A stretch of DNA of 64,000 nucleotides, taken from positions 1,152,001 to 1,216,000 of the forward strand of contig CBDANF010000002.1 of NCBI GenBank assembly GCA_965197475.1, written 5' to 3'. Origin of the DNA: Candidatus Poribacteria bacterium. Its GTDB lineage: Bacteria > Poribacteria > WGA-4E > WGA-3G. The translations under genes were made by a program, and so were the position numbers. The notes under the pieces were generated by a model that did not search any database, was not told where the DNA came from, and saw only the letters and a list, made by a program, of their open reading frames with translations. Position 1 is the first letter of the stretch. Each line of letters starts with the position of its first letter. Below are positions 1-64,000 of the stretch, one piece after another.

Positions 1-1061
1 TGCCAAATGCGTTGAATCCTGTCGTTTTTGAACCACAGGATAACGTCTTTTACCGAAACAACGGTGACGGAACGTTCACTGATATTACTGCCGAAGCAGG
101 TGTTGCTGCTCCCAGTGGTAGAAGTATGCAAGCAATTTTCAGCGACTTTGACAATGATAACGATTTGGACCTCTACGTCGCAAACGACACCTCCGAAAAC
201 CACATTTTCCGAAATGATGGAAACGGCACGTTTACCGATGTCAGTGCAGACTCATGGGCAGCGGACTTTCGAGGCTCAATGGGTTTAGCGGCAGGAGATT
301 ATGATGCAGATGGGGATATTGACCTTTTTATCAGTCACTGGATTGATCAAGAATATGTACTTTATAGAAATCTGCTGAGAGAGGACAAAACTGCGGAAAC
401 CCCCGCTACGAAACGTATCCGATTTGTAGATGAATCCTATTCCGCTATGCTTGCAGAAGTTACATTAAAGGAAATCGGGTGGGGCACCTCTCTTTTTGAC
501 TACGACAACGACGGAGATTTAGATATCTTTGTGGCAAATGGGAGCACTTTCCAAAAACTGGATCAACCTGAATCGCTTATTCCACAACCTGATCAGTTGT
601 TTCGTAATGAAGACGATGGCACTTTTAGTGATGTTAGTAAAAGCACTGGAATTGCTAATCTTCCTCCGCGAGTCAGCCGTGGTGCTGCTTTCGGTGACTA
701 TGATAATGACGGAGATGTGGATATTTTCATCGTCAATAACTATGCAAAGCCGATCCTATGGCGGAATAGTGCCACCGATTTGAAGAATAGCAATAATTGG
801 CTGCATGTTAAGTTGATCGGCACGAACGAAAACCGAAGTGCTGTCGGTGCGAAAATACTATTGAAAACCTCAGAGACTACACAGATACGAGAAATTTATG
901 CAGGTGAAAGCTACATGTCCGCTAACAGTTTCATTGCTGAATTCGGGTTAGGAAAAGCTACCCAAATTCAGATGCTGCAGGTTATCTGGTCCAACGGTAA
1001 AACACAGACGCTTGAGGATGTATCGGTAAACCAACTGATACGGATTACACAGAGACCTTAG
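1..1061 (+). CDS. CRTAC1/ASPIC-UnbV family FG-GAP repeat protein (5' end outside window)
   Basis: Repeated DFDNDxDLD / DYDxDGDxD motifs, NxGDGTFTD motifs, SRGAAFGDYDNDG and a C-terminal ASPIC/UnbV-like domain (NRSAVGAKI...EFGLG). Confidence 0.88.
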   Translation, partial: PNALNPVVFEPQDNVFYRNNGDGTFTDITAEAGVAAPSGRSMQAIFSDFDNDNDLDLYVANDTSENHIFRNDGNGTFTDVSADSWAADFRGSMGLAAGDYDADGDIDLFISHWIDQEYVLYRNLLREDKTAETPATKRIRFVDESYSAMLAEVTLKEIGWGTSLFDYDNDGDLDIFVANGSTFQKLDQPESLIPQPDQLFRNEDDGTFSDVSKSTGIANLPPRVSRGAAFGDYDNDGDVDIFIVNNYAKPILWRNSATDLKNSNNWLHVKLIGTNENRSAVGAKILLKTSETTQIREIYAGESYMSANSFIAEFGLGKATQIQMLQVIWSNGKTQTLEDVSVNQLIRITQRP

Positions 1062-1071
1062 ATTGGGTTAG

Positions 1072-1238
1072 TGTCTGAACCAGGATTCACAAGATTATAG
1101 GATTTTCGAGATTGTTGGCAGTTTGACTTTTCTTGACACGGTCAAACCTATCTGATTATCTTGCGAATACGACTCACTACTGCAGAAACCTCTTTAATCC
1201 TGAAAATATGGAAATCATGCGAATCATGGTTCAGACAA
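1072..1238. repeat. Short inverted-repeat-bounded intergenic element (MITE-like)
   Basis: Ends TGTCTGAACCAGGATTC ... GAATCATGGTTCAGACA; related left ends (GTCTGAATCTCGGAT) at ~55380 and ~63003. Confidence 0.6.
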
Positions 1239-1260
1239 TAAACATTATATTTTACCTGCC

Positions 1261-2646
1261 ATGAACATCAACTCCAAAACCTCACCAAAGTCTGCCCTGT
1301 TGACAGAATCCGAGATGTCACTGTTTGTTGACTACTATCAGCTCACGATGGGACAAGCAGATTTCAATGTCCAAAACGATGCTGTTATTACTGCCAATTA
1401 CTATGTCCGAAAAATTCCACAAGGTGAATATCTCATTGCGGCAGGTCTCGAACAGGTTATCCATTATGTCCTAAATTTGCGTTTTACCGATGATATTCTC
1501 AATTGGCTATCGCAGCGCGGCGAATTGAGCGATGACTACCTTGAATCGTTGAAAGAGTTCCGATTTGAGGGATCCATTTATGCTGTCCCTGAAGGCACTC
1601 TCGTTTTCCCGAATGAACCTATTATCAACGTGACCGGCAGATCACGAGACGTGCAACTTTTTGAAACCTATCTGCTCTGCGTGATGAACTTTCAGACGTT
1701 GATTGCGACAAAAGCTTCACGTATTGTCCGCGCGGCAAGAGGAAAGCCTGTTTTTGATTTCGGTGCAAGACGCGCGCACGGCAGAGATGCAGGTATCCTT
1801 GCTGCGCGCGCATCGTTCATCGGTGGGGCAAGCGGTACATCTCTTGTGCTTGCAGGACGTTATTTTGATATTCCTTACGTCGGCACGATGGCACATAAAT
1901 TTGTTATGGAACGCCCTACAGAAGTTGATGCATTCCGAGATTATGCTAATGTTTTCCCACACAACACCACATTCCTAATTGATACCTACGATACGTTACA
2001 GGGAGCAAGAAATGCGTGTATCGTTGCACATGAGATGGAAGCGCGCGGTGCCCGACTAAAAGCGGTGAGATTGGATAGTGGCGATCTCTTGTTACTCAGT
2101 AAAGAGGTTCGCCGTATTTTTGATGCAGAAGGACTTGACTATGTGCAGATTATTGCCAGCCATGATCTTGATGAATTTGAGATAAACAAATTGCTTAAGA
2201 AAGGTGCACCGATTGATGGTTTCGGAGTCGGCACCCGTCTTGCCACGGGTGCCAACTTTAATTCTTATACCGGTAAAGGCGGACCTTCCGCACTCGGCGG
2301 TGTCTATAAATCAGTTGAACGTGATGGTATTCCTGTTGGTAAACAGACGCTTGATGAACCTGCTAAAGCTACACTACCCGGAAGAAAGCAGATATATCGG
2401 CAAACTGACACCGATGGATACTATTGTAAAGACTGCGTCACGCTTTGGAATGAACCGGTATCCGATGGAGAACCACTCTTAATTTCCATTGTCAAGGACG
2501 GAGAATTGGTGTATAATTTTTCAAATCTGACAGACATTCAAGAACGGACGAGAGTGCAACTTAGGAAATTACATGAATCTCATAAAACTTTGATAGATGC
2601 TAAACCGTATCCAGTTGAAATACATCCGGGGTTGAAAACAGAATAG
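1261..2646 (+). CDS. pncB: Nicotinate phosphoribosyltransferase
   Basis: DYYQLTM, DFGARRAHG, GTMAH, LIDTYD, VRLDSGD and FGVGTRL motifs. Confidence 0.95.
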   Translation: MNINSKTSPKSALLTESEMSLFVDYYQLTMGQADFNVQNDAVITANYYVRKIPQGEYLIAAGLEQVIHYVLNLRFTDDILNWLSQRGELSDDYLESLKEFRFEGSIYAVPEGTLVFPNEPIINVTGRSRDVQLFETYLLCVMNFQTLIATKASRIVRAARGKPVFDFGARRAHGRDAGILAARASFIGGASGTSLVLAGRYFDIPYVGTMAHKFVMERPTEVDAFRDYANVFPHNTTFLIDTYDTLQGARNACIVAHEMEARGARLKAVRLDSGDLLLLSKEVRRIFDAEGLDYVQIIASHDLDEFEINKLLKKGAPIDGFGVGTRLATGANFNSYTGKGGPSALGGVYKSVERDGIPVGKQTLDEPAKATLPGRKQIYRQTDTDGYYCKDCVTLWNEPVSDGEPLLISIVKDGELVYNFSNLTDIQERTRVQLRKLHESHKTLIDAKPYPVEIHPGLKTE

Positions 2647-2768
2647 TAACGAAAACACGTATATTCTCCTTAACCACTTTACCCTTGATGAGGGACATGC
2701 TTGCGCTGATAAGCAAGGGAGGAAATGTGAATACCCTAAAGAACTTTGAATACAAGCAAAGAAAGTAT

Positions 2769-3554
2769 ATGCCTGTCTTTCCAAAAGCGAGTGGAAAACC
2801 AACTATTTATATTGAAGGATATCCCTGTGAGGACGATGAACCTATGGCTGCCACAGGATTTCACGCGGAACAGATTTCTACCTTTTTTGACCAACTCTCG
2901 CGACATTTTGAAATTAATGAACACATCCACGTTGGCATTGACAATTTCATCTACTACCGTGAAGGCGACATGACAAAATTCGTTGCGCCAGATGTTTACG
3001 TTGTTTTAGGTGTTGATAAAGTTCCGCAGCGGCGTAGTTTTTATACGTGGTCCGAAGGTGCAGTTCCCGCTGCCGTTTTTGAATTTCTTTCTGATGCAAC
3101 GGCGAATCAAGATCGGCACGAAAAAGTTCAACTGTATCTGATGGATATGGGTGTTCCAGAATACTTTATCCATCAACCTGAGATGGAGAAGCCGGCAGAA
3201 TTTCGTGGGTGGCGGCGGAGTCCATCGGGTGAGATACTTGAAATTGCCCCAAACGCGCAGGATGGTTTGTTCAGTGAAACGTTAAATCTCTTATTTCGAT
3301 GGGAGGATCAACTTCATAGCCACGTTAGGCTTTTACGCCCGTATCTACCGGATGGCACCCCGATTACAACCTCTACAGAAGAGCAGCACCTGCGAATGGA
3401 AGAGCAGCACCTGCGAATGGAAGAGCAACATATGAGAGTGGAGGCGGAAGCGCGTGCCGCAGAAGCAGAAAGGATCGCCAGAGAAGAAACGGAACGAAGA
3501 CAGACGTTAGAGACAGAGTTAGAACGTCTCCGTGCACAACTCGCCAACCGCTAA
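2769..3554 (+). CDS. Uma2/DUF820 family (PD-(D/E)xK-like) protein with coiled-coil tail
   Basis: VAPDVYVV, RRSFYTW.EG..P..VFEFLS and K..LY..MGV.EYF motifs; EEQHLRM repeats from a 21-bp tandem repeat at 3378-3435; start at ATG 2769 is my choice. Confidence 0.85.
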   Translation: MPVFPKASGKPTIYIEGYPCEDDEPMAATGFHAEQISTFFDQLSRHFEINEHIHVGIDNFIYYREGDMTKFVAPDVYVVLGVDKVPQRRSFYTWSEGAVPAAVFEFLSDATANQDRHEKVQLYLMDMGVPEYFIHQPEMEKPAEFRGWRRSPSGEILEIAPNAQDGLFSETLNLLFRWEDQLHSHVRLLRPYLPDGTPITTSTEEQHLRMEEQHLRMEEQHMRVEAEARAAEAERIAREETERRQTLETELERLRAQLANR

Positions 3555-3642
3555 CGCTAAGACGAAAGCGCGTGACACTTCCTAAGGTGGTGACGCACAG
3601 AAAGGAAAACGTATCAGGATTTACGCAAATTCGGAACCGTCC

Positions 3643-3861
3643 TGTAAAGACTGCGTAACACTTTGGGTTAAACCGATATTCGATGGAGAACCGCTCTTAA
3701 TTTCCATTGTCAAAGACGGGAACTTGGTGTATAATTTTCCAAATCTGACAGACATTCAGGAGCGGACGAAGATGGGACTCACAAAATTGCAGGAATCCCA
3801 TAAAACATTCACAGATGCTAAACCTTATGCGGTTGAAATACATCCGTCATTGAGAAAGTAA
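3643..3861 (+). pseudogene. Diverged duplicate of the pncB 3' end (72 codons, no start codon)
   Basis: Aligns with 2425-2646; reads CKDCVTLWVKPIFDGEPLLISIVKDG...AVEIHPSLRK*. Confidence 0.9.
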
Positions 3862-4031
3862 ATCAAGATACATTGATTTTTCTCGTGAGATATGGTATTC
3901 TTAATCTAACACTTTATAAACAAAAGCGTCACGCGTCCTAAGAACTTGCGATGCAGCACGCAAACAATTTTAATTAAGGCATAACATCGCTGTTATGCTT
4001 GAAAGCTAAATGCTGAAGGAACACAAAATTA

Positions 4032-5216
4032 GTGTCTAAAGAACCAAACAATTCTAATCCCGTCGATGCGACGGACATTATCCATCCTCAACCTGTCCCT
4101 TTTATACTGGTTCACCTTGCATGTTTTACCGTTTTTTTTGTAGATGTTCAACCCACTGATTGGATTATATGCGGTGTACTTTACGTTATACGTATGTTTG
4201 GCATCACAGGAGGATTTCATCGTTATTTTTCACACCGAGCATTCAAAACAAGCCGAGGATTCCAATTCTTTTTGGCATTTCTCGGACAGAGCTCGGCACA
4301 ACGGGCTACCTTATGGTGGGCAGCGAAACATCGAGAACATCATAAGTATTCTGACACAGAGCATGATGTTCACTCCCCAGTAAAACATGGATTTTGGTAT
4401 TCCCACGTAGGCTGGATTTTGTGTACACGCGGTCTGAGCGCAGATTACAGTTTGATAAAGGACTTTCGGAAATATCCTGAACTCGTTTGGCTTGGGAAAT
4501 ACCATACACTACCAGCAGTGTTATTAGCCGTTTTCGTTTGGGCAATTGCAGGCTGGTCCGGACTTGTCGTCGGTTTTATAATCAGTACGGTGCTTCTATA
4601 CCACGGCACATTTACGATCAATTCTCTTTCCCACATTTATGGGAAACAACGTTATGACACCGGAGATAATTCTCGTAACAATCTGTTACTCGCCATCATT
4701 ACACTCGGGGAAGGATGGCATAATAACCACCACCATTTTCCAAGTGCAGCCCCGCAAGGTTTTCATTGGTGGCAAATTGACATCACGTATTATATTTTGA
4801 AAATTTTGTCCGTTTTTAGAATCGTTTGGGACCTTCGCTTACCACCCGCGCATGTCGTTGAGGGCAAACGTAGGGTGTCTCTCGCTGCCATAGAAAACGC
4901 AGCTCAGCAGCTCGCTGCGAGTTTTTCGGTTGAACAGATCAGCAAAACGGTTTTGCAAGTATGGGCACACACGCCAAAATTAGAAGAACTCCGTAGACGC
5001 GCTCGCATTGGTCAGGCAGAAGTTGAAGCATTTCTCAAAGAAATGAAGATCCTTGAGTTACCGAAAATAGGAAATCTTACAGATAAAGCACAAAACATGT
5101 TTACTCACATCCCATCCTTAAATCCGATTGTTGAGCGGGCAAATCATATCATCGTTCAGTCCGTTTCGGTTTGGCTGCTTCAGAATGACATGTGCGAATC
5201 AGCAGTTGGGGTTTAG
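4032..5216 (+). CDS. Delta-9-type acyl-CoA/fatty acid desaturase with C-terminal extension
   Basis: His boxes HRYFSH, HREHH and GEGWHNNHH; transmembrane segments. Confidence 0.92.
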   Translation: MSKEPNNSNPVDATDIIHPQPVPFILVHLACFTVFFVDVQPTDWIICGVLYVIRMFGITGGFHRYFSHRAFKTSRGFQFFLAFLGQSSAQRATLWWAAKHREHHKYSDTEHDVHSPVKHGFWYSHVGWILCTRGLSADYSLIKDFRKYPELVWLGKYHTLPAVLLAVFVWAIAGWSGLVVGFIISTVLLYHGTFTINSLSHIYGKQRYDTGDNSRNNLLLAIITLGEGWHNNHHHFPSAAPQGFHWWQIDITYYILKILSVFRIVWDLRLPPAHVVEGKRRVSLAAIENAAQQLAASFSVEQISKTVLQVWAHTPKLEELRRRARIGQAEVEAFLKEMKILELPKIGNLTDKAQNMFTHIPSLNPIVERANHIIVQSVSVWLLQNDMCESAVGV

Positions 5217-5257
5217 TGAATACTGATACGGGTTGGGTTAGACTGAAAGTAAAGCCC

Positions 5258-5486
5258 ATAACTGTCAACTTAAGAAACACGTTGTGGTAAGCTATCGCTC
5301 TTTAGTCCCGTAGGGACGATATGTTTATAGCATGTCGCATTCACACATCTCTTTAGCTCCATAGGAGCGACATAGATTTTACAAACATACTGCCTCTACG
5401 AGGCTCAAGAACGCGGGGTAGCACCTTTTCTATAAACATATCGTCTCTACGAGGCTATAAATTCATGTCCTTAAATTGACGACTAT
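5258..5486. mobile_element. MITE family A (CCCATAACTGTCAACTTAAG ends) inserted in a REP-like hairpin
   Basis: Inverted ends; imperfect direct repeat at 5235-5257 and 5487-5508; internal GTAGGGACGATATGTTTATAG-type repeats. Confidence 0.75.
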
Positions 5487-5563
5487 GGGTTAAACTGAAG
5501 TAAAACCCAACCATGCGGTTGAAATACATCCAGAGTTGCGAAATTCTATTGATCGGGTAAATT

Positions 5564-8548
5564 ATGAAAACCATCTTATTTACATTATTTTCAGTAATCT
5601 TATTGTGTGCTATCGTTTTTCATAGCAACGCTTATGACTACCACTGGGAAATAGACGAAACACCAGAAGGAGAGGAAAGTGTTACCGTAGTCGAACCTGT
5701 GCAAGTGACGCTATTAGATGAACAGGTAGAAATATCATCTCATAGTGCATCACTACGTCTGCTCCAAGTATATTCTGTTCACCTCAGATCAGAATGGGAA
5801 TCAGGATACGCACATAGACTATTCCTAACGTTTGAATCAATTCCGCAACAAAAGAATCCTCTTTATGAAAATCCAGCTCTACAACCGTCTATATGGAAAC
5901 TAAGTAACAGGCACATTCAAAATGACATAGAGATTGAATACTCGGGTGATACTAAAATTGTCACCATTGCCGCCGATGCTTTTACTTATGCGACCCCTTT
6001 GTTAGCCGAAATCGAAGGCGTGCGTGGTAGGTACTTCTCCAAACGACTCCACCGGGCAGTGGTTCGGTACGTAACAGACAATGGGGCGGATAGAAACACT
6101 ATTAAACGTATACTTCGAAAAAGGTACGCCGTTAGTATAGATGTCCCTGATTATATTGAACTTACAAAGTATACAACAGGTGAACATGCGGGTCGTTTCT
6201 CAACATTCAAAGATGAAGAACTAATGGCTCTCGTATCAATGTTTGAGGAGTTTCCGCAAGGCATGCTTAAAACACCCGGATTAAAATATTTGGTTAGACG
6301 TTTAGATGGAACACCACATCCGCTTTATCCGACCGCGCCTGCAGTCGCGTGGCCGAGTGCAGGCTACATTGAATTTATGGAAGCTGCTTTTATAGGAGGC
6401 AGTCCTGATTACATGCATCGCTTGATTCTGCATGAAAAGGCACATTTCCTATGGGCACACCTTTTTGACGAACAACTTAAACAGGATTGGATTGAACTCG
6501 GCGGCTGGTTTCGAAATCCGGACGACGCTGATGGGTGGTCTACGACTAAGCAAACAGAGTTTGTTTCGGCGTACGCACACGCCAAAAATCCTAATGAAGA
6601 TATGGCGGAGAGTATCAGTTTTTATATCATAAGACCTGACAAGCTACGTTCTCGTTCACCTGCTAAATACGAATTTATTCAAAATCGGATAATGCACGGC
6701 ACGCGCTACATCTCACAAATACGCGAGGACTTGACTTTTGTGGTCTACAATCTTTATCCTGATTATGTGTATCCTGGACGGATTGTAAGAGTTGACATAC
6801 AAGTGGATGGTGAACCCGAAGAAGATAAGATGATTACAGTCGAAATAGAAATTCATAGAGAGAGCCAATTGGATTCAGCGCGAGGTGTATTTATTAGACT
6901 TTTTAGTGAAAAAGGCACGTTCTTTGATGTTTGGCTTTCACCTATCAATGCACAAGGACAACGAATTTCTGCGGGGCATGTTTTCAGAGGTTCAATAACA
7001 TTAACACGCTATGCCGCAAATGGTTACTGGGGGCCAGACTCGGTTACTTTAAGTGACGTTTCTGGAAATCAGCGTCATGAATCTGCTCAAACAGATTTTG
7101 GGTGGAAACTCTATATCAACAATCCTCTTGCGGATTGTCAACTTCCAGCGTATGTTAAGGAATCAATGCGTCTTAGCTTATCTCAAGGGATTGAGGAGGA
7201 TAGAACTTTTCACATCATCACCGCACGCTGGCAGATTGTTGAGGATATAGGAATAAGAAATGTATCTGTTCATGTTAACGATGAAAGTAGGGGAACTTAT
7301 TCACACAACGCAAAGAGTTGGAGGAACCCTCAAGTTGCTGCAGGTGGAGGGAGAGGTTACAACCACGAAACAGGTGAAGCTACAGCAGAATTGATTATTC
7401 CTGATTACTACCAAAACGGTAATTATCTGGTCCACTATATTTCTATGGTAGATTTTGCTGGAAACAGAAGCGGTGTGTATTTCTCTAATTTCGACGGGGG
7501 ACTATGGGAAACAGACATAAAACTTGACGAACTACCTGCTTCAATTTATGTTCCGACAATTAATCCTGATAACGCGCCAGTTGTGCTTGATCTGAATAAT
7601 ATTACGATTAAAGCAGAACCGACAAAGCCTGAAGACCCCAATGGTGAAACGATAGTCAATATTACCTTTAGAGTAAAAGACAATATCAGCGGTTATTGGA
7701 AAGCTGATTTACGCCTGCGTGATCCTTTAGGTAATATTCACCAATTCACACACTTTCATTCTGAGCATTACAAAATCTATTTCCATGGAGACCCGAAGGT
7801 ATATGAAACTTACCACAAACAGATTATTTTGCCGGTTGGCAGTATTCCCGGCACATGGGGCCTTGCCGAGATGGTAGTTTTTGATAAGGCACATAATATC
7901 TTACGGGCAGACTTTACTGAAATCGTCCGTTTTGTGGTGGATGATACTATTTATACCCAATCTGATGTCAACGAAGACGGTGAAATTGACATTCGGGATC
8001 TGATTATTGTTGCCCAATCGTTTGAAGACTTCAACGAAAAAGCAGATGTCAACGGTGATGGCACTGTCAATATTTTAGATTTAGTGGAAGTTGCCAGCCA
8101 TCTTGGAGAAGAAGCGGCGGCACCAGCTGCATACAACCCAACTGCTGATCAAATCCAAAGTTGGATCACGCAAGCAATGCAAGAAGATAATGGCAGTCAT
8201 ATCTTCCGTAGAGGTATCCAGGTCCTACAATCTCTCTTACTTAGCCTGCGTCCTGAAACAACTGCTTTGCTGCCTAACTACCCAAATCCGTTTAACCCGG
8301 AAACGTGGATACCTTATCATTTGGCAAACGCCAGCGATGTGCAGATTGCCATTTACGATACGAGAGGGCGCATAGTTCGCACGTTAGCACTCGGGCATCA
8401 GCCCGCAGGCTATTACACAGACAGAGGTCGTGCAGCATATTGGGATGGTCGGAATAGCGTGGGGGAACGTATTGCAAGCGGTGTCTATTTTTATCAACTG
8501 CAGGCGGATTCTATTTCACAACTGCGTAAAATGGTTATTTTGAAATAG
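5564..8548 (+). CDS. Secreted zinc-metallopeptidase-like protein with dockerin/EF-hand repeat and C-terminal FlgD/T9SS-A-like sorting domain
   Basis: Signal peptide; LHEKAH with downstream FVSAYA..NPNEDMAE; DVNEDGEIDIRDL/DVNGDGTVNILDL; LLPNYPNPFNPETWIPY...SGVYFY..RKMVILK. Confidence 0.85.
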   Translation: MKTILFTLFSVILLCAIVFHSNAYDYHWEIDETPEGEESVTVVEPVQVTLLDEQVEISSHSASLRLLQVYSVHLRSEWESGYAHRLFLTFESIPQQKNPLYENPALQPSIWKLSNRHIQNDIEIEYSGDTKIVTIAADAFTYATPLLAEIEGVRGRYFSKRLHRAVVRYVTDNGADRNTIKRILRKRYAVSIDVPDYIELTKYTTGEHAGRFSTFKDEELMALVSMFEEFPQGMLKTPGLKYLVRRLDGTPHPLYPTAPAVAWPSAGYIEFMEAAFIGGSPDYMHRLILHEKAHFLWAHLFDEQLKQDWIELGGWFRNPDDADGWSTTKQTEFVSAYAHAKNPNEDMAESISFYIIRPDKLRSRSPAKYEFIQNRIMHGTRYISQIREDLTFVVYNLYPDYVYPGRIVRVDIQVDGEPEEDKMITVEIEIHRESQLDSARGVFIRLFSEKGTFFDVWLSPINAQGQRISAGHVFRGSITLTRYAANGYWGPDSVTLSDVSGNQRHESAQTDFGWKLYINNPLADCQLPAYVKESMRLSLSQGIEEDRTFHIITARWQIVEDIGIRNVSVHVNDESRGTYSHNAKSWRNPQVAAGGGRGYNHETGEATAELIIPDYYQNGNYLVHYISMVDFAGNRSGVYFSNFDGGLWETDIKLDELPASIYVPTINPDNAPVVLDLNNITIKAEPTKPEDPNGETIVNITFRVKDNISGYWKADLRLRDPLGNIHQFTHFHSEHYKIYFHGDPKVYETYHKQIILPVGSIPGTWGLAEMVVFDKAHNILRADFTEIVRFVVDDTIYTQSDVNEDGEIDIRDLIIVAQSFEDFNEKADVNGDGTVNILDLVEVASHLGEEAAAPAAYNPTADQIQSWITQAMQEDNGSHIFRRGIQVLQSLLLSLRPETTALLPNYPNPFNPETWIPYHLANASDVQIAIYDTRGRIVRTLALGHQPAGYYTDRGRAAYWDGRNSVGERIASGVYFYQLQADSISQLRKMVILK

Positions 8549-8673
8549 TATCAAATGACCATAGGATAGCTGGAAGGCTGATGTTCATTGGCTTCCCAGC
8601 GATCGTTGATGAGTGGGTTGCGTTGGGATCGCGAGCATCCTCTTTGAGAAATGATGCGTTTAGCGATAAACGT
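8548..8673 (-). ncRNA. Candidate ~125-nt structured non-coding RNA of the DUF1670 element
   Basis: Lies directly downstream of a near-consensus promoter; four consecutive stems (CGTTTA/TAAACG, GCATC/GATGC, GCGATC/GATCGC with 22-nt loop, GCTGGGAAG/CTTCCAGC); transcription not demonstrated. Confidence 0.4.
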
Positions 8674-8679
8674 GTCTAA

Positions 8680-8708
8680 AGTATAGCAAAACCGGTAGCG
8701 GTTGTCAA
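8680..8708 (-). promoter_or_regulatory. Near-consensus sigma70 promoter inside the DUF1670 element
   Basis: TTGACA (8708-8703), 17-bp spacer, TGn-TATACT (8685-8680); the spacer overlaps one arm of the inverted repeat GCAAAACCGG/CCGGTTTTGC (8686-8695, 8731-8740). Confidence 0.7.
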
Positions 8709-8775
8709 CCATATTTTCAAGGCACCTGCCCCGGTTTTGCGAAGTAAAGTTCGTCGGGAACATAGGATTAGGGTC

Positions 8776-9660
8776 TCATTGGGCTTCTCCTTGGTGAGTG
8801 GCTTCATCGTTTGAGTCTGAATTGGCAAGGTTTGCATCTATGGCTTGGAGTTGGGGCTGCGGAATCAGGTCCAGATATTGAGTGATAACGCGTTTAGAAA
8901 GTCGGGTGATCTGTGAGATTTTATCAATATCTGTGGTAGCGGTGCGAACGACTTTGACGCTCTCATAATCGCGAATGTATCTATCAACTGCCTCCTTAGA
9001 GTGTTTGGTCTTTGCGGCAATCCTGGGGGTGAGATGTCCTTGAAGATAGAGGGTTATGATCTCTTTCTTATGGGTAATAGCCCCCGATAAGTCATGGATA
9101 TTGCCACGGGTGGGCAAGAGTTCTCCAGTGGTTTTTTGCCATTCATTAACATAATCACAGACAACGGCATCGCAGACATTGAGCAAAACTGCCAAGTCGA
9201 GTTGTGTCAATAATGCCCCTTGGTCATAAGCTTGATGACACCAGCGGACCAAGCGATTGATCCGCAATTGCCGGGAGGTGAAACCGTTTCTAAAAGATTC
9301 AATATCCTCTGCGGCGAGGTAGGTCAGGATGATGGGTTTCATCCGAGTTTTGACGATGGACTTTCCTCTTTCTGGATGTTCATCAATAGGGACGGCCATC
9401 CAAACGAGTTGTCCATAACTTAGGAAACGCTCATCTGGGAGTTGATCACCGGTGGCGAGTTTTTCCAAGGGGAGGGTAATTACGAAATAGTCTTCAACGG
9501 TCTTGAGAATATCATCAACAATGGCGGTGGCAGTGACTTCGCCTTTGTCATACCCGTAGTCATTGAGAAAGCGATGGATAAGCAACTGTCGTAGGGATTT
9601 ATCGTTGATGCGTCTGAATTTCTTCTCGTTGATTTGCGTGCGTGTTAGAGGTTTGCTCAT
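8776..9660 (-). CDS. DUF1670-like protein B
   Basis: RLVRWCHQAYDQGALLTQLDLAVLL...PTRGNIHDLSGAITHKKEIITLYLQG...HSKEAVDRYIRDY, matching my recollection of the DUF1670 pattern; start overlaps the stop of protein A (ATGA). Confidence 0.78.
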   Translation of the reverse strand: MSKPLTRTQINEKKFRRINDKSLRQLLIHRFLNDYGYDKGEVTATAIVDDILKTVEDYFVITLPLEKLATGDQLPDERFLSYGQLVWMAVPIDEHPERGKSIVKTRMKPIILTYLAAEDIESFRNGFTSRQLRINRLVRWCHQAYDQGALLTQLDLAVLLNVCDAVVCDYVNEWQKTTGELLPTRGNIHDLSGAITHKKEIITLYLQGHLTPRIAAKTKHSKEAVDRYIRDYESVKVVRTATTDIDKISQITRLSKRVITQYLDLIPQPQLQAIDANLANSDSNDEATHQGEAQ

Positions 9661-10457
9661 GAGAGATCCTCCTTTTTTGTGTCCTCTGGTTCTGGGTGAA
9701 GGAGTTGGGTCATGCGATCGGTGTGTTGATATTCCTTGAACAGCGAGAGATACTCGCGTATCAACCGGTCAGAGAGATGAGAAATCAGGCGTATCTGAGC
9801 GTTAGGGAACCCTTGATGATGGAGCGTGGCAACTTGTGTGAAGTCCCTCAAGTAGCGGTAGACAGCCCGTTCGGAGTGGTTCGTCTTTTGCTCAATCTCG
9901 GTGAAGGTGTATGCTTTGAAGTACAGCTCGAGAATCTGCGTCTTATGAGACAGTCCCGGGCCCATGTCGTGTTTCGCCCCGCGCGTCATCACGAAATAGC
10001 CGGACTGCTTCAACGCTCGGATGTCGCGTTTGACGGTGGCAGGACTGGTGGTTAATAACACCGCCAAATCCTCATAACTCAGCAAGGCTTCTTGGTCATA
10101 AGCTTCTTGGGTCAATCGGAGGATCCGATGCCGTCTGAGTCCTGCGAGCCCATAAGTCGCTAAAACTTCAAGGTCGGCTTCAACATCGTTGAGTTTGAGT
10201 CGACAGGAGACTTTTTTCGCTAAAGCGATGTGTTTGCCTGCGGGTTCCTCAGCGGCGACTGCCTCGTAGCAGATTTGCCCTGATGTGAGTTGCACATCGG
10301 CATGTTGTTCAAAGTAGGTAGAAATCTGTTTATAGTAGGCTTCAGCAACGAGAGGCATGAGATTAAAGTCTGCTGAAATCTTCTGAATAATCGCGGCTCT
10401 GGCATTCTTGGATTCGAGCCGAGTGATACCGTAAGCGGTATCCTTCTTGCGGTTCAT
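9657..10457 (-). CDS. DUF1670-like protein A
   Basis: RILRLTQEAYDQEALLSYEDLAVLL...TRGAKHDMGPGLSHKTQILELY...HSERAVYRYLRDF; GGAGGT RBS before ATG 10457. Confidence 0.8.
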   Translation of the reverse strand: MNRKKDTAYGITRLESKNARAAIIQKISADFNLMPLVAEAYYKQISTYFEQHADVQLTSGQICYEAVAAEEPAGKHIALAKKVSCRLKLNDVEADLEVLATYGLAGLRRHRILRLTQEAYDQEALLSYEDLAVLLTTSPATVKRDIRALKQSGYFVMTRGAKHDMGPGLSHKTQILELYFKAYTFTEIEQKTNHSERAVYRYLRDFTQVATLHHQGFPNAQIRLISHLSDRLIREYLSLFKEYQHTDRMTQLLHPEPEDTKKEDLS

Positions 10458-10770
10458 ATTGACCTCCATGAATAGATTATCGGGGATCCGAGGACATCTA
10501 CTCGTTAGTTTAACGAATACTAATAGTATAACTCATGGGGTCATTTGATACAAACTATAAGTAAAGAAATAAGTTGAGTTGGGTTTCGCTGTGCTCTACC
10601 CCGCCAAATGCCATAGGCGTATTTGGCGTTGATTCCCTACACTTGATTTCTTATTTCGAACTCACGTTTACTATAGTTTGGACAATTTCATCCTATCAGG
10701 ACTTCGGACCAGGTGTTAAATATGGTTTGTAAGCACACTTGAGACAGCTGCTGGTGTCTATCAAAAAATC

Positions 10771-11636
10771 ATGGCAACACTTTATGATGTCTATTTCCCA
10801 TGCGTAGAAGCACTGCGTCCGGGGCCAAAAAGTCGTTGTCCTGATAGTGAAATTCTCACATTTGTTTGGGCTTCTTGAACTGACAGGAAGATAACGAACT
10901 CACAGGATACAACCTTATCAAGCACAACTCGGACATCTTTTCCCATATTTACCGGAACGCTCTCGCTTCAATCGAAGTATGCGAAACCTGTGCCACGCAA
11001 GCGAAAACTCCGGAGGATTTTGACACAGTTCTTACCAGATGATAGGGTTTTCATTGTAGATAGTTTTCCTATCCCGGTTTGCGATTTCAAGCGTGCTGCG
11101 ACTTCTACATCGTCTCTAAAATGTGCTGATGGCACCGGCACCTCGGCAACTTATGGAAAGTGTGCCACAAAAAGGCTTGACACTTTCTTAAGGTTTCGTG
11201 GTAGTCTGATAACCACCGTTTACGAACTATCTGTTGATTTGTGGTCGCCACTGCGGATACAGATGATCAAGAAATGCTCAGCTTACTATGTGAACGCGGC
11301 ACTTGTCCTATTATCCTTGGAGATAAAGGATATTTCCGAGTAACTTGAGACTGATTTACTTGAAACAGACAATGTGCGTCTTTTACCGACGCGGTGTCCA
11401 AATCAGAAAACACAATACCCAAAGCCGTTTCGGAAGTTGCACGGTAAAACGGTGGCGGATTGAGACGACTATCAGTCAACTCACAAATCAGTTTAATGTT
11501 TCACAAATACGCGCCCGCGCTCATTGAAGTTTTCAAACACGGTTGAGCAATAAGTTGATGGTTGGACATTAGGTGTTTTTTGAATCAATATTTAGGATGC
11601 CCGTTAATGGCACTCAAAGATGTCGTTTATACATAA
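10771..11636 (+). pseudogene. Decayed IS982-family transposase
   Basis: Fragments DSEILT, LPERSRFNR..RNL, IVDSFPIPVC, GDKGY (off-frame) and RWRIETTISQL...IRAR, split by stops and frameshifts. Confidence 0.75.
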
Positions 11637-11709
11637 ACAATTTCAAAAAAGATAGAAACATATTACAAAAAGTTAACTAACACAAGGCGTTATTTCTCAG
11701 GAGGTATTC

Positions 11710-13452
11710 ATGAATAATCCAAAATCTGGCTCAAAAAACCCTAAAAGCAAAACAAACACAAAAGAAAACGGCAATAACATATCTGATACAAACTTTATCC
11801 GACAAGCAATTGAAGAAGATATAGCATCAAATAGATTTGATGGGAGGGTGCATACCCGATTTCCTCCCGAACCGAGTGGATACCTCCATATCGGTCACGC
11901 CAAAGCCATCTGTATTAGTTTCGGCATCGCCGAAGACTATGGCGGACTTTACAACCTCCGATTCGACGACAGTAATCCGATCACAGAAGAGAGTGAATAC
12001 GTAGAAGCGATTAAACGGGATGTCCGTTGGCTCGGATTTAATTGGGAGGAACGCGAATTCCATGCCTCTGACTATTTCGAAACACTTTATGAATATGCTG
12101 TCAAACTGATAGAGAAAGGGAAAGCTTACGTCTGTGATCTGACACCAGAGGAAACGCGCACTTATCGTGGCACTTTAGTGACAGCCGGCAAAGATAGTCC
12201 CTACCGAAACCGTTCTATTGAAGAAAATCTAACGTTGTTCCGTGGGATGTGCGATGGTAAATTTTCCGACGGTTCTCGTACTCTCCGCGCCAAAATTGAT
12301 ATGACAAGTCCGAATTTAAATATGCGCGACCCTGTGATGTATCGTGTTCTCCACACCCCACACTATCGACATGGGACCAATTGGTGCATCTATCCTACCT
12401 ACGATTTCACACATGGACAATCCGATTCGATCGAAGGCGTTACACATTCCTTATGTGACGTTCAGTTTGAAGATCATCGTCCGTTATATGACTGGTTTTT
12501 GGAATCGTTGGAAATTTACTCACCTCGACAGATTGAATTTGCTCGACTGAACCTTACCTACACTATACTTGGTAAGCGGAAACTCAAAATCCTCGTTGAA
12601 CAAGGACACGTCAAAGGGTGGGACGATCCGAGACTACCCACACTTGCGGGTATGCGTCGTCGCGGTTATACCCCTGAATCTATTCGAGATTTTTGCAACC
12701 GCATTGGTGTGTCGAAAGCCAATAATCTCATTGAGATCGGACAACTTGAATACTCTATCCGCGATGATCTGAATCGTCGTGCGCCTCGTGTGATGGCTGT
12801 GCTGAATCCGGTCAAAGTTACTATTGATAACTATCCAGAAGGACAAGTTGAGATGCTTGATGCTGACAATAACCCGGAAGATGAAAACGCAGGGGCAAGG
12901 ACAATCCCTTTCTCACGAGAAATCTACATTGAACGTGAAGATTTTATGGAAGATCCGCCACGAAAATTTTATAGACTTGCCCCCGGACGAGAGGTTCGGC
13001 TTAAACATGCATACTATATCACCTGCGACCACGTTGTTAAAGATGAAAACACTGGTGAAATCGTTGATATCCACTGCACTTATGATCCAAAAACTCGTGG
13101 TGGTTGGTCTGATGACGGACGGAGGGTACAAGGCACACTGCACTGGGTTTCTGCTGAACATGCTGTTGATGCTGAGGTGCGCCTATACGGTTCGCTCTTT
13201 ACAGAGCGCGAACCGGAAAACGTAGCGGATGGCACCGATTGGATACAATTCCTCAATCCGAATTCTTTAGAGATTCTAAATAATTGCAAGGTTGAACCGA
13301 GTCTTGTTGAGGCAATGCCTGAAAGTCGATATCAGTTCCTACGGATGGGATATTTTTGCGTTGATCCAGACACAACACCAGAAAAATCGGTATTCAATCG
13401 TACAGTACCGCTGCGGGATAGCTGGGCAAAAATTCAGAAAGGACAGAAATGA
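11710..13452 (+). CDS. glnS: Glutamine--tRNA ligase
   Basis: [52 protein letters not shown] and [11 protein letters not shown] motifs. Confidence 0.96.
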
Positions 13453-14936
13453 ACAAAATACCTATTCCAAATGATCAAGTCAGGGTTCGTATGGCACCCT
13501 CTCCAACCGGTTTCTTACATATCGGTGGTGCGAGGACAGCACTATTCAATTGGGTGTTCGCCAAACACCACAACGGCAAATTCATCTTACGGATTGATGA
13601 TACAGATAAGGCGCGTTCCACAGACGAATCTATGCATGAAATCTATACGGCAATGAAGTGGTTAGGTCTTGAGTGGGACGAAGGCGGTGATAAAGGTGGA
13701 ACCTACGGACCTTACGTGCAATCCGAACGGAAAGCCATCTACGAAAAATACGTTACGCAGCTGCTTGAAAACAGCAATGCATACCACTGCTATTGTACCC
13801 CCGAAGAATTAGAAGACATCCGCACAGAAGCGCGCACCGCGAAATCTACACGATCCTACGACGGACGGTGCAAACACCTTACATCAGAAAACATTGAACG
13901 TTATATGGCAGAAGGCAGAAAACCGACCGTCCGTATAAAAATGCCTGACGCACCAATCCGTGTTGACGACCTTATTCTCGGTTCACGCGACATTGATCCC
14001 GCCACCTTAGAGGATGAAGTGATTGTCCGTTCAAACGGCATGCCGAATTACAATCTCACCTCTATTATAGACGATGTAGAAATGCAAATTACGCATGTAA
14101 TCAGAGGAACAGAACACCTCAACAACACACCGAAACAGATTGCAATTGCGAATGCACTCGGTTTGAATCTGCCACAATTCGCACATATTCCGCTGGTGCT
14201 TGATGATACCGGTAGAAAACTGAGTAAACGTCATCACGGTGACCTTGTCGCTGTCAACCGATACCGTGAGCAAGGGTATCTACCCGAAGCGATGCTGAAC
14301 TTCGTTGCAAGACTCGGTTGGTCTTACGACGATAAACAGGAAATCTTCTCTGTTGATGAACTTATAGATAAATTTGACCTCGCACGGGTTGGCAAAAGCG
14401 GTAGTGTGTTTGATATTAAGAAGTTGGAGTGGCTCAACTCCCACTATATTAACCAACTTGATGTGGCAGCACGGACAGACGCGGTGATACCTTTCTGGGA
14501 ACAAGAAGGTTTAGTGGATTCCACGTCAAAGCGAGACTGGCTTGAGAAGATTGTGGAAGCCGTGGGTGAACGTCTTACAACGTTTCAAGACATCGTTCCA
14601 CAAACTCGTTATTTCTTTACCGATGATTTTGAGTATGAGTCGAAAGCGGTCAAGAAATGGTGGGAAGGTTCAGACGAAAAGAAGCAAAAAACTTGTGAGA
14701 TTCTGACAAATCTCGGACAGATTTTGGAAGAAGTTTCTGCGTTTGATCTCGAAACGGTAGAAACTGCTATTTGGAAATACACAGATGAAAACGACATCAA
14801 ACGCGTCGCTGCAATGCAGGCAATGCGGATTGCGCTGACGGAAACATCGTTCGGTCCAAGCCTTTTTGATATTGTTATCCTGCTCGGCAAAGACGAGGTT
14901 TTGAAGCGAATTCAAAAGGCGATAACGTATTTATAG
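13449..14936 (+). CDS. gltX: Glutamate--tRNA ligase
   Basis: [25 protein letters not shown] and KLSKRH motifs. Confidence 0.96.
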
Positions 14937-15841
14937 TAGATCCTGAAAATAAGTTTACATTTTCTGTGATTTATGTTAGCCTTTATGATTATGGCATATT
15001 CAACAGATGGACGCAAACGCGTGCTTGATTTCATCAATAATGGTGGCAGTAAAGCCGCCGCAGAACGCACTTTTCGTGTCTCAAGAAGAACGATCTATAA
15101 CTGGTTGGAAGCAGAAGACCCCTTCGCCTGTGAAAAACCGGGACCCAAAGGTCCCCGAGATATTGATTATGACGCACTTCAGCAACATGTTGCCGATTTC
15201 CCAGATTCCACACTCGCCGAACGTGCCAAACACTTCGGTGTTTCAACAAACGGCATCTTTTATGCCTTCTCAAAACTCAATATTACGCGAAAAAAAAGAC
15301 AACGACCTACAAAGAACAGTGTCCGATAAAACGCCAAGAGTATCTTTCGGCACTTCAACAAGAGACACAGGAGCATGGCAAAAAACCGGTTTATCTTGAC
15401 GAAAGTGGTTTCACTGAAACCACTTTCCGTCGGTATGCTTATGCCCCGAAAGGTGTCCGTGTTGAAGATAAAGTGCCAAGCCATCGGTATACCACCACGA
15501 CGCTGATTGCGGCACGGCTTGATGGATGTTTCACAGCACCTGTGCTTTTCAAGGGCAGTTGCGATGTGATCGCCTTCAACAGTTGGCTTTCGGAAATGTT
15601 GTGTCCATTGCTTGACGATAGCCATGTTGTGATTATGGATAATGCGTCTTTCCACAAAGGTTCACAGACGGCAGCATTGATCCGGGATTGCGGTGCAAGT
15701 TTGTTGTTTTTACCGCCGTATTCACCGGAGTTGAATCCGATTGAGAAGGATTTCGCCAACATCAAGCGGATACGTCAATACAATGCTCAGACTTCTATTG
15801 ATGATATTATAAAAGTGTATAAGTAATTACGGGATTTACTA
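14934..15841 (+). mobile_element. IS630-family insertion sequence
   Basis: Imperfect TIRs (TAGTAGATCCTG / CGGGATTTACTA) flanked by TA; HTH ORF plus DDE ORF. Confidence 0.88.
14991..15826 (+). CDS. IS630 transposase (two ORFs joined by a -1 frameshift at the A8 run, ~15290-15297)
   Basis: MAYSTD.RKRV HTH domain; the -1 frame reads KTTTYKEQ...VYLDESG...VIMDNASFHK...LPPYSPELNPIE. Confidence 0.88.
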
Positions 15842-16145
15842 TAACACAAGGCTCATCTTTTTTAGGTAAATACATGAAAAACAATCCTCCTATGCCATTT
15901 TTTGTTCCTTTAGAGAAAAAGTAAGTGAGCGGATTTTAGCAGCGTGCATGGTGCCCGCGGATTATTATAATAGAAAAAAAGCGAAGTTTTGTCAACATTT
16001 TTAGACGAAAGTAGGTGAGGCCTTTATACACCTCACGCCTACAATGAATTTCAGAAACAATTTGACAAAAATCGACTTTTTTTCTACACTCTTAACAACA
16101 TAACTTGTTTGTTGCTACCAAAACATACATAAAAAAGGAATTCCG

Positions 16146-16342
16146 ATGGAAAACCACCTGATTGTTATAGCACTCTTGCTCATTTCACGCGCGCACCCCA
16201 CTTGCATCGCCCAAGACAACAGAAAATTAAACTTATCCGGAGGTGCGACCACCACCTTGGTAAAGGCGGCATAACAGGTGACATTGCATACTCGCCAGAC
16301 GGCACGTGTCTTGCGGTCACTAATGCCAGTGGAATGTCCTAA
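16146..16342 (+). pseudogene. N-terminal remnant of a secreted WD40-repeat protein
   Basis: Signal-peptide-like start, then a frameshift into LGKGGITGDIAYSPDGTCLAV followed by a stop. Confidence 0.6.
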
Positions 16343-16549
16343 CCCTTATCAAGATGAAGAGGAATACTCCAGCCGCAGGTGGTGGATTGAAAATCTATCG
16401 CCCGTTTTTTTACAAAAAAAGCCAATTATATGATATGCTATTTATTTACTTTTGATCGATACATTTTTCTAACTCGGTTACCAAAACGGAGGGTTCACCC
16501 TTAAATCGCTCCTGAACCTTCCTTAGTCGCTTACATCACAGGAATTAAC

Positions 16550-17341
16550 ATGCATCCACTTATTGACTTAAAAGTGCCAGAAGGTTCTATTGCTGTTCAC
16601 TGGTTTGAACAGAGTAGTTTTGCCTTGAAAGATTCAAATGGCACGATTATCCAAATTGACCCTTATTTTCCGCGGAACCGTCCCTCGGATCGCTTTATTC
16701 ACACCGAACCTCCCTTAGATGAGTCGGAACTTCCGCCCGATTTTGTGCTATTGACACACGCACACGGCGATCATACATGCCCCGAATCTATAAACCGAAT
16801 TTGGGAGACCAGTACTGCAACGCGATTTATCGGACCGGAAGAGAGCGTTCGCCAAATTTCGCCAGATACAGATGTTGCGTCAAATAAGGTTTCAGAGATT
16901 TGCGCGGGAGAATCAGCGGAACTAAACAATCTCACTGTGCATGCTGTCTATGCAAAACCGCCCACGGGTGATCCTTCTGCCAACATTGGACCGCCTGATG
17001 TTACGCACCTGGGCTATGTTATCGTAGGTGACGGTGTAACGCTATACTTCAGTGGCGATCCGATCAATAACTTTGCTGAACATGACGATCTGATTTTAGC
17101 GGTGGCAGCGTATAAACCGGATATCGGTTTTCTGACAAATCATCCGACCGAGGGTGAGTTTCCGTTTTACGATGGATGCGTTAAAATGGCAACGCGTATT
17201 GGTCTAAAGCATGCAGTGCCGGTGCATCGTGCATGTTTCGTCACCCGTGATTATGATCCGCAGGAATGGGCATCGAATTTTCCAGCGGGTGGTCCGGAAC
17301 CGCTTGTCATTGAGAGAAACACGCATATAATTTATTCATAA
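16550..17341 (+). CDS. MBL-fold metallo-hydrolase (UlaG-like)
   Basis: IDPYF, THAHGDH, YFSGD and VPVH motifs. Confidence 0.85.
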   Translation: MHPLIDLKVPEGSIAVHWFEQSSFALKDSNGTIIQIDPYFPRNRPSDRFIHTEPPLDESELPPDFVLLTHAHGDHTCPESINRIWETSTATRFIGPEESVRQISPDTDVASNKVSEICAGESAELNNLTVHAVYAKPPTGDPSANIGPPDVTHLGYVIVGDGVTLYFSGDPINNFAEHDDLILAVAAYKPDIGFLTNHPTEGEFPFYDGCVKMATRIGLKHAVPVHRACFVTRDYDPQEWASNFPAGGPEPLVIERNTHIIYS

Positions 17342-17449
17342 TGAAAATAGCTTTGGGTATTAAGTTGGGTTTCGCTTTCAGCTCAACCCCGTCGAATGCC
17401 ATAAGCGCATTCGACGTTGATTCACTACATTTTGAGGTACAGATAAGAT

Positions 17450-17977
17450 ATGTCTCTTCAAGAACAAAAAACACCCCTTGTCGGTATTGTGATGGGGAGT
17501 GATTCCGATTTAGAAAAGATGGCTGAAGCCGCGAAGGTTTTAGAGGATTTTGAAGTGCCGTTTGAGATAACGATCTCTTCGGCGCACCGTTCACCTGAAC
17601 GGACGCTTGCGTGGACGGAAAAGATTAAAGCAGAAGGCGGTAAGGTCATTATCGCGGGCGCGGGACGCGCAGCGCATCTTGCAGGTGTTATTGCTGCACA
17701 TACGACGCTTCCCGTTATCGGGGTGCCGATAGATGGTGGACCCCTCAACGGCGTTGATGCGCTGTATGCGACAGTGCAGATGCCTCCCGGTATTCCTGTT
17801 GGAACGATGGCGATTGGGTCGGGTGGCGCAAGAAATGCGGGAATATTCGCAGTGCAGATTTTGGCACTTCAATATCCCGAATTGGAAGCGAAGCTGCAAG
17901 CCTATAAAACAAAAATGAGTGATGGGGTTGCGGAGAAAGCGGCGCGTCTTCAAGAAGTTGGTTATCAGAATTATTAG
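17450..17977 (+). CDS. purE: N5-CAIR mutase
   Basis: MGSDSD, SAHRSP, AGAG.AAHL and VQMPPGIPV motifs. Confidence 0.97.
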   Translation: MSLQEQKTPLVGIVMGSDSDLEKMAEAAKVLEDFEVPFEITISSAHRSPERTLAWTEKIKAEGGKVIIAGAGRAAHLAGVIAAHTTLPVIGVPIDGGPLNGVDALYATVQMPPGIPVGTMAIGSGGARNAGIFAVQILALQYPELEAKLQAYKTKMSDGVAEKAARLQEVGYQNY

Positions 17978-17998
17978 GTTTGGTAAGCATAAGAAAAA

Positions 17999-18246
17999 CC
18001 ATTGGCGTAATTTAGCGGTCCTCCGACCCCGGTAGGTTCGGTTTCCTAACCGAACCGGTCTTATCCGAGTTGGCAGCCAGCAATCGCCAAGACTTCTTTA
18101 TAGGAGTGCTTTGTAAGCGCGATATTTCGGTGCTGAAAACATCTCCTACAAGATCATAAGTTCGTTATTGGACAATACGGAGCGGTTAGAAACCGCTCCT
18201 ACCGGCCCTAAGTTTGCAGTAATTTTCTTAAATTAACACCTATGGG
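17999..18246. mobile_element. Degenerate MITE family A copy containing GGTAGGT.CGGTT REP-like units
   Basis: Right end TTAAATTAACACCTATGGG; flanking imperfect direct repeat AAGCATA(A/G)GAAA. Confidence 0.55.
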
Positions 18247-18264
18247 CAAGCATAGGAAACCTTT

Positions 18265-18948
18265 ATGGAAACTGAAGAAAGTAGACAGTGGGAAAACGAT
18301 ACAGAACTCTTTGATATGATGGAAGAGCAGTTATATGCGGCTGTGATTTCGGATGCGTTGGACGCAGCCGGGTTCCGTGGGCAGGCACTTCAACACACTA
18401 TCCGTCCGTTACTTCCTGAAACGGTTGTTGTCGGCCGCGCGATGCCTGTGCTGTGTATGGACGTTTATGAGATTCCTGATGAACCGTATCAACAGGAAAT
18501 TGCAGCGGTGGATAGTCTAAAACAGGACGATGTGCTTGTCTGCTCAACTAATGGGAGTACTCGTATCTGCTTTTGGGGGGAACTTCTCTCAACGGCGGCA
18601 CGAGTGCGGGGTGCGCGTGGTGCTGTTATTGATGGGTTCATCCGGGACGTTCGTAAGATCATGGAGATGCGGTTTCCTATATTTACAACTGGAATATCGC
18701 CTATAGACTCTAACGGACGTGGAGAGGTGGTTGCGTATAACGTCACGATTGAATGTGGCGGTGTCACGGTGAATCCTGGGGATATCGTGTTCGGTGATGC
18801 GGATGGCGTGGTTATTATTCCACAGGCGATAGAAATGAAAATAATTACGGCTGCGTTGCAAAAGGTGAAAAGTGAAAACAGCACCCGTGATGCGCTCCGA
18901 GAAGGTGCAACGCTCCGGGAAGTTTACGACAAATATGGGATTCTGTAA
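18265..18948 (+). CDS. RraA family / HMG aldolase-like protein
   Basis: ISDALD, FWGELL, GAVIDG.IRD and V.PGDIVFGD.DGVV motifs. Confidence 0.9.
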   Translation: METEESRQWENDTELFDMMEEQLYAAVISDALDAAGFRGQALQHTIRPLLPETVVVGRAMPVLCMDVYEIPDEPYQQEIAAVDSLKQDDVLVCSTNGSTRICFWGELLSTAARVRGARGAVIDGFIRDVRKIMEMRFPIFTTGISPIDSNGRGEVVAYNVTIECGGVTVNPGDIVFGDADGVVIIPQAIEMKIITAALQKVKSENSTRDALREGATLREVYDKYGIL

Positions 18949-19299
18949 CGACACATCAAATGTGCCAAATTAACGCTAAATGCCAGACGCGCATTTGGCG
19001 TTAATTTGTTTAGAGAATCAACATTGCAATTTCCCCAAATAAAACGTGATTTTGAATAGTCGTACTTATTTACACACTTCCCCAATTTTAAACAGAATCG
19101 CAGGAGTTTGGTATCCTTATTGCTAATTTTAACGTTATAAGTGCAAAGGGTTTATTGGCTATTTGTGCTAAAATCAGACGAAAGATTCAAATTTTTTACC
19201 CGAAAAAATTTGAGGGAAGTTGTTATTTACATAATCTATACCTCCGAATTCTTGCCTATAAATTAGGTATCATTTTGATTTAAATTTCGCTAATTTAAC

Positions 19300-19329
19300 T
19301 TGCTATTTAAACCAGAAAAATGATATAAT
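19300..19329 (+). promoter_or_regulatory. Putative dnaA promoter
   Basis: TTGCTA, 18-bp spacer, TGn-TATAAT, 100 bp upstream of the ATG. Confidence 0.5.
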
Positions 19330-19429
19330 TTACGTTCGCGTCATTCATATTTTTTTGTAGGAATTTCATAAATATTTTAATAACATGGTTCGGATACTTA
19401 GCAACCTTTAATAGGTTAGGAACATTCTC

Positions 19430-20764
19430 ATGCGACACACCCCTGATTCACTCTGGATAGAAATACTTGAGGAGCTTGGCGAAACAGTTCTCAACGATAT
19501 CTATCTGCGCCAAGTTACGCCACGTTCGCTCAACGAGGAGTCTTTGAATATTGCAGTTCCTTCCGATTATACAAGAGACGAAATTGAAAATAGATTTCTG
19601 AGTGACATTAAGAAGGTATTAGCTGATCGAATAAGCCCTGACTGTGAATTGAAAATTTCGGTGGATACATCTCTTGCCAAAATCCCCAAGCCTGAAAAAA
19701 GCAAACCTGGTTCTGAAAAAAATAACTTTGAAGCAGCGCGTTTGAATCCGAACTATGTCTTTGAGAATTTCGTTGTTGGGCAGAGCAATCGAATCTGTCA
19801 TGCGACTGCCCTTACGGCATCCGATGACCCAGGCGGAGAATATAACCCACTTTTTATATACGGCGGCGTAGGACTCGGAAAAACGCACCTGCTTCATGCT
19901 ATCGGCAATCGAGTGCAAGATAAAACCCCGAAACGAAACGTTGTTTACGTCACCTCTGAAACGTTTATGAACGAATATATTGAGTCTATCGTCAACCCCA
20001 CTTCAGCCCAAGGATTCCGAACAAAATACCGGACAACCGACCTATTGCTAATTGACGACATTCAATTTATACAACGTAAAGGAGGCACACAAGAGGAATT
20101 TTTTAATACCTTCAACGATTTATATCATAACTCAAATCAAATCGTGATGACGAGTGATCGGTCACCCCGTATGCTTGAGAACCTTGAAGAAAGGCTAAGT
20201 TCGCGTTTTGAATGGGGAATGGTTGCAGAAATTGACAAGCCAAATTATGAGCTCCGCCTTGCAATTTTGCAGCGAAAATGTCAAAACCAAGACTTTGAGG
20301 ATATTTCCGATGAAGTGCTAAGCTACATCGCAGAAATGGTAATCACAAATATCCGTGAATTGGAGGGCATGCTGGTCCGTCTTAAGGCGCAAGCTTCAAT
20401 TTACGGTGAACGACTTGATATTGACTTTGCTCGGCGGGTATTAAACGACACATCAACACCTGCCAGAGGATCACACCAAAAGATTGTTACCCCAGCAGCA
20501 ATACAAAAAATTGTGACTGATCATTTTCAACTGAACAGCGATGACCTAACTTCGGTAAAACGCACAAAAGCTATTGCCTTCCCCCGTCAAATTGCGATGT
20601 ATCTTTGCCGGGAACTGACACAGATTTCTTTGTTAGATATCGCCGAAGCTTTTAACAGGCAAAACCATACAACCATTATACATGCATGCACACAAGTTGA
20701 AAAACTACTTGAAGATGAGGAAACAAAAAAGCTTGTAGAACTTTTAATTAATGAATTGACATGA
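19430..20764 (+). CDS. dnaA: Chromosomal replication initiator DnaA
   Basis: NP.Y.FENFVVG.SN, YNPLFIYGGVGLGKTHL, DDIQF, RELEG, PRQIAMYL and NHTTIIHA motifs. Confidence 0.98.
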   Translation: MRHTPDSLWIEILEELGETVLNDIYLRQVTPRSLNEESLNIAVPSDYTRDEIENRFLSDIKKVLADRISPDCELKISVDTSLAKIPKPEKSKPGSEKNNFEAARLNPNYVFENFVVGQSNRICHATALTASDDPGGEYNPLFIYGGVGLGKTHLLHAIGNRVQDKTPKRNVVYVTSETFMNEYIESIVNPTSAQGFRTKYRTTDLLLIDDIQFIQRKGGTQEEFFNTFNDLYHNSNQIVMTSDRSPRMLENLEERLSSRFEWGMVAEIDKPNYELRLAILQRKCQNQDFEDISDEVLSYIAEMVITNIRELEGMLVRLKAQASIYGERLDIDFARRVLNDTSTPARGSHQKIVTPAAIQKIVTDHFQLNSDDLTSVKRTKAIAFPRQIAMYLCRELTQISLLDIAEAFNRQNHTTIIHACTQVEKLLEDEETKKLVELLINELT

Positions 20765-20871
20765 GTCCAACACTAAATACTTCACCTGCGAATCTTGGAA
20801 AAATTGGTAGCGTAAGATCGTAAGATATAGAAACTCAGATTTCATCAAGGTTTAGAGACTTAAAACACACG

Positions 20872-21131
20872 TTATGCACAATTCCTGTTGAAAACTCCCA
20901 AATTATTGTTGATAACTTGTTGATAACTTGTTGATAACTTTCACATCCGTTAAACGCGTTAACAAATTGTGAATAACTCCAAAATTTATACACACGTTAT
21001 CAACATCCATAACACCAGTCCCCATAAGAGTTTAGAAAGGTTATACACTTATGCACACCCCCTACTACTACTACTAAGGTACAATTTAAATTTAATCGAG
21101 TACTTAAAATATAATTAGAGCATGTGGATAA
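20872..21131. promoter_or_regulatory. Replication origin oriC
   Basis: About 10 DnaA-box-like 9-mers (20872, TGTTGATAA x3 within 20906-20938, 20968, 20986, 20997, 21041, 21049, perfect TGTGGATAA at 21123); C-rich spacer followed by (CTA)5 DnaA-trios at 21062-21076; AT-rich flank. Confidence 0.9.
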
Positions 21132-21250
21132 AAATTGAAAACAAGATTCGATTTTTAACAAATATAAGTATCAAGATTTTCTAACGACAGATTTTATATT
21201 TTTCTTTTAGAATGCCTCTTATAAATTGAAATTGTTCAAATCCACTAAAA

Positions 21251-21413
21251 TAACCCAAGTTGCCACCTATAACATGAAAAGGTCATCTTACACAGACATT
21301 TTCAGATAAGTGCTACTCACAGTTTCTGGACATACCGCTCCGCTGGAGCGAAAGATTAAACACCCTAACCATAAGGGAATTGATTGATTTTCAAAAGGTA
21401 GCAACTTGGGTTA
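21251..21413. repeat. MITE-like element with TAACCCAAGTTGC ends
   Basis: TAACCCAAGTTGCCACCT ... AGGTAGCAACTTGGGTTA; the same right end occurs at ~31569-31586. Confidence 0.65.
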
Positions 21414-21461
21414 AAATACTATGAATGTAAGATGCGCGCGAATTGCGCGACTACAAACGTT

Positions 21462-22447
21462 CGCTCATGTCAAGAGTAAGTGCTTTTGACGAGTTTTGCT
21501 ATAAAATCAACACTGACAGCTTTTAGATTCATGACGAACTCACAGATTGCGACGTAACCGGCGAGGAACTTTTTATGAACGCCACGAAAGGGACGAAGGA
21601 AGTTTCGCAGCGTCGTCCAGGCACCTTCAATCGTCCTTGTATGGATCTCGTAAAGACCATCACCGTCTGCGTCTCTTGCCCACTCGCCATCCTTATGGAG
21701 AACAATCTCACGGGCGCGCTGAATACGGTTATAGCCACGCCAACCATCCGTATACACCGTTGAAGTCGGCAACGTCCACTGATGAACGTGTGTTGAAAGC
21801 GTCGCAGAATCGGTGTGCCGCACAACACGTAATCTCAGGAGACCGCTTTCGCGACCTTTCGTCCCAACAATAGGCGGACGATCATTGTCATAAGTCCCAT
21901 GTCCCCTGCGTTTATTGCCACGCCGACGCGGCGGATCCGAAGCATCAACGTGCTTATCGCCTTTTTCACCGGCGTTTTGAAACATCTCATCTGTTTCGAC
22001 TTCAGCATCAGGTAAAGCAGCTTCGGGTTGTATCTGCTCTGCCGAAGTTTGGAGTTTACGTCTTATAGAAAGAACGGTTTGACGACTTAGACCCAGTTCA
22101 CACCCGAGTTGTGCACTTGAAACACCTTGACAGACACCGCGCAAAAGCAGAACGACCTGTGAGGGACGAAACTGCGTGCCAGCAAAGACCGTCCCGGTAT
22201 AGAGGTTGTAGATGCTCTCACAGTGTTTGCAGCGATACACTTGTAGACCACTTGTTTCAGTCGGACGGAACTTGCGTGCCTCCGCCACGCTCGCTTGGCA
22301 TTTTGGGCAACACAGCCCTTGAAGGTGGAAATGATCCAACACCCACGCTTGAGTTTTTTCTTCATCCAGGAGAGATTGTATTGGAAAGTCCATAGGTAAC
22401 ACGCTAACATAACTTTGAAAAAATAGCACTTACTTTTTACATGAGCC
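21462..22447 (-). mobile_element. IS1595-family insertion sequence (intact)
   Basis: TIRs CGCTCATGTCAAGAGTAAGTGCT / AGCACTTACTTTTTACATGAGCC; perfect 8-bp TSD CAAACGTT (21454-21461, 22448-22455). Confidence 0.93.
21470..22393 (-). CDS. IS1595-family transposase
   Basis: CPKC...YRCKHC zinc ribbon, VETDEMF, RRGHG, VYTDGWRGY and HTRTIEGAW motifs. Confidence 0.9.
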   Translation of the reverse strand: MDFPIQSLLDEEKTQAWVLDHFHLQGLCCPKCQASVAEARKFRPTETSGLQVYRCKHCESIYNLYTGTVFAGTQFRPSQVVLLLRGVCQGVSSAQLGCELGLSRQTVLSIRRKLQTSAEQIQPEAALPDAEVETDEMFQNAGEKGDKHVDASDPPRRRGNKRRGHGTYDNDRPPIVGTKGRESGLLRLRVVRHTDSATLSTHVHQWTLPTSTVYTDGWRGYNRIQRAREIVLHKDGEWARDADGDGLYEIHTRTIEGAWTTLRNFLRPFRGVHKKFLAGYVAICEFVMNLKAVSVDFIAKLVKSTYS

Positions 22448-22511
22448 CAAACGTTTTCTTCTTAGAGTGCATCTCATAAATCGGGATTGTTGGGTTCACT
22501 CTGTTCTACCC

Positions 22512-22831
22512 ATAACTGTCAACTTAAGGATTTTGTGATAATGAAATGTCGTCTTCAGCCTCGTGAATCAACGCCAGATGCGCGTGGGGCATTTGGCGGG
22601 GACGGTATGTTTATAAATATGAGGTAATTCATCCCTTGAGCCCCGTAGGGCGGTATGTTGTAGCCTCAGTTTACCAATCAGGATATGTCGTTCCTACGGA
22701 ACTCAAGAGGGGTGGTAACATTTTTCTATAAACATATCGTCCCTACGGGACTAAATATGGGACAGTCTCAATTATATCCTGTGTTGATCAGTGTTCTAAA
22801 AATATAGAAATTTTCTTAAGTTGACAGTTAT
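22512..22831. mobile_element. MITE family A copy in a REP hairpin
   Basis: Ends ATAACTGTCAACTTAAG / CTTAAGTTGACAGTTAT; near-perfect 20-bp direct repeat at 22492-22511 and 22832-22851. Confidence 0.82.
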
Positions 22832-22936
22832 GGGTTCACTCCTTTCTACCCAATCTACAAAATAACTGAAAACCACCCTAAAACTGTCTTAGCGATTCTA
22901 TAAATGATTAAGATTCAAATAAATAGTGAGGTTCAG

Positions 22937-24094
22937 ATGTATTTGGAGCGTTTGTGCCTGCGGAATTTTCGGAATTATGAAGAGTGCGATATTACATTTC
23001 ATTCAGCAGTGACGTTAGTTGTTGGAAGGAATGCGATGGGGAAGACAAGCCTGCTGGAATCGCTCTATTTTCTTTGTACTGGTGAATCGCACCGTGCTAA
23101 TTCTGTTGTTGATTTAATTCGTCATACATCAGAAGGATTTGCGGTTACCGGTTATTTCCGAAGTAATAAGAGTTCTGATTTGCTAATACGGCTTGAGGCG
23201 GTGAAACCTCGTCAAGGTGCGTTTCGCCTGAAAACTGATGGCGTGTTGCAACGAAGGCGCTCTGATTGGATAGGTAGGTTCAATGTTGTTGTTTTTTCAC
23301 CCGAATCTTTGGACATTGTTAAAGGATCACCCACATACCGCAGACGATGGCTTGATCTACTTTTATCGCAGCTGAACCGGGAGTATTTGGAAGAACTTCA
23401 ACGTTATCGTGGAATTTTGGAACATCGCAATGCGTTATTGAAGCAGGTAAGTATAGGGAAAGGGACGGTCGGTGAAATATCTGTTTGGGATGGGCTTCTG
23501 CTCGAATCTGGGGTTGCGTTGATTGGCGCAAGATATGCTGCGTTAGCGCAACTAAGCGGCGTTGTAGAGACTACACATCTATCGTTGACTGGGGGACGAG
23601 AACGACTTTTATTACAGTATTCTCCAGGGATTGATTATCCTGGCATGGAGTTATCCGATATTACAAATCTTTCAGATCATTTTCGCAACACCTTAGCACG
23701 GGCGCGCCGAGATGAACTGCGGCGGGGGGTAACCCTTGTCGGTCCACATCTTGACGATTTTACGTTGGCTTTGGAAACGCTGGATGCAGGCGAAGCACTT
23801 TTGCGTGAAACGGCACGAACCTACGCTTCCCAAGGACAGTGCAGAACAATAGCACTCGCTCTCAAACTTGCGGAGTTAGAGTTTATTCGGGAGGATACAG
23901 GGGTTTCACCGCTTTTTCTGCTTGATGATGTGCTGTCTGAGTTAGATACGAAAAGACGCGCATACCTATTAGCGTATCTTCAAGGTGTTGCTGCGCAGAC
24001 AGTGATTACTGCAACTGACAAAGATGTGATGGGCGATGAGCTAACAGATGTCCATCTGTTCACAGTTGAAAATGGTGTAATCGTTAATAATTAA
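22937..24094 (+). CDS. recF: DNA replication/repair protein RecF
   Basis: L.NFRNY, G.NAMGKT, GSP..RRRWLD, GPHLDD, SQGQ and LLDDVLSELD motifs. Confidence 0.95.
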   Translation: MYLERLCLRNFRNYEECDITFHSAVTLVVGRNAMGKTSLLESLYFLCTGESHRANSVVDLIRHTSEGFAVTGYFRSNKSSDLLIRLEAVKPRQGAFRLKTDGVLQRRRSDWIGRFNVVVFSPESLDIVKGSPTYRRRWLDLLLSQLNREYLEELQRYRGILEHRNALLKQVSIGKGTVGEISVWDGLLLESGVALIGARYAALAQLSGVVETTHLSLTGGRERLLLQYSPGIDYPGMELSDITNLSDHFRNTLARARRDELRRGVTLVGPHLDDFTLALETLDAGEALLRETARTYASQGQCRTIALALKLAELEFIREDTGVSPLFLLDDVLSELDTKRRAYLLAYLQGVAAQTVITATDKDVMGDELTDVHLFTVENGVIVNN

Positions 24095-24293
24095 ACGTTA
24101 AATATAGTATAAGTTTGTAGGACTTACGCAGTCTATTTGTTGTGTCGGGGTTGAAACCCCCTCCTACAAGACTGCTAAAGAACGTATCTGCGTTTGTGTT
24201 AAGGTTGAAACTCCTCCACATTAGAGATAATACCAAGTATTAGGCGCGCTTACAAAGCGCGCCTACCGAGTGAGATCACGGTAATTGGGTATA

Positions 24294-24508
24294 ATACCAA
24301 ATTAATAGGATTTATCTTATTTTTCTGGGCAGACTGCGCGCTTATATGAAGATTAAGAATTTAATCGGGTAATTTTCAGTTTCTTTATAGAGTCCGGTGC
24401 GGTTAGGAAACCGCACCTACCGGGTCTGGGGTTTGAGCCCGAATTACCTGATTTATTTTTTATCTTCATTAAAGCGCGCCTACAAGTTGAATCAAGTTAA
24501 TTTGGTAT
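24294..24508. repeat. MITE family C (ATACCAAATTA...TAATTTGGTAT ends) with internal REP
   Basis: Shares long sequence stretches with 44184-44500. Confidence 0.7.
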
Positions 24509-24523
24509 AAAAAGGTTAGAAAA

Positions 24524-25090
24524 ATGCGGTTTCGAAAATATGGCGCAGGAAAGCGAAGTTCACAGACACAACGCCCTACAGTAAAGGTGCGGGGTGTTGT
24601 AGAAACTTTCATACGTGAACGAGGATGGTCTGATAAACTTCATGAAAGACGTATTTTTGACGTATGGGAGGCGGTTGTCGGAGCATCTATTGCTGCACAA
24701 AGTGTCCCGGTTTCCTTAGTAAGTGGAGTTTTACGGATTGAAGTAGCGCATCAAGTCTATGCTAATGAATTGTCTGCGATGAAAACTGAAATTCTTACAA
24801 AACTTGAAAGTAAACTTGAAAGTTTAAATTCAGGAGTACGGAAGCCTCTTACGGAAAACAAGTTGGTTGACATTCAGTTTCGCTTGAATCCGAACGTTTC
24901 TAAAGTTAGACCTATTGAAAATAGGTCTGAATCGGCTTCAGAGGTTTCTGAACGCGTTTTCAAATCTGTTTCGCCTGAGATGAAGGAGCAGATTGAAGCT
25001 GCGGTTTCGGCAGTGGATGATTTTGAGTTGCGAGATGCGTTGAAAACACTTTTTTTAACACAAGGTAGCGATACAGAAACCACAGAATGA
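24524..25090 (+). CDS. dciA: DUF721/DciA family protein
   Basis: IFDVWEAVVG..IA..S.P.....GVL.I.V....ANEL pattern; located between recF and gyrB. Confidence 0.75.
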   Translation: MRFRKYGAGKRSSQTQRPTVKVRGVVETFIRERGWSDKLHERRIFDVWEAVVGASIAAQSVPVSLVSGVLRIEVAHQVYANELSAMKTEILTKLESKLESLNSGVRKPLTENKLVDIQFRLNPNVSKVRPIENRSESASEVSERVFKSVSPEMKEQIEAAVSAVDDFELRDALKTLFLTQGSDTETTE

Positions 25091-25498
25091 CGAACAAACA
25101 TCTTGTCATGTAAATTGTGAAAAATTTTCACAAAATAGATAAAAAATAGGTTGCCAAAAAACGGGAATTGTGTTAAAATAAGTATAGAATACATAAATTT
25201 TCGGTCGGAAATTCAGCAGAATTTTACTTACTTCAGATTTGATGGGTAAAATGTAATTAAATTTAAAAAAAATTAACATATTGTTAAAAACTACGATCAA
25301 AGAAATTGTTACGATTCATCACAATCTGTAGGTTAGGTTGAGCATCTCCAAACTCAACTAACAATAGAACCTATCAGAAAGATTTGTTAATGAAAAAAAT
25401 ATATTCTTCCACGCTATTCACTCTAACCTTTATCTTATTTTTTATAATTGCGATAAGTATAACTGATAAAACGTACTGGATGGTTATGGTACCGATAA

Positions 25499-28051
<2,553 letters not shown>

Positions 28052-28056
28052 CTATA

Positions 28057-28332
28057 CTATACTTTGGATAATTTTTAGAGTTCTTGAGTGATAGTCAAGG
28101 TCAATAGAAACACCTTAGACATCAATATAAGATTTATTGATACACATTTCGCCCCGCTGGGGCTAAGAGGGTCGTTTACCCGCGTTTCTATACACATTTC
28201 GCCCCGCTGGGGCTGCCTTTGCTGAACCTATAATAGTTTTTCTGTGGGTTACAACTTCGCACAAAACTCGTAGAAAAATAGAAAGGACTTGAGAACACAA
28301 CATGAAACAGACAGAAATTGTCCAAACTTTAG
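28057..28332. mobile_element. MITE family B (CTATAGTTTGGACAA ends, TA flanks)
   Basis: Nearly the same sequence as 53838-54112; internal CATTTCGCCCCGCTGGGGCT doublet. Confidence 0.8.
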
Positions 28333-28338
28333 TAAACT

Positions 28339-28459
28339 AACGTGAGCTCGGTGTAAAAGATGTGAAGTTTTTAATGCTTGAATTCTACTTTCACAGCCAC
28401 GGTAGGTGCGGTTTCTAACCGCACCGATTCCTAAAAATTGCTTATGCCGAGCTCACGTT
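28339..28459. repeat. Inverted-repeat-bounded element (AACGTGAGCTCGG) containing a GGTAGGTGCGGTT REP
   Basis: AACGTGAGCTCGG ... CCGAGCTCACGTT. Confidence 0.6.
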
Positions 28460-28740
28460 AAACTATAAAAATATGTGAATACTTTCTGGTAGGTGCGGTT
28501 TCCTAACCGCACTATTTACCTAATCCCGGCAGTGCGGTTAGACTACTGTCCGTTGGGTAGAACGGAATCCATAATAAAATCGGACACAAAAGCGTGATTC
28601 ATTTTCCATTTAAGCTGAAAGGACAGAAAAATGAGTGAAACCTAACTCTTTTTTATCTTATGGATGGACACTTGGAATCAAATATTGAACTCACGTTATA
28701 ATAAAAAGAAAAATAATCATAACGAATATAAGAGAAATAT

Positions 28741-31197
28741 ATGCAAGAAGAAAATATCATCAGGCGATCTATAGAAACAGAACTACAAACATCGTACCTC
28801 ACATACGCGATGAGTGTCAATACCAATAGAGCAATCCCCGATGTGCGGGATGGTTTGAAGCCGAGTGCACGCCGAATTATCTATGCTATGGGGGAGATTA
28901 ATCTCACGAGTAGTCGTCCCTACGATAAATGTGCTGCGGTTGTTGGTGAGGTCATGAAAAACTTTCATCCACACGGTGATGGTCCGATTTACGGCACGCT
29001 CGTAGGTCTCGCTCAGGAATTCAGTACACGTTACCCCTTAATTGATGGACAAGGGAACTTTGGGTCTATTGACGATGACCCCGCGGGGGCAATGCGTTAC
29101 ACAGAGTGTCGCCTTACAAAGATTGCTGAAACACTCCTGCTGGATATTGATAAGGATACTGTTAACTTTCAACCGAATTATAAAGAATCATTAGAAGAAC
29201 CTACCGTCCTGCCAGGTCTTCTTCCGAACCTGCTTGTGAACGGCACTGACGGTATCGGTGTAGGCTATTCAACAAAGATACCGCCGCATAACCTCAACGA
29301 AGTCGTGGATGCGCTTCTGCATGTAATTGATTTTCCCGAAGCATCTGTTGATGAATTGATTGAGTTTCTCCCAGGGCCAGATTTTCCCACTGCTGGAATT
29401 ATCGTTGGAAAAAAGGGAATCAAAAATATGTATTCTACGGGTAAAGGGAGTATGACGATGCGGGCAAAAGTCGAAATTGAACCGATAACTCACGATAAAT
29501 CTCGCGGAGACCGCGAACAAATTATAGTTACTGAAATTCCGTATCAGGTTAAGAAAAATCTACTGCTTCAACAGATGGTTGAACAAGTAGTCAATAAAAC
29601 GATTACTGGCATTTCGGATATCCGCGACGAATCTGATGAGGAAATTCGTATCGTCATTGAACTCAAGCGTGGTGAAATTCCACAAGTTATCTTAAATCAG
29701 CTCTACAAACACACAAAGATGCAGCATTTTTTTCCTGCTAATATTCTCTGTCTTGTGGATGGGCTTCCTAAAATATTAACGCTGCCTGAGATTTTGGACC
29801 ACTACCTGGCACATCGGCGGGATGTTATCCGTCGGCGTACTCAATTTGATTTGGCACGATGCATACGCCGCTCACATATTTTAGAGGGATACCGTATTGC
29901 TTTGGAACATATAGAGGAAGTCATTGAGATCGTGCAAAATGCTGAGACCCCGCAAGTGGCAGCCGATCAACTACAGGCACAGTTTGAACTTTCTGACGAT
30001 CAAGCACGCGAAGTGTTATCAATGACCTTGCGTCAGTTAACTGGATTGGAACGGGACAAAATTAACGACGAATACGTTGGACTGCTTGAACGGATTGCTG
30101 AACTGCGAGCTATCCTTGATAGTGAGGATCTCGTTACTAACATCATCAGGGAAGAATTGGAGGGATTGAAGGAGGACCATGGAGATGACCGCCGCACCGA
30201 AATCGTTTCGGAGATGAAAAGTTTTGAAATGGAGGACCTCATCGCTGATGAGGAGATGGTTGTTACGTTGACACATTCTGGATATTTAAAGCGGATTCCG
30301 ATGGATACCTATCAAACGCAAAATCGAGGTGGGGTTGGCATCAAAGGTGGTAATCCGAAAGATGGAGACTTTTTGGAGCAACTGATTATTGCCACAGCGC
30401 ATCAATCACTTCTGTTCTTCACGAGTCTCGGCAAGTGCTTTGTCCTAAAAGTTTTTGAGGTACCGGAGGGTTCCCGTCAAGCAGCCGGACGAGCAGCGGT
30501 AAATATACTAAAACTGAGTGATTCGGAGACTATTACAGCATTTTTACCTATCCGAGAGTTTAATGAGGACCTCTATATCTTTATGGCAACAAAACGGGGT
30601 ATTGTGAAGAAATGTTCACTTGGTGAATTTCGCAATCCGATTTCCAGTGGGATCATTGCGGTTAATTTAGACCCTGATGACCTTCTGATTGGCGCGCAGC
30701 TGACCAATGGGAACTACGATGTTATTCTTGTTAGCCACAACGGACATTCTATCCGATTTAGTGAATCGGATGTGCGAAGCATGGGACGCCGTACGCGCGG
30801 TGTTCGTGGCATTCGGCTTGCTGAAGAAGACTTTGTAGTAGACATGGTTTGTTCCGCAGATGAAAAGGATACTCTACTCATTGTAACAGAAAACGGTTAT
30901 GGTAAACGCACAGGATTATCAGCTTATCGTTCGCAGAAGCGCGGTGGCGTAGGATTGACAGCCATCAAACGTTCGACGCGCAACGGCGCGGTTGTTTCTG
31001 CTAAACTGGTTTCAAAGTCAGATGAACTTGTTTTGATTAGTTCTACAGGGTATATTACGCGCATGGCAGTTAGTGACATTCGGTCAATTGGTCGTACAAC
31101 GCAGGGTGTTAGGCTCATGACTTTACAAGAAGACGAAACGCTCGTTGACGTAGGTAAAATCTCGGAAACAGATTCTGATAGCAGTGTGGCAGGATAG
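28741..31197 (+). CDS. gyrA: DNA gyrase subunit A
   Basis: RAIPDVRDGLKP, HPHGD, AMRYTE, GPDFPT, GyrA-box QNRGGVG and beta-pinwheel repeats. Confidence 0.97.
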   Translation: MQEENIIRRSIETELQTSYLTYAMSVNTNRAIPDVRDGLKPSARRIIYAMGEINLTSSRPYDKCAAVVGEVMKNFHPHGDGPIYGTLVGLAQEFSTRYPLIDGQGNFGSIDDDPAGAMRYTECRLTKIAETLLLDIDKDTVNFQPNYKESLEEPTVLPGLLPNLLVNGTDGIGVGYSTKIPPHNLNEVVDALLHVIDFPEASVDELIEFLPGPDFPTAGIIVGKKGIKNMYSTGKGSMTMRAKVEIEPITHDKSRGDREQIIVTEIPYQVKKNLLLQQMVEQVVNKTITGISDIRDESDEEIRIVIELKRGEIPQVILNQLYKHTKMQHFFPANILCLVDGLPKILTLPEILDHYLAHRRDVIRRRTQFDLARCIRRSHILEGYRIALEHIEEVIEIVQNAETPQVAADQLQAQFELSDDQAREVLSMTLRQLTGLERDKINDEYVGLLERIAELRAILDSEDLVTNIIREELEGLKEDHGDDRRTEIVSEMKSFEMEDLIADEEMVVTLTHSGYLKRIPMDTYQTQNRGGVGIKGGNPKDGDFLEQLIIATAHQSLLFFTSLGKCFVLKVFEVPEGSRQAAGRAAVNILKLSDSETITAFLPIREFNEDLYIFMATKRGIVKKCSLGEFRNPISSGIIAVNLDPDDLLIGAQLTNGNYDVILVSHNGHSIRFSESDVRSMGRRTRGVRGIRLAEEDFVVDMVCSADEKDTLLIVTENGYGKRTGLSAYRSQKRGGVGLTAIKRSTRNGAVVSAKLVSKSDELVLISSTGYITRMAVSDIRSIGRTTQGVRLMTLQEDETLVDVGKISETDSDSSVAG

Positions 31198-31235
31198 TTG
31201 TTAGGAGCAAGACGTGCTTTTTAACTAATAATTCT

Positions 31236-31590
31236 ATAGTTTGGACAATTTACACGCTGTTCAAGTGGACTTGCTGAGAGGCTGTTAGGTGTATAAAGCC
31301 AAAAATGCTGGACACTGTCTCCCCGCTGGGGCTCAGTATCCTGGAACACCGTTTTTCTATAAACATTCCGCCCCGCTGGGGCTGCTACAAGTAATGAAGG
31401 TTATTGTTTTCGTCACGTGGTTAGTTTTGAATCGTATTTAGCGTTTGCCGATTTCCCACAGATGAAATAGCGAAATTAAGCCTAAAAGCCCCAGCGGGGT
31501 GATAGGTGTATTGATGCAGCTTCGTAGATCTTCAATCAGAAATAATGACCGAATGCATACAACTTTTTAGGTGGCAACTTGGGTTATTAT
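31236..31590. repeat. Composite MITE remnant (family B left end, CCCCGCTGGGGCT units, GCAACTTGGGTTA end)
   Basis: Motifs shared with the elements at 28057 and 21251. Confidence 0.55.
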
Positions 31591-31721
31591 AGTAGAGTCT
31601 GTAATTATTGGAGCACTATTAAGAGAGTGCTTATTTATAAAGTGCCAATAACTCAACGTCAAATGTGATTACGGCACGGCGGACGTGTCTACTACTATTA
31701 AAGTAGATAAGGAGAACGATT

Positions 31722-33257
31722 ATGAAAAGAAACTTTTTGGGATTTTTTATCCTGCTGAGTGCAATCTGCCTTTTTTCAGTAGGGGAGGTAACACATGCAC
31801 AAGAGGGGTCATCCGTTGAGACATTTGAACAGGTGCCGCTCACCGAAGCCTCCGAAAGCGCGAAACAGGTTTACGCACAACTTATACACGCAGTCTATCA
31901 GGAAAGTTTTGATAGAGATTTAAGTGCTGCAAAACGTTTATATGATGCCTTGGTCCAGCAAGCCTCAGATTCTGCGTATATCTGGTACAAACGGGGGCAG
32001 CTTCGGTACCGAATGCAGGATATTCGAGGGGCTGAACTGGATACGCGCGAGGCACTCAAACTTAACCCTTCTCACGTTCCAGCAAACTGGCAGCTTGGGC
32101 GAATCTTAGCGCGTCGTGCTTATTATTCAGGTGGGAAAAATGTGTCGGAAGTATTGAAAACACTTAAAAAAGTGACTGAATTAGACCCTGATCATTTCGG
32201 AGCACACCAAATGCTTGCCGATTTAGCATTCCAACTCCGTGAGTACTCAACTGCAGAAACATCTTTTAAAGCACTAACCCGTATCGTACCTTTTGAACCT
32301 GAATTTCACAAACGCCTCGGTGATATCTATCGAAGGACAAATCAACCGCAAGCAGCTCTTGATGCTTACCAACGCGTCATTAAAATTAAACCCAACGATC
32401 TAAATGCGCAAAAACATATAGGACACCTTTATCTTACCGTAGGAAAATTGGCGGAAGCACAACAAACCTTTAAGCAAATCCTTGTCGTAACACCGCGGGA
32501 CGTTAATGCTAACTTAGGCCTCGGTTTGGTACTTCAGGAAATTGCGCAGCGTGCACTTATGCCAGAGAATGGCAACCCACAAAGTGAGACAGTTGAGATG
32601 TCAACACTCATCCGAGATGCAGAAACATATCTTGGACGAGCGATCTTCTTTTCCAAGGAGTTTATCAACAGTTCTCAGGACGAATCCCAACGCGGTTTTT
32701 ACCGACAGATTGCGGCCGATGCACAGTATGCTTTAGCAAATGTCTATATCCTTTTTAAAAACTTTAAGAAAGCCGAGGATACTTTCGCACAACTCCTCGC
32801 TGACGATCCAGAGCACATCGGTGCAACATACGGGATTGCTTCAGTCTATCAAACGATGGGAGCATTCAAAAAAGCAGAAACATATCTGCGTAAAACGCTT
32901 ACGATCCAACCGACACATGAATATGCACTCAATGCCCTCGGTTATCTTTATGCTGAGCAAGGAACACGGCTTGAAGAAGCGGAAGCGTTAATTAAGCGCG
33001 CACTTGCAAAGTCTCCAACTAACGGCGCATATCTGGATAGCCTCGGATGGGTTTTCTATAAACAAGGTCGCTTTCCGGAAGCCATCACGACTCTGGAGAG
33101 TGCGAATCAACAGATGCCCGAACAAGCTGAAATTCTGATGCACCTTGGTGATGCTTACCTCAAAAACGGTGAACCTGAAAAAGCCCGTGGTGTCTGGCGG
33201 CAAGCCCAAACAATCGAACCTGATAATGATGAAATACAGGAACGACTTGAGCAATAG
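31722..33257 (+). CDS. Secreted tetratricopeptide-repeat protein
   Basis: Signal peptide, multiple TPRs, ALNALGY.YA...YLDSLGWV...HLGDAY. Confidence 0.9.
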   Translation: MKRNFLGFFILLSAICLFSVGEVTHAQEGSSVETFEQVPLTEASESAKQVYAQLIHAVYQESFDRDLSAAKRLYDALVQQASDSAYIWYKRGQLRYRMQDIRGAELDTREALKLNPSHVPANWQLGRILARRAYYSGGKNVSEVLKTLKKVTELDPDHFGAHQMLADLAFQLREYSTAETSFKALTRIVPFEPEFHKRLGDIYRRTNQPQAALDAYQRVIKIKPNDLNAQKHIGHLYLTVGKLAEAQQTFKQILVVTPRDVNANLGLGLVLQEIAQRALMPENGNPQSETVEMSTLIRDAETYLGRAIFFSKEFINSSQDESQRGFYRQIAADAQYALANVYILFKNFKKAEDTFAQLLADDPEHIGATYGIASVYQTMGAFKKAETYLRKTLTIQPTHEYALNALGYLYAEQGTRLEEAEALIKRALAKSPTNGAYLDSLGWVFYKQGRFPEAITTLESANQQMPEQAEILMHLGDAYLKNGEPEKARGVWRQAQTIEPDNDEIQERLEQ

Positions 33258-33353
33258 TTTTCGGCTTTCGGCAATCAGCATTCAGTTAAGAGACTTCTTT
33301 GCTGATAGCCGAAAGCTGATGGCTGATGGTTATCTCACTGAAACTATTAAGAA

Positions 33354-35075
33354 ATGCGAAATATTATAGTTACGTTTTTCTTTTTAACGCTAACCTTCTC
33401 AGCACAGTATGGCGAAACGTTCCAATGTGGTACACCATATCTAAAAGATGGCATGGTGTACCGACTTTCACCAGATGTGGCAACCGCACCAGCACACCCT
33501 GCAGCACCAGCACACCCTATCGGATTCCAACGAACATTCTTTGCTATTGATTTCGCAAGAAAACAGCAGTATATCATTAATGCTACGTTACGGGCAAGTG
33601 GTCCTCACTGCTATATCTTCGTTGAAGATTCGGAGTGGCAAGAAAACGTTACTGCACAAACTGTTCACGCTATCCAAACAGCGTTTGATTCAGCGACACC
33701 AGCAGACCCACGGCGCGGAATCTATGATATATTAACGGAAGACCTTGGTCCGCCGCCAGATATTGATGGAAACGAAAAAGTTATTTTGCTCTTTCTCAAA
33801 ATCCGTGATATTGGTGCCCGCCACGCGACAGCGGGTTACTTCATGCCGATAGATCAACATCGTGGTATGCTGCACCATCCAACCCTTGGGCCGCTACATA
33901 GCAACGAGGCAGATATTCTCTATATCAACTCAAAAAATCAGTCAGCGAATTCTGATGCGATTCAGTCTGTTATCGCCCATGAATTTCAACATCTTATCCA
34001 TTGGCGGCATTCTCCAAACGAGGAAACATGGATAGACGAAGGGTGTGCTGATTACGCTGCATTTCAGTGTGGTTATAACCTTTATCAACACCTGAATGCT
34101 TTTCAGAAAGCACCGAACATCTCGCTGACCGATTGGTCCCAGATGAGTCAAACGAACCTACTGGCACACTACGGGGCTGCTTTTCTTTTCATGTTGTACC
34201 TCCACGATCACTATGGTGGTGGACAGACTGTCGCCGCGCTTGTAAAAAATCGTTTAGACGGAATTTCAGGCATTACACAGACGTTGAAAGCACGAGGGAC
34301 GCATCGTCCCTTCTCGGATATTTTCGCAGACTGGAAAGTCGCAAATTATCTTACTACTTGGAAGACGTTTGGAACTGTAGAAAAAACTTTCCGGTATAAC
34401 TCATTAGCACTTGCAGTTCAACCGCTATTTACTCATGAGAGTTACCCAGCTCTTGGCAAAAATAGGACGCTTGCCAATTTTGCCGCGCACGCTATTGAAT
34501 GTAAGGTGGCGACTGCAGGACAGGCGGGTCTAACCCTCAGTTTGTCTGCCCAACGTAACATGCCTGTCAATATCAAGGTCGCATATTTACATAAAACAGG
34601 GGAGATTGAGGTTGAGTCGCTACCCTTTAAAACTATTGACGGAACCGCCTCATTGGATATTCCCACTTTTGGAACTGATGTCCAACGTTTGATGCTTATT
34701 CCAAGTCTACAGATTGAAAATCAAAGTTTTTCTCAGCAATCTATAACTTATGACTATAGTGCTTTTGAGGGTAGTTTAGGCACTTACACCACACACGTGC
34801 TGCCGAATCCGATACATCCGAACTATTGGGAAATTGTTGCTGTTCCAAGCGAGGTAACGAGTGTACATTCGTTTACTGTAACACTGACATACCAAAACCG
34901 TAATCTTCTTGATGCTAAACCGATGGTGTATGTTAAAAATGAAGGCAACGCACTCTATCGCTACGTTTTTCATCTCGATCCTGAGGTTGAAACAACAGAG
35001 GTTGAATGGAGCATCATGCGGGGTGACACGATTATTGATGAAGGGGTTTTGAATGAATCAACTGATAACCGATAA
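33354..35075 (+). CDS. Secreted zinc metallopeptidase (M30/M6-like)
   Basis: Signal peptide, IAHEFQHLIH, EETWIDEG, YGAAFLF.YL and C-terminal PNPIHP. Confidence 0.78.
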   Translation: MRNIIVTFFFLTLTFSAQYGETFQCGTPYLKDGMVYRLSPDVATAPAHPAAPAHPIGFQRTFFAIDFARKQQYIINATLRASGPHCYIFVEDSEWQENVTAQTVHAIQTAFDSATPADPRRGIYDILTEDLGPPPDIDGNEKVILLFLKIRDIGARHATAGYFMPIDQHRGMLHHPTLGPLHSNEADILYINSKNQSANSDAIQSVIAHEFQHLIHWRHSPNEETWIDEGCADYAAFQCGYNLYQHLNAFQKAPNISLTDWSQMSQTNLLAHYGAAFLFMLYLHDHYGGGQTVAALVKNRLDGISGITQTLKARGTHRPFSDIFADWKVANYLTTWKTFGTVEKTFRYNSLALAVQPLFTHESYPALGKNRTLANFAAHAIECKVATAGQAGLTLSLSAQRNMPVNIKVAYLHKTGEIEVESLPFKTIDGTASLDIPTFGTDVQRLMLIPSLQIENQSFSQQSITYDYSAFEGSLGTYTTHVLPNPIHPNYWEIVAVPSEVTSVHSFTVTLTYQNRNLLDAKPMVYVKNEGNALYRYVFHLDPEVETTEVEWSIMRGDTIIDEGVLNESTDNR

Positions 35076-35100
35076 CTGATAATTATCAAAGGAGGTATAC

Positions 35101-36072
35101 ATGCCGAACACACTTTATGCAGGAACGATTGGACAAAGTATTTGGCGGAGCACCGATACCGGTAAAACCTGGAATCGCGCAAGCAACGGTATTTTTCCAG
35201 AAGCAGATATCCGCGCAATTGTTGTTCATCCAACGGATTCAAAAACACTTTATGCTGGTACAGAAAAAGGGGTTGTCAAAACCACAGATGGTGGCAATTC
35301 GTGGCAACACATGCCAAGTGAGATGGATAGTCGAGAAGTTTGGTCGCTCGCCATTCATCCGACTGCGCCTGAGACACTCTATGCCGGAACTTGCCCATCC
35401 GCGTTTTTCAAAACAACAGATGGCGGTGAGACTTGGACACAACTTGACGCGGAACTTGCACAAGAATGTGAGGGGATTCCGATCATCCCGCGCGTAACAA
35501 CTATCATTATTGATCCTGAAGACCATGAAACTGTTTATGCGGGGATTGAAATTGACGGTATGCGTCTTAGCACCGACGGTGGCAAAACGTGGCATAACCG
35601 AAGTGAAGGATTGAGCAGCCAAGATATTCACGGGTTGACGGTGGTGCCAGGTGAACAAAAAGTGCTTGTTGCCGCGACAAATAACGATGTCTGTATCACT
35701 ACAGATATGCACAATTGGACACCGTTGAAGGTTCGGGATCATTATCCGTGGCCGTACTGCCGTGCAGCGTTCTATTTGAATGGCGAAAATGCTAAAGTTT
35801 TTATCGGGGCAGGTAATGGTCCTCCCGGTGATCAAGGTGGTATCTTCCACAGCCAAGATATAAATGCAGCGGCGGCAATTCGTTGGGATCGCTCCGATAT
35901 CGGGATGACTGCAAATAGCACTATTTGGTGCTTTGGCTATAATTCGCGTGTTGATGGATTGCTGATAGCTTGTAGTGTGAGCGGACAACTTTTCTTGAGT
36001 GAGGACAATGGCGATTCTTGGGTGAAGTTGACGCATGAATTTGGAGAGGTGCGCGCCTTGGCGGTTGGGTAA
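35101..36072 (+). CDS. BNR/Asp-box beta-propeller protein
   Basis: Repeated S/TxDxGxTW Asp-box motifs. Confidence 0.82.
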   Translation: MPNTLYAGTIGQSIWRSTDTGKTWNRASNGIFPEADIRAIVVHPTDSKTLYAGTEKGVVKTTDGGNSWQHMPSEMDSREVWSLAIHPTAPETLYAGTCPSAFFKTTDGGETWTQLDAELAQECEGIPIIPRVTTIIIDPEDHETVYAGIEIDGMRLSTDGGKTWHNRSEGLSSQDIHGLTVVPGEQKVLVAATNNDVCITTDMHNWTPLKVRDHYPWPYCRAAFYLNGENAKVFIGAGNGPPGDQGGIFHSQDINAAAAIRWDRSDIGMTANSTIWCFGYNSRVDGLLIACSVSGQLFLSEDNGDSWVKLTHEFGEVRALAVG

Positions 36073-36205
36073 AGAATAATGCATCACAAAGAAAATGCCG
36101 TGTGTGTTGGTAATTCACATTAAATTATCTCTACAAGCAATAAAATAGGCAGATACCCAATCAAGGATACCTGCCTGTTGAATTGATGTGTGCTCGCGTT
36201 CTGTG

Positions 36206-37684
36206 TTATTGACGGGGTTCATGAAATCTGATGCTCCCGTAATAATCCCTACAACTCTGTCCGTTTCGATAGCACAACGCCCACGACTCACCGCAGATGT
36301 CCCGCACACCTGGACTCTTCAATTTACGGCGCGTACAAGGCCCCCGTGTTTGGTGCCAATAAAGCGCAGTTGTATCACACGACCAATATTCGTGGCCGTT
36401 TATACACCAAATACGATGTCTATTCGGATCCGCAACCTGCTGCGTGCAGGCACTGCGACCACAACTGAAAGTCGGGAACGTGTGCGTATGAGAACTACAC
36501 GCATAGAAACTGGTAACTGTGCAATACGCGAGACCCCCATCTTGGGTTACGCTAACAAGACAACTCGCTTGCATTGAATGCGAATTGGATTCACTTGGCG
36601 GACCACTATGATTACCACACGCATACGTTATCGGACACGCTGAACACCCGCCCGTTGTGCAGTAATCGCAATTCGGTGAGTTGTCGGTCTCCGTGATAGG
36701 GGTTGGGGACGGGTCCCCGAGATGTGCCGCTCGATAAGTGCCATACGGATCAACGGGATCATTTAAATGGGACCCCACAACTTCAAAATAATCCGAAATC
36801 TCTTCAGCACGCGACTCATGCGTGGTGCTCGAAGACCACCACGCGTTGCGATGACTAAACTCCGGATTCGTGCAAACCCGATACGGTAGGTTACAACGCG
36901 TTTCACGTACATCGTTATACCAAAACCATTTTTGGCAATTCCGAACACCATGTCTGGCAACTCCATCTGCATTACAAGTGTAATAGAAGATACCATCCCC
37001 TGGCACCGGGGAATTACGATGTACCTCTTCACTACCACACAACTCGCGATGCGTATTGTAAGCTTCACTCGGCGTGGAAAACGTGTCTGAACACGATGAA
37101 GAACCCAGACAATTGAACTCAGGCAAATCATCACGACACGTCTTCTCTTCCCAGTCCGGCACGGTATGATTGACGTTAGATGGTGAAGCATCATCATGCT
37201 GATTCGTATGATGCGAATTGACAGTCGTCTCAGCATGCTTATGTGCACTATTATACAAGGGAACTGTTATATTATAAAACCAATCTATTTCACCCTTCAG
37301 TAACTCAAGCATATCGCTATAAAGATCCATCAGGCTCAGGTTTTCATATAGTTTTGTCAATTCTTTCTCCGCATCCGACTCCAGAAAGCCCAGCAACCTG
37401 GCTGCGGTCAAGAGCGTGCCATCGCTGAGAAAGTTTGATACAGCAGTATCAAGATTTTGCGTGCGCGCCTCATCTGTCGCCTCCTCCCATTTGGCACTCA
37501 CCTTGTTTACAACTGTCCACGCATCCTGAACTTTAGCACGTTGATCTCTGACTTTCCCTTCCATACTGCTCAGATCCACTATGGCGTTGATTGGGACTAT
37601 ATCATCATTAGGGGTTGCATAACAGAAAGTAAAAACAGATAGACAGATAGCGTAAATTCCAATCGTGTAAATTGTTTTTCTCAT
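36206..37684 (-). CDS. Secreted Cys/His-rich protein (cassette A)
   Basis: Signal peptide, helical N-terminal half, Cys/His-rich repeats; last ~100 aa nearly identical to 39559-41304. Confidence 0.8.
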   Translation of the reverse strand: MRKTIYTIGIYAICLSVFTFCYATPNDDIVPINAIVDLSSMEGKVRDQRAKVQDAWTVVNKVSAKWEEATDEARTQNLDTAVSNFLSDGTLLTAARLLGFLESDAEKELTKLYENLSLMDLYSDMLELLKGEIDWFYNITVPLYNSAHKHAETTVNSHHTNQHDDASPSNVNHTVPDWEEKTCRDDLPEFNCLGSSSCSDTFSTPSEAYNTHRELCGSEEVHRNSPVPGDGIFYYTCNADGVARHGVRNCQKWFWYNDVRETRCNLPYRVCTNPEFSHRNAWWSSSTTHESRAEEISDYFEVVGSHLNDPVDPYGTYRAAHLGDPSPTPITETDNSPNCDYCTTGGCSACPITYACGNHSGPPSESNSHSMQASCLVSVTQDGGLAYCTVTSFYACSSHTHTFPTFSCGRSACTQQVADPNRHRIWCINGHEYWSCDTTALYWHQTRGPCTRRKLKSPGVRDICGESWALCYRNGQSCRDYYGSIRFHEPRQ

Positions 37685-37693
37685 GGTATTCTC

Positions 37694-38422
37694 CTATTTT
37701 GGTATTGGGAAATTTGAGGACATTCTCTCGGGACGTAGATATAGGATGTACTGACCCGTGTTTCGTGTCCACCTTAACTTCCCTAAATCATTCATCCGGG
37801 CAAGTTCCCACTTATGACGTTTGAATTCCTCACTCGGAGGTGCCCTATCTTTAAATGTGAACGCATCATCTCGCGCTTCCAGCTCACGACTCTTCTCAGT
37901 ATCTGCCATTATACGCGCCTCAATATTCCTCATTGTGTTTAGGACTATGGGGTTGGCGAGGTCATTGATACTTTCATAGTATGTTATCAGATAGATGTCG
38001 CGTGCGATGGCTGCTGCCTCAGCGTCATCAGGTGGGAAGGGCGGTATCCATTTAGCACTCCAGTGTCCACGTTCTTTTGCTTGTAGACGGAGTGCTTCAA
38101 CAGGATGCGTCTCTAAGAGCTCTGTGTGGTGTGTCAATGGACCGGCAGACGTTTTCGGCACCGGAGCATATAGTGCATCGTGCCACTCATCACCGTGCCA
38201 GTGTCCGTGTGGTGAAGCCCCTGGTGGCGGTTGCCTGTCAGCAATAGTTATGGGTTGCTTCTTTACTTTCTGGTTGTCGCGAATTTTGTCTAACTCTTCA
38301 TCTGAGGACGGGTTATAGACGGTTTCCGTTTCGGTATCTTTGTCTATCAACAAGAACACACCCGCAATACCGATCAAGACGATGAGGACAATGATTCCTC
38401 TCAATATGTTCCTATTCATCAT
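37694..38422 (-). CDS. Membrane-anchored protein with HGHWHGDEWHD motif (cassette A)
   Basis: AAGGAG RBS, N-terminal TM helix, His-Trp motif. Confidence 0.78.
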   Translation of the reverse strand: MMNRNILRGIIVLIVLIGIAGVFLLIDKDTETETVYNPSSDEELDKIRDNQKVKKQPITIADRQPPPGASPHGHWHGDEWHDALYAPVPKTSAGPLTHHTELLETHPVEALRLQAKERGHWSAKWIPPFPPDDAEAAAIARDIYLITYYESINDLANPIVLNTMRNIEARIMADTEKSRELEARDDAFTFKDRAPPSEEFKRHKWELARMNDLGKLRWTRNTGQYILYLRPERMSSNFPIPK

Positions 38423-38858
38423 AGTTCTCCTTACTATAAAGTTGTTCACTTTGCGCTGCTGCGTTTAGCGTGCAAGGTGCTTTCTGTTGTGGACAAATCG
38501 GTTGCTGTTCCACCTTTGGACAGTCCTTCCGTGTCCATTTAAGGCAGGGGGTTGTGTCTGTCTGTGTAGCATCAATCACTTTTATTGTGCCAAACAGTAA
38601 CCCTCCACCGATACAGACAATAAGTGCCGCTGTGAGTCCTATCTTTCGTCTCCGTTGCATTTTCGGTTTCGGAGTATCCTGTTGTGTGTCCATCTGTTTT
38701 AAGGACAAGAATCCCCAAAGCGAGATAACGAGTGCAACGATACTCAGATGGATTCCGTGCTGCTCAAAAAAGAGTGCGAAGAACGAGATAGCGATGAGTC
38801 CACCGAATGCAGCCACGGCTGCGATGTCGGCATTCGCTGTTAAAAATCTTGTTTTCAC
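38412..38858 (-). CDS. Small multi-TM hypothetical protein (cassette A)
   Basis: GGAGG RBS before GTG; three hydrophobic segments; ORF conserved in cassette B. Confidence 0.55.
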   Translation of the reverse strand: MKTRFLTANADIAAVAAFGGLIAISFFALFFEQHGIHLSIVALVISLWGFLSLKQMDTQQDTPKPKMQRRRKIGLTAALIVCIGGGLLFGTIKVIDATQTDTTPCLKWTRKDCPKVEQQPICPQQKAPCTLNAAAQSEQLYSKENYDE

Positions 38859-38859
38859 A

Positions 38860-38888
38860 ATTATATAGCCTCCATTAAAATTTGTCAA
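38860..38888 (-). promoter_or_regulatory. Perfect sigma70 consensus promoter (cassette A)
   Basis: TTGACA, 17-bp spacer, TATAAT. Confidence 0.6.
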
Positions 38889-39416
38889 ATAAAACTATCT
38901 GTTATATCCTATCGTTGTGCATAGTACACGTGCGCAACAAGGATGACAAGCATTGAAACACTTTCCAATGCAACAACAAAAGCCCGCGACGAGCCACTCC
39001 GTGTGAGACGAAGCGCGGGCGGGCGCGAAAATATCGCAGCTGCTAACATCTGCGATAAGACCTTGAAAACTAAATTGGTTAAAATTAACGAATGTGAAGT
39101 GGGGGGGGGGTAGTTAACTTATAGTTAAAATATGTCAATCGACGTATACCGCGCGGACAAATCCTGCTCATGTAACAGGTGTCCGGCGTGATCATTTTTT
39201 GGATTATGGTTTTGATATGTCGGTCCCTCATTGTCAAATCCCCTTATGCGACAAAATATGATTAGCGGCGGTGCAACTTTCCACTTCCTCAAAAATTTCA
39301 TGTTGCACGCTCATAATATCACTACTACTCAATTTAGCGTGTCTTTCTTCCATGGGTTACAGTAAATTTGAACTTTTTTCTAAAAATTCGTAAATTTTTG
39401 TATAAATCTGAATAAA

Positions 39417-39453
39417 GAAAATGCCGTGTGTGTTGAGAATACACACGGCATTT
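39417..39453. terminator. Bidirectional intrinsic terminator
   Basis: AAAATGCCGTGTGT-loop-ACACACGGCATTTT. Confidence 0.7.
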
Positions 39454-39558
39454 TGCGTGTTGGTAATTCACATTAAATTATCTCTACAAGCAATAAAATA
39501 GGCAGATACCCAATCAAGGATACCTGCCTGTTGAATTGATGTGTGCTCGCGTTCTGTG

Positions 39559-41304
39559 TTATTGACGGGGTTCATGAAATCTGATGCGCCTGTAATAATC
39601 CATACAACTCTGTCCGTTTCGATAGCACAACGCCCACGACTCACCGCAGGGTCCCCGGACACCTGGACTCTTCAATTTACGGCGCGTACAAGGCCCCCGT
39701 GTTTGGTGCCAATAAAGCGCAGTTGTATCACACGACCAATATTCGTGGCCGTTTATACACCAAATACGATGTCTATTCGGATCCGCAACCTGCTGCGTGC
39801 AGGCACTGCGACCACAACTGAAAGTCGGGAACGTGTGCGTATGAGAACTACACGCATAGAAATTGGTAACAGTGCAGGAATGCCCCCATATATTGGTTAT
39901 GGAACAACTCGCTTGCAACGCATGTGAACTGGATTGACAAGCATAGATCGTATGTCCACACCCCCAAGTTTCTGATCTATGGTCGTAGTCCGAGGATGAA
40001 CCTAGCCAATAGGTATGTCCACAGGGGCCGATGGCAGGACCACTGGTGATCGTGGTTGTTCCATGACTACTCGTCTCTGGACACTGTGCATACACACAGC
40101 CCCAATAGACGCGGTTGTTACAAGCTCCCTCGTTGCACGTATACGATACATGATAACCTGAAGTCCCCACCGCATGAATGCCACACGCATACGTTATCGG
40201 ACACGCGGAACACATGCCCGTTGTGCAATAATCACAATCCGGTGAGTTGTCTACAACAACGGGATTGGATGCCGTGCTTTCTGTACTGCTATCACCATTG
40301 TCAGAGTGCGTGCTTGCACCCGGGATATCAGGGTGATGATCAAATCTCTTGCCCATGCACCTTCTATAGAGGGTGCCACACGGACGTTTCTCCAGCGGTG
40401 CACCATAGTAATCTTCCCTTTCATATACCCATTTCGTGCAAGTCCGCCTCCGATGTTTCGCTTCATCGCTGCTACAATTGTAATACTGACGTCCACAGCC
40501 ATCCGCGGGAGAACGGATTTGAAGTATTTCTGATACGATCCTATTCAAATTTGCGACAATATCCGCTGAGTCACTCCCCGGCCCCATATAGACTCGCTCT
40601 ACCGCCTCTTCATATACATTTCTTGCTGTGCCACAGCTGACATCGTGAGGGCTATCTGGTGTGTCGAATTCCAAATTACAGCTGCCACCACACGGAAATT
40701 TGGGAAGATCTGGATGAGTGGGTTTTATGGGGGGATCCCCAGCCTTCTTCTTTGAAGTACTAGAATGCGAATTATAGTGATTTACGGCTGCGACAAGATC
40801 TCTGTATGCCTCCATTATTGAATTCGCTTCATCAGTCCCCTCAAACGTTACCGAGTTATCCCAATTCGCGTCAATATCTGATGCCAACACATTAGCCTGG
40901 CCGAGTTCATATACAATAAGGTCCTCTAACGAGTACGCTGAGTACATAGCCGTAACAATCTTTACGGTTATACCATACGCTGATGCAACCGCATCAATAA
41001 TGTTAGTTTTCGCACTACCGGTGAGTGCCGAGATTTGTTGGTTTCTAATTGAGGATTGTGTACCGAGCCATTGGCCATGAAGATACAATAACTTAGCTAC
41101 ATGTTGATCCCGCAAATCATCTAAAGCCTCAATATAATTATCCCAATCCTCCAACTCTGTATTAGCATTGTCAAAGTCGTCCTGAAGTGCTTGCCTATCT
41201 TCCGAGGAAGGATAGCCATTTATGGTGTGCGATCCTGTGTGAATAGCGGGCATAAAACTTACCAAAATGAAAAGCACTATAAGAATCGATCTTTTTGATT
41301 TCAT
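39559..41304 (-). CDS. Secreted Cys/His-rich protein (cassette B)
   Basis: Signal peptide, coiled-coil region, Cys/His-rich repeats, C-terminus shared with cassette A. Confidence 0.8.
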   Translation of the reverse strand: MKSKRSILIVLFILVSFMPAIHTGSHTINGYPSSEDRQALQDDFDNANTELEDWDNYIEALDDLRDQHVAKLLYLHGQWLGTQSSIRNQQISALTGSAKTNIIDAVASAYGITVKIVTAMYSAYSLEDLIVYELGQANVLASDIDANWDNSVTFEGTDEANSIMEAYRDLVAAVNHYNSHSSTSKKKAGDPPIKPTHPDLPKFPCGGSCNLEFDTPDSPHDVSCGTARNVYEEAVERVYMGPGSDSADIVANLNRIVSEILQIRSPADGCGRQYYNCSSDEAKHRRRTCTKWVYEREDYYGAPLEKRPCGTLYRRCMGKRFDHHPDIPGASTHSDNGDSSTESTASNPVVVDNSPDCDYCTTGMCSACPITYACGIHAVGTSGYHVSYTCNEGACNNRVYWGCVYAQCPETSSHGTTTITSGPAIGPCGHTYWLGSSSDYDHRSETWGCGHTIYACQSSSHALQASCSITNIWGHSCTVTNFYACSSHTHTFPTFSCGRSACTQQVADPNRHRIWCINGHEYWSCDTTALYWHQTRGPCTRRKLKSPGVRGPCGESWALCYRNGQSCMDYYRRIRFHEPRQ

Positions 41305-42035
41305 CGGTTCCTCCTCTGTCGTATCACATCAAGATCTTCTTTTGACGGTAGACCTCCATATTTTTCCCGCGGATCTCCATATTTTTCAAAAGGAGAGGGA
41401 TGGTTAGACTTTGGGATGAGTGCATTGTACGGCTCAAGGAGTTTCTCCAATTCCTCAACTCTTTCAAGTGCATAACGGTTATTCGTTTTGTCTGAAGAAT
41501 AAAGATTTCGGAGTCTCCACATTGCGTTCTTAACTTCCTGTATTTCCTCCCATAATGCATGACTTCTTAGATCACCAGAATTGCGGTATTTTACATAAGT
41601 CTGCACAAGTTTTTTAACTCTATCCGTGTAAGCTTCACTGAAGACATCCTCAGGAAGTTTCAGTTCTGATGGTACCGTATTCGGTATCGCGCGTTCGCCT
41701 TTTTTGCGCCACGTGTTGTCTGGATACAACCGCCACGTGTCGTCCGTTTCAAAAGATGGTTGGTTTCCAGCATCCACGACAGCGGGATCATGGGGAGCAT
41801 CGTGCCAAGTTCCATCTGCGTGCCGATGCCCTTTTTCTCGGTTTCCTTCTGGCGACTGTGCTTTGGCTGCTTTCTGTGCTGCCAAATCCTGCCTTATCTT
41901 TTGCCACTCTTCTTCCGATGGCGGGTTATAGACGGTTTCCGTTTCGGTATCTTTGTCTATCAACAAGAACACACCCGCAATACCGAGCAGGACGATGAGG
42001 ACAACGATTCCTCTCAATATGTTCCTATTCATCAT
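41301..42035 (-). CDS. Membrane-anchored protein with GHRHADGTWHD motif (cassette B)
   Basis: First ~40 aa nearly identical to the cassette A paralog, remainder unrelated. Confidence 0.78.
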   Translation of the reverse strand: MMNRNILRGIVVLIVLLGIAGVFLLIDKDTETETVYNPPSEEEWQKIRQDLAAQKAAKAQSPEGNREKGHRHADGTWHDAPHDPAVVDAGNQPSFETDDTWRLYPDNTWRKKGERAIPNTVPSELKLPEDVFSEAYTDRVKKLVQTYVKYRNSGDLRSHALWEEIQEVKNAMWRLRNLYSSDKTNNRYALERVEELEKLLEPYNALIPKSNHPSPFEKYGDPREKYGGLPSKEDLDVIRQRRNR

Positions 42036-42471
42036 AGTTCTCCTTACTATAAAGTTGTTCACTTTGCGCCGCTGCGTTCAGCGGACAAGGTGCTTTCTGT
42101 TGTGGACAAATCGGTTGCTGTTCCACTTTTGGACAGTCCTTCTGTGTCCATTCAGGGCAAGGGGTTGTGTCTGTCTGTGTAGCATCAATCATTTTTATTG
42201 TGCCAAACAGTAACCCGCCGCCGATACAGACAATAAGTGCCGCTGTGAGTCCTATCTTTCGCCTACGTTGCTTTTTCGGTTTCGGGGTGTCCTGTTGTGT
42301 GTCCATCTGTTTTAAGGACAAGAATCCCCAGCACGAGATCGTGAGTGCAACGATACTCAGATGGATTCCGTGCTGCTCAAAAAAGAGTGCGAAGTACGAG
42401 ATAGCGGTGAGTCCACCGAATGCAGCCACGGCTGCGATGTCGGCATTCGCTGTAAAAAATCTTGTTTTCAC
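42025..42471 (-). CDS. Small multi-TM hypothetical protein (cassette B)
   Basis: Near-identical paralog of 38412-38858. Confidence 0.55.
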   Translation of the reverse strand: MKTRFFTANADIAAVAAFGGLTAISYFALFFEQHGIHLSIVALTISCWGFLSLKQMDTQQDTPKPKKQRRRKIGLTAALIVCIGGGLLFGTIKMIDATQTDTTPCPEWTQKDCPKVEQQPICPQQKAPCPLNAAAQSEQLYSKENYDE

Positions 42472-42472
42472 A

Positions 42473-42501
42473 ATTATATATCCTCCATTAAAATTTGTCA
42501 A
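42473..42501 (-). promoter_or_regulatory. Perfect sigma70 consensus promoter (cassette B)
   Basis: TTGACA, 17-bp spacer, TATAAT. Confidence 0.6.
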
Positions 42502-43243
42502 GTAAAACTATCTGTTATATCCTATCGTTGTGCATAGTACACGTGCACAACAAGGATGACAAGCATTGAAACACTTTCCAATGCAACAACAAAAGCCCGC
42601 GACGAGACACTCCGTGTGAAACGAAGCGCGCGTGCGGGCGCGAAAATATCGCAGCTGCTAACATCTGCGATAAGACCTTGAAAACTAAATTGGTTAAAAT
42701 TAACGAATGTGAAGTGGGGGGGGGGTAGTTAACTTATAGTTAAAATATGTCAACCGACGTATGCCGCATAGACAAACCCTGCTCAGGTAACAGGTGTCCG
42801 GCGCGATTATTTTTTGGCTTGTGGTTTTGATATGTCGGCCCCTCATTGCCAAATCCCCTTATGCGAAAAAATACGGTTTGCGGCGGTGCAACTTTCCACT
42901 TCCCAGAATTTCTATGTTGCACGCGGATATTATCCATAACTAAACCTAATTACGTGTGTATTGCCTCCTAAGTTACAGTAAATACGAACTTTTTCAAAAA
43001 TCGTAAAATTTAAGTTTTAAAATTGTCGCTTGACTTTTTTCTGCAATTTATGCTAAACTTTTGAAATAAGCAGGTTGTGCGCTGAACTCAATGATTTGTT
43101 GGCAGACATAAGGGTTTTGCCCTCCGTCTAAAGGACGCAGTACATGCACAGAGGTTCTGTGACGGACTCACCTGCAAACCCTTGTGAATACAAGTGGCAA
43201 TAAAGATTTGACAAAAGTTTAATCAAGGAGGCTTATCTCTATC

Positions 43244-44017
43244 ATGCGTTTTTTTAGTTTTTTATTCATACCCATTTTCCTCGTTTCAATCGTTGGATGT
43301 TTTGGAGACGGTGAGGTTAATATTAAAACTCCGCCATCTTTTAGCGAGGTGAAAAAAGTTGTTATCACGCCTTTTATTACTGAAGATGAATCGAAGGAGA
43401 CACAGGAACTTGGCAAGCGACTTAGCGTCAATTTGGCAAACCGTTTTGAGCTTATTTTTAAAGACCTTGGATGGGTTTTTGACATATCGGAGAAAGTTCG
43501 CCCGGTAGGCGAAAAAGTTGAGGAGCTCGGATTAACATTAAATGATGTTTACACAGATCCAGCCTTGGCGGCTAAAGCAGGTCAGGCACTTGATGCGGAC
43601 ATGATCATCACAGGGATGGTTTTGACCCCTAAACTCCGCCGTAAGGATAGCGATGAACATCTCATGCGTCAAGGCAGACAAACTGGAATTTCAGGAACAT
43701 CTACCTATATCACAACCCGGCAGGATGCAATCGGTGGAGTACGTGTCAAGGTTATTCATGTAGCATCAGGCAAAATTCTCTATAACAATAAGATTAGTTC
43801 TTTTCTCAAGTATTGGTTTGCCTATCAAACGCAGCAGAGTGGCCAAGTTGTTTTTAAAGAGGAAGTGGAGATGCTTGCTGATTTAGGAAAACAGTTACCA
43901 CTCCGAATTTCGTATATGCTTTACCCAAGTGGACTGAAAAGGGATCCTGAAGAAAAGGTTTTGCTGAAACCAGATCTCATTCTCAAAGGCACATCCGGCA
44001 TATTTAAATTCGATTAG
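43244..44017 (+). CDS. Hypothetical lipoprotein
   Basis: Lipobox IVGC after a hydrophobic signal; AAGGAGG RBS. Confidence 0.75.
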   Translation: MRFFSFLFIPIFLVSIVGCFGDGEVNIKTPPSFSEVKKVVITPFITEDESKETQELGKRLSVNLANRFELIFKDLGWVFDISEKVRPVGEKVEELGLTLNDVYTDPALAAKAGQALDADMIITGMVLTPKLRRKDSDEHLMRQGRQTGISGTSTYITTRQDAIGGVRVKVIHVASGKILYNNKISSFLKYWFAYQTQQSGQVVFKEEVEMLADLGKQLPLRISYMLYPSGLKRDPEEKVLLKPDLILKGTSGIFKFD

Positions 44018-44046
44018 AATTACCTTTAATGCCGGTTTTAAGCCTA

Positions 44047-44086
44047 AAGGCGGACGGAAGTTTGAGCTTCGGCCCGCCTTGTTTTT
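44047..44086 (+). terminator. Intrinsic terminator
   Basis: AAGGCGG...CCGCCTT stem followed by GTTTTT. Confidence 0.6.
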
Positions 44087-44123
44087 AATAAGGTTCATGT
44101 TTTTCTTTATCAATTATACTCTA

Positions 44124-44666
44124 CTATAGTTTGGACAATTTTTAAGGTTCTTGTGTGAGATATTGAATTTATGGAAACGCCTTATACCAAATTAGTGGAT
44201 TAGTTTTATTTTTCTGGGCAGACTGCGCGCTTACATGAAGATTAAGAATTTAATCGGGTAATTTACAGTTTCCCCGGGGCTGGTAGGTGCGGTTTCCTAA
44301 CCGCTTAGCTCCAACCCGGTAGGTGCGGCTTCCAACCGCACCGGAACTTATGGAATATGCGTCCGATAGCCATTTTCGCAAACGACTCGGTGCGGTTAGA
44401 AACCGCACCTACCGGTAACGGAGCAAATTAGAATTACCGAATTAATTTGTTAATCTTCATCAAAGCGTGCCTACCGAGTGGGATCAAGTTAATTTGGTAT
44501 TAGACATCAATAAGATTTTATTTATACACATTTCGCCCGGCTGGGCTGCTTATTGCTGTACCCGAAATATTTTTCTGTGAGTTACGATCCTGTGAAAAAC
44601 TCATAGAAAAATCGGAAAATACTTGAAAACTCAACATGAAACAGACAGAAATTGTCCCAACTTTCG
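44124..44666. mobile_element. MITE family B containing a nested family C element (44184-44500) and REPs
   Basis: CTATAGTTTGGACAATT ... AATTGTCCCAACTTTCG ends; body interrupted relative to 28057-28332. Confidence 0.75.
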
Positions 44667-44672
44667 TATACT

Positions 44673-45143
44673 CTAAGATAACGTTGGATTAGTATCTTGA
44701 AAAAAATCGTAAATTTGGCGCGCGTAGGCTTTACCATGTTGTAGGAGTTCCGAAGATACATCGTAGAGTTCGGGGGCTGGCAGTCCCTCATAAGGGTTGG
44801 CTATTTTCTGAGAACAGGTTAAGGCGTGTTCAAAGAAATTTAGCGTTTTAAGATCAATTACGCCACTTTCTTGAACTGCACGAAAGCCATGGTATTTTTG
44901 GTATGGAGGTGTCTTACCGCTAAATTCTATTATGGCATTGTTTATGTCTACTGCCCGTTGCACAATCATTAGGAAACAACTTTTGACATAAGAATGCGTC
45001 AACCTATCAGCTGCTATATATTCATCTTTGTTTGCGGGCAGCCCGTTCTGCAATTGACCGAAACATTCCTCCATATACGCCAATTTTGCCTTAACAGGAT
45101 TGAACTGACGCTGCAATGGTGTTTTTTGAGAGGTTTTTGACAT
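44673..45143 (-). CDS. DUF86/HepT-like HEPN protein, probably catalytically degenerate
   Basis: IVQRAVDIN..I.....P..Y..F..V.E.GVID pattern; SQKIANPY in place of RN.L.H.Y. Confidence 0.6.
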   Translation of the reverse strand: MSKTSQKTPLQRQFNPVKAKLAYMEECFGQLQNGLPANKDEYIAADRLTHSYVKSCFLMIVQRAVDINNAIIEFSGKTPPYQKYHGFRAVQESGVIDLKTLNFFEHALTCSQKIANPYEGLPAPELYDVSSELLQHGKAYARQIYDFFQDTNPTLS

Positions 45144-45199
45144 TGTATACTCCTAAGGAAGAATTTATTACTGTCAATACGTAATCTTTAAAAAATTTG

Positions 45200-45395
45200 T
45201 TTATACACATTTCGCCCTGCTGGGGCTTGTTACGTTAAGGTTATCGTTTTCTATACACATTTCGCCCTGCTGGGGCTGCCTTTGCTGCACCTATAATAGT
45301 TTTTCTGTGGGTTACAACTTTGCACAAAACTCACAGAAAAATAGAAAAATACTTGAGAACACAACATGAAACAGACAGAATTGTCCAAACTTTAG
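45200..45395. repeat. Partial MITE family B (right half)
   Basis: CATTTCGCCCTGCTGGGGCT doublet and AATTGTCCAAACTTTAG end. Confidence 0.7.
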
Positions 45396-45637
45396 TTCAT
45401 TAAAAATTATACCAAATTACCTTGATTAGAAGTTTTCTGATAAAGTCAGCGTTGTGAGGCACCAAATCAACGCCGAATACGCGTATGGTATTCGTAGGGG
45501 ACCTTGTACTACAAATTAGGTTAATGTGATATTAGACGTGATTTAATTAGAAAAGTTGTAACAGAACCCAAAATTAAAGAAATTGGCGGGACAAAATAGT
45601 ATATGATAAAATTCTAAATGGTCGTAGAGGCAGAATA

Positions 45638-46615
45638 ATGAAAGCGATTACGAGAATCGGTGATGGCGGACCAGAAGTCCTGCAATTAGGCGAGGTGTCT
45701 CCGCCTCAGCCGACAGAAACGCAACTTCTGGTGGATGTGAAGGCGGCTGCGCTAAATCGCGCTGACTTAATTCAACGGCGCGGTGGGTATCCACCGCCAC
45801 CAGGTGAGTCCGAAATACTCGGTTTAGAAATTGCTGGCATAGTCTCAGGGATGGGAGCGGCAGTCAACGGATTTAACGAAGGTGGTAAGGTTTTTGGACT
45901 CGTCGGGGGTGGAGGTTATGCGGAACAGGTGGTTATTGATTACCGCATGGCGATGTTGATACCAGAAGAATGGAGTTTTGAAGAGGCTGCTGCTGTTCCA
46001 GAGGTGTTTTTTACCGCAAATGAGAATATTTTCACATTAGGACGATTATCAGCTGGCGAGACTATTTTAATTCATGCGGGCGGAAGTGGTGTAGGCACTG
46101 CGGGTATACAGATCGCCCGTCGTGCTGGGGCTCGTGTGTTTGTCACCGCAGGGACATCCGATAAAATTGATAACTGCAAAGCATTGGGTGCTATAGCGGG
46201 TATTGACTATAAGCAATCTGATTTTGTTGCTGAAATTAAGCGGTTGACGGTTGGAGAATGTGTGGATGTCGTATTAGACTTTATCGGTGCCCCATATCTG
46301 GCGCGGAACTTGCAGATACTCAAAACGAAAGGCCGTTTATTGCAAGTTGGGTTAATGGGCGGTTCGGCAGCAGAAATAGACTTAGGAATGGTGATGCGCA
46401 AACGCTTGCAGATTATCGGCTCCGTAATGCGTCCGCAGTCACTTGATGAAAAAATATCTATCACGCAGCGATTTGTAGACCGTTGGTTACCTGAGTTGAA
46501 GACAGGGACACTCCGGCCAGTGATTGATTCTGTGTACCCTTTAGCACAAGTGCGTGAAGCACATGCGTATATGGAAGCAAATCGTAATTTTGGTAAGATT
46601 ATTTTGAAGGTATAA
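45638..46615 (+). CDS. NAD(P)H-quinone oxidoreductase (PIG3/zeta-crystallin family)
   Basis: NRADL.QR.G.YPPPPG, GGGYAE, HAGGSGVG and GKIIL motifs. Confidence 0.93.
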   Translation: MKAITRIGDGGPEVLQLGEVSPPQPTETQLLVDVKAAALNRADLIQRRGGYPPPPGESEILGLEIAGIVSGMGAAVNGFNEGGKVFGLVGGGGYAEQVVIDYRMAMLIPEEWSFEEAAAVPEVFFTANENIFTLGRLSAGETILIHAGGSGVGTAGIQIARRAGARVFVTAGTSDKIDNCKALGAIAGIDYKQSDFVAEIKRLTVGECVDVVLDFIGAPYLARNLQILKTKGRLLQVGLMGGSAAEIDLGMVMRKRLQIIGSVMRPQSLDEKISITQRFVDRWLPELKTGTLRPVIDSVYPLAQVREAHAYMEANRNFGKIILKV

Positions 46616-46791
46616 TCGGAGAGTTAGTGCCAAATTGCTACAGAAGTTTATTTTACCGTGAGTTTGACTAAAGCGCGTAGTGCATCAACGCGAAGTGTGT
46701 TTGTGGCACTTGGGCAGGGTTCAACAACGTGAAACCTAACACTGCAGCTGTTGTAAAGGTAATAACATGTTGGGTTTCGCAAGCTCTACCC

Positions 46792-47053
46792 ATACCTGTT
46801 AATTTAAGGAATTGAAACCGTTTTTTAGCGGTGGGGTGTAGCCTCGTAGAGGCGGTATGTTTATAGAAAAGGCATTACCCCGCGTTCCTGAGCCTCGTAG
46901 AGGCGGTATGTGTATAAAATCTATATGTCACTCCTACGGAGTTCAACAAGTGTGAGAAGCATATTTCTATAAACATATCGTTCCTACGGAACTGAAGAAA
47001 TCGGGCGGACAAAGTCCTCTCACAAGAAAGATAATACGCTAATTGACACCTAT
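46792..47053. mobile_element. MITE family A copy in a REP hairpin
   Basis: Perfect direct repeat GGGTTTCGCAAGCTCTACCC at 46772-46791 and 47054-47073. Confidence 0.85.
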
Positions 47054-47312
47054 GGGTTTCGCAAGCTCTACCCAACCTACGGATACTGAACCACAACATA
47101 AATAATTGTGGGTATTCTAATAATTCCACATTTTTTGAAGAAAAACAGATCGGTTTTCAACTAAAACTAACAATTACATCTCAATATTACATCAAGTTTA
47201 AGATATACACTTCAACCCATTTATTAAGGTTTTGATAATGCTCTCAATTGAACATTGGCATGGGAGATCGGCAGCTTTGTGTAAACGTATTGTGCACGCG
47301 TTGCTATACGTA

Positions 47313-50300
47313 ATGCAGCGTTTCTTAAGTGTGTCTCCCAGAATATCAGTGTGTCTCATGCACGCATGCTGCCTCATTTTCGTATCGGTTTTGTTTGTCT
47401 TTAGTTTTACTGCTGTTGCTGATGTTACCCAAGTGACCTCAGCAGATGGCATTACTGTAACTTTCAAACTTCCGCAACTTCAGGTTACGCAAGTTACACC
47501 AGATGCAGATTTTAAAGATGCAGAGGTAGGTGGTGTATACCACACAGTGCGATATTCAGAATGCGGTTGGATTCGAGAGCCAGGTTTTCCCAGATTGCCG
47601 GTCACACGTCTGTTTTTAGCTGTTCCCGCCGATGCCCAACTGAACAACGCTGATGTTTCTGTCAACGCGGGGTCTTCACAAACCCATAACGGTGTGAGGC
47701 TTTTGCAAAGCGAAAAAGAGATACCGCTGAGTACCGAGGGTGTTTCTATTGCAGCAGGACCTTTACAAACCGATGGCGGTGCGGGGTTTATCCAAAATAA
47801 AAAAGGGGCGAATCCTAATTCTGGTTCCGATCGGTATCCGGCAGTGTTAGCACGTATAGAGATGGATGGTTACATCCGTTCCCAACGCGTCATCAGTTTG
47901 GCTTTGCATCCAGTGCAGTATAATACTGCGACGCGTGAACTTCGTTCTTATAGCAGTCTCAATGTCTTTATTCCTTTTCATTCACAATTGAAAGCTCGTG
48001 CGGCTGCTGCTACACTTGCCCCTAACCTAACAAACTTAACACATACAGCTTCTCCTTATGAACAGACCTTTTCACGGCATATTCTCAACTACGCACAATA
48101 CCGTACGTTATTCAACAGCGGATTGGAAACAGGCAGATCTTTTCGTGCCGATACTGAAATGTTTCCTGCTGCGCCTGCTGCACCGGGGCTTACCGACAAA
48201 TCATTTCAGACCCGTTACAAACTCTATATTGATGAAACTGGCGTATATAAGGTTACGGGAGCATCTCTCCGCACCAACTGGGGTATTGATCTTATAGGTG
48301 TTGATCCGAGAAAACTTCGTCTTACACATGGGGATCAGGAAATTCCTATCTACGTTAGCGGTGCGGTGGATGGAAGTTTTGACGCAGAAGATGCGATCTT
48401 TTTCTTAGCACACGGTTCTACTGACCCTGAGAGTCCTGTCCGAAAGAATGCATATACGTTGTGGAATGTCTATTGGTTGAGTATTGCTACGGAAGGACAA
48501 AATCCGGTACGCGTGCCACAAATTGAAGCGAGTCCAAGTGATGCAACAGCAGTTCAAGTCCCAACTTTCCGCTCGCGCGTCGTTTTTGAGGAGGATCGCC
48601 TCACCAATAACCTCGAATTCGTCTATCCGGAAACCGTTGCAGCTGGTGATAAACACAAGTGGTTTGATGCGTTAGACTTTTGGTACTGGGACGGTATCAA
48701 AAATTCGAGCGATATTGGGGAATTACGACTTAATTTTCCACTCCATGACATCGCGAAAAGCTTTGATCCGCCACAGATACAGGTTGTGTTACAAGGTGGA
48801 ACACCCGTGCCTCATGAAATTCTCGTAGCAGTTAATGGTGTTCGGGTTGATCTTGCCAAGTGGGATAGTCAAGCACAAGTGACTCTTGCAAAGAATCTCC
48901 GTGTTTGGAATAACCTCAAAGATGCAGCGAAAGGCGAAACCAATGTTCTTTCTCTAACGCGTATTGACACCACCTTTGAAGAGGACACAACCCGTTATCC
49001 GTATCATATCTATCTCAACCGGTTCTGGGTTGACTATACGCGTCTCTTTTTAGCTGTAAACGGTCAACTCCGTTTTGGTACTCCTGTCAAGACAGGGCGC
49101 GAGAATGAAAATAAAAGTGTTACACATCAATTTCGTATTGATGCTTTCCTTGATTCGCAGATTTCCGTTTTCGAAACAGATGGGAACATACTTACGGCAA
49201 AACTTCAAGGTGTTCATGTTGCGCGCCATGCGACAGATGATGTCATGCGCGAGCGGCTCAAAGTATTGAATTCTGGTGACCTCAGAGCGGTGCCAAATAA
49301 CACCTATACAGCGACTTTTCAGGTGCCGGATACCCGAACAACCGAGTTTATAGCGGTGTCTGATACCGCACTTCGGAAACCTATTCAGGTAGAAACAGTT
49401 CCTCCAAGTGATTTACGGGACCCATTGAACGGTGTGGATTACCTTGTTTTGACACATCCAAGATTTCGCGATGCCGCCGACAGGTTAGGAAACTGGCGTT
49501 CAACAGCAGACGGTGGTGGATACCGAACCAAGGTTGTGGACATTAATGATGTTTACAACACTTTTGGTGACGGAAAGGTTCATCCTATCTGGATTAAAAA
49601 TTTTCTGACGTATGCGTATCAAAATTGGGCACCGCCAGCACTCTCATATTTAGTGATCTTCGGTGATGGCACCTACGATTTTCGAGGTATTGACAAAGAA
49701 ATCTATTCTGAACCACCAGAACTTTCAGGTTATATACCCACCCACTATATTTCAACAGATTCCTTCGGCAGAACAGCCGCGGACCATTGGTATGCCACAG
49801 TTTCCGGACACGATGAATTTGTCGATTTTTATCTCGGTAGATTAACTGTTGAAAATGAGGTGGAAGCAGACACAGTTGTTGATAAGATTATCAATTATGA
49901 AGCGCGACGTCCTAACGGTGCGTGGCGGCGGCGGATTATCTCTGTTGCTGATGATGAAGTTAGCAACTCTGGAGATTTTATTTTTAAAAAAAGTCTCAAC
50001 GAAATTGCCAAAGACCGTACACGACTCGGATATGAAACTGTTGAAATTTATCTTGAAGATGTCATAGATGAGGTTGAAGCAAAGCCCGACGAATTCCCTG
50101 GGATTCTTCCTCGGCACGTTGCGAAAGGTAGGATTATTGATGCTTTAGGCGAGGGCGCAGCCATAGCACAATACGCCGGACATGGTGGGCGTATTGTTTG
50201 GGCACACGAAGCCATTTTTGATAACGCTTCAATTGATAAGGTTGAGGAGACCGGACATCTTCCGTTTATGTTGGTGTTGAGTTGCTATAACGGGTATTTT

Positions 50301-53300
50301 GACGCGCCAGGTGAACCGAGTATGGCGGAAAAACTGCTCCGGAAAAAAAGGGGTGGTATCATCGGCATGCTCAGTGCAACGCGACTTACCTACGGTAACG
50401 GGAACGAGGCACTCAACCAAATTATTTTTGATATGCTGTTCCAACGCGATGTTCGACAACTCGGTCCCCTCAGTTTTGATTCTAAACTTGAATTCCTACT
50501 GACAGAGGGCACGGGGCAGCTTAACATCATGCTTGAATATACGCTTTTCGGTGACCCTGCGATGCGTATCGCCATGGCAGATTATGACATCATTCCCGAA
50601 ATTGAGACGAAGACGGTCAAAGCAGGTGATACCCTCAAAATCGCCCCTGGATTCATTCAAACTGCCCGCTATGATGCCGCAGCAAAGCGGAAGGTTTTTA
50701 CACGGAATACGAGTTTTGATGGGGAACTCACAGTAAAAGCGGTTTTTCCCGGACAACAATTGGTCGGTGAAGATAAAACCGGTGCACCGAAGGAATACTA
50801 CTCCGGCGATGTGGTTGTCCCAAAGACGATCTCTGTGAAGCGGGGCAGCTATCCTGCTGTTAAAATAAGCGTGCCTGATAACATTTCGCCCGGGGATGCA
50901 CATGTGGAGTATTATGCTGAAAATGCCACCGAAATCGCTGTTGGTGGTGATGGTTTCACTGTCGATGTGCCGAAAATACTTGATATAAAACCTCAATTAA
51001 TTACCACATCATCTGGTGAGGACATGATCGAAGTTTCCGTGCTTGTTTCTGATGATAAAAAGGCGACGGTTTCTGTCGTTTTAGAATGGAGAAACCCGGA
51101 GAACCCTGATGATAACAAGGTTTTTCTCATTCCTGCTGCAATAGTTCCCGAATCAACAACATCTTTGGTAGCCACGGCGAGGTGGTGGAAACTTCCTGAA
51201 CCTTTACCTGTGCCAACCGATGGATCCGCGTTTCGATACGATATTCAGGTTACGGATGAGGATGATTTTGTTGTGTACTCGGATTATCACCGATTCTATC
51301 CATATACGTATCCCAACCTTGCTGTGGTTTCTAACCGTGCTGCAAAAATTAGACAAATCACTTATAAGTTAGGTGGTCCTGAAGGCACAGCGAATGAACG
51401 TTTTTTGTCTGTTGATATTGAATTAACGGGCACCTCAAGTTCTCAGGATGAAGATGTTTCTGAGCACGACTTGATATCGGTACTAGGGCTTTCTGATGTT
51501 GATGTTGAAGTAGCCTTTTTTAGCGGAAACCCAGATATAGATGAAAATGGTATCGTTGACACGGAAGCGCATCTGATCGGTAGCACGAGAATATCACCGA
51601 AGGACTGGGTTACGCGAAATCCTCTACATCAACGTTCTAATGCCTATACACCTGATCCACTCAACACTAATCCAATCGCTACTGCCGCTATTCCAATATT
51701 CCTACGTAGCGGCATACATGACATTTTTGTATATGTCGATCCGATTTTTACCGACGCAGATGAACCTGGAAAAGTGCTTGAAAATAATGAAACAGATAAT
51801 ATCGGGTATAGACAACTTACTGTTTCAGGTAGCATCGTCGGGGAAGTGCCTGCTCGAATGGCGAGTGTTGATGGGGGTTTTAGGATAACTGCGCCTGCGG
51901 GTGCTGTTCAAAATAAATCTTCAGTTCTGACTGTTCTTCCTATTGTTTCAGATGCTGTGGATGCAGAGTACGCTTACTTGATCGGCGGGACAGGAGAGGT
52001 GAGAAATACCACACCGCATCTGCCGTTTCCTATTATCGGACGTGAACGAACAGGTGATCGCGAGGCTGGAATGCTGCTGCCAGTAGCACTTTCAACTCGT
52101 CCATTCCTACTTGGATACACACTGCATTTAAACGAAACCGAATCTGTTGAACAATGGGCTGATCAATGGAATTCATTTAAACTCCAGGCACCGGTTGCCG
52201 TTGAACTTGATTTTGATTGGGCAGCACTCCAGCAGGAAGTTATACGTGAACTTTTTGGGAGTGAGGCAAATGTGTCAATTGAGGGACCAGCTATAGAGAC
52301 AACCCTTAGTACCGCTGTAGAGGAACGAGTACGCAACATCGGCGCATATCTTTGGATTGACACTTTAGCTAATTGGGTACGTCTTGATTCTGAAATCAAA
52401 AGACATACTAACGGCGATATTTACACATCTACACGGGCTGCCCAAATCCGTTCCGATAACACTGGTGATGGAAGGCTTGACGATGTTGCAATTTCATCGC
52501 AAGGAGCTGACACAGGAACGTGGATAGTCCTTTTTGAGACTGCGCGAACCTATCGCCTTCTTTTTATGCCTCAAGAATCTGTTGCAGGAACAGGGGTAGA
52601 CGGGAACACTATGGGGCATCAATTAGAAGAAATTGAGAGAGGGATTTCCATTATATCTTTTAGTAATGTGAGGACAACTTCCACCGACGCTGCTCCCGGA
52701 TTTGCTATTGACATTGAAGAAGGAGAAACCCCTTTCCAATTCGGTGATATATTACGTTTCAACATCACGCAGATTGAAGTGCCAGGTGAGGGAGGCACTC
52801 AATTTTATGCGTCTTCTTTTATCAGTAGAAACAGAGGAGATGGAGCAATACAGTATCTTGACTTGGAACCGGAGACGACAATGCCACAAGATGTTTGGCT
52901 CATCATGTTTGTCTCCGCAACACAGTTTCAGATTGAGGGAAAAAACATTGGTGTCTTGGCGAAGAATGGAGCACCGATATACGGAACAGTCGGTAAACCT
53001 TTTGAACACAGCGATTATGGGTTAAGTCTGCTGATAACGCAGGGTCCCAGACCTTTTACTGCGGGGGACCGATTCCTGTTTGAAACCACCAAGGTCGGAA
53101 CAATTCAAGCGCAAACCTCCTATTTGGGAACAGTTACCTGTCTTCAAAGCGAGGATACGTTGCCTCCCAACATCCAGTTAACGATTGGCAACCAGCAGCA
53201 CTTTACTTCTGGTACCTCAGTTGATGCTGCCCCACTTATCCAAGCAACGCTCACTGATGCGCGCGGTGTTGACTACATCACTCGTCCTGTTCAACTTGCC

Positions 53301-53792
53301 TTGGGGCGATTCGGAGAGTTTGAGACTATCGCTGAAACCGAATACAAACTTACGCACCATCCTGGGTCTAAGCAAATAGTTTTGACATATAATTCACCTG
53401 AACTTGAACCTCGTGAATATCAACTCCGACTCACAGCAAGCGACCTTGATGGAAATACGGGTGAGGATGAAATTACTTTTCATGTGCACAGCAAACTCCA
53501 ATTAGTGGAACCTTTGAATTATCCAAACCCGTTTACGCGAGATACCACAGTGACATGTGAATTGACACGGCCTGCAGAGTCGCTTACTATCAAAATCTAT
53601 ACCCTTACTGGGAGGCTTATCAGACAACTGAAAACAGAAGCACCTGCGGGGTATATACAACTTAAGTGGGATGGTAAAGATGACGATGGTAACGTGGTTG
53701 CTAATGGTGTCTACTATGGAAAAATTATTGTTAAAAGTTTTGACGATGAAGACGACCAGACCCATATTCTGAAAATGATGAAATTGAAATAG
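47313..53792 (+). CDS. Peptidase C25 (gingipain/PorU-like) protein with propeptide and C-terminal FlgD/T9SS-like domain
   Basis: G.P.LP propeptide, DYLVLT, FGDGTYD, YLGRL, YAGHGG (His), LSCYNGYFD (Cys), LFGDPA and NYPNPF...ANGVYY; start codon uncertain. Confidence 0.85.
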   Translation: MQRFLSVSPRISVCLMHACCLIFVSVLFVFSFTAVADVTQVTSADGITVTFKLPQLQVTQVTPDADFKDAEVGGVYHTVRYSECGWIREPGFPRLPVTRLFLAVPADAQLNNADVSVNAGSSQTHNGVRLLQSEKEIPLSTEGVSIAAGPLQTDGGAGFIQNKKGANPNSGSDRYPAVLARIEMDGYIRSQRVISLALHPVQYNTATRELRSYSSLNVFIPFHSQLKARAAAATLAPNLTNLTHTASPYEQTFSRHILNYAQYRTLFNSGLETGRSFRADTEMFPAAPAAPGLTDKSFQTRYKLYIDETGVYKVTGASLRTNWGIDLIGVDPRKLRLTHGDQEIPIYVSGAVDGSFDAEDAIFFLAHGSTDPESPVRKNAYTLWNVYWLSIATEGQNPVRVPQIEASPSDATAVQVPTFRSRVVFEEDRLTNNLEFVYPETVAAGDKHKWFDALDFWYWDGIKNSSDIGELRLNFPLHDIAKSFDPPQIQVVLQGGTPVPHEILVAVNGVRVDLAKWDSQAQVTLAKNLRVWNNLKDAAKGETNVLSLTRIDTTFEEDTTRYPYHIYLNRFWVDYTRLFLAVNGQLRFGTPVKTGRENENKSVTHQFRIDAFLDSQISVFETDGNILTAKLQGVHVARHATDDVMRERLKVLNSGDLRAVPNNTYTATFQVPDTRTTEFIAVSDTALRKPIQVETVPPSDLRDPLNGVDYLVLTHPRFRDAADRLGNWRSTADGGGYRTKVVDINDVYNTFGDGKVHPIWIKNFLTYAYQNWAPPALSYLVIFGDGTYDFRGIDKEIYSEPPELSGYIPTHYISTDSFGRTAADHWYATVSGHDEFVDFYLGRLTVENEVEADTVVDKIINYEARRPNGAWRRRIISVADDEVSNSGDFIFKKSLNEIAKDRTRLGYETVEIYLEDVIDEVEAKPDEFPGILPRHVAKGRIIDALGEGAAIAQYAGHGGRIVWAHEAIFDNASIDKVEETGHLPFMLVLSCYNGYFDAPGEPSMAEKLLRKKRGGIIGMLSATRLTYGNGNEALNQIIFDMLFQRDVRQLGPLSFDSKLEFLLTEGTGQLNIMLEYTLFGDPAMRIAMADYDIIPEIETKTVKAGDTLKIAPGFIQTARYDAAAKRKVFTRNTSFDGELTVKAVFPGQQLVGEDKTGAPKEYYSGDVVVPKTISVKRGSYPAVKISVPDNISPGDAHVEYYAENATEIAVGGDGFTVDVPKILDIKPQLITTSSGEDMIEVSVLVSDDKKATVSVVLEWRNPENPDDNKVFLIPAAIVPESTTSLVATARWWKLPEPLPVPTDGSAFRYDIQVTDEDDFVVYSDYHRFYPYTYPNLAVVSNRAAKIRQITYKLGGPEGTANERFLSVDIELTGTSSSQDEDVSEHDLISVLGLSDVDVEVAFFSGNPDIDENGIVDTEAHLIGSTRISPKDWVTRNPLHQRSNAYTPDPLNTNPIATAAIPIFLRSGIHDIFVYVDPIFTDADEPGKVLENNETDNIGYRQLTVSGSIVGEVPARMASVDGGFRITAPAGAVQNKSSVLTVLPIVSDAVDAEYAYLIGGTGEVRNTTPHLPFPIIGRERTGDREAGMLLPVALSTRPFLLGYTLHLNETESVEQWADQWNSFKLQAPVAVELDFDWAALQQEVIRELFGSEANVSIEGPAIETTLSTAVEERVRNIGAYLWIDTLANWVRLDSEIKRHTNGDIYTSTRAAQIRSDNTGDGRLDDVAISSQGADTGTWIVLFETARTYRLLFMPQESVAGTGVDGNTMGHQLEEIERGISIISFSNVRTTSTDAAPGFAIDIEEGETPFQFGDILRFNITQIEVPGEGGTQFYASSFISRNRGDGAIQYLDLEPETTMPQDVWLIMFVSATQFQIEGKNIGVLAKNGAPIYGTVGKPFEHSDYGLSLLITQGPRPFTAGDRFLFETTKVGTIQAQTSYLGTVTCLQSEDTLPPNIQLTIGNQQHFTSGTSVDAAPLIQATLTDARGVDYITRPVQLALGRFGEFETIAETEYKLTHHPGSKQIVLTYNSPELEPREYQLRLTASDLDGNTGEDEITFHVHSKLQLVEPLNYPNPFTRDTTVTCELTRPAESLTIKIYTLTGRLIRQLKTEAPAGYIQLKWDGKDDDGNVVANGVYYGKIIVKSFDDEDDQTHILKMMKLK

Positions 53793-53826
53793 CCTTTTCT
53801 GAAAATGATGAAATTGAAATAGCCTT
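53767..53826 (+). repeat. Exact 30-bp tandem duplication spanning the stop codon
   Basis: TTCTGAAAATGATGAAATTGAAATAGCCTT x2. Confidence 0.9.
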
Positions 53827-53837
53827 ATTACGATTTA

Positions 53838-54342
53838 CTAAGGTTTGGACAATTTTTAGAGTTCTTGAATGATAGTCTGTGTTAATAGAAACACCGTAGA
53901 CATCAATATAAGATTTATTGATATACATTTCGCCCCGCTGGGGCTAATAGAGTTGTTTACCAGCGTTTCTATAAACATTTCGCCCCGCTGGGGCTGCCTT
54001 TGCTGCACCTATAATGGTTTTTTGTGGGTTACAACTTTGCACAAAACTCGTAGAAAAATAGAAAGGACTTGAGAACACAACATGAAACAGACAGAAATTG
54101 TCCAAACTATAGTAATAGAAACACCATAGACATCAATATAAGATTTATTGATATACATTTCGCCCCGCTGGGGCTAATAGAGTTGTTTACCAGCGTTTCT
54201 ATAAACATTTCGCCCCGCTGGGGCTGCCTTTGCTGCACCTATAATGGTTTTTTGTGGGTTACAACTTTGCACAAAACTCGTAGAAAAATAGAAAGGACTT
54301 GAGAACACAACATGAAACAGACAGAAATTGTCCAAACTATAG
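53838..54342. mobile_element. MITE family B with a 230-bp tandem duplication of its right part
   Basis: 53883-54112 repeated at 54113-54342 with one visible substitution. Confidence 0.85.
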
Positions 54343-54357
54343 TACCATTTAGAAAAT

Positions 54358-55362
54358 ATGAGAAAAAAACTTTTCATACTTATCCTTTTTTTACACAATG
54401 TTCTGCCCTTAGCAGCTGAACAGACGTATACGGCAGACTTCCTCACATTTGGGGCCGGTGCGCGTCCATTAGGCATGGGCAATGCCTTTACGGCTATTGC
54501 TGATGAGGCAAGTACTACTTACTATAATCCTGCTGGTATCGCGCAGTTGACGCATCACGAATTTAATTTTATGCACGCTACGCTTGCAGACCTTGCTGCG
54601 TATGATGTGGCAAGTTACATATACCCTTTTTCCTCAAAAATGACTTTCGGCATCAGTTGGCTCCGTGTTGGTGTAGACGACATACCGATTACAGGTATTC
54701 CTGTGACCAGTAAAGCAATTGGTCCTAACAACCGTCCTTATGTCGTTGGGACTTTTAGCAGTACAAGTAATGCGGTGCTGCTCAGTGGGGCACGGCAGCT
54801 GACAACTTTACCACGTGATGTCTCTATCCATCTCGGTGCCAGTCTCAAATTGATCTATATTGATACGTATCTTAATAACAACGCTGTTGGTGGCGGAAGC
54901 GACCTCGGTGTTCTTGCAAAAACGGACCCAGACAAACCGGCTGCTTTCTCCTTCGGTATTGTTGCGAGTGATTTTCTCACGACTAAACTCTATTGGAACA
55001 CAGTGCCAGAAACCGCTGGTGAATCGCCTCATACAGAGACACTTTCGCCCCGTCTCAAAATAGGTGTTGCCTACCACCAGAAACTCGCTATTTTCAACAG
55101 TAAACTCACGTTAGCTGCTGATGTAGACACTCGTAACGCCTATGAATTCCACACCGGTGCAGAATACGTTCTGTTTGACCTGTTAGCACTTCGCTGCGGG
55201 TTTGATGGCCGGAACGGCACTTCCCGCGCGATGTACTTTACCGCTGGTGCTGGGCTCCAACTCCGATTTGTTACCGGTGCAGCATTTCATGTGGATTATG
55301 CCTATCAGCGACAGCCGGATTTAGGTATCAATAACCGCCTCTCCCTCCGTATTCTATTTTAG
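54358..55362 (+). CDS. PorV/PorQ-like (FadL-type) outer-membrane beta-barrel
   Basis: FL..G.GAR.LGMGNAF.A.ADEAS..YYNPAG motif, GAEY, terminal Phe. Confidence 0.85.
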   Translation: MRKKLFILILFLHNVLPLAAEQTYTADFLTFGAGARPLGMGNAFTAIADEASTTYYNPAGIAQLTHHEFNFMHATLADLAAYDVASYIYPFSSKMTFGISWLRVGVDDIPITGIPVTSKAIGPNNRPYVVGTFSSTSNAVLLSGARQLTTLPRDVSIHLGASLKLIYIDTYLNNNAVGGGSDLGVLAKTDPDKPAAFSFGIVASDFLTTKLYWNTVPETAGESPHTETLSPRLKIGVAYHQKLAIFNSKLTLAADVDTRNAYEFHTGAEYVLFDLLALRCGFDGRNGTSRAMYFTAGAGLQLRFVTGAAFHVDYAYQRQPDLGINNRLSLRILF

Positions 55363-55809
55363 TTGTTGGTTTGTGTGCTGTCTGAATCTCGGATGATACG
55401 GATTTCGCAGATTTTTTGTCCTAATTCCCCAAATTTACCTTAAATTTTGCTAATTTCTATATTTTTTTGTAATTTTTGCTTGACTTTTTAATACTTTAAA
55501 CATATACTATAGTTTGGACAGTTTTCGTTTGTATTGTTTTTCGCAATGAGTAGTTTTGGACTTGAAATTTTTTCTCAAATTTTTCACTTGACACTCAAAT
55601 TCTTTCCATGTTATACTATTCTCAAGTTCGTTGGGCAGGATTTCTATCGCAACACTCCTTGTGTTGTGTCCTGCCCTCACCCATAGAAAGGTGTAAACGA
55701 ACCTACGAACGATACCCGTTTAACGTATCAATTTTATATGCTTGAACAGTGCATAACGCACTGGAAATACGCTATGCACCAATTTATCTCAAGCAAAGTG
55801 AGGTATACT

Positions 55810-55941
55810 ATGGCTAAAAAAGCCACTGGCACGCGTGTACGCGATGCCAAAGACGGACGGTTCCTTCCCAAAGGCACGGACAAACGCCGTCCCGCCACAA
55901 CGGTGAAAGAAACTGTCAAATCTCACAAGCGGTGTAAATAA
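55810..55941 (+). CDS. Small basic protein with RDAKDGRF...RRPATTVKE motif
   Basis: GAGGT RBS; TTGACA-18-TATACT promoter upstream at 55588-55617. Confidence 0.6.
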   Translation: MAKKATGTRVRDAKDGRFLPKGTDKRRPATTVKETVKSHKRCK

Positions 55942-56011
55942 TCCGCTTGCAAACATGTAGGGGGTCTTTTGATCCCCTACATACACATTTTACCTCACAA
56001 AAGGAACATTG

Positions 56012-56522
56012 ATGAAAACTTTGTCGTTTATAATGGTTGTGATGTTATTCACTACGCCATATCTCACACTTGCACAACAAACAAGTGATGCTGCGCAAGC
56101 AATATTTGATGCACGACGTGATGCAACACTTGCAAACACTCAAATATGGGGAACTGTTGGTTGTCTACTTGGTGTTACCGGTATGTTAATTGCGTATGTT
56201 GTCACACCAATAAAAAACCCATTTAATGGACAATTTATTCTATTTTGTATTGAAAATAAAGTGCTTTTTTCACATAATGGAGGTTTATCAATTAGTATTT
56301 TTTAGCATTTTCATAACCGCGTATTGAGAGACCATAGATAGATACTGATTTCTGAGTGCTTTTGAGAAATATCAGGTTGCTTATTACACAAGCATTTATC
56401 AAAAACTTGTGAAAAACGACCAAATAACACATGCTACAATAGGATGTGTTATTGGAACTGGCACTATGGTGGGACTTTGGATAATTTTAATTTCAGCTGC
56501 TGATTCTCCATACGGGTATTAG
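56012..56522 (+). pseudogene. Secreted/membrane protein gene interrupted by ~160 bp of foreign AT-rich sequence
   Basis: N-terminal part ends ...GCLLGVTGMLIAYVVTP; coding-like text resumes as VAYYTSIYQKLVKNDQITHATIGCVIG...*. Confidence 0.5.
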
Positions 56523-56578
56523 CAATTCCAACCAACGAGGGGACTCTGTCCCCTCTAACCCCAAAGGAGACTAAACCC

Positions 56579-56851
56579 ATGTGGGTAATATTCAAGCCGC
56601 CTTCCGATCCTGTTGATTTTTCACTTTTAGCCTTACATACAGAGAGTTTTGTAGAACTCGCCCTTGTAAAACTTGATACAAATTTTCGCGTAGTGATTCA
56701 GAAACCTTTTGACACGGACAATGAGAGGTTGGAATTTGCTCTTGACATGATCGATGCTCTGAAAGATGGAAAGCCAACTTTTGAACTTCCACAGCATTTT
56801 CCCTCAAATCCTGATGACAAAAAGAACAAGATTGATAAGGCATACCTTTAG
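56579..56851 (+). CDS. Hypothetical protein
   Basis: AAGGAG RBS, 90-aa ORF. Confidence 0.55.
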   Translation: MWVIFKPPSDPVDFSLLALHTESFVELALVKLDTNFRVVIQKPFDTDNERLEFALDMIDALKDGKPTFELPQHFPSNPDDKKNKIDKAYL

Positions 56852-56860
56852 TTGTGTCCA

Positions 56861-57844
56861 TCACCGCATACTTTCATTAACAAACTTATCAAAGATACTG
56901 TCAATGCTCCTATAGTTGTATTTATAGCACGCCTCTGCTACATACAGGGGCGTATATTCAGTCCAGTAGTGGTGATGACTTCCATACCAAGCTCGTTTGA
57001 GTAGACTCCAAAACCCCTCAATTGTGTTTGTGTGGACATCACCCTCAACAAATTGCGTTTGATGATCTATGATATGGTGTTTCATCTCCTTGCCGATAGC
57101 GAGATACGCCTTATACTCATCGGTCATCAACTCCGAATCCTCAACTTTGACGACTCTTCGGATAAAGTCTAAAATAGTCCGTCCTGTCAAATCTTTAGCG
57201 AGTTGTGCTACAACTTTCCCGCCCCGCTGTACTGCCCCGATAATAGCGTCTTTCTCTGTTCCACGTCCACGCTTGGCAGGCACGTGGTCTTCCTTCTTAT
57301 TAGGCTTACGAGGTTTACCCCCGATGTAAGTTTCATCTGCCTCTATGATGCCTTGTAGTAGCACGTTACCTTTCTTTGCCATTTCAGCACGGATACGAGT
57401 CATGATATACCATGCTGTCTTTTGATTCAAGTCTAAATCGCGCGCAAGTTGATGACTTGACAAACTTTTCTTCGCATTCGTTATCAACGAAATAGCCAAA
57501 AACCACTTCTGTAACGCTATCTTTGTCCCGTGAAACACCGACCTGCACGTCACCTTGAAACTCACTTGGCACTCGTGGCAGTTCCAACGACCGATACGAC
57601 CGATTTCTGTTTCTGTCCGTTCTCCTATATGATCGCTTTCACAATGCGGACACACAGGTTTACCTCGCCACCGAATCTTCTCTAAATGCGAAATACAACT
57701 CTCTTGATCGGGAAAACGCTCCATCACCTTCAACAAATCCATCAGATAACTCCTTGAAATAGGAGTTGCTTTTTCTGACGGATTTCTGATATAATACCAG
57801 ATAAGATTAGAACCGTCAAAAAGCAACTCGCTTTTTGTGTTCAT
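56861..57844 (-). CDS. IS1595-family transposase (second, distinct copy)
   Basis: CPHC...WNCHEC, IEADETYIGG, KRGRG, MTDEY and HTNTIEGFW motifs; true start may be 57742; short IR TTGTGTCCA/TGGACACAA at 56852 and 57900. Confidence 0.9.
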   Translation of the reverse strand: MNTKSELLFDGSNLIWYYIRNPSEKATPISRSYLMDLLKVMERFPDQESCISHLEKIRWRGKPVCPHCESDHIGERTETEIGRIGRWNCHECQVSFKVTCRSVFHGTKIALQKWFLAISLITNAKKSLSSHQLARDLDLNQKTAWYIMTRIRAEMAKKGNVLLQGIIEADETYIGGKPRKPNKKEDHVPAKRGRGTEKDAIIGAVQRGGKVVAQLAKDLTGRTILDFIRRVVKVEDSELMTDEYKAYLAIGKEMKHHIIDHQTQFVEGDVHTNTIEGFWSLLKRAWYGSHHHYWTEYTPLYVAEACYKYNYRSIDSIFDKFVNESMR

Positions 57845-58258
57845 TTAGGGGGCTACCAACCCCCTATTTTCTTATCTATATTATACCATATAAACCCAGT
57901 GGACACAAGGCTTTATAGCGATTTTTTAAAATTTTTCTCAAGTCCAAAACTACTCATTGCGTTGTTTTTTATACACCTGTCGCACCGCTGGTGCTTGGCT
58001 ACTGGAGGCATTTACGTTTCTATACACCTATCGCACCCGCTGGTGCTGCCAATATGGGCGATAAAATTCTTTTTCTGTGGGTTTCAGACAGTGTTGTAAC
58101 TCAACGAAAATATATCAGACATCAAAGTGGCAGTCCCAGAGGGACGGAATGTGTATAGATCATTACCAGTCCCACTCCAAGCCCCAAAGGGGCGAAATGT
58201 GTTTTAGCGCGAGATTCAAAAATGAAAATGAAAAGCATCACGTCTCAAAAAACTGTCC

Positions 58259-58351
58259 CGCTCATGTATAAAGTGTGTGCTGTTGTTTTCAATAAACGCA
58301 GTGGCCACGCGGGTTTAACTTTTTCATTAGCACTCATTCTTTACATGAGCC
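58259..58351. mobile_element. 93-bp IS1595-derived MITE
   Basis: Ends CGCTCATGT / ACATGAGCC as in the IS at 21462; 8-bp TSD AACTGTCC. Confidence 0.9.
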
Positions 58352-58608
58352 AACTGTCCAAACTATAGTAATGAAGCTATGACGGGGCTGGTTTTCATTC
58401 TATCACAAATATAATCCTGTGGCGATAGAAACATGGAAACCAGCGCGCCCGAAGGTTAGAGTTGTCAGTGCCGTTTCCTTTTCACTTTTCCTGCCAACCG
58501 AACCTTTGTGGTCTGTCAAAAATGATGAACCTGCTCACGATAAAAGAGGAGGCACAAGATGCGACGCGGCTACAAAGTTTTTTGCATTAATCCATTTGCC
58601 CCAAAGAG

Positions 58609-59061
58609 ATGTTTATACGTATTTTATTTCTATGTCTTTGGATAATATGCGGCCATCCTCGGGGAACATATCATTCTGCGGCGGCTCCGGTTCTGTATTC
58701 AGAAACATCCCCCGTTTCACATCCGCCCCGTATCACGGCTCCCTGGATGACTCCAGAGGAGCTTGCGGCGTTGCATCTGAATGCGTATTGTCAAGTCATC
58801 ATAGATGTCAACATATTTCGTCCGCTGCAAAAGCACGAGCGCGTCAAAATCAACCCGTATCAACTTATCGGGACGCTCGAGAAAGAAAAGGAAACGTTAG
58901 CGTATCTGTTAGACACTTTCACAAAAAAGGTTCACCCCGTCACATCCGGTGAAAAGTTAGACAAGTTCACTGTGGAGAACGTCACCCGCAGAAGTGTGAC
59001 CCTTCGTGACAAAAATGATGTCATTACAAAGTTAGAACTCGGTACTATGTTTCTTAAGTAA
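58609..59061 (+). CDS. Hypothetical exported protein
   Basis: Hydrophobic N-terminus; first gene of an apparent three-gene unit. Confidence 0.55.
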   Translation: MFIRILFLCLWIICGHPRGTYHSAAAPVLYSETSPVSHPPRITAPWMTPEELAALHLNAYCQVIIDVNIFRPLQKHERVKINPYQLIGTLEKEKETLAYLLDTFTKKVHPVTSGEKLDKFTVENVTRRSVTLRDKNDVITKLELGTMFLK

Positions 59062-59108
59062 AATAACCCATGCCACAAACTGAAAGTTTGTGGACAAAGG
59101 AGACTCTC

Positions 59109-60428
59109 ATGAAAAATCGGACATATTGGGCACTCGGTGTCCTTGTGCTACTCATTATTTTTGGGATATGTTACGTAATCGGTAATCGGTTTTCAGAGCC
59201 TGAACAAACAGAAGTCTCCCCATCAGAGACGGAACAGCTTGAAGTCCAAGCAAGACCCAAACTGCCGCCACTGGGAGAGAATTATGCGACGGGGCATTGG
59301 GATGGGGATGTGTGGCATAGAACTGCCCCGCCAGAACCTGACACCGTGATGCATGAAGGAAAAGCTATGACCTTACGCAAGCTCTACAGAGCAGCTTTTG
59401 ATCATTGGCGGAGTTGGGATGAGGAAGTGGCGATCCTGAACCGTATCATCGCAGAAGCCCCCTACTCCAAAACAGCATTCTACGCACGAAGTTATCTTGC
59501 GAGGCATGATGAAAATGGCGAGACTATTTGGAATAATGCCTTACTCTTCGAGCGTCTACAACCTTTGGTCAACTACCATCCTGACTCCCCAGGTTTGCTC
59601 TGTGATTTATTAATGCATGGCATGCACATCTATCCGAAAGCCGCGATCCATTATGGTACAGAGGCACTCAAATATGTGGGGAGGTACGGTGTGGGGGTTG
59701 GGCATAGTGCTTATCCGGAAAGCATTCATCATTTTCTCGGTTATGCGTATCAGCGGATTGGGGATTACAATAGTGCCGTATCACATTACAAGCAGTGCCT
59801 TGAACTGATTAGAGCCCATCCCAACCGAACGCTTACAGGATTAGATCCAAAATTAACCAAACGTCTTATAGATATGATTCTTTCGGGGAACCCGCCGCAC
59901 GGTCCGCTGGCTCAGAAGAATGGCCCGGGTCTTATCGCACCTGTTGCGGCACCGGTGTCTGCCCCTGTGATATCCGATCCTGTTCCGAAGGGAGAAGTTC
60001 CCTTAGAAGTCCCGCGTGCTGTGCCGTTGGGGGACGATGACGACCTTCAGATGGATTCGCAGCACCGTGAGGTGGATCGTCGTGATCTTGCAAAAAGAGC
60101 GGCTCAAGCGCAGCAGCGGCATCAACAGGCAGAACAGCGGCATCAAGAAGCACAACAGCGTTTTGATAACTTCGTTCACGAGTTGCATCAAATCGCTACG
60201 CTAAAGACCGAAGGTGATTTTGAAAAGTTTTTAATGCAAGAGATGGCAAAACGGTTGCGCGGCACAAAGCCGGACCCCCAACCGGACACACGTTCTTCGG
60301 TAAGTGCTGATCGGATGCGGCGTGCTTCACAAATCTTTAGAAGTGCTCGGACGCCGGCTGAAGGGTTCAAAGCGCTTCAGAAAGCGGATCCTGATCTTGC
60401 CAAAACACTTCAGCGGCCCCGTCGCTGA
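59109..60428 (+). CDS. Membrane-anchored TPR-containing protein with GHWDGDVWH motif
   Basis: AAGGAG RBS, TM helix, His-Trp motif, TPR (LGYAYQRIGDY..A..HY). Confidence 0.75.
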   Translation: MKNRTYWALGVLVLLIIFGICYVIGNRFSEPEQTEVSPSETEQLEVQARPKLPPLGENYATGHWDGDVWHRTAPPEPDTVMHEGKAMTLRKLYRAAFDHWRSWDEEVAILNRIIAEAPYSKTAFYARSYLARHDENGETIWNNALLFERLQPLVNYHPDSPGLLCDLLMHGMHIYPKAAIHYGTEALKYVGRYGVGVGHSAYPESIHHFLGYAYQRIGDYNSAVSHYKQCLELIRAHPNRTLTGLDPKLTKRLIDMILSGNPPHGPLAQKNGPGLIAPVAAPVSAPVISDPVPKGEVPLEVPRAVPLGDDDDLQMDSQHREVDRRDLAKRAAQAQQRHQQAEQRHQEAQQRFDNFVHELHQIATLKTEGDFEKFLMQEMAKRLRGTKPDPQPDTRSSVSADRMRRASQIFRSARTPAEGFKALQKADPDLAKTLQRPRR

Positions 60429-60458
60429 ACACTTTAGAAAAAAAAAGGAGTTTTCCGA

Positions 60459-62800
60459 ATGAAAAAACATATTGTTTTCCTAACGTTTACATTGCTTTTC
60501 TGTTATTTGTGTTGGCTCATGTAAAGAATGAGTGCAAATGAAAATTTAACCCGTGTGGCCATTGCCTTCATGAAAATAACCGCACACACCTTTTACATGA
60601 GCGTTTGTGTTTTCCTTATCTCTGTGCGGATGCTGGTATCACTGTCACAGTCACGCCGATGTTTGATGAAAACTATTATCCGAAAGGGTTTCCCACCCAC
60701 ACGTTTGATTTCGCTGTGGAGATAACGATAACGGATCCGAGTCAATACTACATGATACAAGACTACATGATACAAGCGAAACTGACCTTGTCCAATTTTA
60801 AGGGGATCGCTGCGAACGCTGGTGATTCTCTTGAAGATGATCTCTATTTTGATGCTGAGGATAATAGCGATTGGACGTGGGTGGATTCGACGACCCTCAA
60901 GTGTGAGTATAACTCCATGAATACGACCCTCCCGTCCTCTATAAAAGTTCGCTGTAGGGACTGGGGTGCACATGGGGAAATCAACGTCACGACCACAGAC
61001 ACAGACATCACGCGGCATATTCCCATAGATGTGAACCAGAACGACATCGCAGATGGTTGGGAAAAGGAGCATGGTATCTATGAATCGGATGTTGCAAAGG
61101 CACAAGCAAAAGCAGCTGACCACGATGACGATGAAAAGGGACCTGGCACAAACCCGAATCATGGCGACGGGTGGTCGGTCTACGACGAGTACCGCGGGCT
61201 CTATACCACAACAGATGAAAGAGGTAACCCTACCGGATACACGCGTCTGAACCCCGAGATAAAAGATATTATGTATACTTCGCATGCAAATGTGGAAAAG
61301 TATGGGACAGGGGCTCTGCCCGGTGTTGAGATGCACTCCTTTACGCATGTGGATCACAATCTCTATCAGATGGGTTTTGATCCGTTCACCAATATTTATG
61401 AGTATGCGAGTAGTGGTGAAGTCGGTCATATAGACACTGTAGACGATAAGATAGGGAGAGTGAACTACAACTCAAATCCGGGGGGAAAAGCAACCCCAGT
61501 CCCCGGTGCCCGTAGCGTGTGGTCAATCCGAATCATAGATAACGGAGACGATGGTACCAAAACCATTCGGCTGGGAAATGCTACGGCTGGGTCTCCTTCT
61601 AAGTATTCATTAGCCACAATCTTTACCGACAAAATAGAAAGACGAATAATGGTGGGCTGGAATACACTCGTAGGGTATCCTAACATAAATGAAAACGATT
61701 TTGTAGACCCATCCCCTGAGACATTGAGAGCAAGGGCAAAGGAAAAGCTAATTCCTATTGTGATTGGGCATGAAGTTGCGCATTGTCTCAATATCCATGC
61801 CAATTGTAATCACCTCAACTGTATTATGCATCATAATCTCAGACTCATCTTTGTTGCTGATGGGTGCTTTCTTCTGATAAAGCAAATAGAGAATCCGGCT
61901 TTTAAGCAGTTGACTGGCGTAAATGATCCGAATTTCGCCACAACGCCAGAATTCATTGATGCTCGAGATGCTGAGGGAAAGCTGATTCCATTAGCGGGGC
62001 CCGTATTAGATAATAGCCACATCGGCCACATGGCTGTGACCGGGTCTCCTGGGAGCCATAATAGCATAGAGGACTGTTCTTTTGAGATCGGTTGCGTGGT
62101 TGATGAAGCCGATGATAGTGATGATGAAGCAAATAGCGGCAATGGAAACCTTGATGGCGGCACTACCACCCCGACCACCTACCTGGCAGATTCATCTACC
62201 AGGACATTAGCCCCTGCCAGTGGGTCAAATACCTATGCCACGGCAGGGTCAACACACGAGGCGAGTCTTACAAGCAGCGTGCCTTATGACTCGGTTGTTT
62301 GGCAGGTTAGGACACCCAGCAATACCAGTCATCTTGTCCCAACTGTTGAGACGGACACCGGCGATGGCACCGCAACCGATGCATCGATGAGTTATACTTT
62401 CCCGGCAGGTGTAACCGGTACCTACACGATTATGGCTTATGTGTGGTATTCAGATTTGTCGGCGCGTGCAATGTCCTACGATGTCAGAGTCACACTCAGT
62501 CCGGGGTTGCGTCCGATCAATAGTTCAACTTACTATGCAAATGGTGGTGAAACATACGAGATGGGACTTGTGACAGACGCTCCCTTTTCTCAGGTCCGTT
62601 GGTATGTGAAAGAACCTGGCGATACGAGCACTGATGGCACGAATGTTAAAACCCTCTCGGTTTCAGGTGTAACGATTACTGATACGGAGCTTAGCTACAC
62701 GCTTCCTACCAGTAATCCTGGAAACTATAAGATTACGGCGCATATTTACAGATCAGATGGTTCTGATTATAAAGTCACCTACAATGTTTATGTCTATTGA
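60459..62800 (+). pseudogene. Secreted zinc-metalloprotease-like protein with Ig-like C-terminal repeats; signal peptide disrupted by a MITE
   Basis: Removing 98 bp restores MKKHIVFLTFTLLFCYLCFPYLCADAG... in frame; HEVAHCLNIH motif. Confidence 0.8.
60514..60603. mobile_element. 90-bp IS1595-derived MITE
   Basis: Ends GGCTCATGT / ACATGAGCG; 8-bp TSD TTTGTGTT; homologous to 58259-58351 in the opposite orientation. Confidence 0.92.
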
Positions 62801-62819
62801 CACAATTACGATCTCAGGG

Positions 62820-62854
62820 CAGGCAGGTAACATTGGTGTTACTTGCCTGTTTTT
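62820..62854 (+). terminator. Intrinsic terminator
   Basis: CAGGCAGGTAACA-loop-TGTTACTTGCCTG followed by TTTTT. Confidence 0.7.
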
Positions 62855-63148
62855 ATGTACCAGGATGGACGCAAATTGAGGAGAAAAAGGAAGTATTGGA
62901 CTTAAAAAGTCGTTATTTCGGTGTTTTTAACCCTCTAAATCCCCCTTCTCAAGGGGACTTTTGAACCTGTTGCGTAAGTCCTATGTACGTATACACGCGG
63001 TTGTCTGAATCTCGGATTATACAAATCAACGCCTCATGCGCGTGTGGCATTCGGCGGTCGTTCCTACAGAAGAAAGGATGGCAGTTGGGACTCGGTTGAT
63101 GATTTCAAGGAAAACATTGATGGCAGGTTGCTGACAACTGACCGCTAT

Positions 63149-64000
63149 TTATGGACAAACAAACTTCCCTAAAATTTTCCCACATGATGCTCCTGTTGCA
63201 TTCGGCACATTGCCAAAATTCCCATGCACCGCTTCGTTCGCGAGGATAGCAAAGGCAATTGCCTCTTTAGCATCTCCTGAAACACCTTTTTCTGTTACAT
63301 CAACAGCTGGGATAGGAGCGAATGCATCGGTGAGTCCACGCATCATAAGAGGATTTCGTGCCCCGCCACCGCTGACGTATAGAATGTCCAGCGGTGTTTT
63401 TGTCTCGGCAAAATGCGTATGGTATTGAGCGATACTCTCAACTGTCAATGCTGTGAGCGTTGCAAGTCCATTATTATCTGAGATCTTTTGTTCCCGAATT
63501 TGTGACAAGCAGGTGTCCGCAAACGTTGTTCCAAACATCTCGCGTCCTGTCGTTTTGGGTGGAGATAACTCAAAAAACGGATGTGCAAGCCATTGTCTTA
63601 AGAGAGGTTCACAGACGGTACCTTGCCGCGCCAACTCTCCATTTTCATCAAATTGCTTTGTGCCATCTGTTATTTTTTCTACGCATGCATCCAAGATCAT
63701 ATTGCCAGGGCCTGTGTCTGATGCTTTAACTGCTTCAATCCCTTTTCCTGCTGGTAACACCGTCAGATTTGCAATGCCACCTATATTTAAGAGTCCAATT
63801 GTTTGTGTTGAATGGTGAAATAGCAAATAATCGGGGTATGCTACTAACGGTGCGCCTTCACCACCCGCTGCAACGTCTGCCACACGGAAATCGGCGATGG
63901 TTGGGATACCTGTCTCATGTGCTATCACTGCAGGTTCACCAATTTGGAGTGTCGCTGGGGTTGGTGCTGAGGGCATGTGGTGAATCGTTTGCCCGTGCGA
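63149..64000 (-). CDS. anmK: Anhydro-N-acetylmuramic acid kinase (5' end outside window)
   Basis: SHGQTIHH, TLQIG, DFR..D.A.GGEGAPL, NIGGIAN, DTGPGN, PKTTGRE and KEAIAFA motifs. Confidence 0.95.
   Translation of the reverse strand, partial: SHGQTIHHMPSAPTPATLQIGEPAVIAHETGIPTIADFRVADVAAGGEGAPLVAYPDYLLFHHSTQTIGLLNIGGIANLTVLPAGKGIEAVKASDTGPGNMILDACVEKITDGTKQFDENGELARQGTVCEPLLRQWLAHPFFELSPPKTTGREMFGTTFADTCLSQIREQKISDNNGLATLTALTVESIAQYHTHFAETKTPLDILYVSGGGARNPLMMRGLTDAFAPIPAVDVTEKGVSGDAKEAIAFAILANEAVHGNFGNVPNATGASCGKILGKFVCP

Follow-up and report, generated by a model that had tools for sequence, protein, structure and literature searches.

A two-gene DUF1670 insertion sequence found at the ends of secreted-protein genes and in REP-like loops

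Positions 8545–10558 of the window, the 64,000-nt stretch of Candidatus Poribacteria DNA analysed here, are a genuine, mobile and recently active 2-kb insertion sequence. It carries two adjacent genes, orfA and orfB, whose products (A and B) are clear members of PF07900 (DUF1670), a Pfam family without functional annotation. We consider it probable, at roughly 0.6, that this insertion sequence is autonomous and belongs to an uncatalogued family (as judged from homologue names and the literature), and that its A/B pair performs, or at least directs, site-specific transposition; we infer that catalysis, too, lies with A and B. The window copy has the following features.

5564–8548, plus strand: target gene, encoding a 994-aa secreted protein (ORF; Pfam Dockerin_1, FlgD_ig, Por_Secre_tail)
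8543–8544: left copy of the AA duplication, bases 1 and 2 of the target's final Lys codon
8545–10558: element core, 2,014 bp, tips 5'-ATAG ... CTAT-3' (from the rise and fall of identity at the edges and from comparing occupied and empty sites)
8548–8560: left inverted repeat, 13 bp, GTATCAAATGACC, starting 3 nt inside the left tip
8549–8775: left non-coding region, downstream of orfB; alignable across all subfamilies and the most diverged part of the element
8680–8708, minus strand: outward-facing promoter-like site, TTGACA-17 nt-TATACT preceded by TG, aimed at the left tip, with an expected start near 8673
8776–9660, minus strand: orfB, B-type DUF1670 protein, 294 aa; its ATG overlaps the orfA stop (ATGA)
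9657–10457, minus strand: orfA, A-type DUF1670 protein, 266 aa; likely start ATG at 10457, preceded by GGAGG
10525–10553, minus strand: possible orfA promoter, TTGTAT-17 nt-TATACT with a weak -35, overlapping the right repeat; read by eye
10539–10551: right inverted repeat, 13 bp, GGTCATTTGATAC, ending 7 nt inside the right tip
10559–10560: right copy of the AA duplication (from the 19-copy alignment, the empty site and a survey of AA in 54 copies)
10561–10564, plus strand: the target's native third Lys base (G) and native stop TAA, moved 2 kb by the insertion

A mobile element with a 2-bp target duplication

The original prediction set the borders at 8548 and 10551, the outer limits of a perfect 13-bp inverted repeat. 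The repeat is present at both positions, but an alignment of 19 copies places the true tips further out, at 8545 and 10558. The conserved block in that alignment runs from AAATAG (8543) through CTATAA (10560), with identity among copies rising from 55–75% to 94–100% at the left edge and dropping again at the right edge. Because the distance from repeat to tip is 3 nt at the left and 7 nt at the right, the ends are asymmetric. The core is bracketed by AA in 52 of 54 copies, a 2-bp duplication that the original prediction had not seen, and the insertion comprises the 2,014-bp core plus one additional AA.

In the window, the element adjoins the stop codon of the upstream gene, as had been noticed at the outset. 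At its C-terminus the protein encoded there carries a type IX secretion sorting domain (about 8248–8545), and nucleotides 8545–8548, which complete the last Lys codon and form the TAG stop, come from the element. The native G TAA is found on the element's right side, which gives an empty site of ...TTG AAG TAA, with the junction after AA. The empty site first proposed (TTGAAATA joined to AAAC, restoring TAA) was wrong on this point.

The host genome (G000) contains 19 copies and one deletion derivative, with identical ends in different flanks. Three copies are 100% identical, ten are mutually 99.4–100% identical in unrelated flanks, and the right flank is unrelated to that of the window copy in 17 of the 18 others. 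Both ORFs are full-length in 14 of 18 complete cores, and deletion derivatives retain both ends. Comparison with a copy other than the window's revealed an orthologous empty site in a sister genome (G003), where the right flank is 100% identical over 300 bp and the occupied copy adds the 2,014-bp core and AA. This comparison proves the outer tips, confirms the corrected form of the empty site and supplies an empty allele of the kind that the original prediction had asked for. No circle junction or excision product was seen in the assembled contigs of public runs. Taken together, near-identical copies in unrelated flanks, the empty site, deletion derivatives, a patchy distribution and distant gene pairs with inverted repeats strongly support the discrete mobile element that had been proposed.

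Insertion at gene ends and in REP-like loops

Eighteen of the 20 host-genome copies, derivative included, adjoin the end of a type IX secretion sorting domain, and 16 of the 51 sorting-domain ORF ends in that genome (about a third) are occupied. Across 22 genomes of the phylum we located 54 copies: 39 at sorting-domain ends, 11 in the loops of REP-like palindromes and 4 elsewhere. In this genus the target AA opens the final Lys codon of genes that end in ...R-K-M-L-I-x-K-stop. Native unoccupied ends use either Lys codon (AAG 17, AAA 13) and any stop (TAA 19, TAG 14, TGA 2). Occupied sites always read AAA TAG on the left and, on the right, G or A followed by TAA, TAG or TGA in the proportions of unoccupied ends. 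Since the left tip supplies A plus TAG, rebuilding the Lys codon and the stop, the host reading frame stays intact and the protein is unchanged. This amounts to an unusual, harmless landing within the last codon of secreted-protein genes.

A related subfamily, 75–86% identical in nucleotides over most of the coding part, instead targets the AA of a REP-like palindrome's loop. Of REPs that are empty and match the predicted sequence, genome G035 has 40, G075 has 40 and G096 has 208. Despite its 208 REPs, the three copies examined of the five in G096 all lie at gene ends, which argues that specificity is encoded by the element.

The A and B proteins are conserved and of predicted helix-turn-helix type

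As predicted, the element encodes two coupled, paralogous DUF1670 proteins, from minus-strand ORFs that overlap at ATGA. The PF07900 profile gives 208.1 bits for orfB and 205.1 bits for orfA (E = 1.5e-61 and 1.1e-60; cut-off 25 bits), and A and B share 34% protein identity; the host genome has 39 PF07900 matches. The ORF list starts orfA 12 nt further upstream (270 aa); most homologues have 264–266 aa. Of all reading frames, A and B alone stay open throughout the 10 subfamily representatives checked, and both genes are under strong purifying selection (dN/dS 0.07–0.11 for each, in seven of seven pairs). One host-genome copy carries A and B fused. Natural fusions comprise two or three DUF1670 units and no other domain, and the 10 long family members have solely DUF1670 and helix-turn-helix domains.

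Searches of A and B against Pfam, NCBIfam, PHROGs and PADLOC returned only DUF1670 and helix-turn-helix families and no catalytic domain. The claim that the element lacks a recognisable transposase holds for the DDE, HUH, serine, tyrosine and DEDD domains sought in Pfam and NCBIfam. Structure models (pLDDT 88 and 87) are helical with one beta-hairpin, and both proteins are predicted to consist of an N-terminal helical part, the beta-hairpin, a winged helix and a second helix-turn-helix. Foldseek comparison of both models with the PDB gave no matches at E <= 0.001, the best weak ones being winged-helix or paired-type DNA binders, and a profile search of PDB sequences gave nothing below E = 0.003. 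Most invariant residues fall in motifs that we take to be typical of DeoR/BirA-type winged helices and resolvase-type helix-turn-helix domains, and so are not necessarily catalytic. A full-text literature search found no paper on DUF1670 or PF07900, and none of the 120 listed homologues is named a transposase.

Helix-turn-helix bundles with no known catalytic fold, whose conserved residues fit DNA-binding motifs, would also suit a pair of mere adaptors. A and B would then recognise ends and target or regulate, while the DNA is broken and joined by an enzyme of the host or of another element, such as a Xer-type tyrosine recombinase or a trans-acting DDE transposase. Xer-type recombinases exist in both bacteria and archaea, as does the DUF1670 family. 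We nevertheless regard this explanation as rather unlikely. A genome-wide scan of the host's 5.7 Mb for the 13-mer, allowing up to one mismatch, found 41 occurrences, 40 of which are the two ends of 20 copies; the repeat is far from a chance one, and the sequence was absent from every other element. Nor is there a fusion to a catalytic gene among the 10 long members or a constant neighbour at 38 distant loci, where the pair stands alone, and gene ends and REP loops differ from chromosome dimer-resolution sites.

The left non-coding region contains a conserved outward promoter-like site

The left non-coding region has indels that are not in multiples of three. Between the gene-end and REP subfamilies it is 47–63% identical, as compared with 75–86% in most coding windows. 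Its promoter-like site scored 11 of 12 matches in a promoter scan. Among 36 distinct sequences the T, A, A and T of the -10 are invariant and its other two positions and the upstream G are at least 90% conserved, and the -35 is TTGACA, TTGGCA or TTGGAA in eight of nine representatives. The putative orfA promoter at 10525–10553, identified by eye, was missing from the scan.

An alternative is that a non-coding RNA transcribed from this conserved site guides targeting, and perhaps catalysis, in the manner of the IS110-family bridge RNA, with A and B as its protein partners. The conservation of the site, the divergence of the region between subfamilies with different targets, and the gene-end preference of the examined G096 copies, would agree with such a guide. 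Structure searches lent it no support, at low power since the sequences are closely related: an Rfam search of the region had no match at E <= 1, RNAalifold yielded no consensus fold (-0.24 kcal/mol, 3 pairs), and the one visible 13-bp stem, 80% paired with no compensatory pairs, was not above shuffles. By eye, complementarity to either target was not convincing, and a promoter reading across a junction would explain the outward site equally well. We think a guide RNA quite improbable.

DUF1670 pairs are widespread and patchily distributed

The distribution is patchy: 11 of 41 relatives carry the family, as do 40 of 176 genomes from the phylum, in every case as gene pairs. More broadly, DUF1670 matches comprise 1,227 cluster representatives at 50% identity, from bacteria and archaea. 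We examined 48 loci from distant bacterial and archaeal phyla, of which 38 have two adjacent genes. The first gene of these pairs is A-like in 38 of 38 and the second B-like in 35 of 38, with a 4-nt overlap in 28 of 38; the A-then-B order is, by this comparison of sequences, ancient. Inverted repeats around DUF1670 pairs, which the original prediction had proposed to look for in other taxa, reached a score of at least 13 in 15 of 40 testable distant loci and in 0 of 40 in each of two controls. In Halanaerobium congolense, three copies have identical ends and different flanks. Other cultured carriers are Pontiella sulfatireligans and Methanosarcina acetivorans, the latter being the positive control genome.

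It is very hard to believe that the repeats are a regulator pair copied along with duplicating secreted-protein genes, or assembly artefacts: although the left flanks have a protein domain in common, copy C3:845182 and the window copy have 5 kb of right flank in common at 99–100%, and the genome's estimated contamination is 6.97%, this reading is refuted by left flanks only 55–75% identical against 92–100% for the element, unrelated right flanks in nearly all other copies and the clean orthologous empty site in G003, and the same element also occurs in REP loops and distant phyla.

A proposed mechanism

An A/B heteromer would bind both ends of the element; the unequal distances of the 13-bp repeat from the tips fit two different subunits. 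The heteromer would then pair the ends, cut and join them, either staggered by 2 bp or through a 2-bp crossover, and pick the target. The outward promoter may read across the joined left-right junction into orfA, so that a circular or tandem intermediate would express A/B more strongly.

That A and B form a heteromeric transposase or recombinase, as the original prediction held, is what we infer. Supporting it are their status as the sole conserved frames, purifying selection, the ancient gene order, A-B fusions and the asymmetric ends; it is weakened by helix-turn-helix bundles without a significant match to a solved fold and by conserved residues largely of DNA-binding type. The weakest step is that A and B do the DNA chemistry themselves, beyond merely directing it. 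In its full form the proposal is tentative, and we put it at somewhat under an even chance: the heteromer itself would represent a new structural class of DNA transposase or site-specific recombinase, composed solely of helix-turn-helix-type modules and a beta-hairpin, unrelated to DDE, DEDD, HUH, serine, tyrosine and Cas1 enzymes, carrying out 2-bp staggered exchange at AA with an element-encoded, evolvable target specificity in many bacterial and archaeal phyla.

As neither protein has a known DNA-cutting fold, the element may move by a type of enzyme not yet described. If A and B are the enzymes, they would represent a new chemistry or fold for moving DNA in small proteins (about 270 and 290 aa), with precise and apparently re-targetable insertion, a matter of mechanistic interest and perhaps of practical use as a tool. 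Because cultured carriers exist, the question can be put to a direct test.

Comparison with known systems

IS110/IS1111 elements encode a DEDD transposase and a bridge RNA, and some members target REP or attC palindromes. Our element resembles them in its short inverted repeats that are subterminal rather than terminal, its orientation-specific insertion in repeated conserved sequences, REP hairpin loops included, its little or no target duplication and a non-coding region with its own promoter beside one end. It differs in having two paralogous helix-turn-helix proteins instead of one transposase and no DEDD/RuvC-like domain or fold (Pfam, NCBIfam, Foldseek), so we reject membership; a structured guide RNA is likewise unsupported by Rfam, consensus folding and covariation, at low power.

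IS630/Tc1-mariner elements have a TA target duplication and a DDE/RNase H-like catalytic domain. Like our element they duplicate two base pairs of fixed sequence and have short inverted repeats and a bipartite helix-turn-helix DNA-binding architecture; A and B have weak sub-threshold Pfam matches to HTH_23, HTH_28 and HTH_29, and their models have non-significant Foldseek matches to Pax and Tc3 DNA-binding domains. In contrast, the dinucleotide here is AA and not TA, the repeats lie off the tips, regional target specificity is strong, and neither protein has a DDE/RNase H-like catalytic domain. A DDE transposon of any kind (IS630/Tc1-mariner, IS4/IS5 or others) was rejected, as Pfam and NCBIfam gave no DDE family and Foldseek no match at E <= 0.001.

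Like IS607-type and other serine-recombinase elements, this one has a 2-bp core common to both junctions, such as a 2-bp staggered crossover leaves, and helix-turn-helix domains for site recognition. A and B lack the resolvase catalytic domain, however: there was no Resolvase family match, and the resolvases that appeared in Foldseek had E values of 0.6–0.8, gamma-delta resolvase being non-significant at 0.6, so a serine recombinase of the IS607 or Tn3 resolvase type was rejected. Also rejected, for absence of their catalytic domains in Pfam, NCBIfam and Foldseek, were IS200/IS605 and IS91 (HUH/Y1 or Y2 endonuclease) and tyrosine recombinase elements (Phage_integrase type).

IS1202-subclass elements target XerCD sites (bioRxiv 10.1101/2022.12.17.520857). 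They are likewise insertion sequences repeatedly adjoining one kind of short conserved site, and differ from ours in transposase family and target. The element has what insertion sequences have in general, namely the same ends in unrelated flanks and an empty allele, seen at the G003 site and in the empty REPs. PF07900, with no function annotated, thereby gains a functional context as the cargo of a compact insertion sequence.

Two coupled DUF1670 genes between inverted repeats

A perfect 13-bp inverted repeat, GTATCAAATGACC, lies at 8548-8560 in the window sequence, with its complement at 10539-10551, and between the two copies are two minus-strand ORFs, orfA and orfB. The features of the region are as follows.

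Features of the element and its surroundings in the window
5564-8548, plus strand: upstream gene, encoding a dockerin and, at 8248-8545, a type IX secretion sorting domain at the C terminus
8543-8544 and 10559-10560: AA copies flanking the core
8545-10558: element core, 2,014 bp (from the comparison of L011 with G003, carried to window coordinates)
8708-8680, minus strand: promoter-like site, TTGACA, 17 nt, then TATACT with TG before it; 11 of 12 positions match; directed to the left tip
9660 to 8776, minus strand: orfB, ORF between the repeats
10469/10457 to 9657, minus strand: orfA, ORF between the repeats
10561-10564: displaced native G+TAA, right of the element

The orfA stop is overlapped by the orfB ATG (ATGA), and the two proteins, A and B, share 34% identity across 191 residues, in agreement with the original prediction of two translationally coupled paralogs. 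Both also match PF07900 (DUF1670) in Pfam, as had been proposed (E values of 1.1e-60 and 1.5e-61). Their other Pfam matches are to helix-turn-helix families only and are marginal or sub-threshold, and neither ORF has an NCBIfam match above cut-offs. Because the second ATG of orfA (10457) has GGAGG upstream and its homologs are mostly 264-266 aa long, we take the product to be 266 aa. A third conserved ORF was not found, as no third frame is open across 10 of 10 subfamily representatives; judged by its open frames, the element is shown to have only two conserved genes.

A plus-strand open frame (9663-10052, 130 aa from stop to stop) runs antisense to orfA, and similar frames of 75-140 aa with shifted ends occur at a comparable position in other subfamilies; it probably arises as a by-product of the coding strand. 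At 10733-11692, some 170 bp away from the element, lies a repeat of ~960 bp with broken frames and many copies in related genomes. One of its fragments has a weak, sub-threshold match to DDE_Tnp_1 (E = 0.0047), and the repeat is probably the decayed remnant of an IS4/IS5-type IS.

The element enters a lysine codon and rebuilds a gene end

The window's own genome (5.70 Mb in 3 contigs; completeness 92.7%, contamination 6.97%) carries 19 full or nearly full copies of the element and one internally deleted copy. In a sliding identity profile of these copies, the left flank (8250-8547) is only ~55-75% identical between copies, identity rises to 94-100% at ~8543, and it drops away past ~10564. At the left junction, 19 of 19 aligned copies read ...NNN AAA TAG TATC..., and at the right junction they read ...GATACAAACTATAA, next a G or A and one of the stops TAA, TAG and TGA, beyond which the sequence is unrelated. 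In the same genome, 35 unoccupied sorting-domain gene ends most often have AAG (17) or AAA (13) as the last codon, and have TAA (19), TAG (14) or TGA (2) as the stop. Since the mix of bases and stops following the element on its right matches that of these unoccupied ends, whereas the left is invariably AAA TAG, the native third lysine base and stop lie to the right. As read from these junctions, the entry point is after the first two As of the lysine codon, and the host lysine and stop codons are shown to be rebuilt by the element.

An orthologous empty site, a check called for by the original prediction, was found for one copy, L011 (C3:1504087-1506376), whose two flanks adjoin in the sister genome G003. 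There the empty site reads ...ATACGAAAGTAAATTG..., and the occupied site reads ...ATACGAA A|ATAG, the 2,014-bp core, and CTAT|AA GTAAATTG...; the right flanks match at 100% over 300 bp, the left flanks at 89%. By this comparison, what was inserted is the 2,014-bp core, ATAG...CTAT, together with another copy of AA. The inverted repeats lie where they were originally placed, but the boundaries of 8548-10551 drawn from them do not hold, the core being 8545-10558. The empty site then envisaged, in which joining the flanks restores TAA, is likewise wrong, as shown by the native G+TAA to the right of the window copy and by the G003 site. A paralog in the window's genome (C3, minus strand, ending at 875856) terminates in ATGGTTATTTTGAAG TAA, which we take to be the reading of the window's gene without the element. 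For two other copies, L003 and L004, flanks were non-syntenic in five relatives and only a half-site was recovered.

Identical copies mark recent movement

The window copy is 100% identical across 2,014 bp to two further copies in the same genome, one of which (C3:49937-52250) lies at a different gene with unrelated flanks; the expected copies with the same ends in different surroundings therefore exist. Ten copies form a second group, 99.4-100% identical among themselves, and the groups differ by 3-7%. Both ORFs are full length in 14 of 18 complete cores, and in L005 (C3:685908-688200) A and B are fused in a single frame of 564 aa, an arrangement that mirrors natural two-unit DUF1670 proteins elsewhere.

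Allowing at most one mismatch, the 13-mer of the ends occurs at 41 sites in this genome, 40 of which are accounted for by the two ends of each of the 20 copies, which leaves no other, larger element with the same ends; a search of the genome for such a "master" element found none. Contigs assembled from public runs join 8574 or 8696 to 10524, forming miniature derivatives that have both ends, and the internally deleted genomic copy (C3:94056-94563) also keeps both. All these deleted forms, genomic and from run contigs, may be non-autonomous. None of the public-run contigs links the window's own flanks across the element, and a 2,162-bp skip in run X6 was rejected as an empty window locus, being a paralogous gene end. 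No left-right circle junction was present among the joints listed from these contigs (15 of 32). Contigs from RNA libraries cover the element and not 6500-7900, which copy number or DNA carry-over may explain.

Spread by a homing endonuclease was rejected: left flanks at the junctions are only 55-75% identical and right flanks are unrelated, leaving no co-conversion tract.

Two copies differ in extent. One in another genome of the phylum (L127, G080 C1:344400-350200) is 3,138 bp long, ~1.1 kb above the usual length, and may hold a nested insertion. At C3:845182-850147, the window's genome repeats 8540-13500 at 99-100% identity, taking in the element and 3 kb of right flank, with the decayed IS and a glutaminyl-tRNA synthetase-like gene, next to a different left flank. 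Segmental duplication or recombination between copies could account for this, as could, given the estimated 6.97% contamination, redundancy in the assembly.

Subfamilies of the element choose between two repeated targets

A sorting-domain coding end adjoins 18 of the 20 insertions in the window's genome. Sixteen of these lie in ORFs no shorter than 120 aa, among 51 such ORF ends found with a profile made from the element flanks, and two are in decayed remnants; the remaining two insertions lie in other sequence, still ending ...[C/T]T[G/T]AA. The 51 ORFs share a sorting-domain subfamily end, ...R-K-M-L-I-x-K-stop, and about one third are occupied by the element. Across the phylum, 54 copies were compared from 22 genomes: 39 follow ...[R/Q/K][K/R/Q][M/L]x[I/L/V/T/M]xK, 11 occupy the loop of a palindrome whose arms are 13 nt long (GAAACCGAGTTTT / AAAACTCGGTTTC), and four are at other sites. 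AA is present on both sides in 52 of the 54, including the window copy, contrary to the original prediction of no target-site duplication. These junctions show that the element inserts precisely and in an orientation-specific way at AA, which is then present to its left and right.

The palindrome is a REP-like repeat with a loop of ~6 nt, and the predicted empty site is exactly its commonest form. G096 has 208 intact REPs (4-9-nt loop), G035 and G075 have 40 each, and there are none in G148 or the window's genome; some cluster within a few kb (e.g. G035 C1:1893186-1897595). G096 has the most REPs, yet three of three examined among its five element copies are at gene ends, so the choice of target depends on the element subfamily rather than on the sites available in the genome. 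The gene-end and REP subfamilies are 75-86% identical in nucleotide sequence over most coding windows but only 47-63% identical in part of the left non-coding region. The choice between the two kinds of repeated target is shown to be element-encoded.

A conserved promoter-like site points to the left tip

Across 36 distinct left ends, all six positions of the -10 of the promoter-like site are invariant or at least 90% conserved, and the -35 is kept in eight of nine subfamily representatives. Several copy-out-paste-in insertion sequences have junction-dependent promoters, and the site here would read over a joined left-right junction into orfA. In an integrated element it would run antisense into the host gene, which for the occupied sorting-domain genes would mean antisense reading from the element's outward site and may affect how these secreted proteins are expressed. 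The alternative that the left non-coding end yields a guide RNA found no support: that region had no match in Rfam, RNAalifold returned no consensus structure, and the one visible 13-bp stem had no compensatory changes, tests of limited power because the sequences are closely related.

The A-B pair is widespread and often flanked by inverted repeats

Eleven of 41 close relatives carry DUF1670 pairs; at E <= 1e-20, so do 40 of 176 genomes across the phylum, with one to at least 15 matches per genome. A search of 1.84 billion cluster representatives gave 1,227 matches at E <= 0.001 and 598 at E <= 1e-10, among them proteins of ~500-540 aa with two DUF1670 stretches and of ~930-950 aa with three. 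Ten long members examined contain only DUF1670 and helix-turn-helix domains, except for one with an EamA match that is probably a gene-call run-on. Contigs of ~2 kb carry many of the homologs, which is what a repeat that interrupts assembly should produce, and orfA had no match in a plasmid collection.

A scan of one genome per species, with a four-sequence alignment as query, gave 49 loci. The taxa represented, bacterial and archaeal, include Saganbacteria, Chloroflexota, Bacteroidota, Desulfuromonadaceae, Verrucomicrobiota, Planctomycetota, Lentisphaerota, Halanaerobium, Pontiella, Methanoperedens, Methanobacteriota, Methanotrichaceae and Altiarchaeota, among others. Among 48 loci with a scorable ORF (45 from the scan and three added), 38 have two adjacent same-strand genes and two have fused genes. 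The upstream gene is A-like in all 38 paired loci and the downstream gene B-like in 35, with a 4-nt overlap in 28. Inverted repeats (score at least 13, span ~1.65-2.0 kb) flank the pair at 15 of 40 testable loci, against 0 of 40 in each of two composition-matched controls, so that the repeat-flanked pairs anticipated in other taxa are indeed present. The longest repeat, of 43 bp, is in Pontiella sulfatireligans, and Halanaerobium congolense has three copies that share their ends but lie in different flanks.

A and B resemble DNA-binding proteins and may move the element

Both proteins have dN/dS values of 0.07-0.11 in seven of seven pairs compared. AlphaFold gave confident models (A, pLDDT 88.2 and pTM 0.64; B, pLDDT 86.6 and pTM 0.63), each combining three helices at the N terminus with a beta-hairpin, a long helix, a winged helix, a second helix-turn-helix and further helices at the C terminus. 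Foldseek found no match to either model in the PDB at E <= 0.001, the best weak matches being MntR, SelB, Pax, and the Tc3 and resolvase DNA-binding domains, and a profile search of PDB sequences gave nothing below E = 0.003. The best look-alikes in the ESM Atlas, small archaeal helix-turn-helix proteins at 0.76-0.80, are below the level that counts; PHROGs gave weak regulator-type matches only, and PADLOC gave no match to A or B. Prediction of the A-B complex gave a score of 0.18, the mark being 0.32, a result that speaks neither for nor against binding.

Residues invariant across phyla are D95, R108, Q122, L126, E129, D130, R159, D164, G166, H171, H194 and Y202 in A (266-aa numbering) and R139, P183, D190, H197, K198 and Y228 in B. 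Most fall inside the motifs EDLA..S..TI.RD and HS..SI.RY, which we take to be characteristic of winged helices of the DeoR/BirA type and helix-turn-helix motifs of the resolvase type. That A and B are adaptors that recruit another enzyme is, in our estimate, rather unlikely. The best candidates for residues acting beyond DNA binding would be a shared loop motif, T-R-G...D-x-G...[S/T]-H-K, and the A-specific D95, R108 and Q122 of the long helix. We favor, with a probability of roughly 0.6, the autonomous reading, in which A and B would themselves carry the active site for the element's movement. The ancient fixed order of the genes, their translational coupling, the natural fusions and the asymmetry of the ends, where the 13-bp repeat lies 3 nt inside one tip but 7 nt inside the other, suggest that A and B act together. 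They would bind both ends, pair them, and exchange strands by a 2-bp stagger or a 2-bp crossover. That a categorically new DNA-moving enzyme is concealed here is a possibility we raise tentatively.

Comparison with known systems

A full-text search returned no paper on DUF1670 or PF07900, a search on insertion sequences and transposases of sponge symbionts found nothing relevant by title or opening of the abstract, and another found no published insertion sequence that targets type IX secretion C-terminal-domain sites. A search on new insertion-sequence families with a helix-turn-helix led only to work on IS1202. None among the homologs listed carries a transposase name. Judged from this literature search and the homolog names, we rate the element as an insertion sequence of an uncatalogued family. 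It differs from the IS110/IS1111, IS630/Tc1 and serine-recombinase families in the protein feature that defines each, but in behavior it is closest to IS110/IS1111, sharing subterminal repeats and insertion into repeated palindromes, and in footprint it is closest to an IS630/Tc1 or serine-recombinase element, with a fixed 2-bp motif at both junctions.

Follow-up and report, generated by a model that had tools for sequence, protein, structure and literature searches.

The 64-kb stretch of DNA analysed here (the window, taken as a whole) carries a mobile element with two genes, A and B, both of the DUF1670 family, on which a host gene for a protein with a type IX secretion sorting domain converges. 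Between the stop of gene B and the right end of the element lies a tail of 228 bases (8548-8775; 132-292 nt among unique elements) that, judged from the sequence, is the non-coding end of the element and an add-on specific to the Poribacteria clade. The features of the locus are listed below.

5564..8548, plus strand: host gene, 994 aa, type IX secretion C-terminal sorting domain (Por_Secre_tail at residues 906-992)
8544..10563, minus strand: mobile element, about 2 kb, two-gene DUF1670 (2020 bp as matched; boundaries from flank alignment)
10539..10558, minus strand: left terminal inverted repeat, ATAGTTTGTATCAAATGACC
9657..10469, minus strand: gene A, 270 aa, DUF1670 plus HTH_11 (Pfam PF07900, 1.1e-60; HTH_11, 2.6e-7)
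8776..9660, minus strand: gene B, 294 aa, DUF1670 (Pfam PF07900, 1.5e-61)
8731..8740, minus strand: upstream arm GCAAAACCGG of a 10-bp inverted repeat, operator-like, bracketing the -35
8703..8708, minus strand: -35 hexamer TTGACA (read from the sequence; promoter scan)
8686..8695, minus strand: downstream arm CCGGTTTTGC of the inverted repeat, inside the spacer and taking in the TG
8680..8685, minus strand: -10 hexamer TATACT, preceded by TGc (read from the sequence; extended -10)
8545..8673, minus strand: predicted transcribed leader, non-coding (start inferred from the -10; runs to the element end)
8657..8672, minus strand: stem 1, CGTTTA-TCGC-TAAACG, hairpin immediately downstream of the predicted start
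8599..8632, minus strand: stem 3, GCGATC/GATCGC, with a 22-nt C/A-rich loop
8565..8604, minus strand: long terminal hairpin GATCGCTGGGAAG...CTTCCAGCTATC, adjoining the right repeat and including stem 4
8545..8560, minus strand: right terminal inverted repeat, GGTCATTTGATACTAT (identity 0.98)

The genome from which the window comes holds 18 full-length copies of the element (92.8-100% identity), together with a truncated copy and a derivative with an internal deletion. Alignment of the flanks of the copies places the right end at 8544/8545, where a preliminary description of this DNA had assumed it. By our reading, the element can be refined to ATAG...CTAT (10558..8545), apparently flanked by a TT duplication (10560-10559 and 8544-8543). 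The bacteria that carry the element are sponge symbionts. A second element with the same terminal repeat was considered as a source of transposase and rejected: of 41 matches to the repeat (at most one mismatch) only one lay outside the known copies, apparently by chance.

Searches of both proteins against Pfam returned DUF1670 and HTH domains only, and no DEDD recombinase, TnpB, IscB or RuvC nuclease. The AlphaFold2 model of protein B (pLDDT 88.1) is helical with multiple HTH motifs, and matched no fold in the PDB at E <= 0.001 and no catalytic fold; a sequence-profile search of the PDB gave, as its best hit, a 'CAP repeat' chain over the HTH stretch (E 0.0016), which is not informative. Protein B had no match in a plasmid collection. 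The DUF1670 family is widespread (1004 cluster representatives in several phyla), and a literature search for DUF1670 and PF07900 found no paper. The element in the window has the two-gene layout of the family, a tandem A-type gene (with HTH_11) and B-type gene between terminal inverted repeats. Tandem ORF pairs are present at five of six distant loci, the sixth (L159), a contig of 1.2 kb, having a single ORF; in the two pairs scanned (L158 and L160) Pfam confirmed one gene of each type, and terminal repeats were mapped in L160 and L162. In these distant elements the right repeat follows the stop of gene B after 12 nt (L160), 23 nt (L162) or 29-32 nt (L163 and L161), so that the four tool-supported right ends leave no room for a tail of this kind. 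L160 and L162 sit upstream of co-directional host genes.

The sites of insertion are highly specific. The product of the host gene ends in ...YFYQLQADSISQLRKMVILK*, and on the plus strand the last bases of the right repeat supply the A of the host Lys codon and the TAG stop. Of 91 distinct sites, at least 76 coincide exactly with the final Lys codon of a type IX secretion cargo gene, with Lys-stop restored, and at these sites the orientation is always the same, convergent. At sites of the palindrome type, the neighbours (stop-to-stop ORFs, not gene calls) have mixed orientation.

Direct reading of the minus strand downstream of gene B bears out the preliminary description of a TTGACA-17-TGnTATACT promoter, with a 17-nt spacer between the hexamers and the TG at 8688-8687. 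Its distance from the right end is 136-165 nt, and it points outward, towards that end of the element. In a scan of 8000-11000 this site ranked first, with 11 of 12 consensus positions plus the TG, among 8 promoter-like sites (4.4 +/- 2.0 in shuffles). Across the whole window TTGACA-N17-TATACT has a single exact match, and with at most one mismatch there are 5 matches against 0.36 expected, a number reached in 0 of 100 shuffles. Transcription is likely to start near 8673, as judged from the position of the -10. The same scan of 8000-11000 found no terminator-like site past the promoter on the minus strand, and none inside the element, so that the path of read-through would lead out of the element. 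The 10-bp inverted repeat is likewise as described earlier, with the -35 between its arms and the second arm filling the spacer; a GCAAAA-like upstream arm and a TTTTG-like spacer arm occur together in 55 of 76 unique elements. Probably one of the helix-turn-helix proteins that the element encodes uses the repeat as its operator.

The promoter is strongly conserved in all 76 unique elements, supporting the earlier suggestion of an outward promoter. The -10 is kept in 76 of 76 (TATACT in 75 and, from the alignment, TATAAT in L024). In 75 elements the -35 reads TTGACA (60), TTGGCA (7), TTGATA (6), TTGAGA (1) or TCGGAA (1); TGn precedes the -10 in 74 of these 75, and spacer lengths are 17 nt (50 elements), 18 nt (24) and 16 nt (1). 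Measured as mean pairwise identity over 74 unique Poribacteria elements, conservation reaches 0.93 in the -35 and 0.92 in TGn plus the -10, against 0.66-0.67 at third codon positions. The spacer, at 0.70, is at about the neutral level, the part transcribed before the right repeat (0.695) evolves at about the rate of synonymous sites for most of its length, and the stretch from the stop of B to the upstream arm falls to 0.42. Conserved hexamers around a drifting spacer are the pattern of a sigma-70 promoter. By this comparison the tail promoter is a genuine sigma-70-type promoter under purifying selection, and presumably active. The left end may have a promoter of its own, pointing inward after the left repeat (TTGTAT at 10553-10548, 17 nt, TATACT at 10530-10525); a TATACT motif is found 34-39 nt inside that end as well. 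This candidate is absent from the promoter-scan list for 8000-11000, and its -10 varies among elements (TA[T/C/A]ACT). Homology between the tail and the left end is limited to the 13-nt terminal repeat.

Contigs from RNA libraries (runs X1-X4) cover 8543-8701 and 8673-8838; they are assembled contigs, in which no start, strand or end is visible, DNA carry-over is possible and depth cannot rank regions. A contig end at 8673 coincides with the predicted start; the ends at 8673 and 8701 are explained by branching of the k=31 assembly graph at an indel near 8702. Low depth in the 8746-8836 bin, which belongs to the most variable stretch, carries no meaning.

As the preliminary description had stated, no credible ORF follows the promoter: none is conserved there. 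The window copy does contain a 70-aa ORF (8763..8551), which begins upstream of the promoter, and a 17-codon ORF behind GAGGATG. The former, however, is found in only 13 of 68 unique elements, and the latter, by our reading of the alignment, runs into a stop within 6-10 codons in other subfamilies, while the subfamily with a 97-nt leader has lost it. Neither has a match in Pfam or NCBIfam. As the longest tail ORF varies from 13 to 70 aa and the indels of the tail are not multiples of three, we rejected small ORFs, and consider the chance that the tail encodes a small protein to be negligible.

Between the predicted start and the element's end, 63 unique elements have 129-134 nt and 12 have 97-101 nt. 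The 97-nt subfamily, which is multi-copy and successful, has lost 35 nt from inside the leader. The four back-to-back stems proposed earlier can all be drawn on the window copy (25 pairs), but its minimum free energy (MFE) fold keeps only stems 2 and 4, with a long-range stem in place of stem 1 and of stem 3 with its 22-nt loop. This fold has a z-score of -1.98, and 7 of 200 shuffles fold as well. Stem 1 has changes on both sides in three of its six pairs, with 80% of cells paired; other subfamilies have a different hairpin at its place, and the first 30 nt give a mean z of -1.19 over 52 RNAs. Stem 3 is absent from both the MFE and the centroid fold, with 68% of cells paired and pair 53-79 present in only 8 of 35 sequences, and the 97-nt subfamily lacks its 5′ arm through deletion. 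The terminal hairpin appears, with subfamily-specific extensions, in the MFE folds of all 13 subfamily representatives (mean z -1.98 over 52 RNAs), and its covariation is not significant (0.117 versus 0.108, with 54 of 500 shuffles as high; double changes 3 versus 3.1). The four stems together have 7 double-change pairs versus 6.6 in shuffles, 259 of 500 of which are as high.

The covariation suggested as a check in the preliminary description is thus weak or not significant, and there is no consensus fold: RNAalifold on 35 sequences left 3 pairs at -0.3 kcal/mol, and the top pairs of a column-pair covariation scan were scattered and formed no helices. Rfam 15 gave 3 chance-level matches (E 2.3-8.2), none of them in the tail. 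Over the whole family, the RNAs have a mean z of -2.20, with 31 of 52 below -2, and 7 of 13 subfamily representatives reach z <= -2.0. Folding that is somewhat better than in shuffles, together with the compensatory changes in stem 1, makes some constraint at the RNA level possible.

The preliminary description had proposed a guide or scaffold RNA similar to bridge or omega RNAs. A programmable guide, either like a bridge RNA or seekRNA or like an omega RNA with the guide taken from the flank, would suit a highly site-specific element whose non-coding end is read outward past the boundary, in the manner of omega RNAs. The proteins, however, include neither a DEDD recombinase nor TnpB or IscB, the RNA has no consensus fold, and the distant relatives have no such tail. 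The best 12-nt match between RNA and own site averaged 8.92 in the same sense and 8.90 in the complement, compared with 9.16 for shuffled RNA (88 sites), a comparison that is weak for split guides of 4-7 nt. That gap is covered by a switch of target without a block change in the RNA. L094, which targets a secretion gene, and L110, which targets a palindrome, differ in their tails at about 6 of 131 point positions by our reading of the alignment. Between L094 and L029 or L030 the most diverged stretch lies in gene B (0.73-0.76), whereas the two palindrome-targeting elements are 0.92 alike over the same stretch. A block of protein B residues (about 111-135) sorts seven rows against seven by target class. 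The target switch, a single evolutionary event, is thus accompanied by a block change in protein B and by none in the RNA, and residues ~111-135 are likely to be the seat of target choice. Identical copies, moreover, sit beside flanks that we read as clearly different in sequence. RNA-to-site matches at the shuffled level, the target switch and the tail-less distant elements all disfavour a guide; we therefore rejected it as very improbable, and do not read the leader as a programmable guide.

Our best reading of the tail is that of a clade-specific read-out promoter, probably self-regulated. It would fire in the direction of genes A and B, and transcription would cross a leader of ~130 nt (97 nt in one subfamily) and then the right repeat before leaving the element. 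The parts under selection are the promoter and the last ~60 nt (terminal hairpin and repeat), the latter likely as protein-binding DNA. Were the right end joined to the left, in a circle or a tandem copy, the promoter would drive genes A and B, with a transcript of 130 nt plus the 94-nt left leader ahead of gene A. We tentatively prefer this use, expression of A and B from joined ends, at a probability of about 0.3; the formation of joined ends is itself presumed. Of 151 Poribacteria genomes, one has a left end adjoined by an end-like sequence of just 13-17 nt, and no joined ends were found in viral contigs; this search rests on assemblies, in which transient circles would not be assembled. 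The right-left joint was not among the joints listed for the RNA contigs. Given the possible inward promoter at the left end, drive from a junction would not be required.

We rank drive of A and B from joined ends above an interplay with the convergent host gene and above an RNA cofactor that does not guide. For the host gene, which we consider possible though less probable, the read-out promoter would oppose, by collision or antisense transcription, host transcription that otherwise runs into B and A, the element having removed the host gene's own terminator; the terminal hairpin may help to stop host transcription. The invariably convergent position at the secretion-cargo sites speaks for this, as do the confinement of the tail to this clade, with the tail-less L160 and L162 lying upstream of co-directional host genes, and the near-neutral evolution of the leader, which fits a role for the act of transcription. 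Yet the promoter is also kept in the palindrome-inserting subfamily, where the right-hand stop-to-stop ORFs are often co-directional, and the terminal hairpin has no T-run on either strand and was not found as a terminator in the scan. Rather doubtful is a discrete, clade-specific structured RNA of ~100-130 nt acting with the DUF1670 proteins as a scaffold, decoy or regulator, the latter two being conceivable because the RNA carries the right terminal repeat. Better-than-shuffle folding, the constant hairpin beside the repeat, the three compensated pairs of stem 1 and the tightly kept start-to-end length agree with such an RNA, but the missing consensus fold, top covarying column pairs that form no helices, double changes in the four stems at shuffle level, terminal-hairpin covariation that is not significant, a 35-nt deletion tolerated in a multi-copy subfamily, near-neutral identity, the lack of an Rfam family and the tail-less distant elements count against it.

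It is unlikely that the tail encodes a clade-specific, non-programmable RNA partner of an as yet undescribed DUF1670 transposition machinery. Such an RNA, with the right-end sequence and a conserved terminal hairpin, would be required for assembling or restraining an A/B complex at the ends, or its read-out part, antisense to conserved 3′ ends of secretion-cargo genes, would help to find new sites. Still less do we favour motifs that act as DNA only, as binding sites of A or B near the end, with the likeness to a promoter incidental. The inverted repeat that brackets the -35 and the terminal hairpin, itself palindromic, do resemble sites for dimeric helix-turn-helix proteins, and the TATACT motif recurs inside the left end, but both hexamers, the spacing and the TG fit the sigma-70 consensus at once, and the variants (TTGATA, TTGGCA, TATAAT) stay consensus-like while the spacer drifts at the neutral rate.

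DUF1670 elements have no recognisable catalytic domain, yet insert with single-codon precision. A strongly selected promoter, present only in the clade that sits on secretion-gene stop codons, offers a handle on how the element controls itself or the host gene. The negative result for a guide removes the tempting reading of a bridge-RNA-like system and directs attention to residues ~111-135 of protein B, where target choice is likely to reside.

IS110 bridge RNAs, IS1111 seekRNAs and the omega RNAs of TnpB and IscB are encoded in non-coding element ends, and here too a non-coding end accompanies a site-specific mobile element. The present system differs from those in lacking a DEDD recombinase or RuvC nuclease, loops that match target or donor, and significant covariation, and in that its target class tracks protein B. 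IS10 has an outward promoter, pOUT, whose product RNA-OUT, made at the same end as the transposase mRNA, is antisense to the beginning of that mRNA. The present element resembles IS10 in an outward end promoter that gives, here by prediction, a short, hairpin-rich non-coding RNA with a regulatory role; the RNA predicted here, in contrast, is co-directional with and downstream of the genes, and its complementarity to the left end is the 13-nt repeat only. In IS3/IS911, IS30 and IS256, junction promoters arise when circles form, with the -35 from one end and the -10 from the other. The proposed logic is alike, in that joining of the ends would put a strong promoter upstream of the transposition genes, but the promoter here is complete and sits ~130 nt inside the end, with both hexamers in the right tail; by our reading no good -35/-10 pair spans the joined sequence, and the promoter is not one assembled by end joining. 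Outward promoters in insertion sequence ends are well known, as in ISEcp1 (downstream of the transposase gene) and ISAba1, so that the promoter alone is no surprise. The likeness to these lies in a sigma-70-type promoter that is complete within the element, follows the genes in the same direction and reads out through the repeat. Whereas ISEcp1 and ISAba1 read into a downstream gene, the fixed orientation of this element makes its promoter read mostly antisense, entering the host gene from the 3′ end; and here, unlike there, an operator-like inverted repeat brackets the promoter, and DUF1670 proteins take the place of a known transposase.

The element, whose genes A and B overlap, is 2020 bp long (10563..8544, minus strand) and is bounded by terminal inverted repeats with the core GTATCAAATGACC; the tail, the stretch after gene B, is its end. 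The preliminary description had placed there a promoter with a 10-bp inverted repeat around its -35 box, and direct reading of the sequence bore this out.

Features of the element (window coordinates; promoter parts as read from the sequence)
10469..9657, minus strand: gene A, DUF1670, overlapping gene B
9660..8776, minus strand: gene B, DUF1670, overlapping gene A
8740-8731 and 8695-8686, minus strand: arms GCAAAACCGG and CCGGTTTTGC of the 10-bp inverted repeat, either side of the -35
8708-8703, minus strand: -35, TTGACA, 68 nt beyond the gene B stop (8778-8776)
between -35 and -10, minus strand: spacer of 17 nt
8688-8687, minus strand: TG of the extended -10
8685-8680, minus strand: -10, TATACT

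In a consensus scan of 8000-11000 the tail promoter ranked top, with 11 of 12 consensus positions and the TG, and no terminator-like site was found downstream of it on the same strand. TTGACA-N17-TATACT has a single exact match in the whole 64-kb window, the tail promoter itself; allowing at most one mismatch gave five matches, against 0.36 expected (none of 100 shuffles reached five). On the minus strand a promoter-like sequence, TTGACAAATTTTAATGGAGG[C/A]TATATAAT, occurs in two nearly identical forms 3.6 kb from each other, at 38860-38888 and 42473-42501, which suggests that the window has a further repeated unit.

In the window's own genome the element occurs as 18 full-length copies (92.8-100% identity), besides a truncated copy and a derivative with an internal deletion; tails differ so little among them that they are uninformative on covariation. 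Related elements were taken from 17 of 61 relatives, and 76 public-genome loci were added (75 titled Poribacteria; protein B 75-98% identical), of which 69 have the right end, giving 49 unique tails. Own genome included, unique full elements numbered 76 and distinct insertion sites 91; the collected sequences are related and several share a genome. The copy at G000:C3:845182-847392, in the window's own genome, is 100% identical to window 8540-10750, including 187 nt of left flank, and its right flank differs and is not a secretion gene; either rearrangement between copies or an assembly join would account for this mismatch. The deleted derivative (G000:C3:94056-94563) retains 298 nt at the left end and, in the tail, the final 155-180 nt, and has a -10 without a -35 because the deletion joint falls in the promoter spacer. 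Just outside the left end, at 10598-10635, lies a ~38-nt palindromic repeat (CGCCAAATACGCCTATGGCATTTGGCG-like) found at about a dozen genomic places with 90-97% identity; it looks REP-like, downstream of genes.

The -10 reads TATACT in 75 of 76 unique elements and TATAAT in the remaining one (L024). Among 75 unique elements the -35 is TTGACA in 60, TTGGCA in 7, TTGATA in 6, and TTGAGA and TCGGAA in one each; spacer lengths are 17 nt (50 elements), 18 nt (24) and 16 nt (one), and 74 have TGn before the -10.

Pairwise identity, averaged over 74 unique elements
-35 hexamer: 0.93
TGn plus -10: 0.92
promoter spacer: 0.70
stop of B to the upstream arm of the inverted repeat: 0.42
transcribed part ahead of the right repeat: 0.695
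right terminal repeat: 0.98
codon position 3 in genes A and B: 0.66-0.67

By these identities, selection acts on both hexamers and on the final ~60 nt; the greater part of the leader drifts at about the synonymous rate. The comparison shows an outward promoter of consensus type in the tail, strongly conserved and flanked by an inverted repeat. The GCAAAA-like upstream arm and the TTTTG-like spacer arm occur together in 55 of 76 elements, which fits a putative operator. At the left end, a perfect palindrome, ATACTA-T-TAGTAT (10525-10537), overlaps what we read as a possible -10 of a left-end promoter; since the right promoter and this palindrome both hold TATACT-TTAG, one operator may be common to both promoters.

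Tail length varies between 132 and 292 nt, and the longest ORF in a tail between 13 and 70 amino acids. The window's 70-aa ORF recurs in 13 of 68 unique elements, and indels in the tail alignment are not multiples of three, which agrees with the earlier judgement that no credible ORF follows the promoter; that the tail encodes a small protein is scarcely credible.

We could draw on the window copy all four hairpins (stems 1-4) of the preliminary description, but its minimum free energy (MFE) fold (z = -1.98) retains stems 2 and 4 and lacks stems 1 and 3. RNAalifold found no consensus fold in 35 diverse sequences (3 pairs, -0.3 kcal/mol). On the 35-sequence alignment, pairing in the four stems reaches 77.3% of cells; with slid partners it is 30-41.5%, a control that is biased because the structure came from one alignment row. 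Their covariation score was 0.173 versus 0.136 in shuffles (0 of 500 as high), and pairs changed on both sides numbered 7 versus 6.6 (259 of 500 as high). Of the four, stem 1 did best, with three compensatory pairs. Stem 3, with the 22-nt loop, fared worst (68% paired, one pair forming in just 8 of 35 sequences), and a scan of all column pairs gave scattered top pairs and no helices. In a subfamily that is multi-copy in its genomes (12 of 75 unique elements), 35 nt of tail are missing, and with them stem 2 as well as the 5' arm of stem 3.

Folded singly, 13 subfamily representatives gave z from +0.45 to -4.05 (seven at or below -2.0), and all 13 MFE structures have a long hairpin directly upstream of the right repeat, with an extension that differs by subfamily. 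Over 52 unique RNAs, which are not independent because the sequences are related, the full RNA averaged z = -2.20 (31 below -2), its terminal 63 nt -1.98 and its first 30 nt -1.19. The terminal hairpin was 72.3% paired in 41 sequences versus 70.2% in shuffles (1 of 500), with a covariation score of 0.117 versus 0.108 (54 of 500 as high) and 3 double-change pairs versus 3.1. The alignments were not structure-aware, and their mean column identity of 79-81% leaves little covariation power. The RNAs are mildly structured and the end-adjacent hairpin is constant; none of the fold results demonstrates a fold maintained at the RNA level, and the terminal hairpin could equally well be a DNA palindrome for a dimeric protein.

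At least 76 of the 91 sites are at the final codon of an ORF with the ending ...YFYxLxAGxFxATRKMLIxK*, in constant, convergent orientation; the window's host gene (5564..8548) has a Por_Secre_tail domain over residues 906-992. From the window (8543-8548 and 10559-10563) and the 91 sites of the own genome and loci L022-L125, we infer an element of the form ATAG...CTAT with a duplicated TT, which at these 76 or more sites would enter, with single-codon precision, the final Lys codon of genes for type IX secretion cargo. The host protein stays unchanged because the element's terminal ATAG supplies the third A and the TAG stop, restoring Lys. To the left of the element stand three nucleotides, TAC, TAT or CAC, made up of the displaced G/A and a piece of the former stop codon. 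Another target, the loop of a 13-bp palindrome, GAAACCGAGTTTT...AAAACTCGGTTTC, is used at seven sites by a subfamily whose protein B is ~80% identical.

Palindrome-type loci (element flanks)
L029, L030, L031, L041, L042, L109, L118

A guide or scaffold RNA had been proposed as one of two readings. Over 88 sites, repeat excluded, the best 12-nt match between an RNA and its own site averaged 8.92 in the same sense and 8.90 in the complement against 9.16 for shuffled RNA, a comparison that is weak for short split guides. The tails of L094 (secretion-gene site) and L110 (palindrome site) differ at ~6 of 131 single positions in an alignment read by eye, and identity along the element revealed no sorting by target class in the tail. 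L094 differs most from L029 and L030 at element positions 1200-1300, in gene B (0.73-0.76 identity), where the two palindrome-targeting elements share 0.92. The sorting block comprises protein B residues ~111-135 plus two nearby sites: the form ...ESFRNGFTSRQLRIN..., with C/A and G, occurs in seven rows, six at secretion-gene sites (including L094) and L057 at another site, and the form ...EHYYSGFSSRELRIH..., with R/P and A, in seven rows, five palindrome and two other. Because there was one evolutionary switch, this is a correlation. The evidence points to protein B, over the RNA, as the probable determinant of target choice; guide features are absent from the tail, and a programmable guide RNA is very improbable.

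DUF1670 has 1004 cluster representatives at E <= 0.001, and the commonest phyla among Atlas clusters, as leads only, include Planctomycetota, Bacteroidota, Chloroflexota and Methanobacteriota. It occurs in 38 of 151 Poribacteria genomes and, among control genomes, in Methanosarcina acetivorans. Six metagenome loci (L158-L163) encode proteins 30-35% identical to a distant representative. Five have a tandem ORF pair of the right sizes, in elements of ~1.7-1.8 kb, and L159 has one ORF on a 1.2-kb contig; Pfam confirmed an A-type followed by a B-type gene in the two pairs scanned (L158, L160). L160 and L162 hold no other gene inside their mapped terminal repeats, and their neighbours are unrelated host genes (acyl-CoA dehydrogenase, glycosyltransferases).

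Terminal repeats of the distant elements
L160: 383-406 / 2092-2115, right repeat 12 nt after the stop of B
L162: 482-502 / 2195-2215, right repeat 23 nt after the stop of B
L161 (by homology to the L162 repeat): right repeat starts 32 nt past the B stop
L163 (by homology to the L162 repeat): right repeat starts 29 nt past the B stop

The L158 and L159 tails are about 35-55 nt by eye, and none of L158-L163 has space for a promoter and 130 nt after gene B, so the tail is a Poribacteria-clade addition outside the core machinery of the family. The leader is non-coding and drifts except near its end. The end of L159 (GGTCATTTGACC) resembles the Poribacteria terminal repeat. Four proteins of ~930-950 aa (P0134, P0135, P0140, P0145), each with three matched DUF1670 stretches, are fused triple forms.

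The protein B model (pLDDT 88.1, pTM 0.69) is a helical structure that contains several helix-turn-helix units as well as one small beta hairpin. Foldseek gave no PDB match at E <= 0.001 (best 0.19), the sub-threshold matches being HTH regulators and Pax paired domains, and a sequence-profile search gave nothing useful. No second element with the same terminal repeat, as a transposase source, was found in the own genome. Bare tandem DUF1670 elements and the lack of a catalytic fold in B suggest an undescribed kind of transposition protein. No paper was found that mentions DUF1670 or PF07900, or that brings insertion sequences, stop codons, target sites and type IX secretion together; the papers found on Poribacteria with insertion sequence and transposase appear not to concern this element.

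In four sponge metatranscriptome runs of one study, 47-62% of the element's sampled words were present. RNA-library contigs, which carry no strand or start and may include DNA carry-over, span the whole element, including 8543-8701 and 8673-8838; their ends at 8673 and 8701 reflect graph branching at an indel behind 8702. As to promoter activity, self-regulation and the purpose of the transcript, all of which we infer, our main reading, with a probability of roughly 0.3, is that the tail promoter would drive A-B from joined ends. The pattern joining right and left ends matched in one of 151 genomes (G102, another Poribacteria genome), where only a 13-17-nt right-repeat-like sequence abuts a left end; there was no match in viral contigs, and no such joint among the RNA-contig joints listed. 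The G102 locus (L157, G102:C1:247721-247751) is the left flank of L097 and reads GATACTAT-TT-ATAG, spaced exactly as a joined-ends junction.

Interplay of the promoter with the convergent host gene, a slightly less probable reading, would suit the constant orientation at secretion genes, and the palindrome-type elements sit at other sites. It is rather doubtful that the tail RNA serves as a non-guide cofactor or regulator: the end-adjacent hairpin is constant, and the leader mostly drifts and is missing from the distant relatives. That the conserved motifs are DNA sites only is unlikely; the terminal hairpin and the arms around the -35 can be read as protein-binding sites, and the hexamers have the spacing of a consensus promoter. 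The rest of the probability falls to something else. Of the defining features tested, the tail has none of those of bridge or seek RNA systems or of omega RNA systems, and its promoter none of those of assembled junction promoters; the promoter would work like the outward promoters of insertion sequences.
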